64,000 nucleotides of DNA from Spirochaetia bacterium. GTDB lineage: Bacteria > Spirochaetota > Spirochaetia > SZUA-6 > Bin103. Location of the stretch: positions 704,001 to 768,000 of the forward strand of contig CBDAOI010000004.1 in assembly GCA_965198005.1 (NCBI GenBank), in the 5' to 3' direction. Positions 1-64,000 of the stretch are shown here, piece by piece; the stretch's first letter is position 1, and the number at the start of each line of letters is the position of its first letter. Made by a program: the position numbers and the translations under genes. The notes beneath the pieces were generated by a model. That model was not told the origin of the DNA. It was given only the letters and a program-made list of their open reading frames with translations, and did not search any database.

Positions 1-738
1 TCAGCCCGGTATCTGCTGGGTACCGACCAGTTGGGGCGAGACCTCCTGAGCCGCCTGATCGTCGGGGCTCGCATTTCCATGCTGGTCGGCCTGGCAGCGA
101 CCACTCTGAATGTTGTGGTCGCTGTCCTGATCGGCGGCATCTCAGGATTCCTTGGGGGAAAAGTGGACCTGGTGGTGCAGCGCTTTATCGACGCCTGGAT
201 GGCCTTCCCGGGGTTGCTGCTCCTGCTGACCGTCATGTCCATTGTGGGGCGGGGTTTGCCCCAGATCATTGTGGTCTTGGGGGTCAGCGGAGGCATCGGC
301 GCCTCCCGAGTCGTCAGAGGCGCTGTGATCGGTATTAAGGAGAATGACTATTTTCTGGCCGCCAGGGCCGCGGGCACCCCCACAAGCCAAATCCTGGTCC
401 GCCATGTGCTGCCCAATATTATGGCGCCCGTCATCATCATCTTCTCCATCAACATCGGGGGGGTGATTATTTCCGAGGCCTCCCTGAGCTTTCTCGGATT
501 CGGCCTGCCCATCGAGGTTCCCAGCTGGGGAGGCATGCTCAGCTGGGATGGACGTCGATACATGGAGCAGGCCCCCTGGCTGGCACTCTGGCCTGGTTTC
601 GCCCTGACTATTACCGTTTACAGTCTAAACATGCTCGGCGACGCCCTCAGGGATCTGTTCGACCCAAGACTGCGCGGCGGAGCGGGCAGTTACGGCACTG
701 CGGTGGTGAAACGTAAAAAGGCTTCCTCTCCAGACTGA
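1..738 (+). CDS. ABC peptide/nickel transporter permease (DppC/OppC family), 5' end outside window
   Basis: Frame open from base 1 (SARYLLGTDQLGRD); EAA-like ENDYFLAARAAG, HVLPN, SEASLSFLGFG, SWG and LGDALRDLFDPR motifs. Confidence 0.92.
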   Translation, partial: SARYLLGTDQLGRDLLSRLIVGARISMLVGLAATTLNVVVAVLIGGISGFLGGKVDLVVQRFIDAWMAFPGLLLLLTVMSIVGRGLPQIIVVLGVSGGIGASRVVRGAVIGIKENDYFLAARAAGTPTSQILVRHVLPNIMAPVIIIFSINIGGVIISEASLSFLGFGLPIEVPSWGGMLSWDGRRYMEQAPWLALWPGFALTITVYSLNMLGDALRDLFDPRLRGGAGSYGTAVVKRKKASSPD

Positions 739-925
739 TCAACCCGTTCACTTAGCAGCAAACACTCTCTCCAATCGGGTCGCAAAACCCATCCAACCGC
801 ATGGTCTCAAGGCCAGCGGGCGGTGCCTCCATACAACGCTCGCCACCGCGCCCGTACCGACGCCGAACGCGCCCCCTATGACCAGCGCGAGAGGCGTGGC
901 AAGCGCTTTGGGCAGCGTGCACCGC

Positions 926-1090
926 TTCTCGGTGAACGGCTGGTAGAGGGGCAGAGTGTCATAAGCTCAAGCCCTCCGAATGTGAAATGCGACCATACCC
1001 ACCTGTTGGCCCACCGAGTGAATGCACGGCCCAATACTATAACTTATTGTAGGTGATGTAGTTAGCACCGTCAAGCAGCCCGGTGCGATG
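926..1090. repeat. Dispersed non-coding repeat, copy 1 (copy 2 at 51601-51821)
   Basis: TTCTCGGTGAACGGCTGGTAGAGGGGCAGAGTGTCATAAGCTCAAG...CCCGGTGCGATG shared in the same orientation; this copy lacks ~55 nt of the interior. Confidence 0.9.
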
Positions 1091-1202
1091 GGGTGCATTC
1101 CGTCTGTGTGGTAGCGCACGGGACCGACAAGAGCGGTGTCACCGAGATCGAGCATGGCGGCCAGCGCGGCCAGGGAACCGCCAACTCCGCCGGCGATGGG
1201 CG

Positions 1203-1232
1203 TTGACACCGAAGAAGCCGCGCGGATATGTT
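1203..1232 (+). promoter_or_regulatory. Putative sigma70 promoter of rpn
   Basis: TTGACA-N18-TATGTT, 15 nt upstream of ATG 1248. Confidence 0.45.
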
Positions 1233-1247
1233 CGCCATCGGGTCGTC

Positions 1248-2306
1248 ATGGCTGACGAGCGGGCAGCACAGCAACCGGACGGCGGCGCATCGGAGACGGC
1301 GGTCAGCCAGCCGCACGACAAGTACTTCCAGCGCGTGTTCTCGAACGCGAAGGACGCGGCCAGTCTGCTGCGCACCTGTGTGCCGGGCGCGCTCGCCGAC
1401 ACCTTGAAGTGGTCGACGCTGAGCCTGCTGCGGGGTCGCTTCGTGGATGACGACTGGCGGCGCAACGAGACCGACATGCTGTATTCGGTGGAGCGGGAGG
1501 GTACGGAGCCGGCGGTGCTGGTGTACGTACTGCTGGAGCATCAGTCGACGCCGGACCCGTGGCTGCGGCTGCGGTTGCTCGGCTACTGCGTACAGGTGTG
1601 GCAGGAGTGGCGGCGGAAGCACCGGAACGAGGAACGGTTGCCGCTGCTGGTGCCGCTGGTATTCTACCAGGGAGCGCGACGGTGGGAGTATACGCGGGAA
1701 TTTGCGGACTTGGTAACGGAGGCGGCGCCGGAGTGGCGGTGGGTGCCGAGGTTCGAGCATCTGCTGATCGACCAGACGGAGAAGAGCGCGGAATCGGTGA
1801 CGGGCGCGGTAGCGGCGCGGCTGTTGCAGATCGCGATGATGGCGGCGTTTCGGGAAGCGCCGGGGAAGTTGCTGGAACGGGCGACGCGGTTGATCGGGGA
1901 ATTGTACCGCGCAGCGGGGTTCGAGGAAGTGACGCAGCACGTGGAGTACGTGCTGGCGACGCAGCCGGAAGCACAGCGGAAGCTGTTTGCGGAGGCGTTG
2001 CAGAGGAACGTGCCGGGCCGCGGAGGAGAGGTGATGAATTACGTGGAAGAAATGATCGAGCGAGGGCGCCGGGAAGGGCGTCAGGAAGGGCGCCGGGAAG
2101 GGCGCCAGGAAGGGCGCCGGGAAGGGCGCCAGGAAGGGCGCCGGGAAGGCCGCCAGGAAGGGCAGGTGCGAGCCATCGAGGGGTTCGTGGCACGAGATAT
2201 ATCGTGGTCCACCATCGAAGAGGCCACGGGCATCGACGAGGCCACATACCGGCGCCTCAGGCAGCGAATCGACGCGGAAGACAACGGGGCAGATTCCACC
2301 GTCTGA
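1248..2306 (+). CDS. Rpn family recombination-promoting nuclease / YhgA-like (Transposase_31) PD-(D/E)XK protein
   Basis: PHDKYFQRVF, TDMLYSV, YVLLEHQSTPD, VPLVFYQG motifs and C-terminal EGRQEG repeats; ATG 1248 preferred over the track start at 1083. Confidence 0.92.
   Translation: MADERAAQQPDGGASETAVSQPHDKYFQRVFSNAKDAASLLRTCVPGALADTLKWSTLSLLRGRFVDDDWRRNETDMLYSVEREGTEPAVLVYVLLEHQSTPDPWLRLRLLGYCVQVWQEWRRKHRNEERLPLLVPLVFYQGARRWEYTREFADLVTEAAPEWRWVPRFEHLLIDQTEKSAESVTGAVAARLLQIAMMAAFREAPGKLLERATRLIGELYRAAGFEEVTQHVEYVLATQPEAQRKLFAEALQRNVPGRGGEVMNYVEEMIERGRREGRQEGRREGRQEGRREGRQEGRREGRQEGQVRAIEGFVARDISWSTIEEATGIDEATYRRLRQRIDAEDNGADSTV
2034..2306 (+). CDS. Putative intragenic small protein (RpnS-like antitoxin), 90 aa, in frame within rpn
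   Basis: Internal SD GGAGGAG (2022-2028) 5 nt before in-frame ATG 2034 (MNYVEEMIERGRREG...). Confidence 0.6.
   Translation: MNYVEEMIERGRREGRQEGRREGRQEGRREGRQEGRREGRQEGQVRAIEGFVARDISWSTIEEATGIDEATYRRLRQRIDAEDNGADSTV
2064..2159 (+). repeat. 8 x 12-bp coding tandem repeat (alternating GRRE/GRQE)
   Basis: GGGCGCCGGGAA / GGGCGCCAGGAA units. Confidence 0.95.
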
Positions 2307-2367
2307 GGCCGCTGCAGCAACCTGCACGGCCGCCTGCGCGCCGCTACCACACTGAGGGAATGCACCC

Positions 2368-2435
2368 GCCCACAAGTAGGTGCCGAGGATCAGACCCGGC
2401 ACGATGAAGATGCCAAAGTGGCCGACGAGCGGAAG
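2368..2435 (-). pseudogene. DppB-type permease internal fragment
   Basis: PLVGHFGIFIVPGLILGTYL resembles PLGNLGMFLIPSLILGTYL of the DppB at 48294-49237. Confidence 0.6.
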
Positions 2436-2439
2436 GATC

Positions 2440-2645
2440 ACCCGCAAGGGCGTTTACTGGCATAACAAGGCACCGATGAACGGTCGGGAGCTGACTGCCA
2501 AAGATGTCGAATATATCCTGACTACTGGGGCTTCGACGAAAAGTACCCGGAGAACCGCTTGCCCTATGTTGACAAGATAATAGTCTTGCATATGCCAGAA
2601 GAGGCAACCCGTGTGGCGGCACTGCGCGCGGGTAAGATTGACGAT
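2440..2645 (+). pseudogene. Family-5 ABC solute-binding protein fragments joined by an internal deletion
   Basis: RKGVYWHNKAPMNGRELTAKDVEY followed in another frame by PDYWGFDEKYPENRLPYVDK...AALRAGKID; both match the SBPs at 39353 and 49327. Confidence 0.8.
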
Positions 2646-2995
2646 GCCAGGCGCCGCTTCGAGCTGACCGGCCAGGTCACGTCCATACCCAGCCCGGCGC
2701 TCGTCCACCTGGTCGGCCGCGTTCCGGGCGCGCCTCCGGACTAGCAACAACCGCTCCCAGCCCACGACGTCCTGTCGCTGTCTGGGAGCTGCATGCCACC
2801 CGTGGCGGCAGGGAGGGTGCCACGGGTGGAGGTCACCGTGCATCCGGCGTCATACCGCCCCGGGCGAAGGGTCGGCATCAAGAATCTCGACGTCGGGGTA
2901 GACCTGATCAATCGGGAATGAACGAATGAACGGACGTCAATCGGTGCCGCGTGCCGTTGCACCGCCGGCGTCCAACGCCTCGATGGCCGAGCGTG

Positions 2996-3410
2996 TCAGC
3001 TCGGGGTCAGCTGGCCTTTGCCTGCGCCGTAGCGCCCGAGCCGGCCGCGCAGCCGGGGATCCAGCAGATCGCGTACCGCGTCGCCGAACATGTTGAGGCT
3101 GTAGACGACCACGGTCAGACACAACCCCGGCCACAGCGCCAGATGCGGCGCGATCTCCATGTACTGCCGCCCCTCGCGACTGAGCATGCCGCCCCAACTG
3201 GGAATGTCCGGCGGCAGTCCGAAGCCGAGAAAGCTCAGCGCCGCCTCCGACATGATCACTCCGCCGACGTTGATGCTGAAGATGATGATGATGGGCGCGG
3301 CGATGTTGGGCAGCACGTGGCGCAGCAGCGAGCGCCGGCGCGAGCTGCCGATCGCCTGCGCCGCCTGGAAGTAGACGTTCTCCTTGACCCCCAGCACCGC
3401 GCCGCCCACC
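2996..3410 (-). pseudogene. DppC-type permease C-terminal half, truncated beside the IS
   Basis: KENVYFQAAQAIG...HVLPN...SWGG...GDAVRDLLDPR; N-terminal half absent on both sides of the IS. Confidence 0.85.
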
Positions 3411-3429
3411 AGGATCGGAAGCTAGCTAG

Positions 3430-5123
3430 TTCTGTCCGTAAACCCGCAAGTTGTTGAATGGGCATGAATTGAGCCTGGCGGATAGACAAGAAAAGGTGTT
3501 TCGGCTATCATCGCGCGCAGAACCGACGACAAAAACCGAAACACCGGAGGTTACGATGCGCAATAGCCGCACCGTGCAACCCAGCGTATTTCAAGCGCCC
3601 GAGGTTGTCCACCCCATCGCCACCGAACTGGAACGCGCTTCGGCATGGCTTGATCAGCACCCCGAGTTGCTCGATACGATCAGCCGCTGCGTTGCTGGCT
3701 CCACCACCTGCGGTCGCCATGGCCTGACCTGCGAGAGCATACTGCGCTGTGCGCTGCTCAAGCATCTGATGGGCTACTCCTACCGGGAGTTGGAGTTCGC
3801 GTTGCTCGATTCCGCCTCCATGCAGCGCTTTGCGCGGGTCGATCCGTTCCGGGTGCCGAAGAAGTCGGCGCTGCAGAGTGCTATCAGCGCGATTGACGGG
3901 GAGGGTTGGCGCACCATCAACGGGGTCCTGTTGCTTGACGCCAAGCGGCGATCGAATCGGGTACGCAGGTGCGGATCGACAGCACGGTGACCGAGACGGA
4001 TATCTTGGAGCCGTCCGACAGCGGCCTGTTGTACGACGGGGTGCGCGTGCTGACGCGGCTACTGCGGCAGGCACACAAGCGGATGCCGGCGGTGTGGTTG
4101 CGCGACCACTGCCGTGCCGCCAAGCGGCGCATGCTCGAAATCGGGTCGCAGCGTGGTGCCCCGCGGCGAGCGGTCACCTACCGGCGGCTGCTGCGCGTGG
4201 TGAAGCGGACCATCGGCTACGCGGAGGCAGCGCTGCCGCAGGTGGCTTGCGAAGCTGCGCCGTGGGCCGAGCCGTGGTGCAGCGAGGTACGCGGGTACCT
4301 TGAGTTGCTGCGACGGGTGGTGGATCAGACCAAGCGCCGCGTGTTCGCCGGTGAAACGGTGCCGGCGAGCGAGAAGGTGGTGAGCCTGTTCGAGCCGCAC
4401 ACCGACATCATCCGCAAGGGTGGGCGTGCGACCCACTACGGGCACAAGATCAACCTGACGACGGGGCGCAGTGCGCTGGTGCTGGACGTGGTGGTGGAGA
4501 GCGGCAACCCGGCCGATAGTGAACGCTGCCTGCCGATGCTGGAGCGGCACGTGGAAACCTACGGCGAGGCGCCGCAACGAGTGGCGTTCGATGGCGGCTA
4601 TGCGTCGCGGGCGAATCTGGCGGCGGCCAAGGAGTTGGGCGTGGAGCATGTGGTGTTCCACAAGAAATGCGGGCTGGAGCCGACTGACATGACGCCTTCG
4701 GCGTGGATTTATGGCCAACTCAAGCGCTTTCGGGCGGGCATTGAAGCAGGTATTTCCTATCTGAAGCGCTGCTTCGGGCTGGACCGCTGCCACTGGCGCG
4801 GCTGGGAACGTTTCCAGGCGTATGTATACTCGGCAGTGGTCGCCCACAACCTGCTGCGGCTGGCTCGCTTACTGCCAACCTGACGCCCGCCACGGGCGCG
4901 GCTTCTCTCATCCGACCGATTCTCGGGCGCCTTTGACCGCTCAGTATGTCTTGGTGGGCGCGTCCAGCGGGTTTCTGAGTCCACTGACTGTCAAGAATTC
5001 GTCCCCGACGCGCCACAATCACGTTTGCCACCGCCCGATCCGCGGACCCTACACGCCCTGTACGCGGCTGAACAGCTTCGCCTACCGGTACGCTCCTCTC
5101 AAATCGGGATTACCGGACAGGAA
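3430..5123 (+). mobile_element. ISNCY/IS5-like insertion sequence flanked by CTAG
   Basis: Ends TTCTGTCCGTAAACCCG (3430) and CGGGATTACCGGACAGGAA (to 5123) form imperfect IRs; CTAG on both sides. Confidence 0.8.
3556..4883 (+). pseudogene. ISNCY/IS5-like DDE transposase, frameshifted near 3950
   Basis: GGAGG SD then ATG 3556; RIDSTV, KVVSLFEPHTDIIRKG, YGHK, FDGGY, RAGIEAGISYLKR motifs; one frame change restores AKR.IESGTQVRID. Confidence 0.85.
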
Positions 5124-5137
5124 CTAGCTATAGCTAG

Positions 5138-5665
5138 CTAGGCGGTGGGCAGGTGCAGGAAGGCGAACACCGCCACGCCGGTGAGCGACACGTAGAGCCA
5201 GAGCGGGAGGGTTACGCGGGCGATGGTGCGGTGGCGGGGATGGCGCGTCCAGCCGCGGCGCAGGGTGATCAGCGCCAACGGCACGATGGCCGCCGCCAGG
5301 ACGACGTGGCTTGTCAGGATGGGATAGTACAGCCATGGCACCGGCCCGGCGTAGGCCTGCGAGCCTGCGCCGAATGCGTGGTAGAGCAGGTACCCGGCGA
5401 GGAACAGCGTCGAGGCCCCGAACGCCCCCAGAACCAGCGCCCGATGGACCGCCACCGCGCCGCGGCGGATGGCGATGAAGGCGGCCACCAGGAGTACCGC
5501 CGCGGTGGCGTTCCAGGCGGTGTTCACCGCCGGCAGCGCCGACACGTCGAGCCCGGACCGGTGTCGGGGGCCCATGACCGCGAACGCCACTGCCGCCAGC
5601 GCGGCCACGCTGACGATCCCGATGACCGTGAACCAGAACCGGTCGCGGGCAGCCGGCTCGGTCAC
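5138..5665 (-). CDS. DUF420 family membrane protein
   Basis: LPAVN, HRALV, FLAGYLLYH, ILTSHVVLA, HRTIARVTLPLWLYVSLTG; GTG start overlaps upstream TGA. Confidence 0.85.
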   Translation of the reverse strand: MTEPAARDRFWFTVIGIVSVAALAAVAFAVMGPRHRSGLDVSALPAVNTAWNATAAVLLVAAFIAIRRGAVAVHRALVLGAFGASTLFLAGYLLYHAFGAGSQAYAGPVPWLYYPILTSHVVLAAAIVPLALITLRRGWTRHPRHRTIARVTLPLWLYVSLTGVAVFAFLHLPTA

Positions 5666-7515
5666 GCGCGCGGCATGCCGTAGCCCAGTTCCCGGATCGC
5701 CTTGCGGAACTTGTCTTCGGCCTCGAGGCGGACGGCGAGACCGCGCTCGCCGGTGCGCCGGCAGAGTTTGGCGGTCCGTTCGTGGGTGGCGAGCAGGTCG
5801 GCCAGAGCCGCGTCGGCGCACTCGATCAGCAGGGCGGTGCCGTGCGGCGCCAGCGCCTGCGCGCGGCGTGCCGTGGTCTGCAGGAAACCCTCGACCTTCT
5901 CCGGCAGCGGTTGGTCGTCGCGCGCGGTGAGGAACTCCCGCAACTCTTCCACTTGACTGCCGCGTTCCAGGGCCGACAGCGTCCGGTCACGGTCCAGGCG
6001 CCAGACATCCTCCGCTTCCGGGCGGGCGTAGGTTTCCAGCAGCAACTTCTCATCCGCCGTCAGGGGCGCTCCCTGCAGGTGCAGTCGCAGGTCGGGAAAC
6101 ACCGTGATGGATGCGCGCGCCGCCGGGTAACGCGGTCGGTAGCTCTCGGCCGTTCCCAGGCAGTAGGCCCCCAGCGGAGTCAGGCGGAAGTACTGCAGGC
6201 CGTCGTACCGGCTGAGGAACTCCAGTTCATCGCTGTTGCTCAGGCTGGTGAAGTCCAGCCGCGCATCGCGCGGGTCGGTATGCGCCACGTCGACCATGCC
6301 CAGGGTGGCGGCGTACTCGAACAGGAAGCAGAGCAGGTATCGGCCTTGCAGGATGCTCCAGTCGTGATGGCCGGCGTAGCCGAGGCTGCCGTACCGGGCT
6401 TCCCCGATATAAAGGTGCCACGGGTTGCGGGTGATGCTGAACTCCAGCTCCGTCGCCTGCATGAAGCGGGAGAGCTCGTCGCAGCTCACCCACCGGCCCA
6501 CCGGACACTCTCTGAGGGCGTCGTCGATCGTGGCGCGGCGATACCGGGCTGCGGTCATGGAACGCGCACCGCGACCGCGCTGCCCCTTGATCGCCTCGAT
6601 GCGGCGGAACTCGTCGAAGGCGGTGCTTACCAGCCAGCGGCTCCACAGCAGGCGTATGGTTTCCGCCGGCGGCTTACCCAGTGCGGCGCGTCCCGCTTTG
6701 GTCAGTGCCAGCTTGCCGCCGTGCAGCTCGGCCAGCCTGGCGGTCCGGAGCAGCAAAGGCCAGGCGAACGCCTTGATCGGACCGACGGTCTGTTCCCAGG
6801 AGGACTGTTTCGGCGGCGCCGGGTCGAAGAAGTCTCCGTCGCACAGCACGGCGGCGATCCGCCGGACCGCGGCGGCCGTGGCTTGCAGTGTCTTGGCGCT
6901 GGCGGCGACTTGGCCGCGGTCGACCAGCCGGAGCACCGCCGGCAGATCCTGTTGCGCGGCGCGCTCCATTTCGCGCTGCGTCAGCGGCACCTGGTCGACG
7001 GGACGGGCTTGCTTGCCATAGTAGCCCCTGCGCGACTGCGCGATGGCCTCCGGCAGCTCATCCTGCGCGGCCATGGTCAACGCCGGCGGCGGCGGCACGA
7101 ACGTGCGCAGCCGCGGCGTGAGGTCGGCGGGGATGATCGCCGTGCCGCCATCGTACGAGCTGCCGGGGTGGAGGAACAGATTCAGGAGCGTCGGCCGGGT
7201 TTCATCCCCGCGCGAGCCGCCTGCGCCGGCGGGCAGGACGCCGTACTTGGCCTGGAAACGATTCGGGTGGAAGGCACCGTCGGTGCCGTGCAGCACCTCG
7301 CTGACGGCGTGCCGTTGGGTCCGGCTGAGCCTGCCCCACAGCTCGGTCAGCGAGTCTCCAGCCAACTGGCGCTGAATAGCCGCCGCCATCTCCGCTTTGC
7401 GCGTGGGCCGCGGCCGTTCGGGCGGCAGCAGGGCGAGCAGACTTCGGAGAAGGTCGGCAGACTGGTGCCCGAGGATCTCCGCCAATGTCGCGCCCGGGCG
7501 CGGCTCGTCTGTCAA
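5662..7515 (-). CDS. Helicase-associated (XPB-like Helicase_C_3) domain protein
   Basis: 617-aa ORF; C-terminal FRLTPLG...WRLDRDRTLSALERG...LREFL...PLPEKVE pattern. Confidence 0.65.
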   Translation of the reverse strand: MTDEPRPGATLAEILGHQSADLLRSLLALLPPERPRPTRKAEMAAAIQRQLAGDSLTELWGRLSRTQRHAVSEVLHGTDGAFHPNRFQAKYGVLPAGAGGSRGDETRPTLLNLFLHPGSSYDGGTAIIPADLTPRLRTFVPPPPALTMAAQDELPEAIAQSRRGYYGKQARPVDQVPLTQREMERAAQQDLPAVLRLVDRGQVAASAKTLQATAAAVRRIAAVLCDGDFFDPAPPKQSSWEQTVGPIKAFAWPLLLRTARLAELHGGKLALTKAGRAALGKPPAETIRLLWSRWLVSTAFDEFRRIEAIKGQRGRGARSMTAARYRRATIDDALRECPVGRWVSCDELSRFMQATELEFSITRNPWHLYIGEARYGSLGYAGHHDWSILQGRYLLCFLFEYAATLGMVDVAHTDPRDARLDFTSLSNSDELEFLSRYDGLQYFRLTPLGAYCLGTAESYRPRYPAARASITVFPDLRLHLQGAPLTADEKLLLETYARPEAEDVWRLDRDRTLSALERGSQVEELREFLTARDDQPLPEKVEGFLQTTARRAQALAPHGTALLIECADAALADLLATHERTAKLCRRTGERGLAVRLEAEDKFRKAIRELGYGMPRA

Positions 7516-7519
7516 CGGG

Positions 7520-7943
7520 TCAGGACTGCAGGCTCGCGTTCAGCGTAATCGGCGTGGCCGACAGCGCCTTGGACACCGGGCAGCCGACCTTGGCCGCGTT
7601 GGCGTGCTCGAGGAAAGCATCCTCGCTGATGCCGGGCACCTCGGCCGCGCAGGTCAACGCGATCCCGGTGATGGCCGCGCCCCCGTCCCCTACCTCCAGG
7701 CTGACCTGGGCGGTGGTCTCCACCCTGGTGGGCGTAAACCCCGCGGTCGCCAGCATGTTGGACAGCGCCATCGAGTAGCAGCCGGCGTGCGCGGCGGCGA
7801 TCAACTCCTCGGGATTGGTGCCGCCTCCCCTCCTCGAACCGCGACGAAAACGAGTAGGCCGCCGAAAACGACCCGAATTCCACGGTGCCGGAGCCTCCCT
7901 TGAGGTCCCCGCGCCATACTGCCTGTCCACTTCTCACTGCCAT
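7520..7943 (-). CDS. osmC: OsmC family peroxiredoxin, with a 1-nt frameshift in a G run near 7825-7830
   Basis: AVWRGDLKGGSG...YSFSSRFEEG then, in the next frame, GTNPEELIAAAHAGCYSMAL...CPVSKAL; may be a consensus error. Confidence 0.85.
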
Positions 7944-8186
7944 TGCTCACTCCTTACTGGTCGAGGTGCCCGCCGGGCGGCGGGCTGGTTGCGGGTATCC
8001 TACCCCGGTAGCTGCCCCGCCTGCAAACGCCGCACCGGGCGACACCGTGCGCCCGCGCGAGCGCCTGCCTGGCCAGGCGCCCCGGCTTTCAGTCGATCGC
8101 AAGGATCGTCCGACCCGCTCAAATCGTTCTCAGGGCCAACCGTAACGTGCGTCATTCATGCAGCGCGGACCGTGCGTCAGGTTGGG

Positions 8187-9983
8187 TTAGCAGCGGGTGG
8201 CGGGGTCTCGGATTTGCAGGTGCAGGTCGTGGAGCTGGTGGTGATCCAGCGGGGCGGGGGAGTCGTCCATCGGCGAGGCGGCCCAGGTGTTCTTGGGGAA
8301 GGCGATCACGTCGCGGATGGTGGCTTCGCCGGCCATCAGCATGACGGTGCGGTCGAAGCCGATGGCGGCGCCGCCGTGGGGGGGCGGGCCGTAGCGGAAG
8401 GCGTCCAGCATGAACCCGAAGCGGTGGGCGGCGTCCGTTTCGGAGACGCCGAGCAGGGCGAACACGCGCCGTTGCAGTTGCGGGTCGTGGATGCGGATCG
8501 AGCCGCTGGCCACCTCGACGCCGTTGATCACCGCGTCGTAGAGTTCGCCGCGCACGGCCCCGGGGTCATGCTCGAGCCGATCGATGAACTGCGCCTGGGG
8601 CATCGAGAACATGTGGTGCTCGGCGTCCCAGCGCTGCTCCTCATCGTTCCAGGCGAACAGCGGGAAGTCGGTCACGAAACAGGGGTGGAAGACGCCGTCC
8701 GGCGCCAGCCCCTCGCGCCGCGCCAGCTCGGTACGCACCGCGCCCAGCGCCGTGCAGGCAGTGCGCCACGGAGCCGCCACCAGCAGCAGCAGGTCGCCCG
8801 ACTCCACTCCCAGGTGGCGGCGAATCTCCGCCTGCTGCGCCTGATAGAAGCGCGCCACGCCGCCCTCCAACCCGTTCTCCCCGCACTTGATCCACGCCAG
8901 TCCGCCGGCGCCGTAGGTCTTGGCGTGCTCCTCCAGCTCCTCGATCTGACGCCGCGAGTAACCGGCCAGCCCGGATCCGCGCAGCGCCTTGACCGTGTCG
9001 CCGCGCTCCACCGCCCGCCGGAACACGCCGAACTCGCCCACGCGCGCCAGCTCGGTGAAGTCCTGCAGCTCCAATCCGAAGCGCAGGTCGGGGCGATCCG
9101 ACCCGTAGCGGTTCATCGACTCGTGGAAGGTGATCCGGGGAAACGGCAGCGGCAGCTCGTAGCCGATCCCCGCCCGGAAGGCGGCGGCGAAGGCCGCTTC
9201 CAGCACGGCCAGCACGTCCTCCTGGTCGACGAAGCTCATCTCGAAGTCGAGCTGGGTGAACTCGGGCTGGCGGTCGCCGCGCGCGTCCTCGTCGCGGTAG
9301 CAGCGCGCCAGTTGGTAATAGCGGTCGTATCCCGACAGCATCAGAAGCTGCTTGAGGATCTGCGGCGACTGGGGCAGGGCGTAGAAACTGCCGGGCTTGA
9401 GGCGTGACGGCACCACGAAGTCGCGCGCTCCCTCCGGCGTGGAGCGCATCAGGGTCGGGGTCTCGATCTCCAGGAACCGGCGCTCGTTGAGCGCGGCGCG
9501 CAGCGCCTGGGCGGCGCGGTGGCGGAGCGCCAGGTTGCGCTGCATGGTGGCGGAGCGCAGGTCGAGGTAGCGGTGCCTGAGGCGCAGCTCCTCCCGCGCC
9601 TCGGTGTGGACGCCGGCCTGATCGCCGATCATGAACGGCAGGGTGGCGCAGGTGCTCAACACCTGGAGTCGCTCGCCGCCCACCTCGATCTCGCCGGTGG
9701 CCAGGTCGCGGTTGACCATGGCCGGCGGCCGGCGGCGTACCGTACCGCGCGCGGCGATGCAGTATTCGAGCTTGAGGTCGCGGACGGCGGCGGCGAGCGG
9801 GCCGGCGTCGGGCGCGCTGACGTCGAACACCACCTGGGTCACGCCGTAGCGGTCGCGCAGGTCGACGAAGGTGATGCCGCCGTGGTCGCGGATGCGTGCC
9901 ACCCAGCCGTTGAGGGTCACCTGCTCGCCGGCCGCGGCCGTGGTGAGCTGGCCGCAGGTAGCGGTGCGCTTCATTTCGTGCAT
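8187..9983 (-). CDS. aspS: Aspartate--tRNA ligase
   Basis: RDHGG, STPEGARDF, ALPQSPQ, RDEDARGDRQPEFTQ, GPPPHGG, IRDVIAFPK. Confidence 0.98.
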   Translation of the reverse strand: MHEMKRTATCGQLTTAAAGEQVTLNGWVARIRDHGGITFVDLRDRYGVTQVVFDVSAPDAGPLAAAVRDLKLEYCIAARGTVRRRPPAMVNRDLATGEIEVGGERLQVLSTCATLPFMIGDQAGVHTEAREELRLRHRYLDLRSATMQRNLALRHRAAQALRAALNERRFLEIETPTLMRSTPEGARDFVVPSRLKPGSFYALPQSPQILKQLLMLSGYDRYYQLARCYRDEDARGDRQPEFTQLDFEMSFVDQEDVLAVLEAAFAAAFRAGIGYELPLPFPRITFHESMNRYGSDRPDLRFGLELQDFTELARVGEFGVFRRAVERGDTVKALRGSGLAGYSRRQIEELEEHAKTYGAGGLAWIKCGENGLEGGVARFYQAQQAEIRRHLGVESGDLLLLVAAPWRTACTALGAVRTELARREGLAPDGVFHPCFVTDFPLFAWNDEEQRWDAEHHMFSMPQAQFIDRLEHDPGAVRGELYDAVINGVEVASGSIRIHDPQLQRRVFALLGVSETDAAHRFGFMLDAFRYGPPPHGGAAIGFDRTVMLMAGEATIRDVIAFPKNTWAASPMDDSPAPLDHHQLHDLHLQIRDPATRC

Positions 9984-10160
9984 GGGCGCAATCTACCCCG
10001 GCCGCGCCGCGAGTGTCAGGGCGGTGTGCCGGCCAAGACTTCGGCTGCCCGGTGCGGCCGTTTCGTGGTCGGCGTGGGGTGACATGGCGCAATTCAAGTG
10101 AGGTTACCACAGGTTTGCAGATTTCGATAACCGCGATAACCTATAGTAACTTCGCTTGAA

Positions 10161-11360
10161 ATGGATCCACGAACCAATCCATACACTCCCGGCGCCGGAA
10201 CGCCGCCGCCGGAGCTGGCCGGCCGCGACGGGCTGATCGAGGATGCCGCGGTCGCCCTTGACCGAATCCGTGCCGGCCGCGCCGCCAAGAGCGTGCTCAT
10301 GGTTGGACTGCGGGGAGTGGGAAAGACGGTGCTGCTCAACCGGCTCCGCCGCGACGCCGACGGACGGGGCTTCGTGACCGTTTTCGTGGAGGCGCCCGAG
10401 GATCGTTCGCTGCCGGCGCTGCTGGCTGCTCCGCTACGCGCCAGTCTGCTCCGGATGAACCGCCCTGCGACCCCTGCTACCGTCGGGGGTGCGGTGCGAC
10501 GCGCGTTGCAGGCGCTGTCCGGCTTCATAGAGTCCATGAGGATCACGTACCGGGACGTGGAGTTGCGGATGGACCTTGCCGGCGAGCCTGGGCTGGCGGA
10601 CAGCGGTGACCTGGAGCATGATCTCGGCGATCTGCTCACCGCGGCGGGGGAGGCGGCCCGCGCGCAGCGGACGGCGCTGGTTCTATTCGTCGATGAGCTG
10701 CAGTACCTCGAAGAGCGTGAACTCGCCGCGTTGATCACCGCGCTGCATCGCGCCGCTCAACTCGAGTTGCCCACCACGCTGGTCGGCGCCGGACTTCCGC
10801 AACTGGTAGCCCGCTGCGGGGTTGCCAAGTCCTACGCCGAGCGCCTGTTCACCTTCCCCGAAATCGGCGCGCTGGATTTGCAGCCGGCGTCGCGGGCGTT
10901 GAGCGCGCCCGCGGCCCGTCAGGGTGTCGAGTATGACAGCGCGGCGCTCGCTGCAGTCATCGCACAAACCCGCGGCTACCCCTACTTTCTGCAAGAGTGG
11001 GGCAAGCACTGCTGGGACTGTGCGGATCGCTCACCGATCACCGAAACCGACGTCGCCGTGGCAGAGCACCAGGCCGTCGCGGAGCTCGATGCCAGCTTCT
11101 TTCGCGTCCGCTTCGACCGCCTGACACCGGCTGAGAAACGCTACCTGCGTGCGATGGCGGAACTGGGGAGCGGACCGCACCGTTCGGGGGAAGTGGCACG
11201 GGTGCTCACCAAGTCGGTGCGCTCCGTGGCTCCGACCCGTGCGCACCTGATCGCCAAGGGCATGATCTACAGCCCAGCCCACGGTGATACGGCATTTACC
11301 GTTCCGTTGTTCGAGGGGTATCTGCAGAGAGTGATGCCGCGCGCGAGCGACTGGCGGTAA
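10161..11360 (+). CDS. AAA (AAA_16-like) P-loop ATPase with C-terminal winged-helix region
   Basis: NPYTPGAG..P..LAGR, Walker A GLRGVGKT, Walker B LFVDELQ, GYPYFLQ. Confidence 0.85.
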   Translation: MDPRTNPYTPGAGTPPPELAGRDGLIEDAAVALDRIRAGRAAKSVLMVGLRGVGKTVLLNRLRRDADGRGFVTVFVEAPEDRSLPALLAAPLRASLLRMNRPATPATVGGAVRRALQALSGFIESMRITYRDVELRMDLAGEPGLADSGDLEHDLGDLLTAAGEAARAQRTALVLFVDELQYLEERELAALITALHRAAQLELPTTLVGAGLPQLVARCGVAKSYAERLFTFPEIGALDLQPASRALSAPAARQGVEYDSAALAAVIAQTRGYPYFLQEWGKHCWDCADRSPITETDVAVAEHQAVAELDASFFRVRFDRLTPAEKRYLRAMAELGSGPHRSGEVARVLTKSVRSVAPTRAHLIAKGMIYSPAHGDTAFTVPLFEGYLQRVMPRASDWR

Positions 11361-11470
11361 GCGGCAATTCAAGATCTGTGGTATAGTAGTTGCATCGCGA
11401 CGGCGTCTCGAGCAGCGACAGGCATCCAGGGCTCCCCGCCGCGTCCGCCCTGGGGCCGTTCGAGGAGACG

Positions 11471-12454
11471 ATGGCCCGGTACTTCTTCAGGCGCGTTCTG
11501 TACGCAATTCCAGCGCTGCTGGTAATTTCGTTCATCTCGTTTCTCATCATCCAGCTCCCGCCGGGCACGTTCGCCGACGCGGCCGTGGCGGCGATGGCGG
11601 AGACCGCGTCGGTGGATGCGGCGGCGATCCACGCCCTCGAGGAGCGCTACGCTCTCGACCAGCCGCTCCTGGTCCAGTACCGGAAGTGGATCTCCGGCAT
11701 CGTGCTGCGCGGCGACTTCGGCCAGTCGGTGATCTGGAATCGCCCGGTGGCATCGCTCATGTGGGAGCGGCTTGGCCTGACCCTCATCCTCACCGCGAGC
11801 GCGTTCGGGTTGGTGTGCGTGCTGTCGGTGCCGGTCGGGATCTTCGCGGCCGTGCGCCGGCACGCGGCCGGCGGCCGTATCGCCAGCTCGCTCGGGTACG
11901 TGGGGCTGGCCATTCCCGGGTTCCTGCTGGCCCTGCTCCTGATCCATATCGGGTCACGCTACTTCGGCCACGATATCGGCGGCCTGTTCTCTCCCGAGTT
12001 TGCCCAGGCCGGGTGGAGTTGGGCGCGCGCGGCCGACCTGCTGTCCCATCTGTGGTTGCCGGTGCTGGCCGTGGGGCTGGCCAGCGCAGCGTCGCTGATG
12101 CGGGTCGTGCGCGACAATCTGCTGCACGAGCTGCTCAAGCCGTACGTCGCCGCGGCCCGCGCCCGCGGGCTGTCGGAGCTCGGCCTGCTGCTCAAGTATC
12201 CGGTGCGGCTGGCACTGATCCCGTTCGTGGCCACGGTCGCCTGGACGCTGCCGCAGCTCGTGTCGGCCGCAACCGTGGTGTCGGTGGTGATGAGCCTGCC
12301 CACCACCGGGCCGTTGCTGCTGCGCGCGCTGCTCGGTCAGGACATGTACCTGGCCGCCAGCTTCATCATGCTGCTGAGCGGGGTGACGGTGCTCGCGACC
12401 CTGGTTGCCGACCTGCTGCGGGCCGCCATCGATCCGCGCATTCGGTTCTCCTGA
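11471..12454 (+). CDS. Peptide ABC transporter permease (OppB/DppB family)
   Basis: SD GAGGAG; IIQLPPG, LDQPLLVQY, GDFGQS, HLWLP, ARARGL, IDPRIR. Confidence 0.92.
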   Translation: MARYFFRRVLYAIPALLVISFISFLIIQLPPGTFADAAVAAMAETASVDAAAIHALEERYALDQPLLVQYRKWISGIVLRGDFGQSVIWNRPVASLMWERLGLTLILTASAFGLVCVLSVPVGIFAAVRRHAAGGRIASSLGYVGLAIPGFLLALLLIHIGSRYFGHDIGGLFSPEFAQAGWSWARAADLLSHLWLPVLAVGLASAASLMRVVRDNLLHELLKPYVAAARARGLSELGLLLKYPVRLALIPFVATVAWTLPQLVSAATVVSVVMSLPTTGPLLLRALLGQDMYLAASFIMLLSGVTVLATLVADLLRAAIDPRIRFS

Positions 12455-13599
12455 TGGCGGCTGCCGAAGGCGTGGTGCCGAGCATGACGGGGAACCTGCC
12501 GGGTGCCGCCGCCGCCAGCCTGCCACCGGCCGGTCAGTGGTGGCTGACCTGGCGGCGCCTGCCTAGCCGCAAGCTCGCCGTGACCGGCGGTGTGGTGGTG
12601 ATACTGCTGTGCCTGGTGGCCGCTTCCGCCGAGTTCCTGGCGCCGTTCTCGGCCGAACGCGTCTCCGGCCTGGCCTATGCCCCACCGCAACGGTTGCGTA
12701 TTCTGGAGCGCGGCGCCGGCGGCGTGCGTTTCGGCCTGCACGTGTTCGGCTATGCGTCGCACACCGGCGCGGCGTCTCCGGACGGCTCCTACCGGGTGGA
12801 CCGTACGCAGCGCATCGACGTGCGTCTGTTGGTCAAGGGCGAGCCGTACCGCCTGTGGGGGCTGTTCCCGCTGCAACGACACCTGATCGGCCCGGCGGAC
12901 CCGGCGGCGCCGATGCACCTGCTGGGAGCCGACCGGCTGGGACGCGACGTGCTGAGCCGCATGCTCCACGGAACCCGGGTGTCGATCACCGTCGGCCTGG
13001 TGGCGGTTGCCGTGAGCTTGGTCCTCGGCGTGCTCCTGGGCGGCATTGCCGGCTACTCCGGCGGTGCGGCCGACGCTCTGATTCAGCGCTTCATGGAGAT
13101 CCTGCGCTCGCTGCCCGCGATTCCGCTGTGGATGGGGCTGGCGGCGGCGATTCCCGGGTCCTGGCCGCCGGCCCCGGCCTCCTTCATGATCGCCCTGATC
13201 CTGTCGGTGATCGGTTGGACCTGGCTGGCGCAGACGGTGCGCCGCAGATTCCGGTCGCTCCGTACCGAAGATTTCGTGGTCGCCGCCCGACTGGACGGCT
13301 GCAGCGAGCTGCAGGTGATTCTCACTCACTTGGCGCCCTCCTGCGCCGGTCACGTCATCGCTACGCTGGTACGGGCGGTGCCGCACATGATCGTTGCGGA
13401 GACCGCGCTCAGCTTCCTGGGCATCGGCCTGCGGGCGCCGATGGCAAGCTGGGGCGTGCTGCTCGGAGAGGCGCGGGAGGTGGGCGTGCTGGCCGCCGCG
13501 CCGTGGCTGCTCTGGCCGGGAGTGCCGGTGTGCGTGGCGGCCCTGGCGTTCCAGCTTCTCGGTGACGGCATCCGGGATGCCGCGGACCACTACCGATGA
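12454..13599 (+). CDS. Peptide ABC transporter permease (OppC/DppC family)
   Basis: TGATG coupling; LLGADRLGRD, EDFVVAARLDG, ETALSFLGIG, SWG. Confidence 0.9.
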   Translation: MAAAEGVVPSMTGNLPGAAAASLPPAGQWWLTWRRLPSRKLAVTGGVVVILLCLVAASAEFLAPFSAERVSGLAYAPPQRLRILERGAGGVRFGLHVFGYASHTGAASPDGSYRVDRTQRIDVRLLVKGEPYRLWGLFPLQRHLIGPADPAAPMHLLGADRLGRDVLSRMLHGTRVSITVGLVAVAVSLVLGVLLGGIAGYSGGAADALIQRFMEILRSLPAIPLWMGLAAAIPGSWPPAPASFMIALILSVIGWTWLAQTVRRRFRSLRTEDFVVAARLDGCSELQVILTHLAPSCAGHVIATLVRAVPHMIVAETALSFLGIGLRAPMASWGVLLGEAREVGVLAAAPWLLWPGVPVCVAALAFQLLGDGIRDAADHYR

Positions 13600-14645
13600 C
13601 GGCGGCCGCGACCGGCGCCGGTAGGCCCGAACCGCTGCTGGAGGTGAACGGCCTGAAGACCCACTTCTTCACCGGCGCGGGCGTGGTGAAGGCGGTCGAC
13701 GGGGTGGATCTCCCGATTGCGCGCGGCAGGACCGTGTGCGTGGCGGGCGAGTCGGGGTGCGGAAAGTCGGTCACGGCGCGCTCCATCTTGCAGCTCGTGG
13801 ACCGGCCCGGCCGCATCGTGGACGGCGAAATCCTGCTGCACCGCCCCTCCGGGGAGGTGGTGGACCTGGCCGTCCTCGCGCCCGGCGGGAGGGAGATGCG
13901 CGCCATTCGCGGCAAGGAGATCGCCATGATCTTGCAGGATCCGACCTCTGCGCTGAGCCCGGTGCACACCATCGGGGACCAGATCACGGAGATGATCCGG
14001 CTGCACGCGCCGGTGACGCAGGCGGCAGCCAGAACCCGCGCCGCGGAACTGCTCGACCGGGTGGGTATCCCTCGGCCGGGGGAGCGGCTGGAATCATACG
14101 TCCTGCAGTTGAGCGGCGGCCTGCGCCGGCGCGCAATGATCGCCATGGCGCTGGCGTGCGAGCCGTACCTGCTGATCGCCGACGCGCCGACCAGCGGGCT
14201 GGACGTCACCACCGAGGCGACGATTCTCGATTTGATCAGGGAGCTGCAGCGCGACCTGAACCTGACCGTGCTGTTCTGCACGCACGATCTGGGAGTGGTC
14301 GCGGAGATCGCGGATGACGTAGTGATGATGTATCTGGGGTGGGCGGTTGAGCGCGCCGCGGTGGACACCATCTTTCACGATCCCAAGCATCCCTACACGC
14401 GCGCCCTGCACCGGTCGATCCCGCAGCTCGGCGGCGCCCGGCGCCGGCGGCTGCAGCCGATTCGCGGCACGGTGCCCCCGCCGTTCGCGCGGCCCGGCGG
14501 CTGCCGGTTTCATCCGCGCTGCGAGAGCTTCGTGCCGGGGGAGTGCGACCGCACCGAACCGCCGGCAATCCCGCTGCCGGGCGGCGCCGCGGTGCGCTGC
14601 CTGATCTACGCGGCGGCCGGCTCCGGGGCGCGGGAGGAAGGCTGA
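13596..14645 (+). CDS. Peptide ABC transporter ATP-binding protein (OppD family), Walker B DE changed to DA
   Basis: [36 protein letters not shown]. Confidence 0.92.
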
Positions 14646-15685
14646 TGGCGGCACCGCAGGGCGGGTCCGACGCGCCACTGCTGGAAATCGATCGACTGGC
14701 AATGCACTTCCCGATCACCCGCGGCCCGCTCCGCCGCGTCGTGCGCCGGGTACGGGCGGTGGACGGCGTCAGCCTGACGGTACAGCGCGGCGAGACCCTG
14801 GCCCTGGTGGGCGAGTCGGGCTGCGGCAAGACCACGCTCGGCAAGTGCGTGGTGCGCGTCCACCACCCCACCGCCGGGGCGATCCGCTACCGCACCGAGC
14901 AGGGGGCGTTCGCCGATCTGACGGCGCTGCAGGGCCCCGCCCTGCGTCCCTACCGGCGCGCCATCCGCATGATCTTCCGGGATCCCTACACCTCCCTCAA
15001 TCCGCGCAAGACCGTCCTGGAGACCGTGGGCGAGCCTCTGCGCCGGCACGAGGTGGCGCAGGGCGTGGAGTTGGAACGGCAGGTCGCCGAGCTGCTGCGC
15101 CGCGTGGGGCTGGAGCCGGAGTATCTGCGCCGTTATCCCCGCGCCTGCGGCGGCGGCGAGCGGCAACGGATCGCCGTGGCCCGCGCGCTGGCGTTGAAGC
15201 CCCGGCTGGTGATCGCCGACGAGCCGGTGGCCGCCCTGGAGGTGTCGGTGCAGGCGCAGATCCTCCACCTGCTGCAGGAGTTGCAGGCGGAACTGGGCCT
15301 GACCTACCTGTTCCTGGCGCGCGATCTCGGCGTCGTGGACTACGTCAGCGACCGCGTGGCAGTGATGTACCTCGGCAGGCTGGTGGAAGCGGGCCGCCGC
15401 AGCCGCGTCTTCTCCGCGCCCAAGCACCCGTATACGGAGGCGCTGCTGGCCGCGGTCCCCAAGCGCGATCCCCGGCTGCGCGGCACGGGCGTGCGCATCC
15501 GCCTGTCCGGCGAGGCGGCGGACCCGGCCGACCCGCCCAGCGGCTGCTACTTCCATCCGCGTTGCCGCTACCGGCAGGAGCGCTGCGTCGTGGAAGCGCC
15601 GCCGCTGCGCGACCTGGGACGCGGCCACAGCGTCGCCTGCCACTTCGCCGAAGAGCTCCGGCTCAGCGGCGCCGGCGCGGTGTAG
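14645..15685 (+). CDS. Peptide ABC transporter ATP-binding protein (OppF family), degenerate Q-loop, signature and H-loop
   Basis: [44 protein letters not shown]. Confidence 0.92.
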
Positions 15686-15707
15686 CGGCGGCGCGCGACC
15701 GTCCAGC

Positions 15708-16853
15708 TCACCGGTCCACGCGGCAGGTCGCAAGGTATTCGACGACCGAGCGCCGCACCGATCGGCCTGCTCCGTTCCCGAACACCGTGTAGTCCCTGGT
15801 CGATAGGGTCGTCGCACCGCGTGCCGACAGCGCCGCTCGAAGGTCGTGCAGTGGGATGATCCCCTCGTTGCTGTAGCTGACGAAGATGAATCGAGCACGG
15901 ATACGCTCGATCACGTGCCGGAAGGCCTCCAGGGCGGTACTGCGACGGGAATAATCGCTCTTCAGAGATTCGCGCTCGAATTTCATCGTCTTGCCGCTTA
16001 GCACAGGTTTCTCCCACGATGCAATGTTTTCGAGCACGTGATAGCAGTCGACGTATTGACGTTCGCAGTATGGAGGATCAAGATAGACGACGTCGGATTT
16101 GTGGTCCGCGGCTACCGCGTTCATGTCCGCTTTGAAGACTCTTGCATCCGCTCCGAATTGGATGTCAGGCATGCGCAAACGCAGTCTGCCGTATACGTTG
16201 GAGTCCACGACATGTCTCCCGTTCCGGTCATAGCTTCTGGCCCCGATGCTCTTCAGGTATGCGTCGTACTGGCCGACTGTGTTTGCGACCTTGTCGGCGG
16301 CAAAAAGTAAGCTGGCGATCAATACGTGACTCTCCTGCTCGGTGCAGTCTCCGGCTTGCTTCCGGAACTCGATTTGGTCGCGGATGGCATCAATCAGACC
16401 AGCATTGACGCCGGTGAAGTAGCGGCCCCCATAGTACGCTGAAGCGTAGCCGTCGCACGGTTCCAAGCGATTCAGTTCGCGCAGAGCAGTAGAAATGTAA
16501 TCGATACGGACGTTGTCTTCGGTGGAGGTAAAGAAGACGCGGTTGATCGAGTAGTTGCTTGCCAGATTGTCGACGAGGGTGAGGCGGTGCGTATGCCGCC
16601 GCATCCGGTCGGCCACGACGCCTGTTCCGGCGAAGCCATCGAAGAAGGAGTCGATGTGCCGGGCAGCGAGCAGAATCTCGCGCTCGATAAACTCCAGCAG
16701 CCTGACTTTCGAACCGATGTACTTGCGGTTGCGGAGTGACACGGGGCCGAACTCCTGCAGCGCTCGGACCAAGCGGGGGTCGCGGCCAGTCAAGAACTCC
16801 GGTTGCGCCATCAGGTCACATGGCCGATCATCGTTGCGTTGTCGATGGGGCAC
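15708..16853 (-). CDS. Orphan N6-adenine DNA methyltransferase (D12/FokI-like class)
   Basis: RKYIGSK, motif [10 protein letters not shown], motif IV YLDPPY, SYSNEG; start could be 16811. Confidence 0.9.
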
Positions 16854-17042
16854 TCCATGTCTCTTCCGATACTACACGATGAGGGTATCGGCAACCAGCC
16901 CAGGAGCAGTGCCGGCACGTACAGCACCGACACTGGAATCAGCAGCACGCCGGAGAAACAGAATCGCTGTCGAGATCGACCCCGAGACCGCTCTGCCGGC
17001 GGAGAATATTTACTTTATGATGGGCGCACGGAGGAAGCACCA

Positions 17043-19257
17043 TTGTCCGAACCTGAGCCGGCGCCACCGGCCAACCGGGCCGAGGCGCTGCTGGCAGCGC
17101 AGCGCGCGGCCGGCAAGCGCGCCAACCGCCTGATTCACGAGGTCAGCCCCTACCTGCTCCAGCACGCCTACAACCCGGTCGACTGGTACCCGTGGGGCGA
17201 GGCGGCGTTCGCCGCCGCGGCCGCGGCCGACAAGCCCCTGTTCGTGTCGATCGGCTATTCCACCTGCCACTGGTGTCACGTCATGGAGCGCGAGTCGTTC
17301 GAGGACGAGGCGATCGCGGCGGTCATGAACGAACACTTCATCAACGTCAAGATCGACCGCGAGGAGCGCCCCGACGTCGATCGCATCTACATGACCGTGG
17401 TGCAGGCGCTGACCGGCAGCGGCGGCTGGCCGATGTCGGTGTTCCTCACCGTGGACCGCAAGCCGTTCTACGGAGGCACCTACTTTCCGCCGCGCTCCGC
17501 CCACGGGCGCCCCGGCTTTCCGGAACTGTTGCAGGCGCTGGCCCGGCAGTGGCGCACGCGCCGGGCCGCGGTCGAGACCGGCGCCGAGCGGATCACCGCC
17601 GAGGTGCGGCGCCACGTCGAGGGGCAGATCGGCGAAAAACGCAGCCGGAGCAGCCGGAGCAGCCGGCGTGACGGGCGCAGTCCTGGAGGAGGCTACGGCT
17701 ACCGCCGGCGGGGCGAGCCGGCCGCCGGAGCTGCTGGACGCGGTGGTGCGTCACCTGGCCGCCACCTTCGACGGCGAGTGCGGCGGATTCGGCCCGGCGC
17801 CGAAGTTTCCGCGGCCGGCGGTGCTCACCGCGCTGTTCCAGCAGTACCGGCGCACCGGCGGCAAGCCGGAGCTGCAGATGGCGCTGGCGACCCTGACCGC
17901 GATGGCGCGCGGCGGCCTGCACGACCAGTTGGGCGGCGGCTTTCACCGCTACAGCGTGGACCGGTACTGGCGTGTGCCGCACTTCGAGAAGATGCTGTAC
18001 GATCAGGCGCAGCTCGCCGAGGCCTATGTCACTGCCTATCAGCTCACCGGCGACCCCGCTCTGGCCGGCGTGGCCGCGGCGACGCTGGAGTACGTGCTGC
18101 GCGACCTCGGTGCGCCGGAGGGTGGGTTCTACTCCGCCGAGGACGCCGATTCGGCGCGCGACCCGCAGGCTCCCCAGGACAAGGTAGAAGGGGCGTTCTA
18201 CCTGTGGACCACCGCCGAGGTGCGCGCCCTGCTGCAGCCTGACGCCGCCGCCGAGCTGATCGCCGCGTACGGCCTGACCGACGGCGGCAACACCCTGTCC
18301 GACCCGCACGGCGAGTTCGGCAACGGCAACGTCCTGTACCGGGCGCGCGCCGCCGACGGCCCGCTGCCGGAACGGTGGCGGGCACGACTGACCGCCGCCC
18401 GCGACCTCCGTCCGCGGCCGTTGCTGGACGACAAGATCGTCACCGCCTGGAACGGCCTCGCCGTGGCCGCGCTGGCCGCCGCCGGGCGCGTGTTGAACCG
18501 CCCCGACTTCACCGCCGCCGCGGCTGCCTGCGCCGACTTCGTGCAGCAGCGGCTGACTTCCGGCGGCCGTCTGGTGCGCTGCTACCGCGCCGGCCGGGCG
18601 CGGCACGCGGCGGGGCTGGCCGACTACGCGTGCCTGGTCGCGGGGCTGGTCGAGCTGTACGAGGCCACCGGCGACGTGGCGCGCCTCGAGACCGCCGGCC
18701 GGCTGGCCGCCACCGCGCTCGACCTGTTCGCCGATGCCAACGGCATGCTGTACGACACGCCGCACGGACAGAGCGACCTGATCATGCGCAGCCGGGAGCT
18801 GTTCGACAGCGCCGAGCCGTCGGGTACGGCGATGGCCGTGATCGGGCTGCTGCGGCTGGGCCGGCTGACCAACCAGCCGCGCTGGGACACGGCGGCGCGG
18901 CGCGCGCTGGCATCCGCCACGGCCACGGCCGCGGCCCACCCGGCGGCGGTCCCGCTGCTGGCCGTGGCGGCCGATCTGGCGGCGCACCCGCCGCTGGAGG
19001 TGGTGCTGGCGGGCGGCTGGGAGCAGACCGCTCCGCTGCGCCGCGAACTGGCCCGCCACTACCTGCCGGAAGCGGTCACCATCCACCTGCACCCGGCCGC
19101 CGGCGCGTGGTGGGAGCGGCGCTGGCCGGCGGCCGCCGCCATGACCGCGACCGCGGACGGCAGCGCGCGCGCCTACGTGTGCCGCGACTTTACCTGCGAC
19201 CTGCCGGTGAGCACCCCGGCGGAGCTGGCCGGCCAGCTCCGCCGGGGGCGCGGCTGA
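17043..19257 (+). CDS. Thioredoxin domain / six-hairpin glycosidase-like protein (YyaL/SSP411), split by a +1 frameshift in A5 at 17635-17639
   Basis: [65 protein letters not shown] then TTG 17043. Confidence 0.88.
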
Positions 19258-19331
19258 CCACCCCGCTGCCCGGCGGTGCCCCGGCCGCGGTCCCGGCCCT
19301 GCCGCCGGCGGTCGGCCCCGGCGGCGGCGCG

Positions 19332-19997
19332 CTACAGCAGGTGGCGCAGGCGTGCGCGTTTGGTGGCCAGGTAGGTGCGGTTGGCGGGCCTGGCGGCTGC
19401 CACCACGGGAATGCGTCGGGTGACGGTGATCCCCTCCCGCTCCAGGCCGCTGATCTTTTCCGGATTGTTGGTCAGCAGGCGGACCGACACGATCCCCAGC
19501 AGCTCGATGACGCGGGCGGCTGCCCGGTAGTCGCGCGCGTCGGCAGGAAACCCGAGCTGCTCGTTGGCGGCCACGGTATCGAGCCCGCGGTCCTGCAGCT
19601 CGTAGGCGCGGATCTTGTTCAGCAGGCCGATGCCGCGGCCCTCCTGGCGCAGATAGACCACGGCGCCGCGGTCGTGGCCGGCGACGTAGCGCAGCGAGGC
19701 CTCCAACTGCTCGCGGCAGTCGCACCGCAGCGAGCCGAAGATGTCCCCCGTGTGACACTCGGAGTGGACCCGCACCGGGCAGTCGGCGGCGCCGCGCAGT
19801 TCGCCGCGCACCACCGCGGTGAACTCGTTGCCGGTCGCGCCGTCCTCGAACCCCAGCAGCGTGAACTCCCCGAACAGGGTGGGGAAGGCGGCGCGTGCCA
19901 CCAGCCGCACGCGGCCGTCCGCACCGTCGCCGCCGCCGGCACCGTCGCGGTCGCTGAGTGGGGTGGAGCGGAGGCTTCGATGTTCTCCCGGGCTCAT
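19332..19997 (-). CDS. ribA: GTP cyclohydrolase II
   Basis: VRVHSECHTGDIFGSLRCDC, RQEGRGIGL, LLTNNPEK; TGATG coupling to upstream gene. Confidence 0.95.
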   Translation of the reverse strand: MSPGEHRSLRSTPLSDRDGAGGGDGADGRVRLVARAAFPTLFGEFTLLGFEDGATGNEFTAVVRGELRGAADCPVRVHSECHTGDIFGSLRCDCREQLEASLRYVAGHDRGAVVYLRQEGRGIGLLNKIRAYELQDRGLDTVAANEQLGFPADARDYRAAARVIELLGIVSVRLLTNNPEKISGLEREGITVTRRIPVVAAARPANRTYLATKRARLRHLL

Positions 19998-22210
19998 CAG
20001 GGGGCTTCGGCCACCGCGGCCGGCCCGGCTGGCGCCGGCTGTCGGGGTGCGCGCCGCCGCCGCGACAGCAGCCGGTAGCGCAGGAGCCGCCAGTACGAGC
20101 CGCGAATGAAGCGCAGGTCCCGTGGTCTGAGAGTCCGCCCCGCGTACACGGTCTGCGCCACCAGACCGGTGAACCGCTCCAGCAGGCGCGCCGCGGCCGG
20201 CGCCCGCCGCGCTGCCACCGCCACCCGGTACCGGTCGCGCCACGCCAGCCACCCGATGTGGCTCGGGTCCGGCACCCCGAACGTACGGGCCAGCAGCACG
20301 TGGCGCCGCGACAGCCGTATGAACGGGCGCAGCTCCCGGGTCACGCGCGGCTCCCGCAGGCGCCGGACCACGCGCCACGCCACCAGCGCCACTACCGCCA
20401 GGCCTGCTGCTCCCGCCGCCACGATCCACCAGGCCCGCAGCGCGGCCGCCGCGGCCGCCGCATCATCCTCCAGCGCGGTCACGTCCACCGTGCGGTCGCC
20501 GAGAATCGACTCCACCTGGCGCAGCGTGAATTCGTCCAGCTCCATGTAGAAGTCCAACATCATCAGCATCGGATCCTCACCGAAGAAGTTGCTGTACTGG
20601 CTCGGGTTCACCGCCGGCGTCGCCTCCCAGGCGGTCCAGCCGGCGTCCTCCAACCACACTTCCGGCCAGCTATGCGCCGCCAGCCCGGTGACCGTGGTTT
20701 CGTTCTCACCGGCCGGAAAGTTGACCAGAAACCCGGTGTTGTACCGCGCCGGGATGTTGTTCAGCCGCGCCATGATGGTAAACGCCGTGGCGAAGTGCAC
20801 GCAGTACCCTTTGCGTTCGTCGAACAGGAACTTGTCGATGAAGTCCTCGGACCGCCGCAGGTTCTCGATGTTGAGCGAATAGGTGCAGGTGCCGGAGAGA
20901 TACCCGGAAAGCTCATTCAGAAGCTGCCGCTCGGTGGCGCCCGAATCGACGAAGCTGGCCGCGATCTCCCGTACTTCGCGGCTGGTTCCGCGCGGCAGTT
21001 GCAGGTACCGGCGCCGTTGCTCCGCCGACAGCGGCCGCGTCCGCGTAGCCTGTTGCAGCAGGCCGTCCCGTTGGTCGCGCTCGATGAACAGCACGTCCCC
21101 GGCCACCAGCGGCTCGGTGAGCTGAAAGCCCCGGTGGAAGTGACCGCTCTGCAGGTCCGGTACGTCGCGCGGAAACCGGAACCGGAACGCGTCGAGGGTG
21201 TAGGGCAACTTGTTGTAGAAGTCGATTATCAGTTCCACCCGGATCGGGCGGTGGCGCGTCTGCGGGCGCCCGCGCCACAGGATCGATCCCGGCGAAGTGA
21301 CCGTTTCGTGCGGCTTGAAGGTGGTCTTCCAGGTCTTGCCGTCGTAGTGATCGAACACGTCGGTCTTGAGGTACAGTGGCCCTTCGACTTCGGCCCGGAC
21401 CTGAAAGATCGGCAGCGGCGACAGCACCGGCGTGCCGCCCAGCGAGCGTTCCTGAAACGAGTAGCCGTAGCCGGGAATGCCGTACAGCAGCGGGAACTGC
21501 GGCAGCGTGTTCGATACGTACTGGCGCAACTTCGGGTGCAGCGTAACGTCGATCAGCTTGCTGCCGGTGGCGGTGCGGCTGCCGGACAGCGCCAGCGCGG
21601 TCAGCATCACCACGGTGAAGAAGGCGCAGCCGTAGATCACCCTGCGCAGCAGGTACCTGCGCTCGCCCGCCCGCAGCAGAAGGTAGAACACGCACGCCAG
21701 TACCGTCACCAGCGACAACATGTAGAACAGAGAGGTCTGCACGATCACCGCTACGATCGCGCAGGTGAAGGTGGCGGCCAGCAGCACCGGCCACACGTAC
21801 CCCATGGTGACGAAGGTGGCGCCGAGGGAGGTGGCGAAGAACGTAGCCATGAGGGTGAACAGATTGGACACCGTGCCGGTCGCCGTTCCCTCGGCCATCG
21901 ACTCGAACCACAACCGGTAGGCCGAGAACGGCGTGATCACGATCCCGATCAGGACCGACAGGCCGAACGCGGCGGTAGTCAGCCCCGACGCGGCGTCCAA
22001 CGCCAGCCGCACCGGACCGGTGGCGAGCGCGCGCGCCACGTGCAGCGACGCGAGCGCGACGCTGAGCGCCAGCAGCAGGTACAGTGCCAGCGACGACCGG
22101 GTATACGCCCAGAAGAACAGGGGGATGCCTACCCCGTAGAGCAGCCCCAGCAAGGGCTTGAGGTGGAGTCTCCGGCCTATCCGCTCTATCCAGTCAGGTC
22201 TGCTCGTCGT
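19997..22210 (-). CDS. Membrane transglutaminase-like domain protein (TgpA-like); start uncertain
   Basis: N-terminal TM helices; GYCVHFA, IPARY, HSWPEV, WEATP. Confidence 0.85.
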   Translation of the reverse strand, partial: TTSRPDWIERIGRRLHLKPLLGLLYGVGIPLFFWAYTRSSLALYLLLALSVALASLHVARALATGPVRLALDAASGLTTAAFGLSVLIGIVITPFSAYRLWFESMAEGTATGTVSNLFTLMATFFATSLGATFVTMGYVWPVLLAATFTCAIVAVIVQTSLFYMLSLVTVLACVFYLLLRAGERRYLLRRVIYGCAFFTVVMLTALALSGSRTATGSKLIDVTLHPKLRQYVSNTLPQFPLLYGIPGYGYSFQERSLGGTPVLSPLPIFQVRAEVEGPLYLKTDVFDHYDGKTWKTTFKPHETVTSPGSILWRGRPQTRHRPIRVELIIDFYNKLPYTLDAFRFRFPRDVPDLQSGHFHRGFQLTEPLVAGDVLFIERDQRDGLLQQATRTRPLSAEQRRRYLQLPRGTSREVREIAASFVDSGATERQLLNELSGYLSGTCTYSLNIENLRRSEDFIDKFLFDERKGYCVHFATAFTIMARLNNIPARYNTGFLVNFPAGENETTVTGLAAHSWPEVWLEDAGWTAWEATPAVNPSQYSNFFGEDPMLMMLDFYMELDEFTLRQVESILGDRTVDVTALEDDAAAAAAALRAWWIVAAGAAGLAVVALVAWRVVRRLREPRVTRELRPFIRLSRRHVLLARTFGVPDPSHIGWLAWRDRYRVAVAARRAPAAARLLERFTGLVAQTVYAGRTLRPRDLRFIRGSYWRLLRYRLLSRRRRAPRQPAPAGPAAVAEAP

Positions 22211-23540
22211 ACTCAGCCTCCAGATCGGCGACGATGGTGTCGGCGGCGCGTAGCGTGACCACCCTCGTGCCCTGCTCGCGCAGGCGGTTGAAGTAGCCGG
22301 TGGTCGCGAGCGAGCTCCCCGCAGCCGGGTCATCCGCCGCCTGATTGTAGATCAGGGTGAGCTGGAAGTTGTTGGCGCGCTGCTCCTCCAGCAGCAGCAG
22401 AATCTCCGGGTCGAGCAGATGAGTGATGAAGAACATCGAGTTGACCTCGGTGTTCATGCCGGTCTCGAGATGGCTCTGATACAACTGGGCGGCCGAGATC
22501 TCACTCTCGAACAGCAGCTCGAAGGTGGACTCGTAGAACCGCTTGAAGTCCGAGCCGTGGTCGCCGCTGAATTCGTACGGCCGGCGGCTGGCGGCGCGCA
22601 CGATCACCGGCAGGTTGCGCTCCAGAAAGTGATTCACCAGCGCCACCAGCGCCTCCACGGTCACGTCTTCGGCCAACAGCACGTCGTTCGCGGTCGGCGG
22701 CACCGGGCGCAGGTCGACGTAGATGGTCACGGCCGGCTCGGAGGTGGAGTCGTAGTCCTTCACCACCGGGATGCCGGTGCTGGCGAATTTCTTCCACGCC
22801 AGATGGCGCACCGACTCGCCCGGCCGGTACTCGCGGAGCTGGTTGAACAGCGCGTAGTCGGGCAGGGCGCCGAGCGAGCCCTCCTCGGAGGTCCCGAACC
22901 GGCGCTCGGTGCCGGGGCGGAAGCTGCGCAGCGGCAGGATGCGCGGGTAGACCCGGAACGCGCGCTTGCGCACGCGCGGCCGGATGGTGAAGAGCTGCAG
23001 CGTGTCGCTCAGTTCGATCCGATCCAGCCCGATGTGGTAGATGCCGCGGTAGGGGAGCCGGACGGACTGTTCCCGCAGCACTTCCTCGCTGCCCGGCAGG
23101 TAGGTCTGCAGCGTCTGGCCGGCGTCGGCGTTGCCGGCCCCGGCGGAACCTGCTCCGTCGGCCGGCCGGATGGCGCGAAACAGGGCGCGCACGCGCGGCA
23201 GCGGAATCCAGGACCGGTTGTGGATGACGCACCGGTAGGAGATTACCTGTCCCTTGACCGGGTGCTCGTTGCTGAAGTGCTGGCGGTAGCGCAACCTGAC
23301 GGCCCCGAACAGCAGCAGCAGCAGCGACAGCACCGGCAGCAGGATCACGGCGGAGGCGAACACCACGAAGAAGGTGCCCAGGTAGGCGGCGGCGAGATAG
23401 CTGATCACGCCGGCAAACAGGTAGACGCCCATGGCGCGCATACCCAGCACCAACGGAAACCGCTCTCTGACGCCGGCCAGGACGCCGGCCAGGACGCCGG
23501 CCAGCCGGCGGAGCGGCACGTAAAGTGCCTGGCTGCTCAC
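22194..23540 (-). CDS. DUF58 domain protein
   Basis: RGIY, VYPR, LREYRPGESVRHLAWKKFA; GTG start overlaps MoxR stop. Confidence 0.88.
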   Translation of the reverse strand: MSSQALYVPLRRLAGVLAGVLAGVRERFPLVLGMRAMGVYLFAGVISYLAAAYLGTFFVVFASAVILLPVLSLLLLLFGAVRLRYRQHFSNEHPVKGQVISYRCVIHNRSWIPLPRVRALFRAIRPADGAGSAGAGNADAGQTLQTYLPGSEEVLREQSVRLPYRGIYHIGLDRIELSDTLQLFTIRPRVRKRAFRVYPRILPLRSFRPGTERRFGTSEEGSLGALPDYALFNQLREYRPGESVRHLAWKKFASTGIPVVKDYDSTSEPAVTIYVDLRPVPPTANDVLLAEDVTVEALVALVNHFLERNLPVIVRAASRRPYEFSGDHGSDFKRFYESTFELLFESEISAAQLYQSHLETGMNTEVNSMFFITHLLDPEILLLLEEQRANNFQLTLIYNQAADDPAAGSSLATTGYFNRLREQGTRVVTLRAADTIVADLEAEYDEQT

Positions 23541-24508
23541 GTGAGCCCCGTGGGTATCGGTACCGTATCCAGCACCTGCTCGACCACCTGAGCCGGCCCC
23601 AGATTCTCCATCCGCGCCTGCGCCGACAGCACGATGCGATGGGTCAGCACGATTGCGGCCACCGCCCGCACGTCCTCGGGCATCACGTAGTCGCGGTCGT
23701 TGAACAGCGCCTCGGCCTGCGCCGCCAGCATGATGTGCTGCGCCGCGCGCGGGCTGACGCCCAGGCGCAGCAGGGAGCTGTCGCGGGTCTGCTGCGCGAG
23801 CGCCACGATATAGCGCCGCACCTCGGTGGCAACCGTCACCGACCGTACCACCCGCCGCAACTCGATCACGTCGTCCGGCTGCACCACCGGCTGCATCGCC
23901 TGCAACGGATCCAGGGCGTACTGGTCGAGGATCCGGATCTCGTCGTCGACGTGCGGGTAGCCGATCGACAGCGAGATGCCGAATCGGTCGAGCTCCCCCT
24001 CGGGCAGGTGAAACACGCCGATGAAGGTCACCGGGTTCTGGGTGGCGATGACGAAGAACGGCTCGGGCAGCCGGTAGGTGGTGCCGTCGACCGTCACCGA
24101 CCCCTCCTGCATCGCCTCCAGCAGACTCGACTGAGTGCGCGGCGAGGCGCGGTTGATCTCGTCCGCGAGGATGAACTGGTGCATGATCGCGCCCGGCTTG
24201 AACTCGAAGGTGCGCGCCTCGTTGTTCCACACCGTCATGCCGACGATGTCGCCCGGCAGCAGGTCGGGGGTGAACTGGATCCGGCCGTAGTCGGTGCCGG
24301 TGCAGGCGGCCAAACAGCGCGCGAGCGTGGTCTTGCCCACACCCGGCACGTCTTCGATCAGGACGTGCAGCCCGGCAATGAATCCGATCAGCATCTGGCG
24401 CACCTGAAGCTGCTTGCCGACGAACACTTCGCGGACCTGCCGTTCGATGGTGCGGATCTGCTCGCAGTAGTCGCTGACGTCCCGGCGTTCCATGGGTTCC
24501 GGTACCAT
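23537..24508 (-). CDS. moxR: MoxR family AAA+ ATPase
   Basis: EDVPGVGKT, RIQFTPDLLPGD, DEINRA, LLEAMQE, ATQNP. Confidence 0.95.
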   Translation of the reverse strand: MVPEPMERRDVSDYCEQIRTIERQVREVFVGKQLQVRQMLIGFIAGLHVLIEDVPGVGKTTLARCLAACTGTDYGRIQFTPDLLPGDIVGMTVWNNEARTFEFKPGAIMHQFILADEINRASPRTQSSLLEAMQEGSVTVDGTTYRLPEPFFVIATQNPVTFIGVFHLPEGELDRFGISLSIGYPHVDDEIRILDQYALDPLQAMQPVVQPDDVIELRRVVRSVTVATEVRRYIVALAQQTRDSSLLRLGVSPRAAQHIMLAAQAEALFNDRDYVMPEDVRAVAAIVLTHRIVLSAQARMENLGPAQVVEQVLDTVPIPTGLT

Positions 24509-24917
24509 GGCCTACACCGGCGGCTTAGACAAGCGCCCCGCAGCGGCAGGCGACGGGCAGTGGAGGAACGCGGCGGCCCCGCACGACCCCCGCCCGGGCG
24601 CCGGCAGCCTGCCGGAGTCCGACGAGCTCCTGGCGGTGCGGCTCACGCCACGCGCACGGGTCGGCCGCCTGCGCGGTTTCGGCGCGCCCGAGCCGGCGCG
24701 CGACCGGCGGGCAGCCGTACCCGTGCTGCTGGCCCAGGTGGCCGCCGCCCCGGTCGCCGGCCGCGCGAACGCCGAGCTGATCGCGCCGATCGCACACGCC
24801 GCACGGGTGCCGCGCAGCGCTCTCCGGATCGTGACCGGCCACCGCGCGCGCACCAAGCTGCTGCGCGTCCCCCCCGGAACCCTGGCCGCCCTCCGCCGCC
24901 ATCTCGCCACCGAGTGA
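24507..24917 (+). CDS. DUF167 (YggU-like) protein; start uncertain
   Basis: VRLTPRA, VAAAPVAGRANAEL, IVTGHRARTK. Confidence 0.7.
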   Translation: MAYTGGLDKRPAAAGDGQWRNAAAPHDPRPGAGSLPESDELLAVRLTPRARVGRLRGFGAPEPARDRRAAVPVLLAQVAAAPVAGRANAELIAPIAHAARVPRSALRIVTGHRARTKLLRVPPGTLAALRRHLATE

Positions 24918-24934
24918 ACGGAAGCCGCATTCCG

Positions 24935-25362
24935 CATCGGTGTCGACCAGTATGGCCCAGTCCGGGCGGTACGCCCCGAGCGGGGTCGGCACCGCGAACC
25001 ACCCCGGGAGCTTGGCGTATACCCTCACGGCGGCGTTCTTCTCAAGCTGATCGGCAAACCGGGCCTCGATGTCGGATTCGTAGACGACCTGCTCGTACAC
25101 CGACTTGGTGGCATCGAGCATGTTCTTGAGATACCCCGTCAGCTCTTCGTTCTCGAACAGCTCCTGCGCGTAGTAGTGGTCGTCGCCGAGGCGTTGATAC
25201 TTGATGCCGTCCACGAGCGCCTGCCGCTTGCACCGATTGATGGCCTGCGCCGCAAGCTCGATGAATGCTTGGGGGTTGCGCTTGAAGTCATCAAGGCGGT
25301 GGCTGTCGCTGAGAATCCGCTGGACGCTGCGCCGGGTGAGGCGTGTCCGGTCCTGTAACTCG
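24935..25362 (-). pseudogene. Type III restriction enzyme Res subunit C-terminal fragment
   Basis: NPQAFIE, LVDGIKY, SDIEARFA, VYAKLPGWF.VPTPLG.Y.PDWA. Confidence 0.8.
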
Positions 25363-25536
25363 GGGCTGTGACGATGCCTGCGATGTCGGCCCCCCTGATT
25401 CGACCGTGCTGGCACCGAAGAGTATAGTCGCGTTCCCGGTTAGTCTCTTGAGACCCATTGGAGAGTTAGCGCCAACGGACTTCTTGAGGAAATAAAACCC
25501 AATCGATTGTCCATGGGTTGGGTTCGGAGTGAGCAT

Positions 25537-25641
25537 TCAACGGCCTCTGGCGATCGTTACGGCATCGGCCGAAAGCTCTCCTTCCTGAAGCCCCTGCGTC
25601 CGGTCCCACTTGGCGCGGTTAATCATCCGAGCCACGAACAC
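25537..25641 (-). pseudogene. Truncated hypothetical gene, third gene of the TIGR04255-like cluster
   Basis: GGAG SD then GTG; VARMINRAKW...ELSADAVT then abrupt end. Confidence 0.4.
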
Positions 25642-26326
25642 GCGAATCTCCGAGGTCTTCGATGACGTCCCGAACGTAACGTCGAAGCCATGGCAACGGC
25701 TCATCGTGCGTCTTGAGTACTTCCAGTACGTCCCCTCCACCCCAATACTCGGCCGCTTGTACTGCGGCATCCCTGATCTCCGCATCATCCATGGCCAACG
25801 CGGAGCGCACGAGCTCCGCCCTCCAGTGGGCCGCGTCCGCGTTGGGTAGACGGGCGAGACACCGCAAAACCGACGCCGCGAAGTTCGGCTGTGTCGCGTC
25901 GAGACAGTAGTCCCACAGCCACTCGAAAACATACGATCGTTCCGTAGACCGCAAGGCGGCGTCGATGATGCTTTGGGCCGAATGGACCATTCCATCCTCT
26001 ACTGGTTCGGCCTCGAACGCAGCGATAAGGCGAGAAGCAAATCGTACTCGCGCATGATGTCGGCGCTTGGCGTCAGCTTCGACTTCCCGTGTAACCCAAT
26101 CCCTGTCTACCAATATCCGAGGTTGGAGCCAGTCGAACCAACCCGCCTGCAAATACTCTGCGAGCGCCCATTGCACGTTGCCCGCGTCGATCGAAACCGC
26201 CAGCGAATCGTTGCCGTGTTCGACTGAGCGGAACGGGTCCAGTTGTTCATGATCCGAGCGCAGTCCGTAGAGACCGAAACCAGTACCACCGGTGATTTCC
26301 AACTGAGCTCGTACTTCAATCTGCAT
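25619..26326 (-). CDS. Hypothetical protein with HEAT-like C-terminus
   Basis: 235-aa ORF coupled to upstream gene; DDAEIRDAAVQAAEYW...EPLPWLRRY. Confidence 0.6.
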   Translation of the reverse strand: MQIEVRAQLEITGGTGFGLYGLRSDHEQLDPFRSVEHGNDSLAVSIDAGNVQWALAEYLQAGWFDWLQPRILVDRDWVTREVEADAKRRHHARVRFASRLIAAFEAEPVEDGMVHSAQSIIDAALRSTERSYVFEWLWDYCLDATQPNFAASVLRCLARLPNADAAHWRAELVRSALAMDDAEIRDAAVQAAEYWGGGDVLEVLKTHDEPLPWLRRYVRDVIEDLGDSRVRGSDD

Positions 26327-26660
26327 CGAAGAGTTCCCGCGCTTTGTCTGTAATCAACATCTCGAATGCCTCGCGCTCGCGCGTGCGCAGCACATAAGTG
26401 GTTTGCAGCGCCGCGTTACGGTCGATCGGAATGGGCGCTTCCGATATGACGTCAATATCAAGAAGGAATCCAACTTGTCCTGTTTGTACATTGACAGTAC
26501 CGTGAGACAAGATAAGCCTGACATCGTCGTCATACCTGTACTCGGCGCGACTAAGGTAGTGGCCGATTCGCTCGGGCAACCCTTGGACGTCGCGCGGCGA
26601 ACACTTCAAGAAATCTTCGATTATCTTGAATCGGTCGCGCATATAGTCTGGCGCAAACAC
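26316..26660 (-). pseudogene. TIGR04255 family protein C-terminal fragment
   Basis: FLLDIDV...LR..EREAFE.LITDKARELF. Confidence 0.6.
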
Positions 26661-26789
26661 GGGATGTCGACAACCACCTGACAGCGTTGGGGTGTGGCAT
26701 GCACCGGCCCGTGATTGGTCCTGCCCGGCCCACCCTTCAGCGCTACATCTCATGATACTGGCCTCCGGCGTAGGGTCAACGCTCGACGG

Positions 26790-27020
26790 GGCTCTTCACG
26801 GTTGGCGGTCACGAGCATCGGGTGTTCGCTCTTCGGCTGCGGTATCGGATCGTCGAACTCCTGCACCGTATCGATCCAGAGCTGCGTCGGCTCCTTGGTA
26901 TGCATGTGAGCGGTCTCCTGAGTATCGCCGTGCGCCATACACGCGGGAAGGTCCGGTACGTCGGGGAACGAAGGCCTGATCTTCGTTGCTCCAATAGAGG
27001 ATGATCGCGAACTTGTACAT
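26790..27020 (-). pseudogene. HicB family antitoxin, frameshifted
   Basis: MYKFAIILYWSNEDQAFV / DVPDLPACMAHGDTQE...LWIDT...IPQPK in two frames. Confidence 0.8.
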
Positions 27021-27032
27021 CCACTCGTCCTA

Positions 27033-27254
27033 TCACACGAACTCATACACCGGCGTCCGGATGGAACGTACGGGGCTGCGTTGTTCGTGTACGATCCCTT
27101 GCAATCGTTCGACGGTCTCCGGCGAGAAGTGATGCTCGCCGGTCTCGACATTGACCCGTGCAGGGACACTCTCGACGACGAAGAGGCGCCCGTTGAATTC
27201 AACGTAGGCGCTGGCGAATAGTGGGGCAACCCGCGGGTCGAAGTACTTGTCCAC
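27033..27254 (-). CDS. YgiT-type (MqsA-like) domain protein, cysteine-less
   Basis: EFNGRLFVVESVPARVNVETGE..FSPETVERLQ...PVYEF. Confidence 0.7.
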   Translation of the reverse strand: MDKYFDPRVAPLFASAYVEFNGRLFVVESVPARVNVETGEHHFSPETVERLQGIVHEQRSPVRSIRTPVYEFV

Positions 27255-27445
27255 TCAGGCACGTAGAGCCAGTATAGCCGATGTGTCGGTAGATGGGGAG
27301 GGGCAGAGCCGTAGCCTCACCGTGGCGCCGGAATGGGAAGCGGCCCCGGGCCGTGACGTCGACGACCCCGTGATGGACTGCTCGGTGCGTGGATGCCGGC
27401 AGGTGTGTCGTCAGGGGTACGCGCCCGGCGCCCCGGCAATAATCG

Positions 27446-27475
27446 TTGACCCGGGTCGGGGCGCGACAGTACGCT
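27446..27475 (+). promoter_or_regulatory. Putative promoter of moe/moa/msr operon
   Basis: TTGACC-N18-TACGCT shortly before ATG 27490. Confidence 0.35.
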
Positions 27476-27489
27476 GACAGAGCCGAACC

Positions 27490-28812
27490 ATGAACTCCGT
27501 GGCTGAAGTCGATCGCGTGCTCGCTGGCGTGCAGCTTGCGCTGGCCCCCGAACCGTGCCCGCTGGCCGCGTGCCAGGGGCGGGTGCTGGCCGAACCGATC
27601 CGGGCGGACCGGGACCTGCCGCCGCACGACCGGGTGACCATGGACGGGATCGCGCTGGCCGCCGCCGCGCTCGAGGGGCGTGCGGGCGCGCCGCTACGGG
27701 TGGAGGGGGAGGTGCGGGCCGGCCAGGCGCGCGCCTCCCTGCGCGACTGCGCCAACGGCGCTCTGCGGGTCATGACCGGGGCCGTGCTGCCGGCCGGCAG
27801 CGACACGGTGATTCGGCATGAGGAGCTGCGGCTGGGCGATGGGGAGGTGTGGCTGGAGCCCGGGGTGCGGGTGACGCCGGGCCAGAACGTGCACCGGCAG
27901 GGGGCGGATGCCTGGGCCGGGGCCACCGTGCTGCAGCCCGGCCGGCGCATTTCCGCGGCCGACGTGGCCGTGCTGGCTTCCGTGGGGTGCGCGCAGGTGC
28001 CGGTCGGACGCCGCCCGCGGGTGGCGGTGATCTCCACCGGCGACGAGCTGATCGACGTCGGCCGGCCGATCGCCGCGCACCAGATCCGCCGCTCCAACAT
28101 CTACGCCGTGGCCGCGGCGCTGGGCGGGCTCGGGTATCCGGTGACCGCCGATCATCTGCCCGACGACCCCGAGCAGCTCGCCGCCGGCGTCGGCCGCGCG
28201 CTGGCGGCGCACGACGTGCTGATCACCACCGGCGCGGTGTCGATGGGGAGCGCCGACTATCTGCCGGAGGTGTTCGCCCGGCTCGGCGTGGCGTGCTACC
28301 TGCACCGGGTGCGGCAGCGGCCGGGCAAGCCGCTCTGGATCGGCGGCACCGACGACCGGACCGACGACGGCACCGGCGACCGGACCGAGGACCGAACCGG
28401 CGACCGGCGCGGCAGTGGGCACGGCGCCGGCTCCGGCAAGCGCGTGTTCGCGTTGCCGGGCAACCCCAATTCCGTGCTGGTGTGCCTGCGGCGGTACGTG
28501 ATCCCCTTCCTGGAACGCGCCCAGGGCGCGGCGGCGCCGCCGGTGCTGCACGCCGCCCTGACCGAACCGGTGGAGTTCGCGCCGCCCTTGACGCTGTTCC
28601 TGCCGGTGATCCTGGAGGCTGTCGGGGCCTCGCTGCAGGCGCGGCCGGCGCCGGTCCGGAACTCCGGCGACTTCCTGGCGCTGGCGGGCACCGACGGCAT
28701 CGTGGAGCTGGACGCCGGCCGCACGCGGTTCGCCACCGGAGAAGTGGTGCCGTTCCACCCGTGGCAACTGCCGCCCTGGACCGGCGCCGCCACCGCCGCG
28801 GAGCAACGATGA
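27490..28812 (+). CDS. moeA: Molybdopterin molybdenumtransferase
   Basis: MDGIA, VMTGA, ISTGDEL, TTGAVSMG, RPGKP, LPGNP. Confidence 0.95.
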   Translation: MNSVAEVDRVLAGVQLALAPEPCPLAACQGRVLAEPIRADRDLPPHDRVTMDGIALAAAALEGRAGAPLRVEGEVRAGQARASLRDCANGALRVMTGAVLPAGSDTVIRHEELRLGDGEVWLEPGVRVTPGQNVHRQGADAWAGATVLQPGRRISAADVAVLASVGCAQVPVGRRPRVAVISTGDELIDVGRPIAAHQIRRSNIYAVAAALGGLGYPVTADHLPDDPEQLAAGVGRALAAHDVLITTGAVSMGSADYLPEVFARLGVACYLHRVRQRPGKPLWIGGTDDRTDDGTGDRTEDRTGDRRGSGHGAGSGKRVFALPGNPNSVLVCLRRYVIPFLERAQGAAAPPVLHAALTEPVEFAPPLTLFLPVILEAVGASLQARPAPVRNSGDFLALAGTDGIVELDAGRTRFATGEVVPFHPWQLPPWTGAATAAEQR

Positions 28813-29861
28813 CTGCCCCCACGGTGCGCGACACCTTCGACCGGCCGCTGCGGGACCTGCGGATCTCGGTCATCGACCGCTGCAACTTTCGCTGTCCCTA
28901 CTGCATGCCCAAGGAGACCTACGACGAACACTACCGGTTTCTTGCTTCCGACGACTATCTGACGTTCGCCGAAGTGGAGCGGCTGGTGCGGCTGTTCGTC
29001 GCCCACGGGGTCACCAAGGTACGGCTCACCGGCGGCGAGCCGCTGCTGCGCCCCGGTCTGCCGCAACTGGTGGCGGCCCTGGCCGGGATCCCCGCGATCG
29101 AGGATCTGGCGTTGACCACCAACGGCTACCTGCTGGCCGACCGCGCAACGGCGTTGCGCGCCGCCGGTCTGCGCCGCGTGACCGTGAGCCTGGATTCGAT
29201 CGACCCGGCCACCTTCGCCCGCATGAACGGGCTGGAGATCCCGATCGAGCGCGTGCTGGCGGGGATCCGGCGGGCGCAGGAGGTGGGGCTGGCGCCGATC
29301 AAGCTCAACGCCGTGGTGCAGCGCGGCGTCAACGACCATACCGTGCTCGACTTGGTGGACGCCTTCGCCGACCAGCCGGTCGCGATCCGGTTCATCGAGT
29401 ACATGGACGTGGGCAATCTCAACGGCTGGGACCCGGGGCTGGTGGTGTCGACCGCGGAGCTCAAGGCGGCCATCGAGCAGCGCTACCCGCTGCAGCCGGT
29501 GGGCGCCGCCTACCGCGGCGAGGTGGCCCGGCGCTACCGCCTGACCGGCCGCGCGGCCGAGATCGGCTTCGTGTCGTCCATCAGTCAGCCGTTCTGCAGC
29601 GACTGCAGCCGCGCCCGCCTGTCGACCGACGGCACCCTTTACACCTGCCTGTTCGCCTGGCGCGGCACCGATCTGCGCACGCCGCTACGCGCCGGCGCCG
29701 ACGACCACGAGCTGGCCGAGCTGATCGGCAGCGTGTGGCGCGGGCGTACCGACCGCTACTCGGAGGAGCGCGCCGAGGTCACGGCGTTCGAGCGGGGGCG
29801 CGCGCCCACGCCGGAGCGCACCCGGGAGCGCAAGATCGAGATGTTTCAGATCGGGGGCTGA
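28809..29861 (+). CDS. moaA: GTP 3',8-cyclase (radical SAM)
   Basis: DRCNFRCPYCMP, LTGGEP, RFIEYM, FCSDCSRAR, terminal IGG. Confidence 0.97.
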   Translation: MTAPTVRDTFDRPLRDLRISVIDRCNFRCPYCMPKETYDEHYRFLASDDYLTFAEVERLVRLFVAHGVTKVRLTGGEPLLRPGLPQLVAALAGIPAIEDLALTTNGYLLADRATALRAAGLRRVTVSLDSIDPATFARMNGLEIPIERVLAGIRRAQEVGLAPIKLNAVVQRGVNDHTVLDLVDAFADQPVAIRFIEYMDVGNLNGWDPGLVVSTAELKAAIEQRYPLQPVGAAYRGEVARRYRLTGRAAEIGFVSSISQPFCSDCSRARLSTDGTLYTCLFAWRGTDLRTPLRAGADDHELAELIGSVWRGRTDRYSEERAEVTAFERGRAPTPERTRERKIEMFQIGG

Positions 29862-29865
29862 CGGC

Positions 29866-30465
29866 GTGACCGAGCGCGCGATTCTTACCCACGTGTCCGC
29901 GGACGGGCTGCCGGCGATGGTCGACGTCGGCGGCAAGCCGCGCACCGCCCGCCGCGCGCGGGCGCAGGCGGAGGTATTCCTGCCGGCGCCGGTGCGGGCG
30001 CTGCTGCGCGACGGCGAGTTGCACAGCGCCAAGGGTCCGGTGTTCCGGACCGCGGTCACCGCCGGCATCATGGCCGCCAAGCGCACCGCCGAGTTGATCC
30101 CGCTGTGCCACCCGATCGGTCTGGACCACTGCCACGTCACCGTGGAGCTGAACCCGGCCGGCAACGCGCTGGTCACCTGCGTGGCCGCGGTCGAGCACAA
30201 GACCGGCGTGGAGATGGAGGCGCTGACCGGCGCCAGCGTGGCCGCGCTCACCATCTACGACATGTGCAAGGCGGTGTCGCACGACCTCGCGATCCGCGAA
30301 GTGCGGCTGCTGGAGAAAAGCGGCGGCAAGAGCGACTACCGGGCGGCCGAGGACCGACCGGACCGCCGGCGTGCACGATGCGTGACGCGGCCGAGCGCGC
30401 GGTCACCGTGCACTACTACGCGCTGCTGCGCGACCAGGCCGGTCGCGACCAGGAACAGGTGGTGA
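29866..30465 (+). CDS. moaC: Cyclic pyranopterin monophosphate synthase
   Basis: MVDVG, LIPLCHP, TGVEMEAL, IYDMCKA, KSGGKS; C-terminal tail overlaps moaD. Confidence 0.95.
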   Translation: MTERAILTHVSADGLPAMVDVGGKPRTARRARAQAEVFLPAPVRALLRDGELHSAKGPVFRTAVTAGIMAAKRTAELIPLCHPIGLDHCHVTVELNPAGNALVTCVAAVEHKTGVEMEALTGASVAALTIYDMCKAVSHDLAIREVRLLEKSGGKSDYRAAEDRPDRRRARCVTRPSARSPCTTTRCCATRPVATRNRW

Positions 30466-30635
30466 CCGGCAGCGCCACCGCCGGCGAGCTGTACGCCGAG
30501 CTGCAGCAGCGCCACGGCTTCCCGCTGCCGCCGGCGCGGCTGCGGGTGGCGATCAACGCCGCCTTCGCGGAGTGGGACACCCGGCTGGCGGACGGCGACC
30601 GCGTGGTCTTCATCCCGCCGGTGGCCGGCGGCTGA
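30378..30635 (+). CDS. moaD: Molybdopterin synthase sulfur carrier subunit
   Basis: VHYYALLRDQAG...VAIN...FIPPVAGG. Confidence 0.93.
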   Translation: MRDAAERAVTVHYYALLRDQAGRDQEQVVTGSATAGELYAELQQRHGFPLPPARLRVAINAAFAEWDTRLADGDRVVFIPPVAGG

Positions 30636-30652
30636 GCAGGAGGAACGCGCCA

Positions 30653-31168
30653 ATGGCATCAACCGCATCACCCGCACCGAGGGCACCACCCGCACCACCC
30701 CCGGACGCCCGCTTCGCCCTGACCGACCGGGCCATCGACCCCGAGCCGCTCAAGGCCGGCCTGCGCCAGACCGCGGCCGGCGCGCTGGCCACCTTCGAGG
30801 GGTGGGTGCGCGACCACGCCGACGGCCGCGCCGTGCGCCGGCTGGAATACCAGGTCTACCCGGAGCTGGCGCAGAGCGAGGGCGCACGGGTGGTGGCCGA
30901 AGCGCTTGCCAGGTTCCCGGTGCTGGCCGCACATTGCGTGCATCGTTCCGGTATACTCGGCTTAGGGGATATGGCGGTGTGGGTTGGCGTGGCCGCGGCC
31001 CATCGGGGTGCCGCGTTCGACGCCTGCCGCTATATTATCGACGAGATCAAGCAGCGCCTGCCGATCTGGAAGCGCGAGACCTATGCCGACGGTGACTCGG
31101 GGTGGGTCAACTGCCAGGTGGTCGCGCCGGCGCCGGCTGCAGGAGAGGTGACAGATGGCAGAGAGTAA
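30653..31168 (+). CDS. moaE: Molybdopterin synthase catalytic subunit
   Basis: SD AGGAGG; FEGWVR, LEY, HRSG, AHR, IDEIK..LPIWK.E. Confidence 0.94.
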   Translation: MASTASPAPRAPPAPPPDARFALTDRAIDPEPLKAGLRQTAAGALATFEGWVRDHADGRAVRRLEYQVYPELAQSEGARVVAEALARFPVLAAHCVHRSGILGLGDMAVWVGVAAAHRGAAFDACRYIIDEIKQRLPIWKRETYADGDSGWVNCQVVAPAPAAGEVTDGRE

Positions 31169-32129
31169 ACGCAAGGACTACGAAGCGGGCATCAAGTGGT
31201 GGGACATCACCGACCGCGATCATTTTCTCAACCGGCGCGAGTTCATGCGCCGCGCGGGCACCGTAGCCGCCGGCGTCGGACTGGCAACGGCAGCGCCCGG
31301 TTTCGTGCAGCGCGCCTTCGCCCAGACCGGCCGCTTCGCCGGGCTTCCGGGCAGCCGCTACGACACCGACGAAAAACAGAACACGCTGGAGCAGGCGATC
31401 AACCAGAACAACTTCTACGAGATCGGCGTGGCCTCCAACCGCCGGCCCCGGAAGATCGAAGACTTCGCTACGAGCCCGTGGCAGATTTCCGTAGGCGGCC
31501 ATGTGGTCAACTCCGGGGTGCTCGACGTGGAGGACGTGATCCGTACCTACCGCGACCAGCTCGAGCAGCGCATCTACCGCCTGCGCTGCGTCGAGCAGTG
31601 GTCGCTGGTGATCCCCTGGGTCGGGTTCCCGTTGCACGAGCTGATCAAGGACTTCGAGCCCACCTCGCGCGCCAAGTACATCCGCTTCGAGACGTTCTAC
31701 GACCGGCAGCAGATGCCGCGGGCGCTCAACTGGATTTCCTATCCCTACGTCGAGGGCCTGCGCATGGACGAGGCGATGCACGACCTCACGATGGTCACGG
31801 TGGGGATGTACGGCGATATCCTGCAGACGCCCAACGGCCCGCCGATCCGCCTCATCGTGCCGTGGAAGTACGGCTTCAAGAGCATCAAGTCGGTGACCAA
31901 GATCGAGTTCGTGGAGGAGCAACCGGTCAGTACCTGGACTGCGCAGGCGGCGCACGAGTACGGGTTCTACTCGAACGTGAATCCCGAGCGCGACCACCCG
32001 CGCTGGAGCCAGCGCTCCGAGCGCCGGATCGGCGAACGCGGGCGGCGCCGCACCGAGAAATTCAACGGCTACGGGGAGTGGGTGGCCTCGATGTACGAGG
32101 GGATGGACCTGATCGACACTGACTATTGA
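31155..32129 (+). CDS. msrP: Protein-methionine-sulfoxide reductase catalytic subunit
   Basis: Tat motif NRREF; NNFYE, RLRCVE, PYVEGLRMDEA, VPWKYGFKSIKS, EYGFYSNVNP...HPRWSQ. Confidence 0.95.
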   Translation: MAESKRKDYEAGIKWWDITDRDHFLNRREFMRRAGTVAAGVGLATAAPGFVQRAFAQTGRFAGLPGSRYDTDEKQNTLEQAINQNNFYEIGVASNRRPRKIEDFATSPWQISVGGHVVNSGVLDVEDVIRTYRDQLEQRIYRLRCVEQWSLVIPWVGFPLHELIKDFEPTSRAKYIRFETFYDRQQMPRALNWISYPYVEGLRMDEAMHDLTMVTVGMYGDILQTPNGPPIRLIVPWKYGFKSIKSVTKIEFVEEQPVSTWTAQAAHEYGFYSNVNPERDHPRWSQRSERRIGERGRRRTEKFNGYGEWVASMYEGMDLIDTDY

Positions 32130-32159
32130 AGTGGTCTGAAGTAGTCTGAGGTAGTCGTC

Positions 32160-32789
32160 ATGCCCGCCGCCCAAGCGAAGCGCCGATCCGCCATCCAGAT
32201 GGCCAAGCGAGCCAAGCCGGTAGTGTTACCGCTGACGATGGTGCCGCTGGCGGTGGCGCTGATACGGTACCTCGGCGACCAGTTCGGGGCCAACCCGATC
32301 GAGGCGTTCACGCTCGACACCGGCAACTGGGGCATCCGGATGCTGCTGATCACGCTCGCCGTCACCCCGTTGCGCGAGCTGACCGGCTGGAACTGGCTGA
32401 TCACCTACCGCCGGCCGCTGGGGCTGGCAGCGTTCTACTATCTGTGCGTCCACCTGCTGGTCTACCTGTACCTGGACTTCGCGTTCGACCTGGAGTTCAT
32501 CCTGATCGACGTCTCCACCTCGCTGTACGTAATCGTGGGGGTGGCGTCGTTCCTGCTGCTGATCCCGCTGGCGGTCACCTCCACCACCGGCTGGATCCGG
32601 GCGCTGGGCAAGCGCTGGCGCTGGCTGCACCGGCTGGTGTACCCGGCGATCACCCTGGGCGTCGTGCATTACCTGTTGCAGGTCAAGGGTCTCAGCTTCC
32701 AGCTCTGGTTCTACATCATCGCTGGCGGCGTGCTGCTCGCCTACCGGCTGGCAGCGCCGGCGCTGAAACGCGCCCGCGCCGGCAAGTAG
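32160..32789 (+). CDS. msrQ: Protein-methionine-sulfoxide reductase heme-binding membrane subunit
   Basis: GANPIE, TG.W, RR.LGL..F.Y...H, PLAVTS, W..LHRLVY, H. Confidence 0.93.
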   Translation: MPAAQAKRRSAIQMAKRAKPVVLPLTMVPLAVALIRYLGDQFGANPIEAFTLDTGNWGIRMLLITLAVTPLRELTGWNWLITYRRPLGLAAFYYLCVHLLVYLYLDFAFDLEFILIDVSTSLYVIVGVASFLLLIPLAVTSTTGWIRALGKRWRWLHRLVYPAITLGVVHYLLQVKGLSFQLWFYIIAGGVLLAYRLAAPALKRARAGK

Positions 32790-32876
32790 CGCGCGCGCCG
32801 TTCCCCCAGACTTGGTTGCCCCGCGCCGTGGAAGCGGGTACGTTTTTGCGTATCGGTAATTCATACAGGAGGAGAC

Positions 32877-33092
32877 ATGCATATCTCCGAGCGAGGTCAG
32901 ATCACCATACCCAAGTCGCTGCGTGAACGGTTCGGGATGAACCACAATGTCGAGGTCGACATTACGCCGACCGAGAACGGGTTGCTCATACGCAAGCGAA
33001 CGACCGCCGAGCATCCGGTTGAACGCGTCTACGGGTTGCTTGGCCCCGGTGGGAACACCGACGACTATCTCGAGGAGATTCGCGGCAGGTGA
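32877..33092 (+). CDS. AbrB/MazE/SpoVT family antitoxin
   Basis: SD AGGAGG; ISERGQITIPKSLRERFG. Confidence 0.88.
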   Translation: MHISERGQITIPKSLRERFGMNHNVEVDITPTENGLLIRKRTTAEHPVERVYGLLGPGGNTDDYLEEIRGR

Positions 33093-33207
33093 TTACCGCA
33101 GTCGATACCAGCGTGCTGCTGGACGTGTTCCAGGCCGACAAACAGCACGGCCCATCGTCGAAACAGCGGCTGCGCAGCGCGTACGACCGCGGCGCCTTGA
33201 TCATCTG
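33089..33207 (+). pseudogene. VapC/PIN toxin N-terminal fragment
   Basis: GTGA overlap; ITAVDTSVLLD...AYDRGALIIC then unrelated sequence. Confidence 0.8.
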
Positions 33208-33244
33208 TGGAGCGAGTGCGGCTGCCGGTTGAGCGCAAGGTGCA

Positions 33245-33606
33245 GCTCGCGGTCCAGCTCCACGACCGGCTCAGCGACCCCTCGGGCACCTACCTGCTCG
33301 GCACCGATCAGCTCGGCCGGGACGTGCTGAGCCGGCTGGTGTACGGCGCCCGCACCTCGCACGGGGTGGGCTTTGCCGCCACCCTGCCGAGCACGCTGGT
33401 GGCGCTGCCAGTGTTTCGATGATCCGCCGCCGGCTCTCTCCCTGTATCCGGCTGCCCCCCGTGGCTGGCGCTGTGGCCCGGGATATGCCTGACGCTCATG
33501 GTGTACAGTTTCAACATGTTGGGTGATGCGATGCGGGACTTGCTCGACCCAAGGCTCAGGGGTGGTGGCGGTCGTCTCGCGGCCGATGCCGCCAGGGCGG
33601 TTTAGA
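33245..33606 (+). pseudogene. DppC-type permease remnant (N- and C-terminal pieces, middle deleted)
   Basis: DRLSDPSGTYLLGTDQLGRDVLSRLVYGART, then PWLALWPGICLTLMVYSFNMLGDAMRDLLDPRLRG. Confidence 0.8.
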
Positions 33607-33660
33607 TTTAGACGGGTCTAGACGGTTTGGACGTGCGTCTGATGGTACGCCGCACACAGG

Positions 33661-33680
33661 CGGCGGGAGAAACGCCGCCG
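33661..33680. terminator. GC hairpin immediately after SDR stop
   Basis: CGGCGG-GAGAAACG-CCGCCG; no U tract. Confidence 0.35.
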
Positions 33681-34416
33681 TCACTGTGCCGTATAACCTC
33701 CGTCAATGACTAATTCCGCCCCGGTCATGAACGAGGTCTCGTCAGAGGCCAAGTACAACACACCATAGGCGATCTCTTCCGGCGTACCAAGTCTGCCAAG
33801 AGGGATTGTATGCAGTCCTCGTGTCAGAATCTCCGGGTCCTTCAGGGCCTCTTCGGTCATCGGGGTGCTAATACGGCCGGGGTGAATCGAGTTACACCGG
33901 ATGTTGTCTTTGGCGTGCTGTACGGCAGTTAACTTCGTAAACACGCGTACCGCACCCTTGGAGGCGTTGTATGCTGGAGCGCCTTGGGCGACCATGCCAG
34001 AGATAGACGAAATATTGACGATTGACCCACCACCGGCCCGGCGCATCGCCGGAATAGCGTATTTCGTCCCTAGAAAAACACCGGTGGCGTTCACTGCCAT
34101 CACGGCGTCCCAGAGTTCTTTGCTGGTCGCTTCGATGGCTTGAGTTCGCAGAATCCCAGCGTTATTCACGAGGATGTCCAGCCGGTCGTAGTTCGACTCG
34201 GCAGCAGCGACCGCTTGCTGCCAATCCTCTTCCTCGGTGACGTCGAGATGGATGTAAGTGGCTTCTCCACCGGCGCGGCGAATGTCTTCTGCAACCTGCT
34301 CGCCGGCGTCATCCAACACGTCTCCCAAGACGACCTTGGCGCCTTCGGTGGCAAAGAGCCTAGCCTCTGTGGCGCCTTGTCCACGTGCGCCACCGCTGAT
34401 GAGCGCCACTTTCTCT

Positions 34417-34430
<14 letters not shown>
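33681..34430 (-). CDS. SDR oxidoreductase (3-alpha/20-beta-hydroxysteroid or glucose 1-dehydrogenase-like)
   Basis: SGGARGQG, NNAG, YNASK, HPG, DGG. Confidence 0.92.
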
Positions 34431-37089
<2,659 letters not shown>

Positions 37090-37208
37090 CGTTCGCTCCC
37101 TCCATTGCGAAGATACGCGCCGGCACGCCCTCCCGGCAAAAGCGTTGCCGGCGGACTGCCTGCCCGTCCGGTGCTCTCCATGTCAACGCGTCTGGAAGTG
37201 CGAAAGCC

Positions 37209-37690
37209 TTGGCTGACGGCTCAATAAGGGTCATCCGAACTGTTGGTCAGGACCCAGATGCGCCGGCGGTCGGCGTGCAGTTCCTGCCGCTCCGGGGAGA
37301 GCCGATGCCGGCGGGCCACACTCTCGACGTGACGCTCGACGGCGAATTGGCCGCCACCGCACAGGTCGCGCCGGGCGCGACGGCGGCGACCTTCAGCGGG
37401 TTGCCGGCCGCCGCCAAGGTGGTGGAAATATGGCTGCCGCACACCAGCCCGATCGAGGTCACCGGCTTGGCAGTGAGTCCGGGATGCTGCTGCGAGCCAG
37501 TGGCCGACGCACGTCCCCGGTGGATCACCTACGGCAGCTCGCTGACCCATTGCCGGCGGCCGCACAGCCCGGCGCGCACCTGGCCGGCGATCGTGGCGCG
37601 GCGGCGTGGACTCCACCTTACGTCGCTGGGATTTGGCGGCAACTGCTGCCTGGAGCCGATGCTGGGAGTCACCATCCGCGCCCTGCCCGC
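37209..37690 (+). pseudogene. SGNH/GDSL hydrolase fragment
   Basis: EIWLP, WITYGSSLTHC, TWPAIVAR, LGFGGNC.LEP; catalytic C-terminal half absent. Confidence 0.7.
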
Positions 37691-37699
37691 CCCTTGCGA

Positions 37700-38247
37700 G
37701 CGAACGCTCCGATGCCGCCATTCTCGCGGCGCGGATCATGCGGCGCGGCAGCGGCCAGTTGCTGCTCGATCTCTCGGCACGCGGTGAACTGGAACGGGAG
37801 CTTGCTGAGGCGCTCCGACAGGTCCGCACGGGGAACCCGGAAGTTGCCGGGATTCATGCCCGCGAGCGATATCGACCGTCCATGCTGATCGTCGGGCTGG
37901 AGCCGCCGTTGCTGAAGCGTGTGCTGGGCATGTTCGACCGCGCCGGGAGGGTGGTTACGCTGCGAACCGGCAATGCCGAGCTGGACACCTTGAACGCTGA
38001 GGTGGGGTTGCGCGGCGCCAAGTCCCTGGGATCGCTCGGGGTCATCTTCTGCTACGGCCCCGAACTCAACGTCGTCGCGGCAGCCGCAGCGTATTCGAGA
38101 CTGGACGGGGTGAGCTACGCCGAGCCCGACACGCGTCTGGGAGACGGCCCTGACATCGAGGCGGCGCGGGTGAACGGGGCCATCAGGGAGGCCGACTCCA
38201 CGGAGGCTCCGTTCCGCCTCCTGATGGCTAGACGCTGGGGACGATGA
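37700..38247 (+). pseudogene. Hypothetical protein fragment (no clear start)
   Basis: Protein-like stretch ELERELAEALRQVR...YAEPD..LGDGPDI joined to the SGNH fragment. Confidence 0.4.
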
Positions 38248-38388
38248 CTCCGGCTGAGCCGGCGGTCCGGTCTGACTGTCCCTATCGATATACCTCTCTC
38301 CGGTGCGCGACGGCGAGCACCAGGATAATGAGACGGGCATGCTCCAGGCGGGTGGCTTGGTCTGGCGGCTAAGACTATCATAGTCATT

Positions 38389-38670
38389 ATGACGACGGTG
38401 TCGATTTCCAGCTTGAAGGCCAATCTCTCGCGCTACATCCGTGAGGTTCGTCGCGGCGGGGAGGTACAGGTCCTGGATCGAGGCGTGCCGGTTGCGAGGC
38501 TGGTCCCCGCCGCGGCGAGCGACGCTGGCGAAACCCGGGACCGGCTGATCGGCACCGGTCTGCTGCGACCCGGCCGCGGAGACGCGGCATCTATTCTGGA
38601 CCAGCCGCCGCTGAATCTGTCAGCCAGCATCGCGCAGGCGCTGGCCGAGGATCGCGCCGATCAGCTGTGA
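38389..38670 (+). CDS. Phd/YefM family antitoxin
   Basis: MTTVSISSLKANLSRYIREVRRGGEV.V.DRG.PVARLVP. Confidence 0.9.
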   Translation: MTTVSISSLKANLSRYIREVRRGGEVQVLDRGVPVARLVPAAASDAGETRDRLIGTGLLRPGRGDAASILDQPPLNLSASIAQALAEDRADQL

Positions 38671-39170
38671 GATATTGGGATGCATCGGCGCTCGTCCCGC
38701 TACTCGTCGCTGAGACGAACAGCGCGACGGTGCGAAACTGGCTCGCCGAAGACGACCGAATCGTCACCTGGGTGTGGACGAGCACGGAGATTACCAGTGC
38801 GCTGGAGCGCCGTACCCGCGAGGGCTTGCTTACCCGGCGGCAGCGGCGCGAAGTCGTCGATCGGTTGGATGACTTGGCATCCCGGTGGGATGAAGTAACC
38901 GACGTGCTGGCCGTTCGTACGCGCGCACGCTCGCTGTTGGCGCGCCATCCGCTGCGAGCTGCCGATGCGGGTCAGCTTGGCGCGGCGCTGTTGGTGGCTG
39001 AGCAACTGGCCGGCACCCTCACCTTCCACTGCCTGGACGGGAGATTGACCCTCGCGGCAGAACAGGAGGGCCTACATGTGATCGCCTCCCCATCGGTGAC
39101 AACGTCGCTGGAGCACGACCCCGGCGCCCCGGAGGCCCGCGAAAGCGACGATCAACCCCCCGAAACTTAG
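38667..39170 (+). CDS. VapC/PIN domain toxin (intact)
   Basis: GTGA overlap; YWDASALV, E..SAL, LRAADA.QL, LD.RL..AA..EG. Confidence 0.9.
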   Translation: MRYWDASALVPLLVAETNSATVRNWLAEDDRIVTWVWTSTEITSALERRTREGLLTRRQRREVVDRLDDLASRWDEVTDVLAVRTRARSLLARHPLRAADAGQLGAALLVAEQLAGTLTFHCLDGRLTLAAEQEGLHVIASPSVTTSLEHDPGAPEARESDDQPPET

Positions 39171-39352
39171 GGACGGCGCAAGTATTACTACAGATTACGT
39201 AGCGCACCTATAACCGGCGGGGCTCTCGCAGATCATCACGATACAGCGGGAGATGGCTGAGAAATATCTTTCCCACATAAATAATTATACACGATCCTGG
39301 GACTTCCCGTCCAGCACCACGGATGTTATAGTTGCGCCACCATGGAGCGTAA

Positions 39353-40963
39353 TCATAACATGACGCCGCCCGCTGAGATCGCTCGTTTCGACCAGCTCGG
39401 GCTGTGGTCACTAGCATAGCCGCTCCAAAATTTACCCGATACACCAAGTGGAGGAGCCTTTTTGCCCCCTACTGTCGAACTCATACCATAATCTCCAGTC
39501 ATCTCTCTACCGTCATATCCCGCAGGCTCCTCTACCACAATATCCACATCAACGCCAATCTCACGCCAGTATGCGGCCTGTAATTCTGTAAAGCTCAAAT
39601 CATAGTTCACGAAGTGATTGAACAAGGTCTTGAATCTAATGCCATCCGGGCCGCGCGGATACCCAGCCTCATCAAGGAGCCTCTCGGCCCCTGCCACGTC
39701 ATAGGTATAGTATCCCTTGAGCTCTTCGGACCACTCTTCAAATGGGACGGTATACCCCGCAGCGCCTAATTCCCTGCCTACATACCCCTGAGGTATCCAA
39801 TCTGCATAACCCTTATAGTAGGTATCGTTCATTGTCTCGAGGTCCAGTGCCATCTGCATTGCGTGGCGCACCAGGATGTCGTCAAAGGGCGGCTTGCTCA
39901 CGTTAAGCAAAACACTAGTATTCGACCGTTCTGCCCACGGGATGATCACGAGTTCGGGGTTGGTCCGTATGAGGCTCTCTGCTTCGTCTAGAGAGGTTAA
40001 GTAAGTGGAGCCCTGGCCACCTATGAAATCGATCTTAGCCGTGCGCAGTCCCGCCATTATTGTTGCCGTTTCCGTGATAACAAGGGCCTTTAACTCGTCA
40101 ATATAGGGCAAGCGGTTCTCCGGGTATTTTTCGTCGTAGCCCCAGTAGTTGGGATTCTTGGTCCAGGTTATAGAGGTGCCCGGGACGGAGTCAGTCAGCT
40201 CAAAGGGCCCGGTGCCGACCACATTCCTCCAATCCTTCATGTCCCCGTATTCCTCGATTACCTCGGGGGGCTGTATAACCATACCGGCATAGTCCAAGAT
40301 ATAGTTCAGGGCCGCGAGTCTTAGCTCCTTCAGCTTCATAACAACCGTATATTTGTCGGTGGCCGTTACCGATTCCCAAGGCAAAGCTACGAGGGCAGCT
40401 GCAGCTGGGGAAGGTTCGGCTTCACTGAACTGGGTCCCTGTCAATTTATTTCCCAACATGCGGTGAAAGGTATGTTCTACATCCTGGGCAGTTAGCTCCC
40501 GACCGTTCATCGGCGCCTTATCATGCCAGTGAACGCCCTGGCGGATGTGGAAGGTAAAGGTGAGGCCGTCCTCGGAAGTATCCCAGCTTTCAGCCAGCGC
40601 CCCCCTTAGGGCAGATACAGGCACCATACCGCGGTCGATAAAAGGCCACATGTCCCTATCTATTGCCCAGTCCGCGATGCTTAGTTTCTCTAGAACGCCA
40701 CTGGTGAAATACCATAACGCATTTATGTGAAACCAGGCGTCAGCACCAACACTGCTGACGTCGTATTTCAGGGTGTTGGTTAATGTCCCGCCGTACTCTG
40801 GCGCCACCACCACCTTGCCGGTGACGGGGTCGGTTACATACTTCTTGTCGGCGGCGGCTGCCGGCTCCTCTTCAGCGCCAACGGCCCAGAGGCCGGTCGC
40901 GGTCAGCACCAGGACCAACGCAACAGCGAAGGTCCTTGTAATTGTATTTTGTACAATAATCAT
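39353..40963 (-). CDS. Family-5 ABC solute-binding protein, C-terminus apparently truncated
   Basis: Signal peptide, PEYGG, GTGPF, PFDD..VR.AM, GYPRG; diverges after ~39420 and is shorter than the paralogue at 49327. Confidence 0.85.
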   Translation of the reverse strand: MIIVQNTITRTFAVALVLVLTATGLWAVGAEEEPAAAADKKYVTDPVTGKVVVAPEYGGTLTNTLKYDVSSVGADAWFHINALWYFTSGVLEKLSIADWAIDRDMWPFIDRGMVPVSALRGALAESWDTSEDGLTFTFHIRQGVHWHDKAPMNGRELTAQDVEHTFHRMLGNKLTGTQFSEAEPSPAAAALVALPWESVTATDKYTVVMKLKELRLAALNYILDYAGMVIQPPEVIEEYGDMKDWRNVVGTGPFELTDSVPGTSITWTKNPNYWGYDEKYPENRLPYIDELKALVITETATIMAGLRTAKIDFIGGQGSTYLTSLDEAESLIRTNPELVIIPWAERSNTSVLLNVSKPPFDDILVRHAMQMALDLETMNDTYYKGYADWIPQGYVGRELGAAGYTVPFEEWSEELKGYYTYDVAGAERLLDEAGYPRGPDGIRFKTLFNHFVNYDLSFTELQAAYWREIGVDVDIVVEEPAGYDGREMTGDYGMSSTVGGKKAPPLGVSGKFWSGYASDHSPSWSKRAISAGGVML

Positions 40964-41445
40964 ACGTAGCTCCGTATATAGATTTTTCGAGAGTATTGCG
41001 TAGCGGATTGCCGCTCCCTGGCTACTCTCGGGCCCGCAACGCGGGCGACCAGTCTGAGTCAAATTCACTAAAAGCGCGCGGCGTGTGACTCAGCCCGGTT
41101 GACCCCGGCTCACGCCGCGCGCGCGTGCGGTTCTTTGAGTATCATGCGAACCTCCTTCTTCTCTAGATTTACGTCGGGATCTGCGTTACAACGCCACGCG
41201 TGGCGGTGGTCTGAGCAGCAGTGAGTCTGAATGGCCGCCAACGCAGGCGGTGGGTATTGCGCGCAGTTAGTCGCGGGCGGGGATCCGGGACGGTTGCGGT
41301 CGCCTGGAAGGACGCGCGCGGTCCGCATGCCGGTTCGGCGATGGACCGAGCGGGCGCCACCGATAGCTACGGCGGTGGTGAAGGCGACGGTGTGCGCGGG
41401 GTCGCGTAGGGGGCGATCAGCCCGAGCGGTTAGTTGTTTCTCGGT

Positions 41446-41471
41446 TTGAAAAAGTTGGGGGGGGGTATGAT
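41446..41471 (+). promoter_or_regulatory. Promoter-like motif with G9 tract in the spacer
   Basis: TTGAAA-N14(AAGTT-G9)-TATGAT; second TATGAT at 41477-41482. Confidence 0.4.
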
Positions 41472-41502
41472 GCGGGTATGATGCACCGGTCGCGTCACAG
41501 CG

Positions 41503-42158
41503 AACCGGTCACTGCGCTGCCTGTCATCGTGACGCTTCATGACCATCCGTCGAACCCCAAGTGAGGCACGCTAGCATAGGCGCGGCGCGCCGTCAACGAC
41601 TCGTGGGGGTCACCGGGGTGAGCGAAGGTCACCGGCAACCGGTCACTGCGCTGACTGTCATCATGGCGTTTCATCACCGTTCCATCGGACCCCAAGCGAA
41701 GCAAGCTTGCTCTGGACGCGGCCACCCTGTCAACGACTCGGACGTCACCGACCGTGACCGCCAACCGGTCACTGCGCTGACTGTCGTCATGGCGCGTCAT
41801 CATCGATCGGTCGAACCCCAAGCGAGGCAAGCATGCGATGGACGCGACCACCCGGTCAACGACTCGGAGGTCTCCGAACGTCACCGGCCACCGGCCACTG
41901 CGCTGACTGTCATCATGGCGCGTCATCATCGATCCGTCGAACCCCACACGAGGCAAGCTTGCTATGGACGCGACCAGCCTGTCAACGACTCGGACGTCAC
42001 CGAACATCACCGGCCACCGGCCACTGCGCTGCCTGTCATCATGGCGCTTCATCATCGATCCGTCGAACCCAGGCGAGGCAAGCTTGCTATGGACGCGACC
42101 ACCCGGTCAACCACTCGGAGGTGACCGACCCTGACCGCCGAACCCCAGGCGAGGCAAG
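41503..42158. repeat. Tandem array of five ~126-bp units plus a partial sixth
   Basis: Units start at 41503, 41637, 41763, 41889, 42015 (period 134,126,126,126) with ACCGG(T/C)CACTGCGCTG...GTCAAC(G/C)ACTCG. Confidence 0.93.
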
Positions 42159-42178
42159 GTGCGCGGCGCGCCCTGCAG

Positions 42179-42250
42179 CTGGTCAAGCGCAGCTCGCTGG
42201 TGATGGTGTTCCCCGAGCGGCCGTCCGTCCGTGCTCGGGCTTGCGTATCC
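42179..42250. repeat. Dispersed repeat, copy 1 (copy 2 at 54939-55022)
   Basis: CTGGTCAAGCGCAGCTCGCTGGTG...CCCGAGCGGCC...GGCTTGCGTATC. Confidence 0.75.
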
Positions 42251-42279
42251 CCGACACGGTCAGTGCACGGGCCCCGAGC

Positions 42280-42582
42280 TCAGAGCGGCTTCCGCGGTGC
42301 TTCCAGCGTAGCCAACGCGGCCAGTACTGACTCGCCGCTGGCGTTGCCCGTGGCACCCAGCGCGGCAAGGCGGTCGAGGGCTTCCCATAGTGTCACTCCC
42401 AGTAGACCGGCAGCTTGCCGTAGGCTGACCTCCCCTACCCGGTGCTGGCCGGCGACGTAGGCTTCGAATCCCATTCGGGCCAGCTTGCGCAATGACTGTG
42501 CCTGCGCGGCGTGTTCCCGGTCGGCGACATACCGGACGGCTGTCTCAATTTCCTCGGTAATCCGTATGCTGCGAACACTCAT
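42280..42582 (-). CDS. UPF0175-like antitoxin/HTH protein
   Basis: SIRI.EE...SLRKL...GEVSLRQAA.LLG..LWE. Confidence 0.7.
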   Translation of the reverse strand: MSVRSIRITEEIETAVRYVADREHAAQAQSLRKLARMGFEAYVAGQHRVGEVSLRQAAGLLGVTLWEALDRLAALGATGNASGESVLAALATLEAPRKPL

Positions 42583-42585
42583 TGC

Positions 42586-42845
42586 TCAAGTCCTCTCATC
42601 AGGTGGCGAACGATCTGATATTCTTCGCTGCTGATGGACTGCTGAAGACGCTGCAGCAACCGCTCGGCCTCTTGTCGCGATGTTCGTGGCAATCAGTTCT
42701 GACGCCGCGCGACCAGAACCTTGGACCACGGCCTCCTTCACGACGGGCTCCGGGACGACCACCTTGAAGGCGTCGAGGACATGCTCCTTGTATCCCGCCT
42801 GCGTGATCTTGATCAGGCAATCTGCGTCCATCAGCACGTGAAGCA
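42586..42845 (-). pseudogene. PIN (DUF3368-like) toxin, internally deleted
   Basis: VLMDADCLIKIT...VVVPEPVVKEAV then loss of homology. Confidence 0.6.
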
Positions 42846-43099
42846 CGTAGTGCATTGTAGTCCGGGAAGGACAACGAGGCAAGGCCAGCCTGAGCGCCTA
42901 GTGGATCGGACGACGTTGAACGACCTCTCGTACGAGACCTCGGGTGGAGAGAAGGCACGCATGCCCTCCAGGCGGGCAGCGTCGAGGCGCCAGCGGTCCA
43001 CCTCGAGGCCGAGCTCCCTCATGCCCCGTTCCACGCAGTTGACCTGCACCTCGTAACCAATCAGAAGCGCCACGAAGATTTCGACAGTCGTACAGTGAT

Positions 43100-44518
43100 A
43101 TGGCCACTCAAGTTGCGCTCGCTGCCACCGCCGGGCACAAACGGTACATTGCGCGCGGCAAGAACCAGTTGCACACCATCTTCGAAAACCACTTCAGTGA
43201 GTTCTGCGATCAGTACGATGAGCGCTTCGCCCAGAAATACGGAAGGTTCCGTCTACGACGGATAGAAAGCGTCGCCGAACGGTTTGGCACGTGCGGCGAC
43301 TATCGACACGGGGTCGCCCGTATCCGCTGCACCAATCCCGAATGTGGCCACGACCACTTTCGGCCATTCAGCTGCTTAACGTAAGCGAAGCGTCGTCGGG
43401 TTCTACCTCTGCCCGTCGTGTAGCCAGAAACGGACGCTTCTATTTGCCGAGCATCTCACTGACGAGGTGCTTCTGAACTTGCCGCATCGCCAGTTCGTGT
43501 TCGCCCTGCCGAAGGCGCTGCGCATCTTCTTCCGCCACGACCGCCGGCTATTCGGCCATGTCTCGCGGCTGATCTACCACATCATCCAGGAGTTCTATCA
43601 TCAAGCTGCCGGTAGGCCGATTCGGACCGGTGTCGTAATCGCTCACCAGACATTCGGCGACATGTTGCGCTGGAACCCTCATTTCCACGCAATCGTCTTG
43701 GAAGGCGGTTTCGACGAGCAGGGTACCTTCGTGTACATACCGCTTGGCCACCTCCAGGCCATGACCGAGCTGCTGCGTCGCCGGGTGGTCGCGTTGCTGG
43801 TGGATCAGAAGCTACTCGACCGCCGCTTCGCGCGTAACATGCTCTCCTGGCGGCACTCCGGCTTCAGCATTGACAATTCAGTTCGCATCCTCGATCGAGG
43901 TGTACAGCGATCTCTGGCTGAATACGTCTCGCGCCCTGCGATCTCCGCGCAAGCGCTGGAACAAGATCCGCTATGAACCCTTCAAAGGTCGTGTGTTGTT
44001 CCACACCACATACTCGGACTATTTCAAGCGCTGGGAATGCCAGCGCCAGAAATCGTACACCTCTTCGACGCTCTGGACTTCCTTGCCGAGCTCGGAGATT
44101 GCCTGCGGCAACTCTACAGCACATCCCACCGGCGCGGGTGCAACTCATTCGTCGTTATGGTTTGTACTCCTCGCGGATCAAGGGTCACTGGACCCGCATG
44201 CCCTACGTTCTGCAGCGGGCGCCATCAGGTTGGACGAGCCAAGATGACGACACGGCCGCCACCGCATCCAACAGGGCCGCGAGCTCAGAGGTGCCTGCAA
44301 CGGAAACCGACGCTCCAGACGCGCGTGAACGTCGGCATGCGTGGGCCCGCCTGCTCGCTCGAGTCTACGAAATCGACCCACTTGTCTGCCCCCGCTGCGG
44401 AGCCCGGTTACGGGTGATTGCAGTGATCCGGAATCCCGTGCAAATCATAAAGATCCTGAACCACTTGGTGAGAACCGGTCGGGCACCGCCGGGGCTCGAT
44501 CCGACCACCCTCGACTGA
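43100..44518 (+). pseudogene. IS91-like Y2/HUH transposase with N-terminal zinc-binding domain, interrupted by four short hairpin insertions
   Basis: RC...CGH...PFSC, CPSC, HRQFVF.LP, HQTFG..L.WNPHFH, HSGFS, QHIP, IRRYGLY, WARLL.RVYEIDPL.CPRCG. Confidence 0.9.
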
Positions 44519-44782
44519 ACAGGTTACTCGGCGCTGAGCCGAACTGCCGCTCGGATTGCGGCGGCGGTTCCACCCAGGGCAAGGTGCGAACGCCCGCGTC
44601 GGCGGCAGTCTTCACCGAGCCTCATCGCAGCCCCTATGCGCGGCATTCTCACCGGCACGCGCCGGCGTCAGCTGTCGTTATCGCTGCTTCAGCCAGCCGT
44701 TCGCCATCGTGTCGATCAGTTACCATCCCGATGCTGCTCGCGGTGCTTTTACGCTCGTTCGCTCTCGATTACTCTTCCTATC

Positions 44783-45085
44783 ATTTGACAAGAACCATCA
44801 ACGCGTTCGCGAACTCCTCGCGCGCACCAAGACCGATCTGGTAACCACCTGGCCGGTCATGACCGAGACTTGTCACATGTTGGACTTCCGCGTGGATGCC
44901 CAGTTGAGCTTCCTGGAATGGATGCAGCCTGGCGCACTACAGCTGCACGAACTGAGAGCGACCGATCTGCAGAGGATCATCAGCTTGACCCGGGACTACC
45001 GCGATCGACCCATGGACCTTGCCGATGCGAGTTTGCTGGTGACCTCAGAAACACTCGATGTGCGGCAGATTATACGCGCCGACAA
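44783..45085 (+). pseudogene. VapC/PIN toxin lacking its N-terminus, abutting the probable IS91-like end (CTTCCTATC at ~44782)
   Basis: LVTTWPVMTETCHML, YRDRPMDLADASL. Confidence 0.8.
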
Positions 45086-45139
45086 GAAGCCGCACGAGAA
45101 CCTGCTGTATGGGTGAGACATGCGTGGCCTGCCGCAGGC

Positions 45140-45248
45140 GACCACCCCAGCTGGGAATCTCGATCGGCAGGTCGAATCCAAGGAAGCTCAACGCCGCCTC
45201 CGAGATAATCACCCCGCCGCCGTTGATGCTGAAGACGACGATGATGCG
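45140..45248 (-). pseudogene. DppC-type permease fragment
   Basis: IIVVFSINGGGVIISEAALSFLGFDLPIEIPSWGG, near-identical to 47560-47670. Confidence 0.85.
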
Positions 45249-45780
45249 AGCCGAATCGGTCACGTTTATGAGTCGGGGTCTATCGCTGTGGGTCTCTCGA
45301 CAGACGCCTCGCCGGCAAGGGCCACGAGGCGAGAGCAGAGTTCGTCCGACAGACGGTAACCGGTCGCCTGCAACGCGTCCAGGGCACCGGCAACGCTAGC
45401 GATCAAATTTCGTTGTTTGGCGGCGACGAGTACGCGCCCCGTGCCGATGATCGTGAGCTCATGATTCCGTGCGGCAATTCGACCGCGGCGTTCGTGTCGT
45501 CAGATCGGAACCTGCAGTTCGTCGTCGAGCTCGGCCGGCGGATAGTCAACGGCCACGGAACTGCTCGCCCAGGCCGGACGGTGTGAGGGACCAGCACACC
45601 ATCGGCTGCCTCGAATGGGCTCATACCGGTGTGCCTTCCCGCTGAATATTCCAACCGAGGGGAAACCGGCTGAGCTCACGCCATTGCTCCTCGCTGTACA
45701 ACAGCGCTGCAAACACCTGGTCGTATTCGCGTAGTCGGAGTATTCGGCGCTCCCCTCCCTCTACAATCTCTCTTGCCTGG

Positions 45781-45833
45781 GGTGGGTCAATTTCCGACCG
45801 GCGCCCTGGGTCACTTTCCGGCCGGTGTCAGCA
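45781..45833 (-). mobile_element. Isolated IS21-family terminal repeat
   Basis: Minus strand TGCTGACACCGGCCGGAAAGTGACCCA-GGGCG-CCGGTCGGAAATTGACCCACC: TG end with two tandem ~19-bp binding repeats; no istA/istB. Confidence 0.7.
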
Positions 45834-45940
45834 TACGTCGGACAGAATGGAGCGCAATCTCTTGCGCAACTTAGGCGAGAGCTTGCGAATGTCTTTCAGC
45901 GCTTGCTTGGTGATCCGGACCTCGTAGGTAGCTCTTTCCC
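45834..45940 (-). pseudogene. RelE/YoeB-type toxin N-terminal fragment, cut at the IS21 end
   Basis: YEVRITKQALKDIRKLSPKLRKRLRSILSDV. Confidence 0.7.
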
Positions 45941-46189
45941 ATCAAACACCTCGTCGACTGAGTACGTCTGGCCGTTCGCTATTTCTTGGTCGGCTGCACG
46001 CACGCTTTCTTTGAGGCCCGCGACGGAGAGCAGCTCGAGCGTCTCGATGAGGTTCTCGTAGTCCACCTCCGACATCAGCACCGCACTCCCCTCGTTCGAG
46101 GTGATTCTGACCTGTCGATGCCCCCTGACCGTGTTCTTGATCAGATTGAGGAGCTCGGCTCGCGCGCTGCTCGCGGTGATCGTTTTCAT
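45896..46189 (-). CDS. Phd/YefM family antitoxin
   Basis: MKTITASSARAEL, AVLMSE.DYENLIETLELLS. Confidence 0.88.
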   Translation of the reverse strand: MKTITASSARAELLNLIKNTVRGHRQVRITSNEGSAVLMSEVDYENLIETLELLSVAGLKESVRAADQEIANGQTYSVDEVFDGKELPTRSGSPSKR

Positions 46190-46311
46190 TGCACGTACGC
46201 AGTTATGTACAGCGCTCGAGGCGGAGGCGGCGGCGTCGGCGACTTCAGTGTGCAAAAGGCCGGGCCGAATATGGTGTCAAGCGCACCCCAACCCGCTCAA
46301 CGCGCTGCGTC

Positions 46312-46360
46312 ACCGCTAGCCGGCGACTGGGGTGGATGGCGTCGGTGCCCATACGCCGAG
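46312..46360. repeat. Dispersed ~50-bp repeat (copy 2 at 51498-51549)
   Basis: ACCGCTAGCCGGCG.CTGGG.TGGATGGCGTCGGTGCCCATACGC. Confidence 0.8.
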
Positions 46361-46588
46361 GAGCAGGATCTGTGCACACACGGCTGCGCCGCGCTTAGGC
46401 GCACGCGCGGGCTTAGCAATGGCTCCTGCCCCGTGGATCGGGCGCACTTCAGTTGAGGCCCCCCAAAAAGGGCTGTTCAGAGAATCGTGTGCGTAGCCTG
46501 TAGCTGGGCGGCACCAGAATCGGAAGGTTGGCGAGGTGGTAGAGGCCCACCTCCTGTGGCATTGATACGGGAAATCGTACCGCGGCCG

Positions 46589-46849
46589 TTACTCCGCCAT
46601 CTCCCGCCCATCAGCGATGCGATCTGTGTCCTCTAGCGGTGCATCGGCCACGGCGGCGAGAGCCTCGGCAAATGCGCGCGGATCGTAGTTGGCCGCGGCG
46701 TCCCTGAAGAAATCCCGCGTCTCCTGTCGGATCACCTCGTTGTTCACCGACGTTACGACCAAGCTGTTCAGCGAAACACCTTCTTCCTTGGCGAGCGCTT
46801 TGAGTCGCCCATGGACGCGGTCGGGGAACCTCACTTGGATCGTCTTCAT
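46589..46849 (-). CDS. HicB-like / ribbon-helix-helix antitoxin
   Basis: SD AAGGAG; IQVRFPDRVH.RL..LA..EGVSLN. Confidence 0.85.
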   Translation of the reverse strand: MKTIQVRFPDRVHGRLKALAKEEGVSLNSLVVTSVNNEVIRQETRDFFRDAAANYDPRAFAEALAAVADAPLEDTDRIADGREMAE

Positions 46850-46859
46850 GTCTCACTCC

Positions 46860-47288
46860 TTACTCGTCGGATGATACTCGTCGAATGAAGTCTCCAGGGC
46901 GTAGCACCTCTATGGGGTACTCGAGCTGCGGATTCTCGAAGTCGCCTACGTTGTGCGTAACGATAACTTCGGCATCGAAGTTCGCCGCACATTCGTACAC
47001 CATGTCATCGTTCGCGTCCCTGAGATTGGGGCGAAGCCGGTAGTAGATAGGAACCTCTTCGGTGTAGTGCGCAAGAGCCGCGAGGATTGCCTCCACCTGT
47101 CGCTCTTCAAGGCTCGTATTCCCCTCGGTGAGCGTCCTGATCAGCTGCGCCCGATACTCCAGAAACAGCGCCACCGACGTTCCAAAGTGGAAACGCCGGT
47201 GCGGGATCTCCGACAGAAGCGCGAAACTCGCGCCCTGACGACTCCGAACGGCTGAGACCCAGACACAAGTATCGATAACTACCCTGAT
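46860..47288 (-). pseudogene. PIN toxin (TIGR00305-like) with ATC at the expected start
   Basis: (I)RVVIDTCVWVSAVRS..GAS, LFLEY, LRDANDDMVYECA, IVTHN..DF in one frame; no ATG/GTG/TTG before 47174. Confidence 0.75.
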
Positions 47289-47297
47289 GGCGGCATA

Positions 47298-47325
47298 TAT
47301 ACACCTGCAGATGCATCTGTGTCAA
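47298..47325 (-). promoter_or_regulatory. Promoter with palindromic operator for the PIN/RHH module
   Basis: TTGACA followed directly by the perfect palindrome CAGATGCATCTG (47308-47319) and an AT-rich -10 region. Confidence 0.5.
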
Positions 47326-47367
47326 GGAACGCATGCGCGCGGGAACCAGCCGTGTTGTGGGCCCGCG

Positions 47368-48282
47368 TCAAGCCGACCGGGCGCCCGCGGCGCCATGGGC
47401 ACCCAGCCGCCCGGCGCCACCGACCAGCCGCGGGTCGAGGAGGTCGCGCACCGCGTCGCCGAGCATGTTCAGGCTGTACACGGTAACCGTCAGAGCCAGG
47501 CCGGGCCAAAAGGCGAGGTGTGGCGCCGCCTCCATATACTGGCGTCCCTCCCTGCTGAGTAGGCCACCCCAGCTGGGAACCTCGATCGGCAGGCCGAATC
47601 CAAGGAAGCTCAACGCCGCCTCCGAGATAATCACGCCGCCGACGTTGATACTGAAGACGACGATTATGGGAGCCGCGATATTGGGAAGCACATGGCGCAG
47701 CAGTATCTGCAATTTCGAGGCGCCAATCGCCAGCGCGGACTGAAAGTAGTCGTTCTCCTTTACCGCGATAACGGCGCTCCTGAGCACTCGCGAGCCGACG
47801 ATGCCTCCCGAGATGCCCAGCACCAGGATGAGCTGCAACAGCCCCTTTCCCAAGATGGATATGATGGTCAACAACAGCAGCAGTCCCGGGAACGACATCC
47901 AGGCATCGACGAACCGCTGCACCACCAGGTCCAGTCTGCCGCCGAGGAACCCTGAGGTGCCGCCTATCAGAACAGCGACCAGAACGTTGAGCGTGGTGGC
48001 GGCCAGACCCACCGTCAGGGAGATACGGGCGCCGTGGATGATGCGGCTCAGGAAGTCGCGCCCGAGGTGGTCGGTACCCAGCAGATACTGGGCTGATGAG
48101 CCCTGCAATCGGTCGGGCAGGTGCCTCTCACCATAGGGGTAGGGAGCGATCACGTCAGCGAAGACGGCCACCAGAATCAGGATCACTACGGCAATGCCGC
48201 TGGCCGTTCCCAGCGGTTTCTCCTTGACCAGCCGGGTCAAGAACCGCGTGCGCCCGCTGTTTTGACTGCTTTGACCCACCAC
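47368..48282 (-). CDS. Peptide ABC transporter permease (DppC family), intact
   Basis: KPLG, LLGTDHLGRD, ENDYF, HVLPN, SWGG, LLDPR. Confidence 0.93.
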   Translation of the reverse strand: MVGQSSQNSGRTRFLTRLVKEKPLGTASGIAVVILILVAVFADVIAPYPYGERHLPDRLQGSSAQYLLGTDHLGRDFLSRIIHGARISLTVGLAATTLNVLVAVLIGGTSGFLGGRLDLVVQRFVDAWMSFPGLLLLLTIISILGKGLLQLILVLGISGGIVGSRVLRSAVIAVKENDYFQSALAIGASKLQILLRHVLPNIAAPIIVVFSINVGGVIISEAALSFLGFGLPIEVPSWGGLLSREGRQYMEAAPHLAFWPGLALTVTVYSLNMLGDAVRDLLDPRLVGGAGRLGAHGAAGARSA

Positions 48283-48293
48283 TGTTTGACCGC

Positions 48294-49237
48294 CTACTGG
48301 TAGCGGACCCGGGGATCCAGGACCGCATAGACCAGGTCAATCATCAGGTTGATCCCCATCACCGCGCTGCCGAACACCAGGTTGATGCCGGCGACCACCG
48401 GGAAGTCTCGGTCGTTGAGAGCCACCAGCATCAGACGACCCAACCCGGGCAGGTTGAAGATGTTCTCGATGATGACGGCACCACCCACCAGGATGGGCAA
48501 CTGCAGGCCGATCATCGTAACCACCGGAATGAGGACATTCTTGACCGCATGCCGCACCACCACCACCCGCTCCTTCAGGCCCTTGGACCACGCCGTCCTG
48601 ATGTAGTCCTGCCGCAGCACCTCCAGCATCATCGTGCGCGTCATCCGCATGGTAGCCGCAGCCAGGTAGGTCCCCAGAATCAGACTCGGAATCAGGAACA
48701 TGCCCAGATTCCCCAGCGGGTCTTCGCTGAACGTGATCAGCCGCATCGGCGGCGACCAGCCCCACCAGATGGCCGGGTAGATCATGACCATGAGGGCGAG
48801 CCAGAAGTTGGGCGTTGCCAGGCCCAGGATGGCGATGGAGCGGCCGGCGTAGTCGACCGCCGTATCCTGGCGAATTGCCGAGTAGATGCCGACCGGCAGG
48901 GCTATCGACAGCCCGATGACGATTGCCATGACACCCAGCTCAATGGTTACCGGCAATCTACCGAGAATCTTCTCCTCTACCGCCCAATCGCCCATCAGTG
49001 AGCGCCCAAGGGTGCCGTATCTCCCAACCAGCGGCCATACTGCACGTAGACCGGCTGGTCCAGTCCCAGCATGCGCTCGAGCGCTTCTCGGTCCACCCGC
49101 CCGTGGCCTGCCAACTGACTTTGCATGACGTCGATGACATCGCCGGGGATGAAGCGGACCGAGAGAAAGACCAGGATGCTCAGGATGAACAGGGTGGGGA
49201 TGATCAGCAACAACCGCCTGATGATGTGGGCTCTCAT
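48294..49237 (-). pseudogene. Peptide ABC transporter permease (DppB family), frameshifted by a small deletion near 49018
   Basis: MRAHIIRRL...YVQYGRWLGD, then GTLGRSLMG...QDYIRTAWSKGL...LDPRVRY in another frame. Confidence 0.85.
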
Positions 49238-49326
49238 ATGCTAGAGCGCCTGTGCCGCCTCATCGCGATCTTCCCGTCGTTGCACCCTGGAGGGGGACAA
49301 TCCCTTGTCCCCCTCCGGAGAGAGGG

Positions 49327-51132
49327 CTAATATCCCATTTCTGCCTTCAGCTCACTATCAATCCAGAGGCGCGGGAGGACGGTGAGGCGGTCCATAAATC
49401 CAAGCAACGTTTCACCGTTAAATCCGACGACCCACGGCTGGTTCGCCATGTATTTTCCAGCTTTAGGACCCCATATCCACCAGTGGTTCTCCATGGTGTA
49501 CATATCCACCTCTTTGACCAGCCTCTGTTGCTCCTCAATGGAAGTAGTGGCTTGGGCGGCGTCGAGAAGGGAGTCCAACTCAGGGTACCTGATTCCGTGT
49601 AACTCTTCGTGGCTGCTCGAGTGTACCAGGCTGCGTACCATACGAATCGGGGCGCCATTCCAGCCCAGAGGTGTCCACATCAGACCTTCCCAAGTACGGT
49701 CCTTTCGAGCAGCAGCATTGGCAGCTCCATCCAATGGGTTGATCTCCACATCAACGCCAATCTCAGCCCAGTAGGTAGCAGTTAGTTCGCTGTAGCCTAA
49801 ATCCAAGCTAGCAGGAAGGGTCAGTGTGGTCTTGAATCGAATGCCGTCCGCCCCGCGCGGATATCCGGCCTCGTCCAGCAAAGCTTCCGCCCCTGCCGGA
49901 TCGTACCGATAGCCCTTCTTGACCTCTTCGGGCCACTCTTCAAAGGGAGTGAAATACCCGCCGATGGCTTCCCCTACTATACCCTGAGGCTGCCACAGTG
50001 CAGTGCCCTTGTAGAAGTCGCGGTCAATGCCCTCGAGGTCTATTGCCATCTGCATGGCCCGGCGCACCCTGACGTCGTCAAAGGGTGGCTTGCTCGCGTC
50101 CAGAACATAAGTGTTTTCGGAACGATCCCACCACGGTTGCAGCACGATTTCGGGGTTGTTCTTCCGGAGGCTCTCGAGCACGTCGACCGATGTGATATCA
50201 GCGGTACCAGCAGGGAAACCCAGGAAATCAATCTTACCGGCGCGCAGTCCCGCGATGTAGGTCGCTTCCTCTGCGATGAAAAGGCCATGTATCTCGTCAA
50301 TATAGGGTAGACGATTCCCCGGGTACTTCTCGTCGTCTTTCCAGTAGTCAGGATTCTTCTGCAAGGTAAAAGAGCTGCCGTCGGTCCAGTCGGTGACGGA
50401 ATAGGGCCCGGTACCGACCAGGTTCCTCCAGTCCTTCACGTCACCGTGCTCCTTGATGACCTCGGGCGCGTTTATATAGGTGAGGCTCTGGCCGAGATAC
50501 TGTGCAAGCGCTGCGTTACTGGGCTCCGCCAGCTTGATAACAACCGTGTATCGGTCGGTGGCCGTTACCGACTCGCCAGGTGGCAGCTGCCACGTAAGGG
50601 CGGTCGGTCCGGCTTCCGCAAAGTCGCCCAGGCCCAGCATGCGCTGAAAGTTGAATACGACATCATCAGCGGTTAGTTCTCTCCCATCCATCGGCGCCTT
50701 GTTTTGCCATTTAATACCTTTGCGGATCTTGAAGATAATCGTGAGTGGGTCGGGAGTGTCCCAGCTCTCAGCCAGATGCGGTCTAAAGAGGGATAGAGGC
50801 AGGTACTGGCTACTGAACGAAAATATGTCCCTATCTATTGCCCAGTCCATGATTCCCAGCTTCTCTGTGGTGGCACCGGTGACCAGTGTTGGGACATGGC
50901 TGAAATGGGTGTCAGCATTAAATGGCATCCAGGTGGCGTTCGTTGCAACGATCAATGTCCCGCCATACTCTGGTGCCACCACCACCTTGCCGGTGGTGGG
51001 GTCGGTCACATACTTCTTGTCGGCAGCGGCTGCCGGCTCCTCCTCTGCGCCAGCCGCCCACAGCCCGGTTGCGGTCAGCATGAGGCCACACAGCACTGCG
51101 AGCCCCGTCTTAAATAGAATTGTCTGTCTCAT
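49327..51132 (-). CDS. Family-5 ABC solute-binding protein, intact
   Basis: SD GGAGG; signal peptide, PEYGG, GTGPY, PFDDVRVRRA, QPWV.GFNGE, RLWID. Confidence 0.93.
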   Translation of the reverse strand: MRQTILFKTGLAVLCGLMLTATGLWAAGAEEEPAAAADKKYVTDPTTGKVVVAPEYGGTLIVATNATWMPFNADTHFSHVPTLVTGATTEKLGIMDWAIDRDIFSFSSQYLPLSLFRPHLAESWDTPDPLTIIFKIRKGIKWQNKAPMDGRELTADDVVFNFQRMLGLGDFAEAGPTALTWQLPPGESVTATDRYTVVIKLAEPSNAALAQYLGQSLTYINAPEVIKEHGDVKDWRNLVGTGPYSVTDWTDGSSFTLQKNPDYWKDDEKYPGNRLPYIDEIHGLFIAEEATYIAGLRAGKIDFLGFPAGTADITSVDVLESLRKNNPEIVLQPWWDRSENTYVLDASKPPFDDVRVRRAMQMAIDLEGIDRDFYKGTALWQPQGIVGEAIGGYFTPFEEWPEEVKKGYRYDPAGAEALLDEAGYPRGADGIRFKTTLTLPASLDLGYSELTATYWAEIGVDVEINPLDGAANAAARKDRTWEGLMWTPLGWNGAPIRMVRSLVHSSSHEELHGIRYPELDSLLDAAQATTSIEEQQRLVKEVDMYTMENHWWIWGPKAGKYMANQPWVVGFNGETLLGFMDRLTVLPRLWIDSELKAEMGY

Positions 51133-51461
51133 AGAGATAGACCTCCAAAAAATATTGTTTGAGAGCAGTCATTCCACTGCCGGCCCCTCGCCTGCTCCAT
51201 TCGAGCGAGGGCGACACCCCTTAGCGGCGCAGCCGCCCGGTCTCTGCGTTATTCCTTTACCCCGTACCTCCTTTGACGCGCGCCACGCCGTGGTGGCGGT
51301 CGTACAGCCGGTAGATACGGCGTGGTAGCGGTTGCGACGCGTCGACGCCTCGCGGTGACGACGTCGACCGGCGGACGCGCGGAAACGTGCGGCTGTGCGC
51401 CACACGGATCGATACCGCCGCGCTCAGCACCGGCGCCGAGCGGCTGGCTGTCGCGCGGTTA

Positions 51462-51493
51462 GGTAGTCGGGTAGTCGGGTAGTCGGGTAGTCG
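51462..51493. repeat. 4 x 8-bp microsatellite (GGTAGTCG)
   Basis: Four perfect copies. Confidence 0.95.
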
Positions 51494-51547
51494 GGTGACC
51501 GCTAGCCGGCGGCTGGGCTGGATGGCGTCGGTGCCCATACGCGGACG

Positions 51548-51577
51548 AGTATAAAGGCGCGTCCAAATCCGTGTCAA
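51548..51577 (-). promoter_or_regulatory. Near-consensus sigma70 promoter pointing to the SBP-dppB-dppC operon
   Basis: Minus strand TTGACA-N18-TATACT, ~410 nt upstream of ATG 51132. Confidence 0.55.
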
Positions 51578-51600
51578 GCACGACCCACCGCGTTCAGCAA

Positions 51601-51821
51601 TTCTCGGTGAACGGCTGGTAGAGGGGCAGAGTGTCATAAGCTCAAGCTCTCCGTATGTGAAATGCGACCATGCCCACCTGTTGGCCCACCGCGTGAACGC
51701 ACGACCCATAATACCCATTCCACCCGTGAACGGCAAGCACCGGACGCCCCGACCCGGAAGAAATTCTGTAACTGATTGCAGGTGATGTATTTAGCCACCG
51801 TCAAGCCAGCCCGGTGCGATG
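51601..51821. repeat. Dispersed non-coding repeat, copy 2 (longer form)
   Basis: Matches 926-1090; homology ends at CCGGTGCGATG. Confidence 0.9.
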
Positions 51822-51980
51822 ACCTGACCACCGTCAGCCACCGCCGGTCGGCCGATTCTGCGGGCTGGCGCGGTGCGGCGATCGGCCTTCGGGGGCGGTG
51901 CTCAGCCGCGGCCGGCACACCTGCGCCGCGGCCCTCGTCAGGGATCGTTCAGGGAGCAGGTTCAGTTCTCCAGGGAGCGG

Positions 51981-52240
51981 CTACCCGGACAGCGGCTGAG
52001 GCGGCGAGTTCATGCGCACCAACACTTGGTCCCACGAGGTAAACAGAAACAGCCGGAAGGCGGAGCGCACCTCGTCCCAGAATGCGCGGCGGGAACTGAA
52101 GAAGGTGCGGACCCGCTGGTACAGGCCGTCGACCAAGTCAAAGATCTGGTGCATGAGGAACGCCAGCAGATTAAGCACGAAGAACGCCTCCGACAGGTGC
52201 TGGTGGCCGTGGCCGAAGTTATGCTCCAGGTGGTAGCTGT
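51981..52240 (-). pseudogene. ISNCY-family transposase C-terminal fragment
   Basis: YHLEHNFGHG..HLS...LNLLAFL.HQ...R..FW. Confidence 0.75.
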
Positions 52241-52389
52241 CGGGTCTCACAATGTTCTGCAAGGATTTCTCCCGGTAATCTGGAGTCCACATTATTCTGG
52301 GGAATGGGCTCGGAAGTTGGCGTTCCGTTCCGAGCGCGTCCCTGGTGCGGAACGGGGGAACGGGGAACAGCGGCAGAGACACAGGGTGG

Positions 52390-52905
52390 TCACGCTGGCA
52401 GGTGCCAGCCGTGAGGGCCGCGGACGGCGAGGCCGCGCTGTTCGAGGGTTTGCAGGGCGCCACCGAGACGGGCGTTGTTGACGCGCAACTGTTGGCGCAG
52501 GGCGGTCCTGGAGAGCGGCTGGTCGGCGCTGCGGAGGGTAGCGCGCACCGCCTCGGGCAGCGGGGGCGGCGCGGCGGCGGCACGGTCGACGAGCAGCGAG
52601 AGCGGCGTCTCACCGCCGCCTGAGAGGCGCAGCAGGAGGGGATCGGGTGCGGGAGCACAGCGGTGCTCGACGGTGAGTTGCAGACGGTCGTCGGCGCGCC
52701 GCAGCAGATAGCAGGCGGAGTCGGTCCAGGCGTGCAGATCGGAGGAGCCGCGCAGGGACTGGCCGAGATTGCGGCGGGAACGCTTTGCCATGTGGTGGAC
52801 GAGGACCACAGCGAGTTGATAGCGGCGGTTGAGGGCGCGCAGAAAACCGAGCAGAGAAGAGATGTCTGAAGCGCTGTTCTCGTCGAGACAATGAAGTCGG
52901 ACTAG
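52390..52905 (-). pseudogene. AAA_25 (RepA/RecA-like) ATPase C-terminal half, cut at the IS1182 CTAG
   Basis: LVRLH.LDEN...VVLVHH..K...LRGSSDLHAW; Walker A half absent. Confidence 0.75.
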
Positions 52906-54777
52906 GAGTCTGTCGGAGTCATGGTCGCGGGGTTACGAAGTGAGCGAGCCGAGGGGAACGCCGTAGGCGGCCGCCTAGCTCGCCAGCGCTTGGTTGCGCT
53001 CGGTCGGGTGCCCAAAGCAGCCCTGCGGGAGGGATTGAGGCCCTGCGGGAGGGATCGTGATGCCAGCAACACCCTCCAAGGTGTCTCCGGCGCCCGTTCC
53101 GGTGCCACAGCTCGTCCACCGGGACCCACTGACCCCACTTATCCTCCTGCCAGGGCATACATCCGCTTCAGATTCCACGCCGTGCACACCAGACTCCATT
53201 CCCCCTCGGCGCCGCGTAACCCGCGCAGATGAAAGCGCCGGAATCCCAGCACCTCCTTGATCACCCCGAACACCGTCTCCACCGTGGACTTCCGCTTGCT
53301 ATAGATCGCCTTCCCCTCAGCCGTCTGCAAACGATGCTTCATCGCCGTCACCGCATCCGCATCAGCAGGACACTCCGGGGGTGCCTTGAGACGATCTTCC
53401 AGCGGCTGGTTGTGGCGTTCCCGGCTCCCCGCGATATACGGCTCGATGTCCTGTTCCACGCACCGATCCACGTTCTCTTTGCTGTGGTACCCGGCATCCG
53501 CCACCAGCGCCTCCGGCTTGCCCAGCTCGTCTGCCACCTTTCCCAACTCGGTCAGCGCCGGCGCCACTTCCTGCTTGTCGTTGGCCGCTTGGCTGACGTG
53601 GTTGCCCACCACCATGTGACTGTCATGCTCCACCACCGCTTGCGCGTTGAAACCCTGTATGAACTCCCCGTTCGCGCCCGGCATGATCCGTGATTCTTCA
53701 TCCGTGAAGTTCACTTGGTCCTTGTCTTTCGGTCCTGCTTCCGGCTCCTGCGGCGGCTCCCTCCCAGGCTTCTTACCAGTCGCTGCTTCCCGTTCCTGCC
53801 GTCGCTTCAGCTTCGCTTCGTACTCCGCCCGCTCCGCCGCATGCCGCTCCTGCGCCCGCTCCTTTATCTTCTCCTGCGCTTCCCGAATCGCCGCCAGCCG
53901 CTCCTCCCGGCGCTGTAATTCTTCCGGGATGTCCAGCTCCTGCTGTTCCTGCTCCCCCTCCTGGTCCGCTCGCTGCGCCAACTCCAGCAGCTTCTCTACC
54001 TCCCCCTCCAACTGCCGCTCCAGCTTCGTAGCATGCCCCCAGCTCATCGCTTTGTGCTTGCTCGCGTTCCCCTGCACCTTCGTCCCATCCAGGCTCACCC
54101 GTCCCAGCCGCAGCGTCCCCAGCGTCTTCGCCAGCACCAGAATCTGCTTGAACAGCCCTTGTAACTCCGCCAGAAACCGCTTGCGAAAATTCGCTATCGT
54201 ATCATGGTCCGGATGCTCATCTCCGCTGATGTAGCGAAACGCCACCGAATCGTACGTCGCCTGCTCCAGCTTCCGGCTCGAAAACACTCCAGTGGCGTAG
54301 CCGTAGAACAACAGCGCCACCAGCATGGCCGGATGATACGCCTGCTTGCCGCCGCTACCTCCATACTGGCTCGTTATTTCACCGAGCTCCAGTTGCTCTA
54401 CAATATCAACTACAAAACGCGCCATGTGCCGCTCCGGTAGCCACTCTTGAATGGACGCCGGCAGCAGCATCGGCGTGTCTCGATCAAGCGCACGAAAATC
54501 CTCGGCCATGAACACCTCGTGTGCAGAGTATGTGCCTGCAAGACTAACCTAAATCAATAACCATGTCCAGCCATCACCGCATCAGTGCAGCACGCTATTC
54601 CGGGTCCGTGATGGGCACTCTCGACTAATCCATGTGGCCATCCCTTCTGATCAAGGGGCCGCACAACCCAACGATCCGTGAGAACATGAATTCATACAGC
54701 CGCTCACAGCCGCTACTCTCTCTGGAGACCGCTGCCAGTCCCTTCCACCTGCTCCGTACGGTCAATCCGACAGACTC
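52906..54777 (-). mobile_element. IS1182-family insertion sequence, 1872 bp, flanked by CTAG
   Basis: Perfect 12-bp IR GAGTCTGTCGGA / TCCGACAGACTC; CTAG at 52902-52905 and 54778-54781. Confidence 0.92.
53139..54515 (-). CDS. IS1182-family transposase, intact
   Basis: YHP.ML, SSRKLE, PDHDTI..FR, LDGTK, NFTD.ESR, ADAGY, RK.TVE.VFG.IK. Confidence 0.95.
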   Translation of the reverse strand: MFMAEDFRALDRDTPMLLPASIQEWLPERHMARFVVDIVEQLELGEITSQYGGSGGKQAYHPAMLVALLFYGYATGVFSSRKLEQATYDSVAFRYISGDEHPDHDTIANFRKRFLAELQGLFKQILVLAKTLGTLRLGRVSLDGTKVQGNASKHKAMSWGHATKLERQLEGEVEKLLELAQRADQEGEQEQQELDIPEELQRREERLAAIREAQEKIKERAQERHAAERAEYEAKLKRRQEREAATGKKPGREPPQEPEAGPKDKDQVNFTDEESRIMPGANGEFIQGFNAQAVVEHDSHMVVGNHVSQAANDKQEVAPALTELGKVADELGKPEALVADAGYHSKENVDRCVEQDIEPYIAGSRERHNQPLEDRLKAPPECPADADAVTAMKHRLQTAEGKAIYSKRKSTVETVFGVIKEVLGFRRFHLRGLRGAEGEWSLVCTAWNLKRMYALAGG

Positions 54778-55029
54778 CTAGTGACGGTTGGCCGGTAGTG
54801 CCCGCGTGGATGGTGGCGGCGTGAGAGGTAGCGCTGCTCGCTCCTTGACCTGTTGCTCGACTGGGCCGACGACGAAGGCACCCGCTGTCGCAGCAGCTCG
54901 AATGGTCAGACCCCGATTGTCTCCGCAGCGATCACGCTCTGGTCAAGCGCAGCTCGCTGGTGGTGCTGTTCCCGAGCGGCCTGCCGACCGGCAGTGGGGT
55001 CCAGGCTCGCGGCTTGCGTATCGCTCGGC

Positions 55030-55411
55030 GCTCTACCATATACCTGTGGGAGTCCGCCGTGAAGGAGGTATCGCCCGAGGTCGAGGTCCGGGAGCTCCGC
55101 GGTCGTGAGCGGGAACAGGTTGGCTTGCCAAGCGCGCCCGCCGAGCAGGTTCACGCCGCCGCGCTTGAGCTTGCGGCCGCTGGAGCCGCTCAGCACGAAG
55201 TGAATCCCCTTCGTCTCGATCAGATCGTGCACCTCAGCCGCGACGGATTCTCGGCAAGCGGCAGGTACACGCTGCTGCGCAGGAGATTGATGATCGCGCG
55301 CGAGTTGAATTGCGTGCGCAGCAGTGTGGTCTTGCCGGTACTTCTGGGACCGAACAAGAACATCGACTTGCGCGTGGCAAGCTGCCTGACGTCCAGCGTG
55401 CGCGGGTACAC
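55030..55411 (-). pseudogene. AAA_14/DUF4143-type ATPase N-terminal remnant
   Basis: FLFGPRSTGKTT, then in another frame FVLSGSS.RKLKRGGVNLLGGRA...GGLP. Confidence 0.8.
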
Positions 55412-55498
55412 GAAGCTGTAGACTATCGGTACCGGGATACAAAATCAACGCCGCAGCCGCTGATTTTCGCGTTAATTCATCGGCGGGGCTGCGGACCA

Positions 55499-55518
55499 CT
55501 AGCTAGCTAGCTAGCTAG
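55499..55518. repeat. (CTAG)5 tract
   Basis: CTAGCTAGCTAGCTAGCTAG at the island/housekeeping boundary. Confidence 0.95.
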
Positions 55519-55590
55519 CGCCCGCGAGCGTGGTGAGCCTGATCCTGGCTCGTGCGCGCCGCGCGGACCGGGTACAATAGGGGCCGCATC

Positions 55591-56448
55591 ATGAGAATCG
55601 TACGCTATGCCAAGGGAGCGACGGTCGGGTACGGCTGTCAGCGGGAGGATGGATCGATCGTTGCCATTGACGGGGATCCGATCGAGGGAATGGCCGTGGC
55701 CGGCGCGGCCGGCGGCACGCGCGGCGGGATCGCTCCCTACTCGGTGAGCCGGCGGGTGATCGGCGGCGCGCGGCTGCTGGCGCCGGTGGTGCCGCGCAGC
55801 ATCCTGTGCATCGGCCTCAACTATCGCCGCCACGCCAAGGAGTCGGGAGCCGCGGTCCCCGACCATCCCGTGCTGTTCATGAAGATGCCGTCGTCGGTGC
55901 AGCATCCGGGCGCGCCGATCGTGCTGCCGCGTACGCTGCGCAGCGACGCGGTCGACTACGAGTGCGAGCTGGCCGTGGTGATCGGCAAGCGCTGCCGCAA
56001 CGTCAGCCGCCAGCAGGCGCTGGACTACGTGCTCGGCTACACCTGCGGCAACGACGTCAGCGCGCGTGACTGGCAGCTCCGGTGGGGCGGTAGCCAGTGG
56101 TGCCGCGGCAAGACCTTCGACACCTTCTGCCCGCTCGGCCCCGCACTGGTCACCGCCGACGAGATCCCGGATCCCAACGCGCTCGCCATCAAGACCGTGG
56201 TCAACGGCGACACGCTGCAGGACTGGAACACCTCCGACATGATCTTCGACGTGCGTCACCTGATCGCCTTCCTCAGCGGCAGCAGCACGCTGGAGGCGGG
56301 TACTGTGATCATGACCGGCACCCCGCACGGCGTCGGCTCGGCGCGCACGCCGCCGCGCTACCTGCAGCCGGGCGACACGGTCACCGTCGCGATCGAAAAG
56401 ATCGGGGCGCTGACCAACCCGGTGGTGGCCGAGGGCTCGACGACGTAG
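55591..56448 (+). CDS. Fumarylacetoacetate hydrolase family protein
   Basis: CIGLNY..H, DYECEL, NDVSARD, GKTFD, TGTP.GVG. Confidence 0.95.
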   Translation: MRIVRYAKGATVGYGCQREDGSIVAIDGDPIEGMAVAGAAGGTRGGIAPYSVSRRVIGGARLLAPVVPRSILCIGLNYRRHAKESGAAVPDHPVLFMKMPSSVQHPGAPIVLPRTLRSDAVDYECELAVVIGKRCRNVSRQQALDYVLGYTCGNDVSARDWQLRWGGSQWCRGKTFDTFCPLGPALVTADEIPDPNALAIKTVVNGDTLQDWNTSDMIFDVRHLIAFLSGSSTLEAGTVIMTGTPHGVGSARTPPRYLQPGDTVTVAIEKIGALTNPVVAEGSTT

Positions 56449-56467
56449 TCCAACCTGGCCCGGACCT

Positions 56468-56497
56468 GCGGAGGGGCGGCGGCGGCCGCCCCTCCGC
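56468..56497. terminator. Hairpin between convergent FAH and trkH genes
   Basis: GCGGAGGGGCGG...CCGCCCCTCCGC. Confidence 0.6.
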
Positions 56498-56498
56498 G

Positions 56499-58010
56499 TC
56501 AGCGGCGCCAGAAGGTGGGGGTGAGCAGCACCAGCACGCTGTATACCTCCAGCCGTCCGGTGAGCATTGCGAAGCACAGCCACCACTTCACGGCGTCGGG
56601 GTAGAACGCGTAGTTGCGCGTCGGTCCGATCCCCCCGAAGCCGGGGCCGACGTTGCCGACCGTGGCCACGCCGGTGGTGAGCGCGGTGGTCAGGTCCTGG
56701 CCGGCGCCGGCCACTACCAGGGTGGTCGTGAGTACCAATCCAATATAAAGGAAGAAAAACACCGCCACCGGATAGAGGATGTCCTTCTTCACCCGCCGGT
56801 CCCCGATCCTGAGGGTGAAGATGCCCTGCGGGTGGACCAGGTACCGGAGCTCGTTCAGCGCCTGCTTGAACAGCGTGGCCACCCGGATCACCTTGATGCC
56901 GCCGGCGGTGGAACCGGAGCAGCCGCCCACGAACATGACCACCAGCAGCACGGCGCGCGCCAGGTGCGGCCAGGCGTCGTAGTCCGCGGTCGTGTACCCG
57001 GTGCCGGTGAGGAGCGAGGCTGCCTGGAAGGAGGCGAACCGCAGCCCCTGTCCCAGCGACTCGTACACCGCCCCGGTAACCGACAGGGTCACCAGCGCCG
57101 CCGCCACCACGTAGATGCAGAAGAACGTACGCAGCTCCAGGTTGCCGAGCAGCTTGGCGGGGCGGCGGCGGAAGATCTGGAAGTAGAGCGAGAAGTTGAC
57201 CGCCGCCAGCAGCATGAACACGGTCACCACCACGTCCACGAAGGCCGAGTCGTAGGCGCCGACGCTGGCCGCGCGTGGCGAGAAGCCGCCGGTGGCAATG
57301 GTGCTGAAGGTGTGGGTCAGCGCGTCGAACGGCGCCAACCCCGCGGCCAGCAGCAGCGCCACCTCCGCCGCCGTCAGCCCGAGGTAGACCAGCCACAGGA
57401 TCTTGGCCGTTCCCGTGACCCGCGGCGTGAGCTTCTCCAGGGTCGGGCCGGGCGCCTCCGAGCGCATCAGCTTGAGGCCGCCGATCCCGAGCCGCGGCAG
57501 GATCGCTACGGTGAGCACCACGATCCCCATCCCGCCGAGCCACTGGGTGAGCGAGCGCCAGAACAGGACCGACCGCGGCAGCGACTCGATGTCGGTCAGC
57601 ACCGTGGCCCCGGTAGTGGTGAACCCCGACATGGTTTCGAAGAAGGCGTCGGTGTAGCGCGGGATGCTGCCGGTGATCACGTACGGCAGCGCGCTGAACG
57701 CGGACACCACCAGCCAGCTCAGCACCACCACCAGGAACCCGTCGCGGGTCAGCAGGGTGGCGTCGCGGTAGCGGCGGAAGTTGAGGAAGCCGCTCAGCGC
57801 GCACACCAGCGCCACGCCCGCCGCGACCGCGAACCCGATCATCGCCCGCCGCTCCCCGTGGATCAGCGCCACGACGATGCCGGAGGTCATGCACAGGGCG
57901 ACCAGCAACAGCAGCGCGGAGATGGTGTAGAGCACGGTCCCGGCCCGGTGCGGCCGCTCGCCCACCGCCGTCAGCGAGCGCCGGTCCGGCTGTGGCGTAT
58001 CGCGTATCAT
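56499..58010 (-). CDS. trkH: Trk potassium uptake membrane protein
   Basis: FETMSGFTTTGA, QWLGGMG, TGGFS, GGCSGSTAGGIK, GNVGPG, GRLE. Confidence 0.95.
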   Translation of the reverse strand: MIRDTPQPDRRSLTAVGERPHRAGTVLYTISALLLLVALCMTSGIVVALIHGERRAMIGFAVAAGVALVCALSGFLNFRRYRDATLLTRDGFLVVVLSWLVVSAFSALPYVITGSIPRYTDAFFETMSGFTTTGATVLTDIESLPRSVLFWRSLTQWLGGMGIVVLTVAILPRLGIGGLKLMRSEAPGPTLEKLTPRVTGTAKILWLVYLGLTAAEVALLLAAGLAPFDALTHTFSTIATGGFSPRAASVGAYDSAFVDVVVTVFMLLAAVNFSLYFQIFRRRPAKLLGNLELRTFFCIYVVAAALVTLSVTGAVYESLGQGLRFASFQAASLLTGTGYTTADYDAWPHLARAVLLVVMFVGGCSGSTAGGIKVIRVATLFKQALNELRYLVHPQGIFTLRIGDRRVKKDILYPVAVFFFLYIGLVLTTTLVVAGAGQDLTTALTTGVATVGNVGPGFGGIGPTRNYAFYPDAVKWWLCFAMLTGRLEVYSVLVLLTPTFWRR

Positions 58011-58030
58011 GCTGCCCTGATCGTGACCGC

Positions 58031-59428
58031 TCAGATGTTGAACATCTCCTCCATGCGGGCGATCGACTCGGTCTTGGCCACCATCGTGAGCTTGTCGCCG
58101 TCACGGAGGATGAAGTCGCCGCGGGGCACGACCTGCGTGCCGTCGCGGGTTACCGCCACCACCAGCGAGTTGTCCGGCATCCTGATTTGCCGCACCGCCT
58201 TGCCGACGAAGCCGCGCGACCCGTCCAGGGTGGACTCGATCACCTCGGCCAGGCCGCCGAAGATGCTGTGCACGCTCTTGACCTTGCCGCGCCGGATCAC
58301 CTTGAGAATCGTGTTCACCACGCTGTACTTGGGGCTGATGATCACGTCCGCGCCCAGCCGCGACGCGACGGTGAGGTAGTTGAACTTGTTGACCAGGGCG
58401 ATGGAACGCTTGATTCCGAAGGTCTTGGCATAGATCGCCACCAGGATGTTGAGCTCGGGATTGTCGGTGGTGGTGATGATCAGGTCGTGGCCGGCGAGCG
58501 CTTCCTCCGCGAAGAATCCTTCGGTGGAGACGTCGCTGTTGATCACCACCGCCTCGGGGAACAGCTCGGCCAGCCGCTTGCAGTTTTCGTAGCTGGCGTC
58601 GACGATCTTGAGGGTCTTCTCGCGCACGCCGAGGTAGCGCAGGACGCGCCGCGGGTGCTTTCCGTTGCGCCGGTCGGTCAACTCGCGCGCGACGAAGCTG
58701 CCCACCCGGCCGCCGCCCACCAGGATCACGTTCCTGAGATCCACCCGCGGGCGCCCGGCCCGGACGAACACCCGCTCCAGGACCTGTTCCGCGCCGATCA
58801 GGTACAGCTCGTCGCCGGCCGCCACCGTGGCATCGCCGCGCGGCACGAAGAACTCCTCGCCACGCGAGATACCCGCCACCAGAAACTCGTCGTCCAGCTT
58901 CTGCTTGATCGCAGCGATGCTACGGCGCGCGAACAGAGTGCGGTCGTCGACCAGGAAGTTGCGCATCTGGAGGTCGGAGTTCTCGAAGCTCATCACGTCG
59001 CTGGTGGCGCCCTGCTCGACCGACCTGGCGATGGCCCGCGCCGCTTCGATCTCGGGATTGACGAAGAAGTCGACGTCCGCGAAGGAGTGCCCGGAGTGGT
59101 TGGTGTTGGCGTACTCGGGGTTGCGCACGCGCGCGATCTTGCACGGCACCTCATGCTCGCTGGCCACCAGACTGCAGGCGACGATGTTGAGTTCGTCGCT
59201 ATTGGTGACGCTGATGAAGAAGTCCGCCCCGTCGATACCCGCCTCGCGCAACGCCGGCAGGCGGTTGCCGGAGTCGTTGATGACCATGCAATCGAGATGG
59301 TTGACCGCGTACTTGGCGGTCTCCGGGTCCTTCTCGATCAGCACCACGTCCTTGTGATCCGCGATCAGGTGGCGGGCGACCTGGAACCCGGTGGTGCCGG
59401 CGCCCGCAATCACGACCTTCTCAGACAT
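58031..59428 (-). CDS. trkA: Trk potassium transport NAD-binding subunit
   Basis: Two RCK N/C pairs (GAGTTG, GGGRVG), DELN, PRGD. Confidence 0.93.
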   Translation of the reverse strand: MSEKVVIAGAGTTGFQVARHLIADHKDVVLIEKDPETAKYAVNHLDCMVINDSGNRLPALREAGIDGADFFISVTNSDELNIVACSLVASEHEVPCKIARVRNPEYANTNHSGHSFADVDFFVNPEIEAARAIARSVEQGATSDVMSFENSDLQMRNFLVDDRTLFARRSIAAIKQKLDDEFLVAGISRGEEFFVPRGDATVAAGDELYLIGAEQVLERVFVRAGRPRVDLRNVILVGGGRVGSFVARELTDRRNGKHPRRVLRYLGVREKTLKIVDASYENCKRLAELFPEAVVINSDVSTEGFFAEEALAGHDLIITTTDNPELNILVAIYAKTFGIKRSIALVNKFNYLTVASRLGADVIISPKYSVVNTILKVIRRGKVKSVHSIFGGLAEVIESTLDGSRGFVGKAVRQIRMPDNSLVVAVTRDGTQVVPRGDFILRDGDKLTMVAKTESIARMEEMFNI

Positions 59429-59500
59429 CGACTCCAATATGGCGCCGGCGCGGGCGACCGGCAACAGCCACGACAGCCGCACCGCCGCGCTGATCGCGGC

Positions 59501-62152
59501 TCATCGCGGCAGATACCGGTCGTGCAACTGGTCGGCCACCACACCCTCCGCCATCCACTGGTCGATGCGGGCATCGAGGTGGCCGAGCTCGCGCAGCACC
59601 GCGCGGGTGTCGCTGCCGACCTTGGGCATCGGGGCGGTCAGACGCGGCCAAGCGCCGCCGAACCGCGCGTAGGTCGGCGCCGGCAGGTAGGAGGCGCCGC
59701 CGAACGGGTGCTCGGGCATGCGCACGATGGCGATCGAGCGGCCGTCGTCCCAGCCGCTACGCCGATCCGGATACACGGTGTGCAGGTAGCGCGCGCGAAT
59801 GTCCTCCAGGGAATCGACGCGGTGACAGCCGAGGCCGGCGGCCCGGAACGCGTCCTCCCAGAAGGCAACCGGTTGGCGGGCGATCGCGGCCTCCAGCCGT
59901 GTCACCCGCTCCGCGTCCGCTTCGGCGCCGGCGGCGAGCGGCACCTCGGCCAACTCCTGAATCGCGCTCAACCGGTCCACCTCCGACGGCAGCCCCGCCA
60001 GGAACAGCCAGCCGTCGCGCGCCCGGTAGATGCGCTGCAGGGCATGCTCCCCTTGCAGCTCGCAGCCGTGCGGCTCGGAGCCCGGGGCGTGCGCCGCGGT
60101 GGCCCACAGGAACGGCGCCTGCACCAGTTGCGCGCCCTGCGCCAGCGAGGTGAACACCAGGTCGCCGCCGCCGCGCACGCGCCGCTGCAGCAGCGCCAGC
60201 GCCACCCCCAGCGCGCCGGAGTAGCCGGTCAGGTAGTCGACGCACGATGCATAGCCGTGCAGCTCCGGTTTGCGCCCGCGGCCGCCGTAGCGCAGCATGA
60301 TGCCGGTGGCGGTCTGCAGCACCGGATCGAACCCCGCCAGATTCATCCACGGTCCGGGGCGCGGCCCGTTGAACGCGGTCAGGCTGAGGTACACGATCTC
60401 TGGATTGCGGCGGGCGACGCTCGGGTAGTCGATCTCCAACCGTTCGGCCACGCCGGGACGGAAGTTGTGGACGATTACGTCGGCGCGTTGCAGGAGCTGG
60501 TCGAAGATCGCCCTCCCGGCCGGGCGCTTGAGGTCGAGAATGATGCTGCGCTTGCCCTGGCTGACCTCGATCGGGCTCCAGCAGGTCGTGCGCGGCCCGA
60601 AGTAGGGGTTCGGCGAGTCGATCTTGATCACCTCGGCGCCGTACTCGGCCAGGGTGCGGGCCGCGCACGGTCCGGCCAGGACGGTGGACAGGTCGAGCAC
60701 GGTGATGCCCTTGAGGATGGCGGCGGCGGCGCCCGCGTCCGGGGCCGGCGGGGTGTCCGGGGCCGCCGCCGTGTCCGGGGCCGCCGCTGCCGCCGCGTCC
60801 GGCTGGCCGCCGCGGTTGCCGGCGTGGCCGCTCGGGTGGGCGGCGGGGTGGGCCCTGGGGTCGGCGCCGCCGTTCAGGAGTGTGGCCAGATCGGCCGGGC
60901 GGGCCGGCCTCGGCTGCAGCCACGCGTCCGGCGTGCGCGCCAGCGAGGTCTGCACCCCGAACTGGCGCACCGGCCCGTGCCCGGGGTCGTCCACCGTGAC
61001 GGTCAGGGCGGACGCCTCCGGTTCCGGCGCCTGCAGCCACGCGCGGGTGGTGCGGTGGACGCTGAACGGCACGCCGAAGCGGGCCATGATCGCGGTCCAC
61101 TCCGCCGCCGGCCGGCGGCGGAAGGCGGCCGCCATGCGCGCGCGCACCAGCTCGGTCCAGTGCGGCGACAGATTCTCCATGTACTGCACGTTGTCGGTGC
61201 GGGTCAGATCCTCCCACGCCGGCCGGTCGGTCATGCCGGCGGCGATCAGGTCGTCGTAGATCTCCAGCGCCTGCACCAGCTGCGTGCTGTGGCGGCGGTT
61301 GGAGCCGGCCCACATGAAGACCCACTCGCCGTCGGCGGTCCGATAGCTGTCGGTCAGGGGCGGCGTCAGGGGGGCCAGCTCGTCGATCAGTTGCCGTTGC
61401 TCGGCGGCGTCCGCGTGCTGCATCCGCTGCCGGCGCTGCGCCAGGTCGGCGGGGCCGCGCGGCCGGTATCCGGGCGGTGGCTCCTCCACCATCTGCAGCA
61501 CCATCGAGCCCATCGCCGACAGCATCGCGCCGCTCAGCGGCACCTCGATTACCTCCCCCCGCCCGCTGGCGGCACGAGCGTAGAGCGCCAGCGTGACCGC
61601 CAGCGCGCCGTGCACCGCGGCGTAGGCGGAGCTGACCGGCAGCGGGGTGTAGACCGGGGGCGCGGCCAGCGCCCGCCGCCGCGTATGCAGGTCGGTGAAC
61701 AGCCCGGTGGCGGCGCTCACCACGCCTTCGAACGCGCGGATCGACGCGCGCGGCTGGTCGCCGGACACGAAGCCGGGCAGCGACAGATAGACCAGGCGCG
61801 GGTTCTCGGCGGTCAGCGCCGCCGGGTCGAGGCCGTGACGCCGCATCACGCCCGGCCGGAAGTTCTCGATCGCGACGTCGGCCGACAGCACCAGTCGGCG
61901 CGCCTGTTCCCGGTGCGCGGCGTCGTGGAGGTCGAGCTGCAGCCGCTGCTTGCCGCGGTTGAGCACCGCGTCCAACGGGGAGCCGTCCGCGCCGACGCCG
62001 GGGCGATCGACCTTGATCACCTCGGCGCCCTGATCGGCCAGCAGCATCCCGGCCAGCGGCCCGGCCAGATAGTGCCCGAAGTCGATTACGCGGATGCCCT
62101 GCAGGGGCGGGGCTCCGTCGGCGGTCTGCGTGGTTTGCCTCTTCCGCGTCAC
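59501..62152 (-). CDS. Family III CoA transferase (CaiB/BaiF), tandem two-domain form
   Basis: SD AAAGGAG then GTG; two LAGP...GAEVIK.D, GK and NFRPGV motifs. Confidence 0.9.
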   Translation of the reverse strand: MTRKRQTTQTADGAPPLQGIRVIDFGHYLAGPLAGMLLADQGAEVIKVDRPGVGADGSPLDAVLNRGKQRLQLDLHDAAHREQARRLVLSADVAIENFRPGVMRRHGLDPAALTAENPRLVYLSLPGFVSGDQPRASIRAFEGVVSAATGLFTDLHTRRRALAAPPVYTPLPVSSAYAAVHGALAVTLALYARAASGRGEVIEVPLSGAMLSAMGSMVLQMVEEPPPGYRPRGPADLAQRRQRMQHADAAEQRQLIDELAPLTPPLTDSYRTADGEWVFMWAGSNRRHSTQLVQALEIYDDLIAAGMTDRPAWEDLTRTDNVQYMENLSPHWTELVRARMAAAFRRRPAAEWTAIMARFGVPFSVHRTTRAWLQAPEPEASALTVTVDDPGHGPVRQFGVQTSLARTPDAWLQPRPARPADLATLLNGGADPRAHPAAHPSGHAGNRGGQPDAAAAAAPDTAAAPDTPPAPDAGAAAAILKGITVLDLSTVLAGPCAARTLAEYGAEVIKIDSPNPYFGPRTTCWSPIEVSQGKRSIILDLKRPAGRAIFDQLLQRADVIVHNFRPGVAERLEIDYPSVARRNPEIVYLSLTAFNGPRPGPWMNLAGFDPVLQTATGIMLRYGGRGRKPELHGYASCVDYLTGYSGALGVALALLQRRVRGGGDLVFTSLAQGAQLVQAPFLWATAAHAPGSEPHGCELQGEHALQRIYRARDGWLFLAGLPSEVDRLSAIQELAEVPLAAGAEADAERVTRLEAAIARQPVAFWEDAFRAAGLGCHRVDSLEDIRARYLHTVYPDRRSGWDDGRSIAIVRMPEHPFGGASYLPAPTYARFGGAWPRLTAPMPKVGSDTRAVLRELGHLDARIDQWMAEGVVADQLHDRYLPR

Positions 62153-62203
62153 AGGGTCTCCTTTGGGTAGCCCAAGGGTACCGGGCCGGGCTACGGTCCG
62201 TCC

Positions 62204-62986
62204 ATGATCGCTACCCTGATCAACGCGGCGGCGGTGGTGGCCGGCGCCGCCATCGGCCTGCTGTTCCGCCGCTCGATCAACGAGTCGGCCCACGGCGAAC
62301 GCTATCGGACGGCGGTGTACGGCGGCATCGGGGTGATCACGCTGGTGATCGGCTTCCGGCTGAGCTTCGAGTCGCGCCAGATCGTGTTCCTCGCGCTGGC
62401 GGTGGCCAGCGGCGGGCTGCTCGGGGAGTGGTGGCGGATCGAGGACGGCATCACCCGCCTGGGCGGCGTGCTGCACCGGCTGGTGGAGCGCGGTCGGGGC
62501 GGTCGGGGCGGTCGGGGCGTGCACCGGGATGACGCCTCCGCCGGCGAGAGCGCCAGCGACAACGACAGCGCGCGCCAGGGGTTCGCCGCCGCTTTCCTGA
62601 ACGCCTCGGTGCTGTTCTGCGTGGGCGCGATGACGCTGGTGGGGTCGTTCCGGGCGGGGGCCGAGGGCGACTACGAGCTGCTGCTCACCAAGTCGGTGCT
62701 GGACGGCTTCATGTCGGTGTTGCTGGCGGCGGCCATGGGGATCGGGGTGGCGTTCGCCAGCCTGGTGATTCTGGTCTACCAGGGTGGGCTGACGCTGCTG
62801 GCCGGCACCCTGCAGCCGCTGGTAACCCCGGCGCTGCTGGCGGAGCTGAGCGCCGTGGGCGGCGTGCTGATCGTGATGATCGGCATCAACCTGCTGGGGC
62901 TGCGGCGGCTCCGGACCGCCAACTTCCTGCCCGCCTTCCCGGTCATGGTCGGGCTGGTGGCGCTGCAACCGCTGCTCCCGGGCTGA
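62204..62986 (+). CDS. DUF554 family membrane protein
   Basis: TLINA, GLLGE, ASVLFCVGAM, KSVLDG, YQG, ANFLP. Confidence 0.92.
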   Translation: MIATLINAAAVVAGAAIGLLFRRSINESAHGERYRTAVYGGIGVITLVIGFRLSFESRQIVFLALAVASGGLLGEWWRIEDGITRLGGVLHRLVERGRGGRGGRGVHRDDASAGESASDNDSARQGFAAAFLNASVLFCVGAMTLVGSFRAGAEGDYELLLTKSVLDGFMSVLLAAAMGIGVAFASLVILVYQGGLTLLAGTLQPLVTPALLAELSAVGGVLIVMIGINLLGLRRLRTANFLPAFPVMVGLVALQPLLPG

Positions 62987-63029
62987 GCGGGCGTGGCGGG
63001 CGCGCGGGGCGGCGGCGTGGCTGGGCGAG

Positions 63030-63342
63030 TTCGGGCCGCGGGACGGGCAGGCGGCGCTGGCGCTGGGGCTGCTGGTGGCGGTGTGCTACTTCCCGGCGCT
63101 GGCTGGCGGGTTCGTGTGGGACGACGTGATCTTCGCCGAGGAGCCGGTGATTCACTCACCGTCCGGCCTGCGCAGCATCTGGTTGGCACCGGCCGACATC
63201 AAGAACGAAGGGCACTACTGGCCGCTGGTCTACACCGGTTTCTGGCTGGAGCACAAGCTGTGGGGGCTGGCGCCGGTCGGGTACCACGCGGTGAACATCG
63301 TTTTGCACCTGCTGAACAGCCTGCTGCTGTGGCGGCTGCTGG
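63030..63342 (+). pseudogene. TMTC-like (GT-C/TPR) protein N-terminal fragment
   Basis: YFPALAGGFVWDD, HYWPL, WLEHKLWG, GYHAVN..LH..N; ends at the DUF222 remnant. Confidence 0.75.
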
Positions 63343-63597
63343 TGCGGGCGGCGCCGAGGTCGAGGCCGGTGCGCCAGTTGAGCCAGTGGGCGCAGGAGCG
63401 GAAGCCTTCCCAGCCGTGGCGGCGGTCGAACTACGCGTAGGTCACAGAGCAGGTCGCAGGTGGCGGCCTGGATGCGGGCGGAGAGTTCGGCGATGCGGTC
63501 GCCGAGCTGATCCAGGTCGAGCGGGGCGGCCGGCGCCGGGGGCGGGGCCGGTGGCGGCGCCGTGCGGGATGCTGATTGTTCCATGGCGGTTTCCATG
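63343..63597 (-). pseudogene. DUF222 (HNH-associated, 13E12-like) N-terminal fragment
   Basis: LGDRIAELSARIQAAT..LL, then FDRRHGWEGFRSCAHWLNWRTGLDLGAAR after a 1-nt shift. Confidence 0.78.
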
Positions 63598-64000
63598 GCT
63601 GTATGGTACACCCGGTTTTGGACGGGGCCGTAGGCGGCCGTGGCGGGCTTGGTTCGGCGATTTTGGAGTTTCGTGGCCGGATTGGGGTTGGCGGCCGCTC
63701 CAGCGCAGGCTAGGGCCCGGGTGCGGGAGATGGTGGCGTGGGTTGGCGCGGGGCCGCGGCGGGCTGTGAAAACCGTGTCAAGCTCCAAACGCCGCTCAAC
63801 AGCGATTTTTCGATTTTTTTGGAGAGAGCCCCGCGCCCGGTCGCACGCGCTCGCACCGCCCTGCGTGACACTTTGTCACCCCTGCGCTGCAATCGTCCTC
63901 CAAACCAGATCTTGCCCCTCTGATTCACTCAATACGAGACCTACACCCAATTGACAGGCAGCGGCCCGAAGGGCTCACTAAGGGCGACGTGACGAGCGAC

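Follow-up and report, generated by a model that had tools for sequence, protein, structure and literature searches.

The window, i.e., the whole stretch of 64,000 nucleotides that was analysed, contains at positions 43100-44518 an IS91-family transposase gene, identified by matches to the Pfam models Zn_Tnp_IS91 and Y2_Tnp; the sequence-only reading had named it an IS91-like HUH transposase, which is confirmed. It is a pseudogene, the no longer functional copy of a Y2 HUH, rolling-circle transposase of the IS91 family in an uncultured member of the Spirochaetia. The single open reading frame of such a transposase was not found: three-frame translation of 43100-44518 gives five pieces in frames 2, 0, 1, 0 and 2, i.e., over three frames. 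The frame breaks coincide with extra DNA at all four points for which this had been proposed. The features of the locus are as follows.

42835..44788, + strand: segment common to the sister genome G001, remnant of an IS91-like element (blastn)
43100..43375, + strand: transposase piece 1, 92 codons, ATG to FSC, N-terminal zinc-binding domain (Pfam, tblastn with intact homologues)
43376..43397, + strand: insert 1, 22 nt where relatives carry one Lys codon; contains GCGAAGC
43398..43946, + strand: transposase piece 2, 183 codons, GFYLCPSC to PAIS; carries HFH, a motif of the Y2 HUH domain
43947..43956, + strand: insert 2, GCGCAAGCGC, 10 nt
43957..44028, + strand: transposase piece 3, 24 codons, WNKIRYEPF to YFK
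44029..44048, + strand: insert 3, CGCTGGGAATGCCAGCGCCA, exactly 20 nt, an exact gap in the G001 copy
44049..44093, + strand: transposase piece 4, 15 codons, EIVHLFDALDFLAEL
44094..44116, + strand: insert 4, 23 nt replacing the Thr codon ACC, net +20
44117..44518, + strand: transposase piece 5, 133 codons, QHIPP to stop, with RRYGLYSSR and a C-terminal CPRCG zinc ribbon
44776..44788, + strand: right end of the element, CTCTTCCTATCAT, resembling the right end of L035/L036, two identical intact relatives

The five pieces were translated separately, without joining. Piece 1 matches Zn_Tnp_IS91 with E 1.4e-5 and 25.4 bits, slightly below the cut-off of 26.3 because the domain is split between pieces; its remainder (positions 58-90) lies on piece 2. 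Piece 2 also matches Y2_Tnp with 41.8 bits (cut-off 20.9). The translation contains NPHFHAIV and RRYGLYSSR, which we take to be the catalytic motifs of a Y2 HUH transposase; both the HFH motif and the paired tyrosines of the IS91 family are thus present in the host gene. With the inserts removed, the pieces add up to 447 codons plus two bridged codons.

The G001 copy is 100% identical to the window over 42835-43033 and 96.8% identical over 43031-44788 (blastn); 234 nt at 43031-43033 are present in G001 and missing from the window. Contigs of other runs part from the window at 43031/43033 and at 44785-44789. The idea that the G001 copy is the orthologue of the window copy was rejected, because their flanks differ outside 42835-44788. 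No second copy of the window element was found in its own genome (G000), which contains only a 69% identical paralogue and fragments.

The extra DNA at the four breaks amounts to 22 (net 19), 10, 20 and 23 (net 20) nt, and none of the net sizes is divisible by three. All four breaks are insertions of at least 10 nt, and 0 of 4 are tandem duplications. An intact protein that is 94% identical (P0002, 405 aa) is free of all four inserts and runs unbroken through FSCKGFY, AISLKKIRYEPF, YFKENVHLF and LAELTQHIPP. The spacing at each site was determined with regular expressions on 120 homologues. It is exactly one residue at site 1 (95 of 95 matching homologues), three residues at site 2 (61 of 61), three residues in 53 of 59 at site 3 (four residues in five, and one false match), and two residues in 79 of 80 at site 4, where the exception, P0078, carries a 14-residue in-frame insert. 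Near-identical copies show exact gaps of 20 nt for inserts 3 and 4.

At site 1 the copy of genome G005 reads TGC AAA GGG. The 69% identical paralogue (G000:C3:900267) carries 21 of the 22 nt of insert 1 in frame, as K-RKRSVV, and a stretch of 19 nt is letter-identical in both copies at the same codon. Because the paralogue reads the insert in frame, the break at site 1 is a 1-nt change inside an 18-nt insert. The net gain of 19 nt read from the sequence was correct; the single insert of about 19 nt has to be replaced by an 18-nt in-frame insert plus one extra base. The boundary of insert 2 is ambiguous by a few bases (13 nt versus one Leu codon in relatives), and the insert is present in all five genus copies that span its site. 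Insert 3 forms, with the preceding G, a 7-bp stem with a 5-nt loop; the aligned G001 copy lacks it, as do contigs of runs X1 and X15. The hairpin of insert 4 reads GAG(A)TTGCC-TGC-GGCAACTC, which on the minus strand is a GCA loop closed by C-G. This insert is likewise missing from the G001 copy, and insert-free ends occur in contigs of runs X2 and X4. Inserts 2 and 3 have GCGCTGG in common, as had been noticed before and was confirmed by reading. Looked at as a possible MITE, the whole insert is an inverted repeat; no target duplications are visible at inserts 3 and 4, and no parent element was found.

All four inserts had been described as hairpins, which is not supported. The best perfect stem of each was compared with 5000 random genomic segments of equal length, giving 5 bp (P 0.10) for insert 1, 4 bp (P 0.08) for insert 2, 7 bp (P 0.007) for insert 3, and 5 bp (P 0.11), or 8 bp allowing one bulge, for insert 4. 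DNA folding in context gave z values of -4.7 for insert 3 (0 of 200 shuffles as good), -1.5 for insert 4 (20 of 200), -0.2 for insert 1 and -0.3 for insert 2. Palindromy is beyond chance clearly for insert 3 and moderately for insert 4; inserts 1 and 2 are at chance level. The four perfect-stem P values combine, by simple arithmetic, to about 0.003. Among the five inserts of at least 19 nt from the window and sister copies, three have perfect stems of at least 7 bp and a fourth a bulged stem of 8 bp; about 5% of random 19-24-nt segments attain a 6-bp stem. Loops of the type d(GNA) closed by C-G form very stable DNA hairpins, according to two reports (PMC3201870, PMC13037366), which fits a structure at the DNA level rather than the RNA level. 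In G000, GCA and TGC loops are not over-represented, with 20 each among 851 hairpins with three-base loops.

The inserts come and go independently among copies that are 90-97% identical. None is present in P0002, insert 4 alone in the metagenome protein P0001, inserts 1 and 2 in the G001 copy (L009), all four in the window, inserts 2, 3 and 4 plus a 19-nt hairpin in the G003 copies L010 and L020, and inserts 2 and 4 without 3 in the contig of run X15. Sister copies add three inserts of 8 nt, 19 nt and 23 nt, the last with a 22-nt perfect palindrome within. The 19-nt insert of L010, L020 and L021 is GGATTGCC-GCA-GGCAATCC, and the core of insert 4, ATTGCC-TGC-GGCAA, is the same hairpin at another site and in opposite orientation. 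Both place a GCA loop closed by C-G (for insert 4 on the minus strand) inside the IS91-like gene, and in the 11 genus genomes searched this hairpin is confined to these IS copies. Insert-free and insert-bearing forms exist side by side in metagenomes; gaps in the depth or coverage of the run contigs are uninformative on absence. The same inserts recur in the assemblies G000, G001 and G003, in P0001 and in run contigs from four studies, so that they are backed by independent data.

Insert-bearing copies are also 5'-truncated or carry a 45-nt deletion. L010 begins 3 nt past site 1 and L021 right at the 3' edge of site 4; the end of L024 falls at most 5 nt after insert 3, and the G005 deletion begins within insert 2. 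A count by eye puts roughly 3 of some 14 breakpoints no more than 3 nt from insert sites. Substitutions by codon position are 2:2:7 between the window and G001 and 18:14:36 between L010 and L020, the third position being favoured. Since copies that share the inserts cannot be functional, this bias is more likely older than the inserts or a result of recombination. A contig from an RNA library is without insert 3 and retains inserts 2 and 4; because the DNA-side contig of run X1 is also without insert 3, the difference is a DNA variant.

With up to two mismatches allowed, no window insert has another copy in G000, except for insert 1 in the paralogue. Dispersed repeats were rejected, as exact and near-exact searches of G000 found IS copies only. 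Palindromes of the form GCGCTGG-N3-6-CCAGCGC are common in the genomes of the family, with many loop sequences; insert-3-like loops are, among the matches listed, confined to IS copies. Ten relatives of insert 1 at two mismatches were found in 92 genomes of the order, all outside IS91-like genes, and are chance matches because control patterns match about as often. The longest matches to sequence up to 300 nt away are 7-8 nt (P 0.34-0.80), which is no sign of a local template; local template switching is unsupported, as no insert copies neighbouring sequence and none is tandem-duplicated. The compared regions of G000 and G001 are not collinear but a patchwork of mobile DNA common to both, and the indel spectrum was based on within-genome repeats of G000 and a 120-kb stretch of G001, replacing synteny. 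In the other repeats of G000, 3 of 289 indels of at least 8 nt had a stem with P<=0.01, and in the 120-kb comparison this was so for 0 of 25 indels, the transposase gene aside. Hairpin-type indels are not general in the other repeated DNA of G000. Common termini are not visible among the window and sister inserts, which have sizes of 8, 10 and 18-23 nt. Rfam gave no match at E<=5 in 43000-44700 and none at E<=1 in L053, L058 and L060. A search of G000 (90% complete) did not find Y1_Tnp (PF01797).

A census in which an intact protein was compared by tblastn with 71 IS91-like loci of Spirochaetia revealed many tiny hairpin inserts of 18-62 nt in these genes, some of them position-matched. They comprise a 42-45-nt family, which occurs in both orientations and has GCA, GAA or GGA as its loop, another family of the form CCCTAGGGCGGCAGC-hairpin-GCGAGAGCCCC, an AT-rich family, and inserts of 18-29 nt that consist of a hairpin only. 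Stems mostly measure 5-9 bp, and loops of three bases are often G-N-A closed by C-G. The position between LAEL and TQHIPP is reused by insert 4 in the window, by 45 nt in L074 and L099, by a 42-nt in-frame insert in P0078 and by a 27-nt hairpin in L062. In-frame inserts are translated: 42 or 45 nt in L074, L081, L099 and P0078, and 18 nt in the G000 paralogue. L042 is also in frame, yet has a stop codon within one insert.

The 42-45-nt family was located with a pattern that makes no pairing requirement, which gave 27 matches in 20 of 401 genomes of the class versus 4 control matches; 19 of the 27 have the complete architecture. Pairing is found in 96% of cells, and double-sided changes number 35 versus 10 +/- 2.6 in shuffles (0 of 500). 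The family has a conserved two-helix structure with clear covariation, and it recurs at matching positions of the gene, the site of insert 4 among them. The covariance model R1 describes a 5' arm CCAGGNTGCATGG, helix P1, a GAGCA/GACCA internal loop, and P2 with a GNA loop. Seven of the 19 full-architecture members, and five of six model matches in G135, lie inside an IS91-like gene; the family also occurs in host genes and intergenic DNA of genomes without detectable Y2 transposase. Y2_Tnp was not found in any of six genomes (completeness 60-96%) that have the 45-mer outside IS91 genes, and Y1_Tnp was found in only two of five genomes carrying the 45-mer. Neither profile is consistently associated with the 45-mer, and no mobilising enzyme was identified among these two. 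Derivation of the 45-mer from IS ends was rejected, the ends of L035/L036 showing no likeness and no CCGCAGG. The 18-62-nt elements are low-copy, at one to six per genome. R1 gave no match in G000, G001, G003 and G005 (best E 0.59); on 43000-44800 of the window with filters off the best E was 0.18, in native gene sequence, and the hairpin of insert 4 scored 3.7 bits (E 1.7). Because R1 finds no match, the window inserts are tied to the 42-45-nt family by loop type, host gene and one position only.

The inserts are real, discrete, polymorphic, locally non-templated and enriched in the IS91-like gene family. Since such indels are not general in the other repeats of G000 and are widespread in the IS91-like genes of Spirochaetia, these properties argue for a dedicated process tied to this gene family, in line with the sequence-only reading, and the pattern points to an undescribed very small mobile DNA or insertion process. 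Our preferred reading, which we hold at slightly below an even chance, is that the window inserts are very small hairpin elements that entered IS91-like genes at the DNA level. The breaks of the window are four separate small insertions (18 nt plus 1, 10, 20 and 20 nt). They would be part of a wider pattern in spirochaetes, whereby hairpin-forming DNA of 18-62 nt enters transposase genes of the IS91-like kind, in both orientations and more than once at a few positions; as ultra-small non-autonomous elements or hairpin cassettes, such DNA may integrate while the target is single-stranded, and may spread among IS copies via recombination or homing-like copying into the same site. Inserts of a length divisible by three would be read through and persist in open genes, and the out-of-frame inserts of the window would destroy the transposase gene. 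The identical stretch of insert 1 in the paralogue, and one hairpin at two sites, call for a common source; plain recombination among IS copies can also explain the sharing of inserts between backgrounds. We infer the mobility of the 10-20-nt inserts of the window, a single-stranded target and a responsible enzyme; the target is suggested by the C-GNA-G loop type together with knowledge of the family. The hairpin-element reading is weakened by the absence of donors, R1 matches and an enzyme, by the varied sizes, and by the non-palindromic inserts 1 and 2. Tentatively, one may go further and see in the 18-45-nt hairpin DNAs a new ultra-small mobile class that parasitises a parasite, being site-preferring, inserted in either orientation, integrated into single-stranded DNA, homing, and tuning or killing the transposase; the 20-nt inserts of the window would be its smallest members.

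The inserts could also be scars, left by aberrant repair where the Y2 transposase or single-stranded rolling-circle replication nicks or stalls at preferred positions. This is possible but doubtful, as is the suggested route via snap-back synthesis or capture of short hairpin oligonucleotides, in which the inserts would not be mobile. Unique donorless inserts of varied sizes without common termini would be expected of scars, as would the reuse of one position by differing inserts, the restriction within G000 to IS91-like genes, and truncated or deleted copies that break beside insert sites (L010, L021, L024, G005), although this coincidence is the count by eye given above. The stems of inserts 3 and 5 run 1-2 bp into the native flank, like fold-back copying, but inserts 3, 4 and 7 consist of new DNA in each arm, and a local template is absent. 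Scars leave the common source unexplained, and equally a 42-45-nt family with conserved arms and covarying stems that also occurs without a detectable Y2 transposase. Ordinary pseudogene decay, i.e., four unrelated random insertions made palindromic by chance or by GC-rich composition, is improbable. The perfect-stem P values of inserts 1, 2 and 4 (0.08-0.11), the 234-nt upstream deletion of the window copy, and ordinary deletions and truncations in sister copies would suit it; the combined P value, the size of all four insertions and the lack of tandem duplication, three further inserts in sister copies, the lack of such indels in other G000 repeats and the structured inserts that fill IS91-like genes elsewhere all speak against it. 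The earlier view that the breaks are discrete events and not ordinary 1-2-nt decay is upheld.

Reversible locks had also been proposed. With locks or recoding, the gene would remain in use and the inserts would be removed by precise excision, RNA processing or ribosomal bypass. The third-position bias, the coexistence of both forms in metagenomes and the RNA-library contig without insert 3 would be compatible with such use, but this is very improbable: four out-of-frame inserts would require four recoding events, the insert-sharing copies are non-functional through truncation or deletion, the RNA-library difference is a DNA variant, relatives translate their inserts in frame, unlike what a bypass element needs, and Rfam shows no match at the locus. 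This part of the sequence-only reading finds no support. An assembly or sequencing artefact can hardly be entertained; the genomes are metagenome-assembled and L086 shows a 1-nt frameshift as in long-read assemblies, but the inserts recur across assemblies and studies.

If the hairpin elements do move, they would rank with the smallest known mobile DNAs and be the first found to prefer a rolling-circle transposase gene. They would also serve as natural markers of where and when IS91/ISCR-type elements become single-stranded, a matter of importance since resistance genes are elsewhere carried to a large extent by such elements. Should the inserts be scars instead, they would mark the points at which the transposase gene is broken by its own Y2 HUH product or by the replisome, and would give new information on a poorly understood transposition pathway. 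On either reading, annotation will call many spirochaete IS91-like genes 'frameshifted' from a systematic rather than random cause, and the covariance model of the 42-45-nt family is a ready search tool for such inserts.

The IS91/ISCR family moves through single-stranded intermediates, and the host gene resembles it in having both Pfam domains as well as HFH and the paired tyrosines; the literature searched yielded no report of hairpin micro-insertions for IS91/ISCR genes. Rickettsia palindromic elements (RPEs), reportedly described by Ogata et al. in 2000 as selfish palindromic DNA in frame within protein-coding genes, are alike in being small palindromic DNA within reading frames, the in-frame forms described here also being read as extra peptide. 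RPEs differ in being of about 100-150 bp, high-copy and in many host genes, whereas the present inserts are of 18-62 nt, number one to six per genome and occupy one transposase family, and those of the window are out of frame. The cyanobacterial SDRs, very small dispersed repeats of about 21-27 nt said to have been described by Elhai et al. in 2008, are likewise hairpin-forming, mobile-looking units of some 20 nt that insert into other repeats and genes; they form multi-copy families per genome in another lineage, whereas the window inserts have no further copies. The mobile GC clusters or translational-bypass 'byp' elements of yeast mitochondria, reportedly treated by Lang et al. in 2014, are also hairpin inserts of tens of nucleotides within coding sequence, but are organellar, numerous and skipped by the ribosome; bypass is not suggested here. 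Template-switch mutations create new inverted repeats in one replication-linked step, according to two reports (PMC5453318, bioRxiv 10.1101/2021.04.15.439925). They copy a nearby reverse complement, whereas here no template lies within 300 nt and both arms of the inserts named above are new. REP-like hairpin stacks were observed in G000 between the binding-protein and permease genes of ABC transporters. REPs and REPINs are mobilised by RAYT (TnpA-REP), a Y1 HUH enzyme, and are extragenic, present in tens to hundreds of copies and tagged with GTAG or CGTC (PMC3116915, PMC8266576, PMC3733652); the window inserts are intragenic, nearly unique and untagged, in a genome in which Y1_Tnp was not found. 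The likeness to REPs lies in imperfect GC-rich hairpins of 20-40 nt, which an HUH enzyme is believed to recognise in single-stranded form.

The transposase of the element is assigned to the IS91 family by Pfam, with Zn_Tnp_IS91 matched on piece 1 and Y2_Tnp on piece 2 (41.8 bits against a cut-off of 20.9). The window corresponds to C4:704001-768000 of genome G000.

Features of the element and its surroundings (window coordinates)
41623-42128: four 126-nt units repeated in tandem, matching at 87%
42280-42582, minus strand: weak UPF0175-like frame flanking the element
42835-44788, plus strand: stretch common to the window and the copy in sister genome G001 (sequence comparison)
43100-44518, plus strand: IS91-family transposase gene with four changes of reading frame
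45896-46255, minus strand: Phd/YefM antitoxin gene (E 1.3e-13) flanking the element

Contigs from other samples likewise part from the window sequence at the two ends, on the left at 43031/43033 and on the right at 44785-44789, and the right end is similar to that of L035 and L036, two identical intact relatives. The G001 copy holds 234 nt that are missing from the window at 43031-43033; this ordinary deletion lies 5' of the transposase start and is bounded in G001 by short CCA repeats. Three more neighbouring frames gave no Pfam match at E<=0.01. Units like those of the 126-nt array also recur within a 120-kb stretch of G001, in several locations.

The sequence-only reading had placed extra DNA at each of the four frame breaks, and comparison with relatives bears this out. 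A database search with the longest transposase piece returned 308 relatives, the best 120 of which were analysed; their usual length is about 445 aa, and the residue spacing, scored with regular expressions, is near-invariant at all four sites. The protein P0002, 94% identical, reads uninterrupted across all of them, and P0001 is open through sites 1-3, then shifts frame at site 4 exactly like the window.

Inserts in the transposase gene (window coordinates; spacing in matched proteins among the best 120 of 308 relatives; best perfect stem; DNA fold)
Insert 1, 43376-43397: 1 residue in 95/95; 5 bp, P 0.10; z -0.2
Insert 2, 43947-43956: 3 residues in 61/61; 4 bp, P 0.08; z -0.3
Insert 3, 44029-44048: 3 residues in 53/59, 4 residues in 5/59, false match in 1/59; 7 bp, P 0.007; z -4.7, 0/200 shuffles
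Insert 4, 44094-44116: 2 residues in 79/80, the remaining one (P0078) with a 14-residue insert; 5 bp (8 bp with one bulge), P 0.11; z -1.5

Exact gaps were obtained from a DNA alignment of the window gene with six sister-genome copies. At 96.8% identity, the copy in G001 is without the 20 nt of insert 3 and reads ACC where the window has insert 4; a fragment in G005 reads TGC AAA GGG at site 1. Contigs from four public runs were also compared with this stretch: those of X1 and X15 lack the 20 nt of insert 3, the X15 contig retaining inserts 2 and 4, and the insert-free ends TTCAAG|GAAAACGT and GAGCTC|ACCCAGCA were found in X4 and X2. On this evidence the inserts are genuine natural variants and not products of assembly.

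The claim that all four inserts are hairpins stands clearly only for insert 3, which is palindromic beyond chance; the others have perfect-stem P values of 0.08-0.11. Combined arithmetically, the four values give about 0.003. The net gain of about 19 nt at site 1 holds as a total but not as a single insertion. A paralogue of 69% nucleotide identity on contig C3 of the same genome, G000 (900037-900839), carries 21/22 nt of insert 1 in frame (FSC-K-RKRSVV-GFY), so that site 1 consists of an 18-nt protein-readable insert plus a one-base frame-breaking change.

Three inserts foreign to the window are present in the G003 and G001 copies: a 19-nt hairpin, GGATTGCC-GCA-GGCAATCC; one of 8 nt; and one of 23 nt containing a perfect palindrome of 22 nt. 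The 19-nt hairpin (insert 5) has the stem of insert 4 with the loop reversed, which makes it the hairpin of insert 4 turned round at a second site. The insert sets observed are none, {4}, {1,2}, {1,2,3,4}, {2,3,4,5} and {2,4}, and pairs 1/4 and 2/4 fail the four-gamete test. Insert-sharing copies, although truncated, differ outside the inserts with an excess at third codon positions (L010 against L020, 18:14:36; window against G001, 2:2:7). They may have diverged during an active phase and acquired the inserts afterwards, or recombination among IS copies may be unrestricted. In the sister copies, breakpoints of truncations and deletions (L010, L020, L021, L024 and L011, in G003, G001 and G005) often adjoin insert sites: 3 nt past site 1, within insert 2, at most 5 nt past insert 3 and on the 3' border of site 4. 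By a rough count by eye, about 3 of some 14 lie within 3 nt of such a site, a coincidence that is suggestive only.

Several origins were rejected. Dispersed repeats fail, as no insert has a second copy in G000 at <=2 mismatches, apart from insert 1 with its copy in the paralogue; copying from nearby sequence fails too, with longest matches within 300 nt of only 7-8 nt (P 0.34-0.80). A known RNA family fails as well, with no Rfam match at E<=5 in 43000-44700. Nor are the inserts a general mutational habit of G000: among repeats at least 88% identical, 3/289 indels of at least 8 nt had a stem P<=0.01, and among 25 indels between G000 and the 120-kb stretch of G001 only a tandem repeat, one CCCGC-GTT-GCGGG and this gene were hairpin-like. 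A search of 11 genus genomes recovered the 19-nt hairpin from these IS copies alone.

Broken IS91-like genes of other Spirochaetia contain inserts of about 44 nt sharing CCGCAGG between complementary bases. The pattern GAGCA-N2-9-CCGCAGG-N2-9-GACCAG, pairing not required, gave 27 matches in 20/401 class genomes against 4 for the reversed control. Nineteen have the full architecture of this "45-mer" (42-45 nt), cCAGGnTGCATGG-(4 bp P1)-GAGCA-(P2 hairpin, C-GCA-G loop)-GACCA-(P1'); the remaining 8 look like chance. Across 17 distinct sequences 96% of cells are paired and 7/11 pairs changed on both sides; double-sided cells number 35 against 10 +/- 2.6 when shuffled (reached by 0/500 shuffles), and the signal is lost when the partner strand is slid. 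Seven of the 19 lie within IS91-like genes and one immediately adjoins such a gene, an excess that looks like target preference; the others are in intergenic DNA or host genes. In G135, 5/6 covariance-model matches fall within IS91-like genes, and one match (L105, G135:C1:2172471-2172520) lies in frame between HSDR_N and ResIII of an 852-codon HsdR-like frame whose domains are those of the R subunit of type I restriction enzymes.

A census of one intact protein against 71 loci found 45-mers also in reverse orientation, and others whose loop is GAA or GGA. Another group of small inserts, a second family with the form CCCTAGGGCGGCAGC-(variable hairpin)-GCGAGAGCCCC, is present in IS91-like genes at L140 (G357:C21; four in a single gene), L134 and L138; three genomes share its 24-nt form at one and the same codon. 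The gene at L135 (G449:C396) holds an AT-rich family of 43-62 nt ending in GAA-loop hairpins and two hairpin-only inserts of 18 nt; hairpin-only inserts of 18-29 nt are found in L059, L062, L063 and L135. Insert lengths are often divisible by three (18, 24, 27, 39, 42, 45) and translated as peptide, as PGCMGEQETAGFRPA in L074, WLHGRAGNRRFPTRP in L081 and likewise in P0078; one in-frame insert of L042 contains a stop codon. Positions recur: LAEL|TQHIPP is occupied by insert 4, a 45-mer (L074, L099), a 42-mer (P0078) and a 27-nt hairpin (L062), and NPHFH|AIVLEGG by 45-mers in L058, L102 and L103.

The covariance model found no 45-mer in G000, G001, G003 or G005, and its matches in the window are not significant; what the window inserts have in common with the 45-mer is limited to the host gene, a single position and the loop type of insert 4. 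The best match, at 43751-43793 (E 0.18), consists of native LQAMTEL codons resembling the 45-mer 5' arm, CCAGGC-CATGACCGAGC; this likeness may be fortuitous, or may point to the origin of the 45-mer. Hairpins of G000 in general show no enrichment of GCA loops. Stacks of differing REP-like hairpins, such as GGAGTCGC-GCA-GCGACTCC and CAATCGCCC-AAG-GGCGATTG, lie between binding-protein and permease genes of many paralogous peptide-type ABC-transporter operons of G000 (C3:888689, C4:1970663-1970714, C3:657732 and about ten more places); in one operon the hairpin CAACGCC-GCA-GGCGTTG sits within 24 additional nt immediately 3' of the stop codon.

Tentatively, we favour tiny hairpin elements that would enter IS91-like genes by insertion at the DNA level, a reading that falls a little short of probable, over scars left by nicking or repair, which seem rather unlikely. 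Random decay is improbable and recoding much more so; an artefact is scarcely credible. No enzyme could be linked to the inserts, and neither Y1_Tnp nor Y2_Tnp accompanies the 45-mer consistently. Y1_Tnp was not found in G000 and is present in 2/5 genomes with the 45-mer. Y2_Tnp, recovered by the same search in G135, G056, G104 and G404, was absent from the results for 6/6 genomes with the 45-mer outside IS91 genes; the 45-mer is therefore separate from IS91 and persists independently of it.

The part of the literature covered by the search describes neither hairpin micro-insertions in IS91-family genes nor comparable elements from any spirochaete. IS91-type elements pass through single-stranded DNA. 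Loops of the C-GNA-G type are exceptionally stable in DNA, according to PMC3201870 and PMC13037366. The frequent C-GNA-G loops are compatible with recognition or formation on single-stranded DNA.
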